Source: a virus (Duplodnaviria > Caudoviricetes). From it: 25,845 nt of DNA. The position numbers and the translations under genes are program-made. How positions within the stretch are numbered: position 1 is the first letter of the stretch; each line of letters opens with the position of its first letter. Below are positions 1-25,845 of the stretch, piece after piece. The notes below the pieces were generated by a model. The model was given only the letters and a program-made list of their open reading frames with translations, had not been told where the DNA came from and ran no database searches. The stretch is from positions 1 through 25,845 of the IMG/VR virus record IMGVR_UViG_3300046167_000116; one strand, 5' to 3'.

Positions 1-131
1 AACTCCTCAGTCATCATGCGTACTTGGTATTGCGGATCGATAGCTGTAAAGCTACGCGACCCGAAGCTAACCTTCTTCAGATACTTAGGGTCTGAATGTT
101 TTAGTCTGTTCCATATTTCTAATTTTTCCAT
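1..131 (-). CDS. Rad52/Sak-like single-strand annealing protein, N-terminal part (truncated by window edge)
   Basis: Manual translation from ATG at 131 (TAATG overlap with the upstream stop): MEKLEIWNRLKHSDPKYLKKVSFGSRSFTAIDPQYQVRMMTEE. The TAIDPQYQ..MTEEF pattern is typical of phage Rad52-like annealases, and the gene follows a YqaJ exonuclease. Confidence 0.65.
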   Translation of the reverse strand, partial: MEKLEIWNRLKHSDPKYLKKVSFGSRSFTAIDPQYQVRMMTEE

Positions 132-910
132 TACTTACTCCTCTTGCTAATGCGTAATGCGCCACGTTTATCACGGCGTATGGTTAATAGATCTGAGTAT
201 ACCTCACGTTCATTGTCGGCAACTATAGCCTTTAGATCTTTCTTGGCTGACTCGAATGACTTAGCTGCAGGTTCAAACTCTAGGTATTCTTGTGCTAGGT
301 ATGTGAAATGATTGTCCGAACTAGCGTCACGTTTAATCATATCATCTACAGGTACTAGATTCTTAGGTGATGCGATTGGTTGGTCGTGTCCGATAGGTTC
401 ATCGTCACTCTCAACGTGCGCCCAGAAATCTGTGCAAGCATCAAGCACTACACTTATGTATGGGTCATGCTTCTTAACGTATGCACATTCCCATCTGTTG
501 TTACCAAAAAATACTGACATGTATGCACCATCCATATTGGATAGCCATAGATACAGCTGCACCTGCGCCATGTAGTAGTCACACACTTTGTCTAATGTAT
601 TGTGTGCAAACGTATGCTTGGCCTCAACAATGTCGTTGGTATCTTCTAGCACACCATCAAGTGTACCCACATACGGCACGCCATTGTGTGTGCGTGTATA
701 CTTGTCTTGCTTCTCTAATATTTTTTTGCTGTACTCTCTTTCAAACCAACCGAGGTTCATGTCCTCTGATAGTATGCCCATCTGTACCGCTAACTTGTGT
801 GACAAATCTTCTGGCTCGACACGACCTGTCTTAATCTGCCAGAGTTCATACCAGTTGCCGTTCATTATTTTGACAGCGTCACTGCCGCCAATAAATCCTT
901 TACGTTCCAT
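131..910 (-). CDS. YqaJ-like (lambda exonuclease family) 5'-3' exonuclease
   Basis: RKGFIGGSD N-terminal motif, YELWQIKTG, GTLDG...VEAK PD-(D/E)xK core, YYMAQVQLYL; RBS GAGGAG upstream. Confidence 0.9.
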   Translation of the reverse strand: MERKGFIGGSDAVKIMNGNWYELWQIKTGRVEPEDLSHKLAVQMGILSEDMNLGWFEREYSKKILEKQDKYTRTHNGVPYVGTLDGVLEDTNDIVEAKHTFAHNTLDKVCDYYMAQVQLYLWLSNMDGAYMSVFFGNNRWECAYVKKHDPYISVVLDACTDFWAHVESDDEPIGHDQPIASPKNLVPVDDMIKRDASSDNHFTYLAQEYLEFEPAAKSFESAKKDLKAIVADNEREVYSDLLTIRRDKRGALRISKRSK

Positions 911-937
911 TATTATTCTCCTCTTATATGTACTTGT

Positions 938-963
938 CTACTGCATTGTTGCAGTAGGATCAA
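938..963 (-). promoter_or_regulatory. Leftward sigma70-like promoter with palindromic operator upstream of the exonuclease gene
   Basis: Minus strand reads TTGATC-N17-TAGACA. The perfect inverted repeat CTACTGCA-TTGT-TGCAGTAG (938-957) covers the spacer and part of the -10 box. Confidence 0.5.
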
Positions 964-1423
964 GATATTTATTGAAGTCAGACTCGACAAGATCTGTGTC
1001 AAGCAGCAGTCGCTGTCGATAGATAGAGTCAGGGTTGAGTATCCACTCTGGTATTGCGCCGCCAGATTTGATTCGCTTGACCATGAGTACAGCTGCGTCG
1101 AGCTTGCTCTGTGATGTCACCTTCAAGCTCTCTGTATTGCGTGAGTATTCGTCGACAGCTGTCTTCGTTGACATGATGAACGTCTTGATTGTCGGCCACG
1201 TACGAGAAGCTTGATACTGTCGGACGTGACCATCGATCTTTTTTAGCACGACCTCTAAGTCTACCTTCTCGAATGAAGAAGGTATATTGTTGTTGATGTC
1301 CTCGACAATAAGCTGAAGCTCTTGACCGAGTGTGTCACGATCCATGCTAGATGGTGGCGTGTAGCGTTTTAAGATACCCTGTAGCCAGACACCTATCATT
1401 GATGTGCGTTGGTTGTAGTCCAT
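938..1423 (-). CDS. Hypothetical protein, possible helicase loader (lambda P-like position)
   Basis: 161-aa ORF with AAGGAG RBS directly downstream of the replication initiator; contains a WPT motif. Function is inferred mainly from position. Confidence 0.55.
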   Translation of the reverse strand: MDYNQRTSMIGVWLQGILKRYTPPSSMDRDTLGQELQLIVEDINNNIPSSFEKVDLEVVLKKIDGHVRQYQASRTWPTIKTFIMSTKTAVDEYSRNTESLKVTSQSKLDAAVLMVKRIKSGGAIPEWILNPDSIYRQRLLLDTDLVESDFNKYLDPTATMQ

Positions 1424-1426
1424 GTG

Positions 1427-2098
1427 TTACTCCTTATCTATGGCTAATTTTTTATGCGACATATCATTGATGATTTCATCTAAGAAATCTGTGTTGGTTC
1501 TGTTGCTAGGTGCAACGTCCTCGATGTCGTCTTCCCATCTCTCACCATTGAGCCATGTGGTAGGGTGAGGGATAAACTGTTTGTCTGTGCCTTGAGTAGC
1601 ATCAGCAAATTTTTTAACAGCAGTAAGAATTGCAATGGGATCTGCAATCTTACATGCTTTATCGAATGCCTTGCGAGCGTGTCCCTTTGCTATCTTGCGT
1701 GGGTACACTGACCAGAACGCATCGAAGGGGGGTGTCTGTGTGACACTCCAAGTAGTATTACTATTACTATTAATATCTATTACATTAGATATAACTTGGG
1801 GTGTCTGTGTGACACTGGTCTTCTTCATATCATCCTCCATTAAATGTTTGAATCTATACACACTAGCTATGCCAGTGCGTCCAGACTTTCTTGTTATATA
1901 ATTATTATCTATGCACCAGTTGATAGCACGTATGACTGTACTTCTACTGAGGCCAGTAGTCTTGACTAAAGTTGGTATGCTTGGGAAGCACTCACCATTT
2001 AAATCTGTGTAACGTGCAAGCACAATCAAAATATATTTAGCATTAGGATTGTTTACTTGCCAATCAATTACATCTCGTAGTAATATGTCTGCATACAT
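1427..2098 (-). CDS. Replication initiator / replisome organizer with N-terminal HTH (lambda O-like)
   Basis: AKYILIVLARY...GECFPSIPTL..TGLSRSTVIRAI HTH; C-terminal FDAFWSVYPRKIAK...ARKAF...FIPHPTTWLNGERWED domain; internal iterons. Confidence 0.88.
   Translation of the reverse strand: MYADILLRDVIDWQVNNPNAKYILIVLARYTDLNGECFPSIPTLVKTTGLSRSTVIRAINWCIDNNYITRKSGRTGIASVYRFKHLMEDDMKKTSVTQTPQVISNVIDINSNSNTTWSVTQTPPFDAFWSVYPRKIAKGHARKAFDKACKIADPIAILTAVKKFADATQGTDKQFIPHPTTWLNGERWEDDIEDVAPSNRTNTDFLDEIINDMSHKKLAIDKE
1729..1816. repeat. Putative replication origin: two 19-bp iterons flanking an AT-rich spacer
   Basis: GGGGTGTCTGTGTGACACT at 1729-1747 and 1798-1816, each with the internal palindrome GTGTC-N5-GACAC, separated by a 50-bp AT-rich stretch inside the initiator gene. 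Confidence 0.75.
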
Positions 2099-2132
2099 TA
2101 GGTCTTTCCATTTCTTAATGTCCTCTTACTGT

Positions 2133-2168
2133 TAAACCTCTAGTATCATGAGCCGTACTAGAGGTTTA
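2133..2168. other. Perfect 13-bp inverted repeat (processing site or weak terminator)
   Basis: TAAACCTCTAGTA (2133-2145) pairs with TACTAGAGGTTTA (2156-2168), 10-nt loop, just upstream of the initiator gene. Confidence 0.6.
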
Positions 2169-2361
2169 CCTTTGTGTACTGAGCGATAGCTCTGCCGTTA
2201 TCTAGCTTAACCATTTCTTTCATAAAAGGATAGCCACTTTCTTTAAGGTCATGCATACGTGCTGCTAATCTAAAGCACTGAAACATATTCAATGCTTCAA
2301 TGGCTGTGATTGATTCACCTTTATCAAGGTGTGCTTTAATCATTTTCGTTTGGTTTTCCAT
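2158..2361 (-). CDS. Small winged-HTH protein (HTH_39-like)
   Basis: HLDKGESITAIEALNMFQCFRLAARMHDLKESGY motif; RBS AGGAGA. Confidence 0.8.
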   Translation of the reverse strand: MENQTKMIKAHLDKGESITAIEALNMFQCFRLAARMHDLKESGYPFMKEMVKLDNGRAIAQYTKVNL

Positions 2362-2677
2362 TTGTCTCTCCTAGTAAGTGTTCAAATAATTCCGCTGGCA
2401 TAATGACCAGGGACTGTGGTTTGCCTGTCTTTCTTTTATAGAAGGCTATGTCCCTGCCATCCAGTACAGTAAATGGACTAGGGAAATTAGATTTATCTCT
2501 GTACTTTACCTCGGCTACCAGCTTTCGTCCGCCCAGTGTGACGTGGATGTCACCACTCCACTCACCTCCGAGCGCACCTGAGAGTGGGACTCGGTAGTTT
2601 TCGATGCCGATTTTGTCGAGCCATTCGCAGAATCTTTTTTCGTGGTAGATTCCTTTAGACTTATTTTTGTTTGCCAT
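2336..2677 (-). CDS. Holliday junction resolvase, Hjc-like PD-(D/E)xK nuclease
   Basis: KSKG..HEK, RVPLSGA, GDI, AEVKYR motifs; RBS GAGGAG. Confidence 0.8.
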   Translation of the reverse strand: MANKNKSKGIYHEKRFCEWLDKIGIENYRVPLSGALGGEWSGDIHVTLGGRKLVAEVKYRDKSNFPSPFTVLDGRDIAFYKRKTGKPQSLVIMPAELFEHLLGETNGKPNEND

Positions 2678-2835
2678 GTCTGCTCCTCATAACATGTCAT
2701 ACATATGGTATGATATGTAGCTGGACTTGTTGTTGCCATGATCTGAACAAAAAATTCAGTACGATTATTACATGCATCACACGGATACGTGGGATTACTT
2801 AATATCTTTCGTGCTGATTTCGATCTGACAGCCAA
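2515..2835 (-). CDS. Possible small zinc-binding protein overlapping both neighbours
   Basis: CDAC...CMTC cysteine pairs fill the 2678-2794 gap between two genes; TTG start; the C-terminal half overlaps the resolvase in another frame. Confidence 0.5.
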   Translation of the reverse strand: MAVRSKSARKILSNPTYPCDACNNRTEFFVQIMATTSPATYHTICMTCYEEQTWQTKISLKESTTKKDSANGSTKSASKTTESHSQVRSEVSGVVTSTSHWADESW

Positions 2836-3082
2836 GTGCTTCTACCCAACAAGCGAACATGAAACCTGAGGGAACTCGCTTGTACTGCTCCCACTTATGA
2901 ATCAATGATGGCGTACAACCTATACTAAATGCAAGCCCTTCTTGTGACATACCTAATTGATTCCGTCTATCAATCAGGCTTGTAATCATTTCATCATAAG
3001 ATGTTGTTACATATGTATCACGTTTATAGTTTGGAAACTTTTGCATGCAGCTTACGCTTATCCCTGCTCGTAGGATATGCAC
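2795..3082 (-). CDS. XRE/Cro-family HTH transcriptional regulator (true start may be downstream)
   Basis: RRNQLGMSQEGLAFSIGCTPSLIHKWEQYKRVPS...WVEALGC is a classic HTH_3 pattern. Confidence 0.82.
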   Translation of the reverse strand: MHILRAGISVSCMQKFPNYKRDTYVTTSYDEMITSLIDRRNQLGMSQEGLAFSIGCTPSLIHKWEQYKRVPSGFMFACWVEALGCQIEISTKDIK

Positions 3083-3263
3083 CTTCCATTAGTTCCATCA
3101 CTCTCATAATTTTCTTTGCGGTTTCATATCTCAATTCAGTGCTGCCATTTAACGTACGATAATACGTTGAGGTTGGTAGCCCTGCCTTGATGAATACTTT
3201 ATGCAAAGGAATATTAAATTCCTTATGCTTTTCCTGTATGGTATGCCAATAACTTTGTATCAT
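3024..3263 (-). CDS. Cro-like HTH DNA-binding protein
   Basis: LHKVFIKAGLPTSTYYRTLNGSTELRYETAKKI HTH pattern; palindrome immediately upstream of the ATG. Confidence 0.72.
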   Translation of the reverse strand: MIQSYWHTIQEKHKEFNIPLHKVFIKAGLPTSTYYRTLNGSTELRYETAKKIMRVMELMEGAYPTSRDKRKLHAKVSKL

Positions 3264-3281
3264 ACTGCTCTTATGCAGCAG

Positions 3282-3452
3282 TCAATCAAGCCAGTCAAGT
3301 TTATCCATCTCTACGTAACCATCTCCGTTACAGTTAGTGCATGCTCTTAATGGTATGTCGTCGTTGAGACTGGAGTATACAACTACGCCAGTACCATCAC
3401 ACTCAGGACAATCATTGAACTTAGCTGCAACTTCAGTATGGAATTGTGTCAT
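3282..3452 (-). CDS. 56-aa DnaJ-type zinc-finger microprotein (not in ORF track)
   Basis: Manual translation: MTQFHTEVAAKFNDCPECDGTGVVVYSSLNDDIPLRACTNCNGDGYVEMDKLDWLD. Two CxxCxGxG motifs; RBS AGGAGA. Confidence 0.8.
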   Translation of the reverse strand: MTQFHTEVAAKFNDCPECDGTGVVVYSSLNDDIPLRACTNCNGDGYVEMDKLDWLD

Positions 3453-3657
3453 CTAAATCTCCTGTGTTTTGATTATCCTCCCATGCTTTGGTTGCTCGTT
3501 CAAGAAATTTCTTGCGCACAAATTTAGGATTTGATTTCTCTAATGCATCTGCAATGTCAATGAGATGTGAAGGCCAAGCAACCATTGGCCCCATTAGATC
3601 TGCTATAAATTCATAGTGCTGCCGTGTCATCGGCGGTGTTTTAATTGTGTTGGTCAT
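3433..3657 (-). CDS. Hypothetical early protein (MTRQHYEFIAD...NPKF..KKF family)
   Basis: Start moved from 3720 to ATG 3657, which has a GGGAGG RBS; the motif is common in small phage early proteins. Confidence 0.7.
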   Translation of the reverse strand: MTNTIKTPPMTRQHYEFIADLMGPMVAWPSHLIDIADALEKSNPKFVRKKFLERATKAWEDNQNTGDLDDTIPY

Positions 3658-3820
3658 CTGGCAAAGCCTCCCATTTAAGCTGCTTGTTGTTGTCAAAGTG
3701 CAATGTAATATAATCATCATTGCCTTTGGTGTCAGTTACCTTGAGTTCAAGAGCAGTAAAATCTTTGAAGATCTTACGCACTTGTCTAATCTTACTTGCA
3801 TTCATAATAGTTATGTTCAT
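3641..3820 (-). CDS. 59-aa hypothetical protein (not in ORF track)
   Basis: MNITIMNASKIRQVRKIFKDFTALELKVTDTKGNDDYITLHFDNNKQLKWEALPDDQHN; GGGAGA RBS; tiles between its neighbours. Confidence 0.7.
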   Translation of the reverse strand: MNITIMNASKIRQVRKIFKDFTALELKVTDTKGNDDYITLHFDNNKQLKWEALPDDQHN

Positions 3821-3822
3821 TG

Positions 3823-4065
3823 TTATCTCCCTGTTCCTCTTACTTGGTACTCTGCTTTAAGACTGTATCGACCTGCATCATGCGTGTCGTTCCACTGTCT
3901 ACAAAAATCGACAGCCTCCTCTTCAGTGAAGAAGGCGTGTGTCTCACTTCCTATTTCGTTTTTGAAATAGTAATTCTTACGACCAGCATGTGGTTCTAAA
4001 CCATTAGGCCAGTCGCTGTTGTCTTTCCACCATGTGCGTTGAAAGCAATCGTATACTTCTATCAT
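3823..4065 (-). CDS. Hypothetical early protein
   Basis: 80-aa ORF with GAGGAG RBS and ATGA overlap with the upstream gene. Confidence 0.75.
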   Translation of the reverse strand: MIEVYDCFQRTWWKDNSDWPNGLEPHAGRKNYYFKNEIGSETHAFFTEEEAVDFCRQWNDTHDAGRYSLKAEYQVRGTGR

Positions 4066-4325
4066 GGGTAATACTCCTCTATTGTTTCGTTCGGATACAG
4101 ATCTAAGAACTGAGCCGCTACTTTATACATGAATGCTTCTCTTTGATAAGCATGATATGGATGACGCTCACCATCTTGATGTATAATTTCTTGAGCAAGA
4201 TGGTGATCTATCTTCTCAGCAATTACTGATGAACTAGTTTTCATTACAAGTTTTAATACTTTATACGAGTAGCCTTGAAGACCTAAGTCTTCACGCATAA
4301 ACTTAATCAGTTGTGTGTGTTTCAT
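4062..4325 (-). CDS. Hypothetical early protein
   Basis: 87-aa ORF with GGAGA RBS, tightly tiled. Confidence 0.7.
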   Translation of the reverse strand: MKHTQLIKFMREDLGLQGYSYKVLKLVMKTSSSVIAEKIDHHLAQEIIHQDGERHPYHAYQREAFMYKVAAQFLDLYPNETIEEYYP

Positions 4326-4560
4326 TGTGCTTCTCCACTATAAAGTTTTTGATTTGCATCAGTGATATAATTGAAAACGGATTGCTTTCTTTAGTTTCTT
4401 TAGCAAGCTCACAATCATTATCTTCTATGTACTTGTCAGCTAGCATACCTGATGCAACGATCTGTTTGTATACAGTGTTAAATAAATAATCTAACGCCTC
4501 GTAATCTGGCGTGTTAAACATTGTTTCTTTTTCCATTTGATTCCTCATTTTGTTTTCCAT
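4303..4560 (-). CDS. Hypothetical early protein
   Basis: 85-aa ORF directly downstream of a predicted promoter; exact start uncertain (several Met codons). Confidence 0.65.
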   Translation of the reverse strand: MENKMRNQMEKETMFNTPDYEALDYLFNTVYKQIVASGMLADKYIEDNDCELAKETKESNPFSIISLMQIKNFIVEKHNETHTTD

Positions 4561-4571
4561 TTCTATTCAGT

Positions 4572-4600
4572 ATGTTAGCACTAGCACACGCGCAGTGCAA
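4572..4600 (-). promoter_or_regulatory. Leftward sigma70-like promoter
   Basis: Minus strand reads TTGCAC-N17-TAACAT in an intergenic gap, just after a terminator. Confidence 0.55.
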
Positions 4601-4638
4601 ACAATTCCTTGGCGTGTCTTCTAAAAGTACACACCAAT

Positions 4639-4677
4639 AAAAAGGGCAAGGCCAAGGGTAATACCCATGACCAAGCC
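4639..4677 (-). terminator. Putative intrinsic terminator for the 4695-5162 gene
   Basis: Minus strand GGC-TT-GGTCA-T-GGGT-ATT-ACCC-T-TGGCC-TT-GCC followed by CTTTTT. Confidence 0.55.
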
Positions 4678-4694
4678 TAAGATTATATCTTTTA

Positions 4695-5162
4695 TCAAAG
4701 CGTAATACCTAGCGACGCTAGATCTTGCGCTGTCTCTGAGTCTATCTCTGTCGGTGCGCCATCTGGTGCTACGTTAGAGTTAGTAACAGTTGTATATACT
4801 TCTTCGTTCTCTGCTTGATACGCAAGTTGCGCATCATCTAACTGAGCTTGAAGAAACTCTACGTTGTATTGGTCAGCCTTTGCCTGAGCCAAAGATGCTT
4901 GGTAATTATTCTCTGAGATCTCGTCACCATTGCGGCGTCTTGCCCAATGTGATACCCAACCTTTTTGCTGATCGAGCCTACGTTCTTGACGTGGTATCCA
5001 GTACTCTAAGAAACGTATCTCTTGTTGTAACTTCATCTTACGCAAAAAGGTCATGCTATCTGCGTTGTACCAACCATCTTTGTCAGATAGCGTAGGTCTG
5101 TTGTTGAATAGTTCTGTATTGTTTACATATGTTTCAGTCATTGTTGTGATTAAATTAGTCAT
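4695..5162 (-). CDS. Hypothetical early protein, predicted helical/coiled-coil with acidic C-terminus
   Basis: 155-aa ORF with AAGGA RBS, bracketed by a large hairpin upstream and a terminator downstream. Confidence 0.8.
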   Translation of the reverse strand: MTNLITTMTETYVNNTELFNNRPTLSDKDGWYNADSMTFLRKMKLQQEIRFLEYWIPRQERRLDQQKGWVSHWARRRNGDEISENNYQASLAQAKADQYNVEFLQAQLDDAQLAYQAENEEVYTTVTNSNVAPDGAPTEIDSETAQDLASLGITL

Positions 5163-5202
5163 TGTATATATCCTTTATATATTACTGTTTCTTATATCTC
5201 TG

Positions 5203-5280
5203 GCCAGCACCGAAGACTGATGATAGTCAAGGGCGCAAGCCAAAGGGAACCCTTGACTATTGTCAGTCATCGGGGCAGGC
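5203..5280 (+). promoter_or_regulatory. Long hairpin, candidate Frpo/ssi-like single-stranded-DNA promoter
   Basis: 5210-5233 pairs with 5250-5273 (24 positions, one A-A mismatch, two G-T wobbles) and extends to 5203/5280. TTGACT lies at 5253-5258 in the 3' arm. The structure is seen directly; the function is inferred. Confidence 0.55.
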
Positions 5281-5295
5281 GAACTTCTTATATCT

Positions 5296-5469
5296 TTATA
5301 CTATTTCTATCTCTTGTTCTTTTATTACGAAGAAATAATCTAGCTTGTGCTGATACTCGAGAGCTTCGGCTATAGTATGAGCTATTGTGTATGATTTATA
5401 TCTACCTATTTCTTCTAACTCTATTTCTGCTATGCCATCTTTGTATGGTAATCTATTTACTGTATACAT
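5296..5469 (-). CDS. 57-aa hypothetical protein, first gene of the early arm
   Basis: MYTVNRLPYKDGIAEIELEEIGRYKSY...; ATG 5469 has an AGAGGA RBS and is preferred over the track start at 5496. Confidence 0.65.
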   Translation of the reverse strand: MYTVNRLPYKDGIAEIELEEIGRYKSYTIAHTIAEALEYQHKLDYFFVIKEQEIEIV

Positions 5470-5484
5470 TGTCTTTCCTCTTAT

Positions 5485-5963
5485 ATTAATACTCACACAA
5501 GACCACCTTGTGGATATGCCAATACATATGCACGGAAAATACTGTCAGTCATTGAGATTAAGCAAAGCGACCATTTTTCTAAAAGAAAAATTGATAATCT
5601 CATTACCTCTCACGCGCAAATGAACTCTTGTGAATGAGCATGAGGGGTTGACGGACTGTATTTTATGTTGCGAAGCGAGGCAGAATCCGCACGGGGGTTC
5701 ATGTGTGTGTATGTTAATACATTTGATCTGCGAATAAGGATGCTACTAGGACTCTGTTCTCGTTGGACAACATGAAGTGTAGCCAACTTGCTGAAGGCAA
5801 GTTGCCATGTAATGTTGTTCACCGACGAACATAGTTCAAGCATCCTTGTAGAGCCGATCAAACGGCTAGTGTTCAGCGCAGAAGAAGAGATAAGCACCGC
5901 GATCAGGATAGAAGCCCGAAGGGCGGAGACTTTAGGCTCCGTTCACGATAGCCTGTTAATCGC
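5485..5963 (+). other. Highly structured non-coding region (three consecutive folded domains; ssDNA element or ncRNA)
   Basis: More than a dozen nested complementary segments in 5485-5718, 5722-5862 and 5899-5963 (listed under findings); no convincing ORF. Confidence 0.7.
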
Positions 5964-5975
5964 CCAACATCTGTT

Positions 5976-6012
5976 TTGTGCGTTGACACAGGGTATAATT
6001 GATGTGCTAAAC
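5976..6012 (+). promoter_or_regulatory. Rightward late promoter, TTGTGCGTTG-N18-GTGC motif (copy 1)
   Basis: TTGTGCGTTG 5976-5985 overlaps TTGACA (5983-5988); GTGCTAAAC starts at 6004; upstream of terS; the motif recurs before other structural operons. Confidence 0.65.
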
Positions 6013-6054
6013 ATGGGGGGAGAGAGGGAGAGGGGGGCTACAGTAGGAGTTAGT

Positions 6055-6432
6055 ATGGCAAACATAGCACTAAGGAAGTTAACAAAGAAACAGACTGCAC
6101 TCGTTGAAGCGTATGTAGCAAATGGTGGGAATCTTACACAAGCCTCACAAGAAGCTGGATACGCTGAAGGCGACAGCGGAAGAGTGACTGCACAGAAGAG
6201 TATGAAGCTAGCCCATGTGCAACAGTACATGATGGAAGTGGTGGCGAAGGAGTTTAGCAGACATGCTCCTGCGGCTGTGCATCAGTTGGCAGGGCTATCT
6301 AGGAAGGCTAAGAGTGAGTACGTACAGCTGGAAGCTAGCAAGGATTTACTCGATAGAGCAGGGTTTAAGCCGATAGATAGATCTCAGGTGCAATTAGCAG
6401 GGGACATCAAGGTGTCAATAGACTTAGGATAA
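6055..6432 (+). CDS. terS: Terminase small subunit
   Basis: LTKKQTALVEAYVANGGNLTQASQEAGY HTH and SEYVQLEASKDLLDRAG motif; ATG 6055 has an AGGAG RBS. Confidence 0.88.
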   Translation: MANIALRKLTKKQTALVEAYVANGGNLTQASQEAGYAEGDSGRVTAQKSMKLAHVQQYMMEVVAKEFSRHAPAAVHQLAGLSRKAKSEYVQLEASKDLLDRAGFKPIDRSQVQLAGDIKVSIDLG

Positions 6433-6552
6433 GGGGGTGGGGGGTCAAAACTCTCGGGCACTATGTTATGTTACGTCCCTCACTCACATGATTACTAAAA
6501 AAAGGCTCGAACAAAAGAGCTAAAAATATTTGGATTAAAAAGGGTTTTGTAA

Positions 6553-6660
6553 ATGAGTAGATTTGGTGATAAGGTTCCAGAGACGTTTGATAACAGTAGT
6601 GATAACTCTACAGCTAAGAAGGCGTTGAAGAGTAGTGGATATACAAAGGAGACTGAGTAA
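6553..6660 (+). CDS. 35-aa hypothetical protein (not in ORF track)
   Basis: MSRFGDKVPETFDNSSDNSTAKKALKSSGYTKETE; TAATG overlap with the next gene. Confidence 0.5.
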   Translation: MSRFGDKVPETFDNSSDNSTAKKALKSSGYTKETE

Positions 6661-6884
6661 TGTGTTTTGGTGGTGGAGGTGGATCGGTGTCTGCAAAGAC
6701 TGAAGAAATCTACCAAAAAGAAAAGAAAGACTATGGTGACTTACCTTCCCTAGCAGTGGGTGATAAGGTAGAGCGCACAGAGGATGGTATGGCAGACTTG
6801 CCTGATCCTAAGAAAAAGAAAAAGGACGTTAACAAATCGGTTGCTAATGCAGCTAGATCATTGTTAATGCCGTATGCAAAATGA
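6660..6884 (+). CDS. Small protein with MCFGGG N-terminus, possible virion/ejection protein
   Basis: AAGGAG RBS; the MCF N-terminus recalls T7 gp6.7-type proteins; C-terminal RSLL motif. Confidence 0.7.
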   Translation: MCFGGGGGSVSAKTEEIYQKEKKDYGDLPSLAVGDKVERTEDGMADLPDPKKKKKDVNKSVANAARSLLMPYAK

Positions 6885-7177
6885 GTAAGACTCCAGCATG
6901 GACACGTAAAGCAGGGAAGAATCCCAAAGGCGGTCTTAATGCTAAAGGGCGTGCTAGTTATAAAGGTGGTACTCTTAAAGCCCCTGTTAGGTCTGGCGAT
7001 AACCCAAGAAGAGCTTCTTTCTTAGCACGAATGGGTGGTATGAAGGGGCCAGAGCGTGACTCTAAGGGTAAACCCACTAGACTTCTTCTTAGCCTAAAGG
7101 CATGGGGAGCATCGTCAAAAGCTGACGCTAAGTCAAAAGCAGCAGCCATTAGTAAAAGGAATAAAAAGAATGCCTAG
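6881..7177 (+). CDS. Basic phage protein, DUF6321-like
   Basis: AWTRKAGKNPKGGLNAKGRASY...LKAPV...RRASFLARM...KPTRLLLSLKAWG signature. Confidence 0.8.
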   Translation: MSKTPAWTRKAGKNPKGGLNAKGRASYKGGTLKAPVRSGDNPRRASFLARMGGMKGPERDSKGKPTRLLLSLKAWGASSKADAKSKAAAISKRNKKNA

Positions 7178-7487
7178 CAAAATTGAAAATAAAAAAATGA
7201 CAGGACAAGCCCCTGCAGCAAAAACATTATTAAGACAAATACAAAGCGAGTTAAAGAAAACAGTTGGCTATGATGGGCAATCAAAGTTTGAAAGCGACTT
7301 TACCACAATAAAAGGTAAGCGTGTTGAAAAGCTAATGTCTCCAAGAAAAGTTGCTAGTGCTATATCCGCAGGATTTGATGCAGCTAAAAGAAAAGTGAAA
7401 GGTCAAGAAAGTCGTTCTTCTTTGCTAAACAGAGAGAAAAAAGTAAAACGTCTTCTTAAAGACTACAGAGCAGGGAAGCCCCAGTAA
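7170..7487 (+). CDS. Basic hypothetical protein
   Basis: 105-aa Lys/Arg-rich ORF, AAGGA RBS, tiled with neighbours. Confidence 0.7.
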   Translation: MPSKIENKKMTGQAPAAKTLLRQIQSELKKTVGYDGQSKFESDFTTIKGKRVEKLMSPRKVASAISAGFDAAKRKVKGQESRSSLLNREKKVKRLLKDYRAGKPQ

Positions 7488-7636
7488 TGGCTGAAGGATT
7501 ATATGCAAACATAAATAAGCGTAAGAAAAAAGGGATTAGTAGATCTAAGAAAGACTCTACCATTAGCGACAAGGCTTACAAAAATATGAAAGCTGGCTTC
7601 CCTAAAAAGAAAACTTTATTGAAAAAGGATAAATAA
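7487..7636 (+). CDS. 49-aa basic protein (GLYANIN.RKK type; not in ORF track)
   Basis: MAEGLYANINKRKKKGISRSKKDSTISDKAYKNMKAGFPKKKTLLKKDK; TAATG overlaps at both ends. Confidence 0.75.
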   Translation: MAEGLYANINKRKKKGISRSKKDSTISDKAYKNMKAGFPKKKTLLKKDK

Positions 7637-7815
7637 TGGCTTGGACATTTAAAAATGGTGACCCATATGTGGGTGACACACACGAATTAGCTGGTATGAC
7701 CTACTCTGGAAAGACGCGTACTCGCGATTCTAAGCCTCTGATAGAGGTAAAAGAGGCAGCAAAGCCTAAGAAAGAACGAAAAACTAGAGCGACACCCTTT
7801 AAAAAGGAAAAGTAA
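7636..7815 (+). CDS. 59-aa hypothetical protein (not in ORF track)
   Basis: MAWTFKNGDPYVGDTHELAGMTYSGKTRTRDSKPL...; AAGGA RBS. Confidence 0.7.
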   Translation: MAWTFKNGDPYVGDTHELAGMTYSGKTRTRDSKPLIEVKEAAKPKKERKTRATPFKKEK

Positions 7816-7818
7816 CCT

Positions 7819-8014
7819 GTGAGTTTTCTAAATACATTGCAGCCTAAAGAGCGCGATACACTAGCGTAGGGTGGTGCGCATAGTACATATGAAGCATCAT
7901 CCTAAAGATTTTCAGACAGATCACGAAGCTGACAAGATTATTGAGGCTATTGGCCCCGAAATTGCAGCAAGAATGATTAAAGTTGGCATAGATAATAAGA
8001 TTTTAGATAAGTGA
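7819..8014 (+). CDS. 64-aa hypothetical protein upstream of terL (one-base insertion near 7864)
   Basis: Removing one base near 7864 gives MSFLNTLQPKERDTLRRVVRIVHMKHHPKDFQTDHEADKIIEAIGPEIAARMIKVGIDNKILDK, ending in a GTGA overlap with terL. Confidence 0.6.
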
Positions 8015-9536
8015 TAGATTTTAAATACAGGCCAGATGGCGAAGTTGTTAAGGCGTTTATGAAAGACGACACGTTCTTTCGTGGCATTCGTGGGCCTGTT
8101 GGTTCTGGTAAGTCAGTGTCTTGTTGCGTAGAAATTTTTAGACGCGCACTAGCGCAGAAGCCTAATAAGCAGGGCATACGCCGCAGCAGATGGGCAATAA
8201 TCCGTAACACAAACCCACAGTTAAAGACTACAACCATAAAAACTTGGCTTGATTGGTTTCCAGAAGACCAGTGGGGTAAGTTTACTTGGTCAGTTCCCTA
8301 TACACATATGATAAAAAAAGGCGATCTGGAGCTTGAAGTCCTCTTCTTAGCACTTGATAGGCCAGAAGATGTCAAGAAATTGCTATCTTTAGAGCTGACA
8401 GGCATATGGGTTAACGAAGCTAGAGAGATTCCTAAGTCAATTATTGATGCATGTACCATGCGTGTAGGTCGTTTTCCCTTCTATGCGTGATGGCGGTGCT
8501 ACTTGGACAGGCGTTATCTGTGATACTAACGCTCCAGAGGAAGATCATTGGTGGCCTATCATGTCTGGCGAAGTGCCAGTTCCTGATCATATCCCTAGAG
8601 AACAGGCTAAAATGCTGGTGAAACCCGACAACTGGTCGTTTTATACCCAACCTAGCGGTATGATAGAAAAGTTTGACGAAGATGGGGAGATAGATGACTA
8701 TGTGCCTAACGATGTTGCAGAGAATAGGGAGTATATGCGCGAGGATTACTACCCAAATCTGATACGTGGTAAGACAAAAAGCTGGATTGACGTATACGTT
8801 ATGAACAAATTAGGCTCAATCCAAGAGGGTAAACCTATCTATCAGATGTTTGCAGCCGATATGCACGTAGCAAAAGAGGAAATACCTATCGCTGCTGGCT
8901 CTCCCCTATACATTGGTATAGATTTTGGGCTTACACCTGCTGCTACAATGGGGCAAAAGGTACGTGGTAGGTGGCTAATACAGCAAGAAATCGTTGCATT
9001 TGACATGGGTATCGTTAGATTTGCAGAGGTTTTGCGCCAAGAGATAGCTACTAGGTTCTCAACTTGTTCGGAGGTATTTATATATGGCGACCCTGCTGGT
9101 GATTTCCGCGCTCAGACTGATGAATCAACGCCCTTTCACATACTGCGTGGTGCTGGTTTGCGTGCTTTCCCTGCTCCGTCTAATTCTGTTGACCTAAGAT
9201 TAGAGAGTGTTGCGTCCCAATTACAGAAAATGACAGAGGGAAAGCCAGCATTTCTTATAGATCCGCGCTGTCAGCAGCTAATAAAAGGCTTTGAAGGTGG
9301 GTATCAGTACAGACGTATGGAGGTTTCTGGTGAAAGATACGCAGATAAGCCTGATAAAAATATGTTTTCGCACGTACACGATGCGCATACAGTACCAAAT
9401 GTTAGGTGCTGGAGAGGGCAGAGCCTTAATAAACAACCAGAAACCAGCCTCTGCAACAGTAGCAAAGGGCAGTTTTAATGTATTTGATAACCGAAAGAAG
9501 CCACAGCGTAGACAAGGATTGTGGTCAAGACTCTAA
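8011..9536 (+). CDS. terL: Terminase large subunit (about 507 aa; apparent +1 insertions near 8477 and 9387)
   Basis: Walker A GPVGSGKS, Walker B WVNEARE, DTN coupling motif, nuclease GIDFGLTPA and SHVHDA. Three track ORFs join into one frame after removing two bases. Confidence 0.93.
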
Positions 9537-9537
9537 A

Positions 9538-9568
9538 TTGTGCATTGAAAACTTATTCTTTTCTGTGC
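9538..9568 (+). promoter_or_regulatory. Late promoter motif (copy 2)
   Basis: TTGTGCATTG-N17-GTGC in the intergenic gap before the portal operon. Confidence 0.55.
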
Positions 9569-9599
9569 CAACCAATGTAAAACAACCAAGGAGAATAAT

Positions 9600-9849
9600 A
9601 TGTGTGGTGGCGGTAGCAGAAGAAGCCAAGCTGATATAGATCGTGAAGGCGAAAGGAAGCAGCGGATGCTCGTATAGCAGCAGAAGATGCGAAAGCGTAA
9701 AGAGATTGAAGCGAAAGCAGAACAAGAAACGTGAAGATATTGGTGAAGCAGTAGAGTCACGCGCTGAAAGCAAAGCTATGCGTGGCGGTAAAGGTCGTCG
9801 TTCTCTATTTAGAGCTGGTGGCGGTGGATTCTTAGATCGGTTTAGTTAA
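9600..9849 (+). CDS. Small virion protein upstream of portal, T7 gp7.3-like position (frameshifted in this read)
   Basis: AAGGAG RBS, starts MCGGGSRRSQADIDRE and ends RGGKGRRSLFRAGGGGFLDRFS; apparent insertions in 9648-9730. Confidence 0.6.
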
Positions 9850-11395
9850 TGGAAAAAGTTGCCAAGCAGTACATACAGAAGTATGAGAAAGCCAAGTCCT
9901 TTCGCGAGAACTGGGTTCCGTTGTTCGAGGAGTGCTATGAGTATGCACTGCCTCAACGTGAGAGCTTTTTACGCTGAAACTGCTGGGCAAAGACGCGATG
10001 ACCGCATATTTGACGAGACTGCGGTGGTTGGCGTTCAAGAGTTTGCTAGTCGCCTCCAGTCTGGGCTTGTACCTAATTTTGCTAGGTGGGCTGATCTCAT
10101 GGCTGGTAGTGAAGGTTCCTCCAAATCAGCGCGAATCTGTTGATAACGAGCTTGACGAGGTAACAGAATACGTCTTTGAGATACTACAAAACTCTAACTT
10201 TAGCCAAGAAGTACACGAATCCTTCATGGATTTAGCTGTTGGTACTGGTGTTTTGTGCGTAGAAGAGGGCGATGCACTCAATCCTGTTAACTTTTCTGCC
10301 ATACCATTGCCTCATGTGGTGCTAGATACTGGCCCAGATGATAGAATTGACCATGTTTTCCGTGAGCGTAAGGGTGTAAAGTACGATCACTTAGAAATAA
10401 TGTACCCAAATGGCACGTTTGACCCAAAGGTTATGAATTATATGGGGTCAGATAAGACAACAACTGTACTAGAAGTTATATGTCGTGACTATTCAGCTAA
10501 GAATCAAGAGGCTTATCTAAGCTATGCGTTCTGTATGACTACAAATACTGTGTTAAACTACAAACAAATGGAAGGGTAACGGCTCAAATCCGTTTATTTG
10601 CTTCCGTTGGTCTAAGTGTGCAGGTGAAGTTTATGGTCGTGGCCCATTAATTAACGCATTATCTGCTATAAAAACTACAAATCTTACCATTGAAATGATA
10701 CTTGAGAATGCACAGATGGCTATCTCTGGCTGTATACCAAATGGAAGATGATGGCGTAATAAACCCAGATACAATACAGTTAGTCCCAGGATCTATCATA
10801 CCAAAAGCTATGGGTTCTAGCGGATTGCAGCCTATAACGTGCAGCAGGTAGCTTTGATGTAGCCCAGTTAGTGCTAGGTGATATGCGTCAAAACATTAAA
10901 CGTGCGCTATATAACGATATGTTAGGCAATCCAGACAAGACACCAGCGTCAGCAACAGAAGTAGCAGAGCGCATGGCAGACCTTTCTAGGCGTATGGGTG
11001 CTGCTTTTGGTAGGTTACAAGCTGAATTAGTGCAACCAGTGCTACAGCGCGTTATTTACATCCTTAAAAAGCAAGGACGCATAGATGTACCTACTGTAAA
11101 TGGGCGTGAAGTTAAGATACGTTCTGTATCTCCACTAGCTCAAGCACAATCTAACCAAGATATATCTAGTGTTGGTAGGTTCTTAGAGATGGTTGCTGGT
11201 ACATTTGGGCCAGAGATGTTGCAGCTACTAATTGATGGTGAGCAAACAGCTATACATCTAGCTAAAAAGTTTGGCGTACCTGAAAGCTTGATTCGAGATG
11301 AAGAACAGCGTAAACAAATAGCTGCATTAGCGCAACAAATGGCGCAACAACAAGCGCAACAACAACAGGGTGAGATGGTTGAACAACAAGGTTAA
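9849..11395 (+). CDS. Portal (head-tail connector) protein, about 513 aa, five apparent +1 insertions
   Basis: EECYEYALPQR, IFDETA, SNFSQEVHE..DLAVGTG, RWSK.AGEVYGRGP, ATEVAER, GRLQAE, SPLAQAQ motifs of the T7 gp8-like connector. Breaks near 9970, 10113, 10573, 10731 and 10837. Confidence 0.92.
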
Positions 11396-11640
11396 TATCG
11401 GAGTTGATGGTTATCAAAGAGCTACGAGTCAAGATCTAGCAGATAAGCCAGAATATTGCTGAAATATTTAGTACCCCTGCTGGTGAGGCTGTCTTAAAGT
11501 ATTTGCGCTCCATTACTATTGAAATGGTACATGGGCCTAATGTGACTACAGAAGAACTACGCCACCATGAGGGTCAGCGTTATATCGTTGGCCTACTAGA
11601 GAGGCGTATATCACATGCACATAGGAGTAAAAACAAATGA
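11379..11640 (+). CDS. Bbp19-like small protein between portal and scaffold (one insertion near 11439)
   Basis: IFSTPAGEAVLKYL...EGQRYIV motif; TTG start; ATGA overlap with the scaffold gene. Confidence 0.72.
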
Positions 11641-12368
11641 ATGACATCCCAACAGAGTCAGAACAGTCAACACATGGGGAAGCTGCGGAGCGTGACTTTG
11701 TAGTTGCAGAAGATGCAGCCCCTGCTAGGCCAGAATGGTTGCCAGAAAAGTACAATAGTGGCGAAGATTTAGCCAAGGCATACAAGGAACTTGAGTCTAA
11801 GCTAGGCACAAAGGAAGAAGACCTGCGTGCTAAGTTTAAAGAAGAGTATGATTCTACAAGAAACGCTAATCGACCAGCGTCTGCTGGAGAGTATGCACTA
11901 CCAGACTTTGTTGATGATGAAGAAGCTGTAGATAATGAGCTACTTAAATGGTGGGCTGAAGAATCTTTTGATAGTGGATTTGGTCAAGATAAATTTGAAA
12001 AAGGTATTGAGATGTATCTTCAAGCTATGGATCAGTCTGCTCCTGATCTTGACGCTGAAGCTGCAAAACTGGGGGAAAACTCTGATCAGCGAATAGAAGC
12101 GGCATCTATGTTTGCTACTAAGTTTTTCCCCAAAGAATCTATGCCAGCTATTGAGCGTATGTTTGAAACGCATGAAGGCATTATAGCTATGGAGGCTATA
12201 CAAGAAGCCATGAAAGATGGTTCTTTCACTGGAGATGCAACACCTGCAGCTGGTTTAAGTGAAGACAGTCTAAAGGAAATGATGCAAGATCCAAGGTATT
12301 GGAGCAAGAATGACCCTGCATTTGTTCGGCAAGTAGAGGCTGGCTTTAAGAAACTTTATGGAAGCTAA
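11637..12368 (+). CDS. Capsid scaffolding/assembly protein
   Basis: Acidic; RPEWLPEKY...LAKAYKELESKLG and MMQDPRYW..DPAFVRQV motifs as in T7 gp9-like scaffolds; synteny. Confidence 0.85.
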   Translation: MNDIPTESEQSTHGEAAERDFVVAEDAAPARPEWLPEKYNSGEDLAKAYKELESKLGTKEEDLRAKFKEEYDSTRNANRPASAGEYALPDFVDDEEAVDNELLKWWAEESFDSGFGQDKFEKGIEMYLQAMDQSAPDLDAEAAKLGENSDQRIEAASMFATKFFPKESMPAIERMFETHEGIIAMEAIQEAMKDGSFTGDATPAAGLSEDSLKEMMQDPRYWSKNDPAFVRQVEAGFKKLYGS

Positions 12369-12879
12369 GATAATAAAGCGTGGTAATTTTTACCTAACAC
12401 CCTTTACTAAAGATCATGTTGAGGAAGTTATTGCTAACTTAGCACCAGAAAATGTCAGGGAGATAAATCTCCTTGGCTATCAAAACGTCAGAGAATGCAT
12501 TGAAGAGATGATGAAATACTCTGATTGCTACTTAGTACGCAAAGAAGGTGAAGTATTTACTGCTGTATCTGGCCTTTGGTACGAAGATGGTAGAGAAACA
12601 CCGCAGTTTTTTGCAATGTTTTCTAAGAATATTAAGAAAAACTTTACATCTATAGCGCGTGGATCACGTATGTTAGTGACATTTTTTGATAGAACACAGG
12701 ACGAAATGTGTATGCGTATATTGAGTGATCACCAGTTTATGTTGGACTGGGCAGCATGGTTAGGCTTCGAAGCAATAGGTGTAACTCAGTTTAATTCTAA
12801 TCACTATGTTGATTTTGTGCGTTGCATTTCACCACAAAAAAGTGCTTATAGTGAAACATCACGGCCCGTGATGCACTGA
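12358..12879 (+). CDS. T7 gp13-like / acetyltransferase-fold protein
   Basis: L..ENVREI...G and WAAWLGF motifs resemble gp13-like (DUF2833) proteins. Confidence 0.6.
   Translation: MEAKIIKRGNFYLTPFTKDHVEEVIANLAPENVREINLLGYQNVRECIEEMMKYSDCYLVRKEGEVFTAVSGLWYEDGRETPQFFAMFSKNIKKNFTSIARGSRMLVTFFDRTQDEMCMRILSDHQFMLDWAAWLGFEAIGVTQFNSNHYVDFVRCISPQKSAYSETSRPVMH
12815..12852 (+). promoter_or_regulatory. Late promoter motif (copy 3) driving the major capsid gene
   Basis: TTGTGCGTTG-N17-GTGCTTATAGT, about 105 bp before the capsid ATG. Confidence 0.6.
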
Positions 12880-12957
12880 AAGGCCCATTTGGATACCCTT
12901 GTCGATGTGAAGGAACGGATACCCGAGTAACCGAAACTTTATATTTAGGAAGAAAAA

Positions 12958-13767
12958 ATGGCTAATACTATCGACCAAGCTTTTATTAAGCAGTTCGAAA
13001 CTGAAGTCCACATGGCGTATCAACGCATGGGTTCTAAGCTTCGCAACACAGTACGTTCAACAAATGTATCTGCATCAGTGGCAAGATTCCAGAAAATCGG
13101 AACAGGCACAGCGTCAACCAAAGCGCGTAACGGAGATGTTACAGCGATGGAACTAGCGCACACTAACGTAGAAGTCACAATGGCTGACTACTACGCAGCG
13201 GAATACATTGATAAGTTGGACGAATTAAAGATCAACATCAATGAGCGTCAAGTTGTAGCTCAATCTGCTGCTGCTGCATTAGGCCGCAAAACAGACGAGT
13301 TAATTACAGCAGCTATGGATGCTGGTGCAAACTCAACGCAAATCGCTGACACATCTGGCGCATTAGCAAAAGCTGACTTACTAACATTGTTTGAAACAAT
13401 GGGTACAGCTGACATTCCAGAAGACGGACAGCGTTATATTGCTATGTCTCCAGCTGGATACACTGACTTGTTTAACATCAACGAGTTCGCATCAAGTGAC
13501 TATGTTGGGCCACAAAGCCTACCATTTGCTGGTGGTATGACAATGAAAGAGTTCTTAGGATTTAAGATCTTCTCAACGTCTGCTGTAGCTGGTGGTAAAA
13601 ACTTTGCTTACCATACATCATCAGTTGGTATCGGTATTAACTCTGACGTACAGACAGAGCTTAACTATGTACCGCAAAAGGTTGCACACCTAGCAACATC
13701 AATGATGTCAATGGGTTCAGTAGTAATCGACAACAATGGCGTTTACGAAGTTCTTGACAACAACTAA
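12958..13767 (+). CDS. Major capsid protein
   Basis: MANTIDQAFIKQF..EVH.AYQ..GSKLR.TV, YIDKLD, AAALGRKTD, FLGF motifs; codon usage of a highly expressed gene; followed by a terminator. Confidence 0.92.
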   Translation: MANTIDQAFIKQFETEVHMAYQRMGSKLRNTVRSTNVSASVARFQKIGTGTASTKARNGDVTAMELAHTNVEVTMADYYAAEYIDKLDELKININERQVVAQSAAAALGRKTDELITAAMDAGANSTQIADTSGALAKADLLTLFETMGTADIPEDGQRYIAMSPAGYTDLFNINEFASSDYVGPQSLPFAGGMTMKEFLGFKIFSTSAVAGGKNFAYHTSSVGIGINSDVQTELNYVPQKVAHLATSMMSMGSVVIDNNGVYEVLDNN

Positions 13768-13773
13768 TATTTT

Positions 13774-13793
13774 AGGGGGCTTCGGCCCCCTTT
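13774..13793 (+). terminator. Intrinsic terminator after capsid gene
   Basis: AGGGGGC-TTCG-GCCCCCT-TT: C(UUCG)G hairpin with a short U tract, which suggests partial read-through. Confidence 0.8.
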
Positions 13794-13817
13794 AACTCCA
13801 ATATATAGGTTGAAGAA

Positions 13818-14396
13818 ATGCCAGCAAATACACCAATAAAAGTATGTTCACGCGCTTCCGTCCTGATGGGCGGTTCTCCTATTTCATCCTTTGATGAAGG
13901 TACAGCCGAGGCTGATGTAGTTGACGCAATGTACGAAGACATAGCAAGAGCAGCGTTAACAAGTACACGCTGGAGATTTGCAACTAACCAACAAGTATTA
14001 AACAGATTAGCTGCTGCGCCTACAAGTAGATATGATGCTGCATACCAAATGCCATCAGATCTCCTTATGCTTAGTGCAGTTACAGTTAACGATGATCCAA
14101 TTATATATGACACATATGGCGATAAGATATACTGCGATACGTCAACTAATGAAGTTGTTGTAGCAGATTACATATACCGCGCTACTGAGGCCACATGGCC
14201 TTCATATTTTACACTTGCTGTAGAGTTTCAAGTGGCTGCAATGCTGTCAATATCTATAGCTAGGGATGCTTCTTTAGGTAGTATGATGGATCAACAAGCT
14301 GAAAGACAGATGATAAAAGCTAGACGACTTGACTCGCAACAACAAACAACACGCAAGTTAATGACATCAAGGTTTATAGCACAAAGGCGTAGCTAA
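13818..14396 (+). CDS. Tail tubular protein A (adaptor, T7 gp11-like)
   Basis: VCSRASVLMG..PISSF, WRFAT, YQMPSDLL motifs; synteny. Confidence 0.85.
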   Translation: MPANTPIKVCSRASVLMGGSPISSFDEGTAEADVVDAMYEDIARAALTSTRWRFATNQQVLNRLAAAPTSRYDAAYQMPSDLLMLSAVTVNDDPIIYDTYGDKIYCDTSTNEVVVADYIYRATEATWPSYFTLAVEFQVAAMLSISIARDASLGSMMDQQAERQMIKARRLDSQQQTTRKLMTSRFIAQRRS

Positions 14397-16585
14397 TGCA
14401 GAAGGTAAGAATCCCACAGAATAGCTTTCAGTACGGAGAAATAAGTGACAATACTGTAATGAGGACTGATAGTCCTATCTATGCTGCGTCTGCACAAAGC
14501 TTAGAGAATATGATTGTATTGCCAGAAGGTGCTGTAAAGAAACGACATGGTGCTAAGTTTCATTACAAAAATACACAAACCAATAAGGAGTTGTACTTAG
14601 CTCCATTTATATTTGACGATAACGAAGAGTATATAATTAGTATTGGTGAAGCATACATACTGTGCTGGAGAATTACTGCTAATAATAATTTAAGTTTAGT
14701 GGCTACGATTACACAAGACACACAAAGCAATGTGCTGCCGTTTGATAAAGACTACATACATCAATACAATACTGCGCAATATGGTGACGTTATGTTTATA
14801 TGTCACCCATTGTTTGCACCACGTATGCTTACAAGAACAAGCCTTACAACATTTGAGGTTAGTGTATTTAGCTTTGATGAAAGTTATGATGGTAAAGATA
14901 CATATCAACCATACAGTGTGTTTCATAGCACTAACCAAACATTAACAGTAAGTTCATATACTGAAGGTAGCGGTAGAACATTAACCGCTAGCTCCGCTTA
15001 CTTTGATACAACAGGAAAACATAACAATGTTGTATTAAGATATGGTGGTAATGAAATAAGAATAGATTCAGTAACATCATCAACGATTGCTACTGGTACT
15101 GTAATAAGAGAATTATCTACTAGGCTTACAGTCTCTAACCCATTGCGCACTAGAGATGGGTCAAATGTTATTGAGGTTACGCATATAGGTCATGGGTTAA
15201 CAGGTGGTGCTACTATTGTAGTTGCAGATGCTGTAGCTGTTGGTGGTATTAATGCAAGTAATATCAATGGAACTAAATCAATATTATCAATTATAGACGA
15301 AAATACATACAGTATTGTTTCTAGCACTAACGCAAATGCTTCTGAAGATGGTGGTGGTTTTGTTAAGATAAGCTCTAACGCAACGACTACAGTATGGGAC
15401 GAGCAATCTTTTTCTGCATTACGTGGTTATCCAGCAGCCGTTACATTCCATGAAAATAGATTATGTTTTGCTGGCACAATAGCTGAACCCGATACAATAT
15501 TTATGAGTCAACTCGGTGAGTTCTTTAACTACGATGTTGGCGAAGGTGCTGATACTGACGCTATAAACTTGGTTGCGGCTACAGGTGATGTAAATGAAAT
15601 AAGATATATGAGGTCAAATCGCGACCTACAGATCTTTACGCTATCAGATGAGTTATATGTACCAACGTATCTTAACCAAGCTATTACACCTACAAATGCA
15701 CAGATAAGAAAGCAAACACCATTTGGTACTGAGTTTGTATTACCTACCTCTATTGATGGTGCTACTATATTCGTTGAGCGTGGTGGTAGAGCAGTACGCG
15801 AATACATATACTCTGATGCAGAAGATGCTTACATATCTACAGGTGTATCTACAGTTGCAAGTCATACAATAGTTAACCCAGTTGATATAGCAGTAGTGCA
15901 TTCTGGATTTAAAACCCAAGAATCTTATGCAGCTTTAGTTATGGGCAATGGTGACATGGCATTGTTTAGTTCTAACAGGGCGGAAAAACGTGCAGCTTGG
16001 ACAAGAGTTACAACGCAAGGCGACTTCTTAGCAGCTGCGTCTGTAGGTGATAGGTTATTTTATTATGCAAAAGATATAAATAATAACTATGTATTGTCAG
16101 AGTTTGTAGACGACATAGGCTTAGATAACTATTTATACGTTGCGTATGGTAGTGGCACAGTAGATGTAAGTAGTTTGTATTCTAGCGGTACAGTAGATGT
16201 TATTGGTTACGATGGCACAGATAAGGTTTACTTAGGCGAGTTTACTGTAAGCGGTGGTAATATTACTATGACAGCGCACAGTGGCTATACACATTTCTAT
16301 GTAGGTAAAAAGTTTACATCTAAAGTAATTACTAATCCTGTAGATACTGTGGCTGCAAATGGGCCAGTTACAGGCGATGTAAGGGGTATAAGTACAGTTG
16401 TACTTAATATGAAAGACTCTACATCTGTTAAGGTAAATAACAGGACTATTAATAATATTACTGGATTTACAGGTAACAAAGAGGTTAGGCTTTTAGGATA
16501 TGGTAGAAACCCACAAGTTACTATCGAGCAAGTTGATCCCATGCCATTACAAATTAATGGCTTAATATCGGAGTTGATTACATAA
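14396..16585 (+). CDS. Tail tubular protein B (nozzle, T7 gp12-like)
   Basis: NSFQYGEIS, LENMIVLPEGAVKKRHG, GYPAAVTFHENRL, C-terminal PMPLQING motifs. Confidence 0.88.
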   Translation: MQKVRIPQNSFQYGEISDNTVMRTDSPIYAASAQSLENMIVLPEGAVKKRHGAKFHYKNTQTNKELYLAPFIFDDNEEYIISIGEAYILCWRITANNNLSLVATITQDTQSNVLPFDKDYIHQYNTAQYGDVMFICHPLFAPRMLTRTSLTTFEVSVFSFDESYDGKDTYQPYSVFHSTNQTLTVSSYTEGSGRTLTASSAYFDTTGKHNNVVLRYGGNEIRIDSVTSSTIATGTVIRELSTRLTVSNPLRTRDGSNVIEVTHIGHGLTGGATIVVADAVAVGGINASNINGTKSILSIIDENTYSIVSSTNANASEDGGGFVKISSNATTTVWDEQSFSALRGYPAAVTFHENRLCFAGTIAEPDTIFMSQLGEFFNYDVGEGADTDAINLVAATGDVNEIRYMRSNRDLQIFTLSDELYVPTYLNQAITPTNAQIRKQTPFGTEFVLPTSIDGATIFVERGGRAVREYIYSDAEDAYISTGVSTVASHTIVNPVDIAVVHSGFKTQESYAALVMGNGDMALFSSNRAEKRAAWTRVTTQGDFLAAASVGDRLFYYAKDINNNYVLSEFVDDIGLDNYLYVAYGSGTVDVSSLYSSGTVDVIGYDGTDKVYLGEFTVSGGNITMTAHSGYTHFYVGKKFTSKVITNPVDTVAANGPVTGDVRGISTVVLNMKDSTSVKVNNRTINNITGFTGNKEVRLLGYGRNPQVTIEQVDPMPLQINGLISELIT

Positions 16586-17028
16586 TGGCTTTTTTTCAAT
16601 TACTTAGCGCTGGAATATCAGCATATGCCTCAATACAGGCAGGTAAAGCTAAAGAAGATGCAGCTAGAATGGATGCATTTAACACTGAGACTGAACGTGA
16701 ACAGGGTGAAGTGTTAGCACTGCAACAAGCAGCGCAACGCAGATACGAGTACGATATTGCAACAAAAACAAATGTAGCAATGTTTGCAGCCAGTGGTCGT
16801 GACATAGGATCAGATAGATCAGTTGAAGCGTTCTTAGAAAAACAAAAAGAAATAGCCGCTGAAGATCTAAGCAGATTATCACAACAAAGAAACATGGAGG
16901 CTAGCGCAAGAACTAGAGAGGCTATGGCTCTACGCCGCGCTGGTAAAAATGCTAAACGTGCTTCTTTGCTACAGGCCGCTGGAACTGTGGCGCAAGGTAT
17001 ACACGATTATCAAAAAACTAAAACATAG
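16585..17028 (+). CDS. Internal virion (ejection) protein, gp14-like
   Basis: Ala/Gln-rich helical 147-aa protein with AASG motif, directly after the nozzle gene. Confidence 0.72.
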   Translation: MAFFQLLSAGISAYASIQAGKAKEDAARMDAFNTETEREQGEVLALQQAAQRRYEYDIATKTNVAMFAASGRDIGSDRSVEAFLEKQKEIAAEDLSRLSQQRNMEASARTREAMALRRAGKNAKRASLLQAAGTVAQGIHDYQKTKT

Positions 17029-17037
17029 GAATAAAAC

Positions 17038-20000
17038 ATGGCTGTTATAAGACAACAAACACAAGTTTTTAATAAGCCAGTTGGCGTGCGCAGAATAAAC
17101 ACAGGCGAAGCTGAGTTGTGGGAACAAGTAGCCGCACAAGCAAATGAGTTTAGCAATCGTGCTTTTAAAAGTGCAGCTGTAGAAGCAAATAAAATTGGTG
17201 CGGAAAAAGCTATGTCATTGTCTTCTAGTGACATTGTTGCGTTAGACCCAAAAACAAATCAACCAAAAGTATATCAACCACCAGAAGAATATGGACAAAT
17301 TGCAGCAAGTTCATTTCAAGAAATAATTAATGCACGCTTTGAAGAATCTGTTGACAAAGAGTTAGCTGCGCAAGGCGCACACTATGCAAAATTTGCAAGA
17401 AATGCAGACCATTATAATGAATTAATTAGTAGTCATGTTGCTAGCATGATTAACGCAGATGGAGAAGATACTTACTTTAGTCGTTATATAAATGAGTCTG
17501 GTACAGCTTATGCGTCTAAAACATATACTTCTATGAAAGCAGAAGAAATAGAAAATAGTAGAAAATCTATTTTGTTAAATGATCTTACTGTTGGCTATAA
17601 TCATATGGCTTCAATTAAAGAAGCTGTAACAAGCGGTACAACTTCACATCTTGATGTGTTAGAAAATTTAGATATAGAAAGAGCGCGTAGCGAAAGATTA
17701 AAAAATACTGGCGGTCTTACATTTCCACAATACACACAAAGAATGGAGAAAATAGACAGCTTACAATTGTTATCAGCGCACACATCTTTAGCGCAACAAT
17801 ACGCAGAGTTTGATAGCGTGCAACAAAAAGAATTTCTTAGCTTATTAAGTAAACCAGAAACTATACAAAATTTTGAATTAAGACAATTAACTATAGATGC
17901 ACTGTTAGATACTAAACCAGAAACATTAGCTAATGCATTAGAAAATTCTAGCGTTAGAACAGAAGAATATATAGAAACTGCAAAAGATAATTATACAACA
18001 TTATTAATTCCAAAATTAAGTTCAGTAACAACAGTTGAGCAAATAAATGAATTAGTAAAAGGTGTACCTGTTGATACAAGGGCTGCAGTTAAAGAAGGTT
18101 TATTAACACATTATATATCTATGAAAATAGATTTTGCTTCAGATGATGAGGAAAAGATAAACAATCTACAACTTGAATTAAATAAACCAAATCCAGATGT
18201 AGTTAGTTTAACTGCATTGCTTGACCAACATCAAATACAAAGAAACGAGCTTTTTGAAAATACAGGCGAGTTAGCACAATTTATTATAGATATGGATGTT
18301 AAAGGTAGAGGTGATTTAGTAAAATATTTAACAACTAAAGCTACATTTATAAGAACAAGAGATTCGTTAGTTATAGATAAAGTAGAAAAACAAATACAAA
18401 ATAATTTAAGAAACATGGCTACATCACAAGACCCTGTAAATGATTATACTAAATTTCAAAAAGCAATATTAAATGGTAAATTTAAAGATCAACAATCAAA
18501 GCTAGATTCTTTAGGTACTATATTTGGTCATACTATGAATAGGTTAGCAAGGCAAAGAGGTGTGTCTTATAATGAATTAATAAAAATTAAAGGTATGCTT
18601 GAAAATCCAACTCTACACGATGAGGCTGCATTATCTGATGATGGTAAATATGTACTTACAGCTTACAGAAATGCATTTGATGACATACCAACAGTGGTAA
18701 ATAGATCCATACAAGCAAGACTAAATGATATAAAACGTGAAATTGATACAAATTTAACCAATAAAAGATTAAACATTATTGGTATTACAATGGAAGGCCA
18801 AGGCCAAGTACCAGAAGACGATCTTAAATTTTATCAAGATCAAGTTTATGGTGAAAATTTATTAATAAATTCTAGTAATATAAAAATGTATGAAGAGTTA
18901 TTTCAAGAGCTTGGTAATAATAATATGTTTCCAGCTGTAAAAACTTATTTTGAAAATGTAGTAAACTCACAAAATGAAGATGATATAAATACAGCAGCAG
19001 GTTTGTGGTCACAATATACAAATGCACAAACAACATCTGCTGGAACACCATATGTAGGTGATAGATTAAAGAATAAAATTAGCAAAGGTGCTTACAACAA
19101 ATTAGCAGCTGCACATTATACAGCTAAAAAAGAAGGCATACTTGCTTCTACAGCAATGTTTGAACTTAATGAATATCAAGGAAATGTTGAGCAAGATATA
19201 TTAATTGATTTGTCAAAAGATAATAAAAAATACAAAAACTTAATTCGTTATTTTGATGATAAAAATATGAGTGCAAATTACAAAGCGCAAATAATAGCTG
19301 GTTTAAAAATGGCTAAAGCTAGAGGAAACATTATAACAGATGAATATGTTAATGAATATATAGAAGATTATACAAAAGACATAAGCGCAAAAGCAGATTC
19401 TAATGTTATTGCACCAACTATAGATGGAGCAGTTGAGTATGCTATATCTTCACATATAAGCAAAACTGACTTTTTAGAATCAGTTGGGAGTCTTACAGAT
19501 GCTTTAATTGCTAGCAATCCAGACAGCCCATTGCTAGGAGAAACGACAACTTTTGATCAAATCAAACAAGGATTTAGAGATATACTTGGTATGAATGCTG
19601 GTTTGTTAGTTGGCACAGTCTTGGAGTCAATGGGATTTCAAGAAGGTTCTTATGATGCATCTGCAAATTTATATAACCAAGAAAGAGTTAGGCAAGGCTA
19701 TGATACTTTAATTGCGTCTATTGTTTGGAAACCTGACACAGTTTCTTTTGCAAATGGACAACCTAAATATATAGCAGGTTTTATAAATGATTTTGATAGA
19801 TGGGAAGAAATACCTATAAACGGAGAGCAATACACTTTAATTCCGTCAGATGAAGAAGGAAAAGCTAAAGATAGATTTGTTACACATCAGCAGCATAGAA
19901 GCGCATTAATGAGTCCTGATTTATCTGTAAGGTCAAAATCTTTTATTGAAGTTTTAGCATCGCGTGAATTTTTTAAAAGCTATGAACAGCTTAAACTTCT

Positions 20001-20097
20001 TGATGAATATCCACAACTTTTGCAGGTTTACACAGAAGAGCAAATTAAAGAAATATTTGATGCAAGAAAAGAATTATCTTATGGGGACAATAACTGA
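17038..20097 (+). CDS. Large internal virion (ejection) protein, gp15-like position
   Basis: 1019-aa helical ORF with AGGA RBS; assigned by synteny, no catalytic motif recognised. Confidence 0.7.
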   Translation: MAVIRQQTQVFNKPVGVRRINTGEAELWEQVAAQANEFSNRAFKSAAVEANKIGAEKAMSLSSSDIVALDPKTNQPKVYQPPEEYGQIAASSFQEIINARFEESVDKELAAQGAHYAKFARNADHYNELISSHVASMINADGEDTYFSRYINESGTAYASKTYTSMKAEEIENSRKSILLNDLTVGYNHMASIKEAVTSGTTSHLDVLENLDIERARSERLKNTGGLTFPQYTQRMEKIDSLQLLSAHTSLAQQYAEFDSVQQKEFLSLLSKPETIQNFELRQLTIDALLDTKPETLANALENSSVRTEEYIETAKDNYTTLLIPKLSSVTTVEQINELVKGVPVDTRAAVKEGLLTHYISMKIDFASDDEEKINNLQLELNKPNPDVVSLTALLDQHQIQRNELFENTGELAQFIIDMDVKGRGDLVKYLTTKATFIRTRDSLVIDKVEKQIQNNLRNMATSQDPVNDYTKFQKAILNGKFKDQQSKLDSLGTIFGHTMNRLARQRGVSYNELIKIKGMLENPTLHDEAALSDDGKYVLTAYRNAFDDIPTVVNRSIQARLNDIKREIDTNLTNKRLNIIGITMEGQGQVPEDDLKFYQDQVYGENLLINSSNIKMYEELFQELGNNNMFPAVKTYFENVVNSQNEDDINTAAGLWSQYTNAQTTSAGTPYVGDRLKNKISKGAYNKLAAAHYTAKKEGILASTAMFELNEYQGNVEQDILIDLSKDNKKYKNLIRYFDDKNMSANYKAQIIAGLKMAKARGNIITDEYVNEYIEDYTKDISAKADSNVIAPTIDGAVEYAISSHISKTDFLESVGSLTDALIASNPDSPLLGETTTFDQIKQGFRDILGMNAGLLVGTVLESMGFQEGSYDASANLYNQERVRQGYDTLIASIVWKPDTVSFANGQPKYIAGFINDFDRWEEIPINGEQYTLIPSDEEGKAKDRFVTHQQHRSALMSPDLSVRSKSFIEVLASREFFKSYEQLKLLDEYPQLLQVYTEEQIKEIFDARKELSYGDNN

Positions 20098-23000
20098 TGG
20101 CAGATATAGAAATTCCATTAGCACCAGTATATTCTCAGACTCAAGGTAAACCAAGAGACATAACAAAAACAAGTTATGGGCAAGCATTTAACGCACAATC
20201 ACGTAGACTTTTTTCTGCGCCTTTACAGCAATTAAAATTTTACACAAGTGATACACCTTACGATCCAGATTCAAATGATAGAATTGAAACATATATTGAA
20301 AATAACGATCTTTATTCACAAGACGCACAATATTTAAGAGCGTATGGAATAGGCAGCGAAGAAAACTTTTTGTCAGCATTAGATTATATTAGCAGAAAAA
20401 ATAGAGATAAAGAATCTATGAACAATGCTTCTACTTTAACTGCATTTGTAAGTGATCCATTGCTACCAGTTACAATAGCTACACCATATGTTGCTGTAAA
20501 TTTATCAAGAGCAACAGGATATGCTTTATATAAAGGTGGTCTTAAAGGTAGCTTAAAGCAAGTTGCTAGAGCAAATGCACTGTTAACAGGCAAAAGGTAT
20601 ACAGGTAAAGAGCTATCAAAAATAGCTGCATTAGATGCTGCAGTAACAAGTGGCGCATATAATATAACAACAGCATTTACAGATATAGGTGTAAACCCTG
20701 ATGAAGTAGATGATATTATGTTTGCTGCTTCTCTTAGCACTATGGCTGATACAGCAATCTCAAGTGCATTTGGCTATGGTCTTGGAAAATATATTGAACG
20801 TCCACGAAATGGAAAAGTAAGAGTTAGAAATTATAGTACAAAATATAAACAATTTTTAAATAGTGTAAATTCAAGGCCAACAAAAGATGGAACTCCATTA
20901 TCATATACTGGTAAATGGTTTAATGAGTCTTGGCTTGGTAAAGCAATACCAAGTCCTTTAAAAGCTACTGTTACAGACAAAGACATACCAGATAAATATA
21001 CTGAAGAAATGTTATTGCTTGGTGGGTCTAATGGATTGCCATTAGTTGCAAATCAAATGGGTAAAAGTGTTGGTAATTCTGTGTTTATAAATGCTGGTCG
21101 CAGACAGGGCGAATGGTACAAAGCTATGGAAGTAGTTGATAATGGTTATAGGGAAGTAAGCCCTAGAGGAAACCCAGAAGTTCTTAATGTAAATCTTGCA
21201 GGGCCAATCGAAGGTGTAAGAAAAAGAATTGGTATGAGTGCTTTTCCTCCGTCTGAATGGCAAAGCCATATTGGCCAATTAATTATGGATGATGTTCCAT
21301 ATGACAAAGTATCTCTACAAGAAGCGCAAGCTATGCAAGCTGTAAGAGGGTATTTTGAGCCATTTGGTAAAGAGCTTGAAGAAATAGGTTTAATAAATAA
21401 ACGTGATGTATTTGAAGAATCTTACAATAAAGATTTAGGTAGAGCGTTTGAGGTAATAAGCGTTACTAATAAAATAATTGATCAAAATAAAAGATGGATG
21501 TCTTCTGAAATAGATGCAATGCAAGCTATTATAGATAAGCAAAAAGTAATACAAAGATCAATTATTGCACAAGAAAGCAATAGAGGCTTAACATCTAAGC
21601 AAGTTAAATTAAAAGCTGATGTGCAAGATACAATAACAAAATACCAAGATCAAATTGATAATTTTAACAAACAATTTGACACAATTAATAATGCTAAATC
21701 TATAGAAGAATTACAATTAGCGCATAGTAAATTAAATTTAACAAAAAAAATGGAAAAAGGTTTAGTTGATTTAAATACAGCAATTAAAGAAATAAGAGCA
21801 AAAATAGACAATGCAGCTGAAGTTATTAAATTTAATGACAAAAAAACTGCAAAAACTAAATATGATTTACCTAGAATATTTAATAGAAAAAAAAATACAC
21901 AAAGATAGAGATGGATTTAGAAACGCTCTTATAGAGGCATATAAAAAAGATCCTACTGTAATTAGTAAAGATGCTAATGGTTTTTATATTATGCAAAAAC
22001 TAGCAACTGATCCAGATTCATTGTATCGTAGAGCAGAAGAAACGATTGAAAACATTATGGAGGAAACAGAAGAAGATGCCATTGACGCTATTTTTACTGG
22101 TTATGGTCGCAGCGGTCCTCTTGTCTCTAGGAGACTAAGTATACCTAATAAAGATATAAAAAATTATTTAGTTACTGACGTTAAAGAACTTATGATTAAT
22201 TATGGCGCAAGAGTTGCTCCAAAACTAGAATATCACAAAGCTAATTTAAATCCTGATAATGGCAAGCTCATGACATTAGAGGAAAAAATTGATAGATTAC
22301 GCAATGATATGAAAAAAGATAATGTTCCTCCTAAAAAAATAAATAAGTTTATAAAAAATTATGTGCATACATATGATAGAGTAGTTGGTGCTGCATTAAA
22401 ACGACCTGATGCTTGGGATACAAAAATAGCAGATATGCTTAGAACAGCAACAAGCTGGACGTTTCTTGGTGGTTCTGGTGTAGCAGCATTTGGTGACGCT
22501 GCATCTATATTTATGGATCATGAGTTAAATGTGTTAGGCCGTACAGTTATAGGGTTAATGGATGATGTTAAATGGGGTGTTGGTGCAAACGAATTAAAAT
22601 TAGCTGGTGAAGCCTTAGAGTTAAAGCAAGGAACTACACATTTAAGGTTAATGGAAAGTTTATCTAACAATATGTTTAATAAAACAGTCCCAGACAAACT
22701 TAACAATGCATTTTTTGTAGCAAATGGACTTGGCCCTGTAACTGTAGGTATGAAAGTATTAGACAGTATAGTCCGCGGCCATACAATTATTGAGTCATCA
22801 ATTAGATTAACAAAAAATCAAGCTTCAGATTTTGAAAAAGAATTTTTAGCTAGGTATAATATAACTCCAGCAATGGCAAAACGTATAAGCAAAATGCCAT
22901 ATCAAAGATCTAAAGGTGGTGACTTAATACAGCCAAACACTGAAGCGTGGACTGACGTAGAGGCAGTAACTGAGTTTAGAAATGCGTTAAGATCTGGCGT

Positions 23001-23688
23001 TATGAACAGGGTTATTATGGGTGGTCCAGAAGATAAGCCAATTACTATGGATGGTGTAGCATATATACCAGATCATATAGCTAGAACTTTGCCATACTAT
23101 GATAAAATGCCAAAAGATTCTAGAGTCCCAGGATATGTTAGATTTGAATCTGGCTTCTTAGCATTACCATTTACTTTTTATAGCTTTGTGGTTGGAGCAT
23201 TAAACAAAATTACAGGTAATATGGCAGCTGGTGCTGTAAGAAATAAAACGGCTCATATAGCTGTAGCAATGATACTTGGATATAGTATTACAAAATTCCG
23301 CACACCTGACTGGGCTTGGGAAAAAATGGATATAGAAGATAAAGTAATGAGATCTTTTGATATGTCAGGTATAGCTGCACTACAAAGCGATATGCTTTAT
23401 AGAACGCTATCAATGGCACATGAGTTTGGTTTTGATAGTGGTTTTCCAATACAGCCAAAATATAGCGGTGGATACGATCCATTAGGTGCAGCAGTAAGTG
23501 TAGGTGGCGCACCAGCAGATTGGACATTAGAAATGATGCGATCAATAAAGCTTATGATTGAAGGTGATGTAGGAGATGGCGCAAAGAAATTTGTAAATAT
23601 GCTTCCTCTTATAGAAACAGTAGCTACTGGTGACGTAATTAAAGACACAATGAAAGATATTGTAGGGCAATTACCTAACAGGCCATAA
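20097..23688 (+). CDS. Large internal virion (ejection) protein, gp16-like position (about 1196 aa; frameshift in A9 run 21887-21895)
   Basis: Track ORFs 20097-21908 and 21811-23688 fuse (LPRIFNRKKIHKDRDGF) when one A is removed; hydrophobic C-terminal segments. Confidence 0.72.
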
Positions 23689-23702
23689 ATTGTGTAAATA
23701 TT

Positions 23703-23712
23703 TTGTGCGTTG
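23703..23712 (+). promoter_or_regulatory. Late promoter motif (copy 4, upstream box only)
   Basis: TTGTGCGTTG in the short intergenic gap before the tail fibre; the downstream GTGC is absent. Confidence 0.55.
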
Positions 23713-23755
23713 CGCTTCTATGCAATCAATGGAAAAAAGAACACAGAGGTGACAC

Positions 23756-25845
23756 ATGACAATAAACATAGCTAACAATGACCCAAGAATAAACTACACG
23801 GCAACTGCTGGACAAACTGTGTTTACAGTTCCGTTTGAGTTCTTTGATAACACAGACATAAAAGTTTACATCGAGGGTACACTAAAGACAATTACCACGC
23901 ATTATACAGTTTCTGGAGGAAATGGCTCTACAGGCTCTGTAACTCTAACTGCTGGTGCTACGTTAAATGACGAGGTAACGCTTGTCAGAGACGTTCCTAT
24001 GGAGCGTACAACCGATTTAACGTCTAGTTATAATGGTTCGTCTATAGATGCGCAGCTAGATCGCATTGTTGCCCAGATTGCTGACCTTGATGACAAGGCT
24101 TCACGCACGATACAAATTAATGACTATGAGTTGGCAAGTGGTTTACTCCTCCCTGCACTTGACAGCCGCAAAGGTAAGACAATTCAATTTAACACCAGCA
24201 CTGGTGCTTTAGAGGTTGGCCCTACTGGCGCGGATTTAACAGCAATCGGATCAGTTACCTCTGAGATTGCTACACTAGCTGGTATCAGCAGTAATATTAC
24301 TACTGTTGCTGGCTCTAACGCACAGGTTGTTGCAGTTGGTAACTCAATGACTAGCATAACTGCAATCAATTCTGCGCTTACAAATATAAATACAGTAGCT
24401 GGTTCTATATCTAACATTAATACAGTTGGTGGGTCTATATCTGATGTCAATGATGTAGCTGATTCTCTTGGTGAAATCTCTGCGGTACAAGCAAAACTAA
24501 CAAATATAGACACAGTAGCTATTGCTTCTACAAATATAGGTACAGTTGCTGGATCTATATCGCAGGTAAACAGTGTAGCTTCTAAGATTGCTGACGTTAC
24601 TGGGGTTAATAATAATATATCAGCGATAACTACAGCCAATGCTAATTCTACTAACATTAACTTAGTTGCTAATAATGTAGATGACGTTAATGATGTTGGT
24701 AATGTAATTACTAAAGTAACTACTGTTGCTGACAACATTACAAATGTAAATTTAGTAGCACCTAACGCACAATATTTATCAGATGTAGCTAACAATATTA
24801 CAGCTATAAATGCTATTGCACCTCTTGCAAGTGATTTAACTAATGTTACTGATAATTTAACTGCTATACAAAATGCTGGAACAAATGCAACAAATGCTGC
24901 AAGCTCTGCAACAAGTGCTGCTACTTCTGCAACAGCAGCACAAACAGCTAAGACTGCTGCTGAAACTGCATTAGATGAATTTACTGATATTTATTTAGGT
25001 AGTAAATCTGTTGCACCAACAGTTGATAATGATGGCAATGCGTTAGCAACAGGTAGTATTTATTGGAACTCTGGAGTAGACCAACTTTATATTTGGGATG
25101 GTTCTGCATGGGATGATGCTGCGTTTACTGCATCTGGTGCTGTTACATCTTTCAATACTAGATCTGGTGCTGTTACATTAAGCTCTGCTGACGTTACTAA
25201 TGCAGCTGGATTGCTTACAACTGGCGGCACAATGACAGGCAACTTGTCATTCGGTGACAACGACAAAGCCATATTCGGTGCTGGGTCTGACTTGCAGATT
25301 TACCATGATGGGACTGATAGTTTCATTGATGATGCTGGCGCTGGCTCTTTGTATATGCGAAGCGATAGTGTCGTTTTAGGAAAATACACTGGTGAAGTTG
25401 GTTTAGTTGCAACGGCTGATGGTTCAGTTGATTTGTATTATAACGATGTTAAAAAACTAACCACAACATCAACAGGTATTGACGTAACAGGCACAGCCGT
25501 AACAGACGGCCTTACAGTTGCAGGTAATGTTTCAGTAGACGGCGGCACAATCAAGCTAGACGGTAACTATCCTGTTGGTACAAACAACGTGGCGTTGGGT
25601 GATGGTTCGCTTGATGCTTCTTTAACAGGTGGTAAGAACACGGCAATTGGATCAAATGCTCTTAGCACTAATACAAGCGGAGCTTCAAATAGTGCGCTAG
25701 GTAATGGTGCTTTACTTCTAAATACTACAGGCTCTTATAATACAGCTATTGGCGATGATGCCCTTCTACTCAACAGCACCGCATCTAACAACACAGCGGT
25801 TGGGTATCAGGCGGCTTATAGTAATACTACAGGGTCTTGGGTAAC
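23756..25845 (+). CDS. Tail fibre protein with T7 gp17-like N-terminus (truncated by window edge; not in ORF track)
   Basis: GAGGT RBS; MTINIANNDPRINYTATAGQTVFTVPFEFFDNTDIKVY...IDAQLDRI; roughly 10-aa NIxTVAxxI repeats; then GDNDKAIFGAGSDLQIYHDG and NTAIG.NAL..NT.G repeats. Confidence 0.9.
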   Translation, partial: MTINIANNDPRINYTATAGQTVFTVPFEFFDNTDIKVYIEGTLKTITTHYTVSGGNGSTGSVTLTAGATLNDEVTLVRDVPMERTTDLTSSYNGSSIDAQLDRIVAQIADLDDKASRTIQINDYELASGLLLPALDSRKGKTIQFNTSTGALEVGPTGADLTAIGSVTSEIATLAGISSNITTVAGSNAQVVAVGNSMTSITAINSALTNINTVAGSISNINTVGGSISDVNDVADSLGEISAVQAKLTNIDTVAIASTNIGTVAGSISQVNSVASKIADVTGVNNNISAITTANANSTNINLVANNVDDVNDVGNVITKVTTVADNITNVNLVAPNAQYLSDVANNITAINAIAPLASDLTNVTDNLTAIQNAGTNATNAASSATSAATSATAAQTAKTAAETALDEFTDIYLGSKSVAPTVDNDGNALATGSIYWNSGVDQLYIWDGSAWDDAAFTASGAVTSFNTRSGAVTLSSADVTNAAGLLTTGGTMTGNLSFGDNDKAIFGAGSDLQIYHDGTDSFIDDAGAGSLYMRSDSVVLGKYTGEVGLVATADGSVDLYYNDVKKLTTTSTGIDVTGTAVTDGLTVAGNVSVDGGTIKLDGNYPVGTNNVALGDGSLDASLTGGKNTAIGSNALSTNTSGASNSALGNGALLLNTTGSYNTAIGDDALLLNSTASNNTAVGYQAAYSNTTGSWV

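Follow-up and report, generated by a model that had tools for sequence, protein, structure and literature searches.

Why should the DNA between the two arms of a tailed dsDNA phage carry a series of long hairpins, and would these act in duplex DNA, in RNA or in a single DNA strand? The window analysed here is an entire virus record of 25,845 nt. Its leftward early arm encodes a YqaJ exonuclease, a replication initiator, a resolvase and HTH genes, and its opposite-facing, rightward late arm encodes terS, terL, a portal-like protein, capsid, tail tube and internal virion proteins. The first-pass annotation had read the sequence between the arms as a control cassette of the kind found in plasmid leading regions, where Frpo and ssi hairpins work as single-stranded DNA. 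The nearest cultured relative of the phage is Pelagibacter phage EXVC031P Hodr (OQ414635), with 54% identity in the capsid and 56% in TerL; the capsid is only ~30% identical to those of HTVC034P and MEP301, and the runner-up for TerL is BcepC6B, at 42%. By capsid and TerL identity, the phage appears to be of the same broad kind as the HTVC010P-type pelagiphages, of which it may or may not be a member. The five near-complete relatives carry no tyrosine integrase. Scanning 36 ORFs of the window for transfer genes found none, and oriT, relaxase and T4SS are likewise absent. In the late arm, terL and the portal-like gene (8011-11650) are split by frameshifts, which are probably sequencing errors because contigs from other runs differ by one base at several of these spots; a 105-codon ORF (7170-7486) is skipped cleanly (315 nt) in several runs' contigs and appears to be an optional insert.

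In and around the region between the arms, we delineated the following features:

4695..5162, minus strand: first early gene, 155 aa, acidic product (pI 4.5)
5171..5175, minus strand: Shine-Dalgarno-like site of the 155-aa gene
5203..5280, plus strand: D1, a hairpin with a branched cap; predicted single-strand promoter of the 155-aa gene
5253..5258 and 5276..5281, plus strand: predicted -35 and -10 region of the D1 promoter, with a 17-nt spacer
5296..5469, minus strand: 57-codon ORF, predicted to be fed by D2; close relatives carry different small ORFs instead
5485..5718, plus strand: D2, a branched hairpin with a predicted -35 (5648-5653), a GAA mini-hairpin (5670-5676) and a predicted -10 region (5677-5682)
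5722..5890, plus strand: D3, a long hairpin with no gene attached; a diverged homologue occurs in the relative L034
5898..5968, plus strand: D4, a four-way-junction ssDNA motif; predicted complementary-strand priming signal
5977..6013, plus strand: rightward duplex promoter-like site of terS, TTGACA at 5983 and 19-nt spacer; conserved
6015..6038, plus strand: polypurine G-tract before terS, a near-mirror sequence; conserved
6055..6432, plus strand: terminase small subunit gene (terS), ATG at 6055
6433..6483, plus strand: G-run/TCAAAA...CCCTCAC element after terS; candidate packaging site

The four folded domains lie where the first-pass annotation had located them. On the plus strand, D1 (5195-5285), D2 (5485-5718) and D3 (5722-5890) are all more stable than their dinucleotide shuffles, with z-scores of -7.7, -5.5 and -7.2 under RNA parameters and -6.9, -5.8 and -5.9 under DNA parameters, respectively. 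D4 alone (5895-5965, plus strand) is not significantly more stable than such shuffles (z -1.5), and we regard it as real despite this weak fold because of the homology and covariation described below. The TTGAC words reported in two of the 3' arms are present, at 5253 (D1) and 5648 (D2), and both domains have a minus-strand RBS and ATG beside them (5171/5162 and 5475/5469). The description of the folds as filling almost all non-coding DNA between the arms needs amending: the stretch is not wholly non-coding, because the 57-codon ORF sits between D1 and D2. A longer, GTG-start form of this ORF gave no family match. All four short mini-loops described earlier exist (5670, 5915, 5240 and 5562), but the one at 5562 does not form a mini-hairpin in the predicted fold. 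Small hairpins also occur within the 57-codon ORF (5340-5385; DNA z near -2) and past the 155-aa gene (4640-4731), the latter a possible terminator. D3 could be an extra promoter, a primer source or a replication roadblock.

We compared the locus across two sets of relatives. The window clade comprises the best 80 of 288 confirmed terS relatives, 70 of them with enough upstream DNA. The held-out set comprises the best 80 of 594 confirmed loci matching the Hodr terS, of which 66 have enough upstream DNA and 49 are distinct; the subset analysed is the 36 loci with a first ORF of at least 120 aa. The sequence at ~4575-5970 differs in many relatives whose terS is ~95% identical, and the upstream sequences of the 70 window-clade loci fall into 20 clusters. 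Despite this swapping the layout is kept: the ATG and RBS of the first leftward gene, a fold-back on the terS strand, and the terS promoter. A stem score of at least 40 is reached by 34 of the 36 held-out loci; among 103 tiles of the window, the median score is 20 and the highest 36. Compensatory changes occur in 11 of 19 consensus pairs among six D1-type elements, and in 24 of 47 among six elements of the commonest type. Hodr shows the same layout, its hairpin scoring z -7.7 on the terS strand and -8.1 on the other; the stem extends down through the RBS and ATG, as it does in many relatives, and no ordinary duplex promoter-like site is seen until past the first gene and a terminator-like hairpin. 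With an estimated ~1,400 IMG/VR stretches matching the Hodr terS, the phage family looks abundant.

The region 4575-5970 also behaves as a modular hotspot, in which promoter hairpins, first genes and small ORFs are reshuffled independently beside a near-identical terS. The hairpin-D4-terS layout, or D4 together with the first-gene family, spans extremes of GC content (L166, 67%; L135; L119/L131, 33%), which suggests a wide host range for the system. L135 and L166 have the usual layout; L120 has D4 before terS, and its upstream region folds better on the opposite strand. Alignment A3 was made without row L110, which had been mis-cut, and without two other rows.

The strands were compared by a self-alignment that scores every mismatch alike and is thereby strand-neutral. 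The claim that the wobble pairs work only on the plus strand holds for the mismatches themselves (nine G.T and no A.C in D1-D3), but DNA folding energy hardly separates the strands for D1 and D3. In 25 regions of the window clade, G.T outnumbers A.C by 73:38 (39:10 among isolated mismatches), and in the held-out set by 77:36 (42:17); p-values attached to this bias overstate it because related loci are not independent. The terS strand folds better in 28 of the 36 held-out elements and does not in the other 8.

G.U pairing would give the same bias in a large structured plus-strand ncRNA, antisense to the early leaders, and the RNA z-scores are as strong as those for DNA. Loop sequences speak to this alternative. 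Across 58 regions (24,824 nt), there are 60 C-GNA-G triloops on the terS strand; the other strand has 11, two-base block shuffles have 21.2 +/- 4.3, and RNA-type tetraloops are not enriched (terS strand, other strand and shuffle: 6, 10 and 11.8 for GNRA; 2, 3 and 1.1 for UUCG). GNA triloops are unusually stable in DNA and are not known to be so in RNA, so that their enrichment, with no matching excess of GNRA or UUCG, favours ssDNA over plus-strand RNA. An ncRNA is further disfavoured by the Rfam 15 search of the window, which returned no curated match and one chance hit elsewhere (E 0.85), by the wholesale sequence swaps among relatives with near-identical terS, and by the way D4 tracks the single-stranded DNA strand in plasmids and microviruses. 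Available RNA runs speak neither for nor against it: contigs from two runs of one study cover only ~6030 onward and those from two others cover everything in a DNA-like manner, and strains differ in their cassette. We consider the ncRNA reading highly unlikely.

The hairpins might instead be minus-strand mRNA leaders that hide the RBS, or duplex cruciforms or divergent promoters. Such roles would be compatible with the near-equal folding of the two Hodr strands, with the eight held-out elements that do not fold better on the terS strand, and with the stems of Hodr and many relatives, which take in the RBS and ATG. Set against these, mismatch classes and triloops favour the terS strand by about 2:1 to 5:1, and imperfect, branched arms would probably not extrude on both strands. 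We see hardly any chance that this explanation is right.

The single plus strand may present promoters when folded. In D1, A5277, at -11, lies opposite A5206, so the duplex reads T at that position. In the window clade, 19 of 22 elements have a paired TTG[AC][ACG] in their 3' arm and 7 of 22 have one in their 5' arm, and GCAA/TTGC is invariant among 17 aligned elements whose caps are wholly different. When -11 is counted helix-wise, skipping bulges and side hairpins, 17 of 23 elements can be anchored, and A stands at -11 in 16 of these 17 (null 0.62, spacers 16-18, p 0.003), a result obtained post hoc with the third counting way tried and with 12 of the 17 elements drawn from one homologous family. 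At a spacer of 17, A occupies -11 in 16/17 folded readings versus 2/17 duplex readings. Pairing breaks at this position, with 0 of 15 elements unpaired at -12 and 9 of 15 at -11. The D2 boxes were assigned by eye against L034, and the automatic helical anchor picked a different TTG; the GAA mini-hairpin at 5670-5676 would be extruded. The duplex reading of D2 retains a weak promoter-like site.

In the held-out set, the promoter statistic failed. Under the same helical rule, A was found at -11 in 11 of 22 elements (null 0.54), and TAnnnT occurred in 4 of 22 compared with 0 in the duplex (p 0.12). The 3' arm showed no enrichment of the -35 motif (26 vs 20). Four further AT-rich elements, that of Hodr included, carry TAnnnT one step beyond the preset spacer range, as judged by eye and post hoc. 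Plain counting along the 3' arm gave a weak signal, and an unanchored E. coli matrix scored the fold no better than the duplex (9/21 and 15/32). A simple duplex scan found 3 promoter-like sites vs 5.5 expected, none of them a leftward site ahead of the first gene. The predicted -10 boxes are weak, with T at -7 mostly absent; in alphaproteobacterial promoters, A-11 is described as essential and T-7 as often absent (PMC7703639, available text). On these sequence patterns, we judge it likely, but not proven, that the D1 and D2 folds are single-strand promoters.

The gene that D1 would serve belongs to a family that holds this position throughout the clade and in Hodr, whose gp22 is a member by profile match (E 5e-4). 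The family has 207 representatives at E 0.001 and accounts for 13 of the 36 held-out first genes; a search for relatives in bacterial genomes found none. The 155-aa protein received no Pfam, PHROG, PDB or Atlas name. Its predicted structure is a long helical hairpin (pLDDT 82), and its structure matches are generic coiled coils only, with Z up to 10.8, below the bar set for helical models. The matches neither favour nor disfavour a Gam-like nuclease inhibitor as its identity. Its position suggests a protective or host-takeover role, which makes this unnamed family a candidate source of anti-defence or host-takeover proteins.

D4 links the cassette to mobile DNA. The window segment 5880-5980 matches 2,993 of 72,556 plasmid records at E<=10, 2,166 of them conjugative, and the best match to the D4 region has E 2e-9 and 89% identity over ~55 nt. 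A 20-letter D4 pattern also recovered 97 viral stretches. In 43 copies, D4 forms a four-way junction with 95% of cells paired and 112 compensatory cells. Its covariation score is 0.32, against 0.09 when shuffled and <=0.05 with partners slid; the search pattern fixed part of two helices, and most of the varying pairs fall outside it. The number of covarying pairs (8) is not above that of shuffles. A D4 model identified 8 copies across three IncF leading regions and another 2 in the F plasmid; every one of the 10 plasmid copies examined is on the strand that serves as template for the leading genes. The F copies (NC_002483, 58088-58173 and 63476-63561; L197:18089-18174 and 23477-23562, minus strand) precede ssb (by 470 nt) and the gene at record position 64032 (by 471 nt) and lie a short way past the two Frpo-type sequences, which match, by eye, ssiD of Samuel et al.; D4 of the window lies 429 nt from the ATG. 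D4 is homologous to this plasmid leading-region element, with which it shares sequence, the four-way fold and single-strand polarity. It occurs two or three times per IncF leading region (L192-L194).

Beyond plasmids, four microvirus contigs, including a near-identical pair, carry D4 on their coding strand; coding-strand microvirus loci are L116, L125, L141 and L153/L154. In gokushovirus KT264808 it is found at 1610-1679 (E 4e-4), between VP1 (capsid) and VP2 (pilot), the position that the annotated complementary-strand origin occupies in G4. The shared position is suggestive of D4 as a candidate complementary-strand origin of gokushoviruses. Searched with filters off, phiX174, G4 and ColE1 still gave the D4 model nothing significant (best E 1.2), and Rfam gave 0 matches across 8 D4-bearing loci. 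Other viral contigs, from dsDNA phages or prophages, have D4 beside integrases, methylases and recombination genes, so its presence does not by itself imply entry as ssDNA. Within the phage family it is optional: 18 of 80 window-clade loci have it, in every case upstream of terS and on the terS strand. Of 68 further sources, 6 have it; in three it is again upstream on the terS strand, and in the other three it directly follows terS on the opposite strand. These last lie in inserts (L215:1249-1324, L239:3319-3409 and L272:3491-3580, minus strand). Hairpin-rich inserts between the terS stop and the G-run element occur in L214, L052, L275, L278, L280, L215, L239 and L272, and some carry CCACCC-repeat loops. 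A literature search for DRAGN as the name of a D4-like motif matched nothing, and the name was dropped.

If D4 primes, the whole cassette could be a single-strand origin and nothing else, with RNA polymerase or a primosome making primers and the neighbouring genes expressed from elsewhere. The gokushovirus placement and the gene-less D3 fit this proposal, and Frpo transcripts are described as priming conversion in vivo (available text of bioRxiv 10.64898/2026.01.09.698686). Against it, D1, D2 and their analogues stop directly above an RBS and ATG at almost every locus, and the simple scan found no leftward promoter-like site upstream of the first gene. An origin without promoters is, to us, improbable.

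A genome end beside terS is one way in which the strand could become single. The G-run/TCAAAA element after terS is conserved in most loci of both clades, and several contigs end inside it. Eleven contig ends fall within 100 nt of the query start before terS and six within 100 nt after, compared with roughly 2-3 per 100 nt elsewhere; we do not take these clusters as termini because they are scattered and coincide with G-tracts and with the border of the variable cassette. Raw reads searched for termini have a depth of about 1-3 and show no pile-ups. Two terminal-repeat candidates were set aside: identity across the 185-nt end overlap of G001 reaches only 86%, and G008 has a perfect 142-nt repeat of the kind that overlapping assembly produces. 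The terS promoter-like site, with a spacer of 19 nt in most relatives read in the clade and 17 nt in Hodr, forms the right border of the swappable cassette; together with the polypurine tract it may need an activator or form non-B DNA. D4 on opposite strands on either side of terS is what 3'-terminated strands at ends in or near terS would need. The first-pass annotation had named the phage's own YqaJ/Sak pair as one agent of resection; this pair could presumably not act before early-gene expression unless carried in the virion.

We tentatively favour, at a little under an even chance, a reading in which the D1 and D2 template-strand hairpins rebuild a host sigma-70 promoter only while the strand is single, probably just after injection, and D4 re-primes it. 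On entry, resection or a gap at the terS-side genome end would leave the plus strand single. The folded 3' arm would then serve as the non-template strand, with its paired TTG(A/C) as -35 and A-11 at the edge of the open bubble, and host RNA polymerase would read leftward across the RBS and into the 155-aa gene, turning on the first one or two genes. Duplex DNA would spoil the same leftward reading: D1 then has a different base at -11, and in many relatives an added hairpin makes the spacer longer. D4, possibly aided by D3 or by transcripts, would attract the host's priming machinery so that the complementary strand is remade; once the DNA is duplex, the hairpin promoters would fall silent and the terS promoter, an ordinary one, would be available again. 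The outcome would be brief expression of a single protein with a protective or host-takeover role, like plasmid zygotic induction. In F and pESBL, ssDNA promoters are described as active until conversion and as able to prime or delay it (PMC9849209, PMC12672017 and bioRxiv 10.64898/2026.01.09.698686, in the text available). A bolder version has a widespread family of lytic marine dsDNA podoviruses run a zygotic programme of the plasmid type: the terS end would arrive, or promptly become, single-stranded, the fold-back promoters would sense attack on or processing of that end and switch on one conserved early protein, and D4, as a general priming element common to F-like plasmids, gokushoviruses and tailed phages, would bring about conversion to duplex and so end the pulse. 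We regard this version as doubtful.

The same promoters and priming signal could act later, if the plus strand became single during rolling-circle replication, strand displacement or recombination and the first gene were replication-coupled. All the structural evidence fits this timing as well. One relative's early arm encodes YqaJ and what are likely an annealing protein and an SSB (labels read from sequence), the available text of PMC10504331 proposes rolling-circle-like replication for the related pelagiphage Skadi, and D4 also occurs in other dsDNA phage or prophage contigs. Location argues the other way: the elements head the early arm beside the candidate packaging site and point inward, toward what would be entry genes, and the duplex promoter-like site of Hodr comes only after its first gene and terminator-like hairpin. 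We consider replication-coupled action a strong rival, at perhaps a quarter of the probability. If the single-strand promoter reading is correct, infection by a tailed dsDNA phage includes an unrecognised single-stranded stage, or a switch that senses genome-end processing. The idea is directly testable because Hodr is cultured on SAR11 HTCC1062. D4, for its part, links plasmid leading regions, microviruses and tailed phages, and may explain second-strand priming in each.

How, then, does the cassette compare with known systems? In the literature that we found, ssDNA-only promoters for host polymerase are described for conjugative elements, whose DNA arrives as one strand; a search of mostly open-access scope returned no description in a tailed phage and no name for D4. 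The Frpo/ssi-like reading of the first-pass annotation stands in part. It is favoured by plus-strand bias, DNA-type loops, covariation, a -35 above the bubble and a D4 homologue beside Frpo and on microvirus coding strands, but D1-D3 have no plasmid homologues, the -10 boxes are weak and the promoter statistic did not carry over to held-out loci. Like class 1 ssDNA promoters (F Frpo1/Frpo2, that is, ssiD, and ColIb-P9 ssi1-3; PMC9849209 and PMC11541004, available text), the cassette has a long template-strand stem-loop directly above an RBS and ATG, with the -35 in the 3' arm and then D4 on the same strand (470/471 nt from the ATG in F, 429 in the window). Unlike them, it resides in a tailed dsDNA phage lacking oriT, relaxase and T4SS, its downstream gene is of an unnamed family, and blastn of 5190-5900 against the 72,556 plasmid records gave chance-level short matches only (best E 0.7). 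Class 2 promoters (klcA/ardA, ssp2; Wen et al. 2025, PMC12672017, available text) include an F antirestriction-gene hairpin that, by eye, has a G-run/C-run clamp directly above a TTG -35, a short cap word like those of D1 and L071, and A facing A at -11; this likeness is limited to ~20 nt and unscored, and the class 2 -10 box is closer to consensus. Hodr also has a -10 box closer to consensus, and differs from the window in its unrelated hairpin sequence and in having no D4 match.

D4, as a small branched ssDNA fold on the microvirus coding strand, resembles the phiX174 primosome assembly site, the G4 origin and the ColE1 pas; these gave no significant sequence or structure match to the D4 model, and priming by D4 is a prediction. 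The virion RNA polymerase of phage N4 begins early transcription from ssDNA hairpins with GNA-type triloops; there the polymerase is the phage's own and is injected, and the hairpins are short and extruded from duplex. The window differs from N4 in its stems, which measure 30-100 bp and carry host-type -35 boxes, and in that no polymerase gene is seen in it. By analogy, the cassette likely works as class 1 and class 2 ssDNA promoters do, belonging to neither by sequence or location, with the exception of D4, which it shares with the plasmid leading regions.
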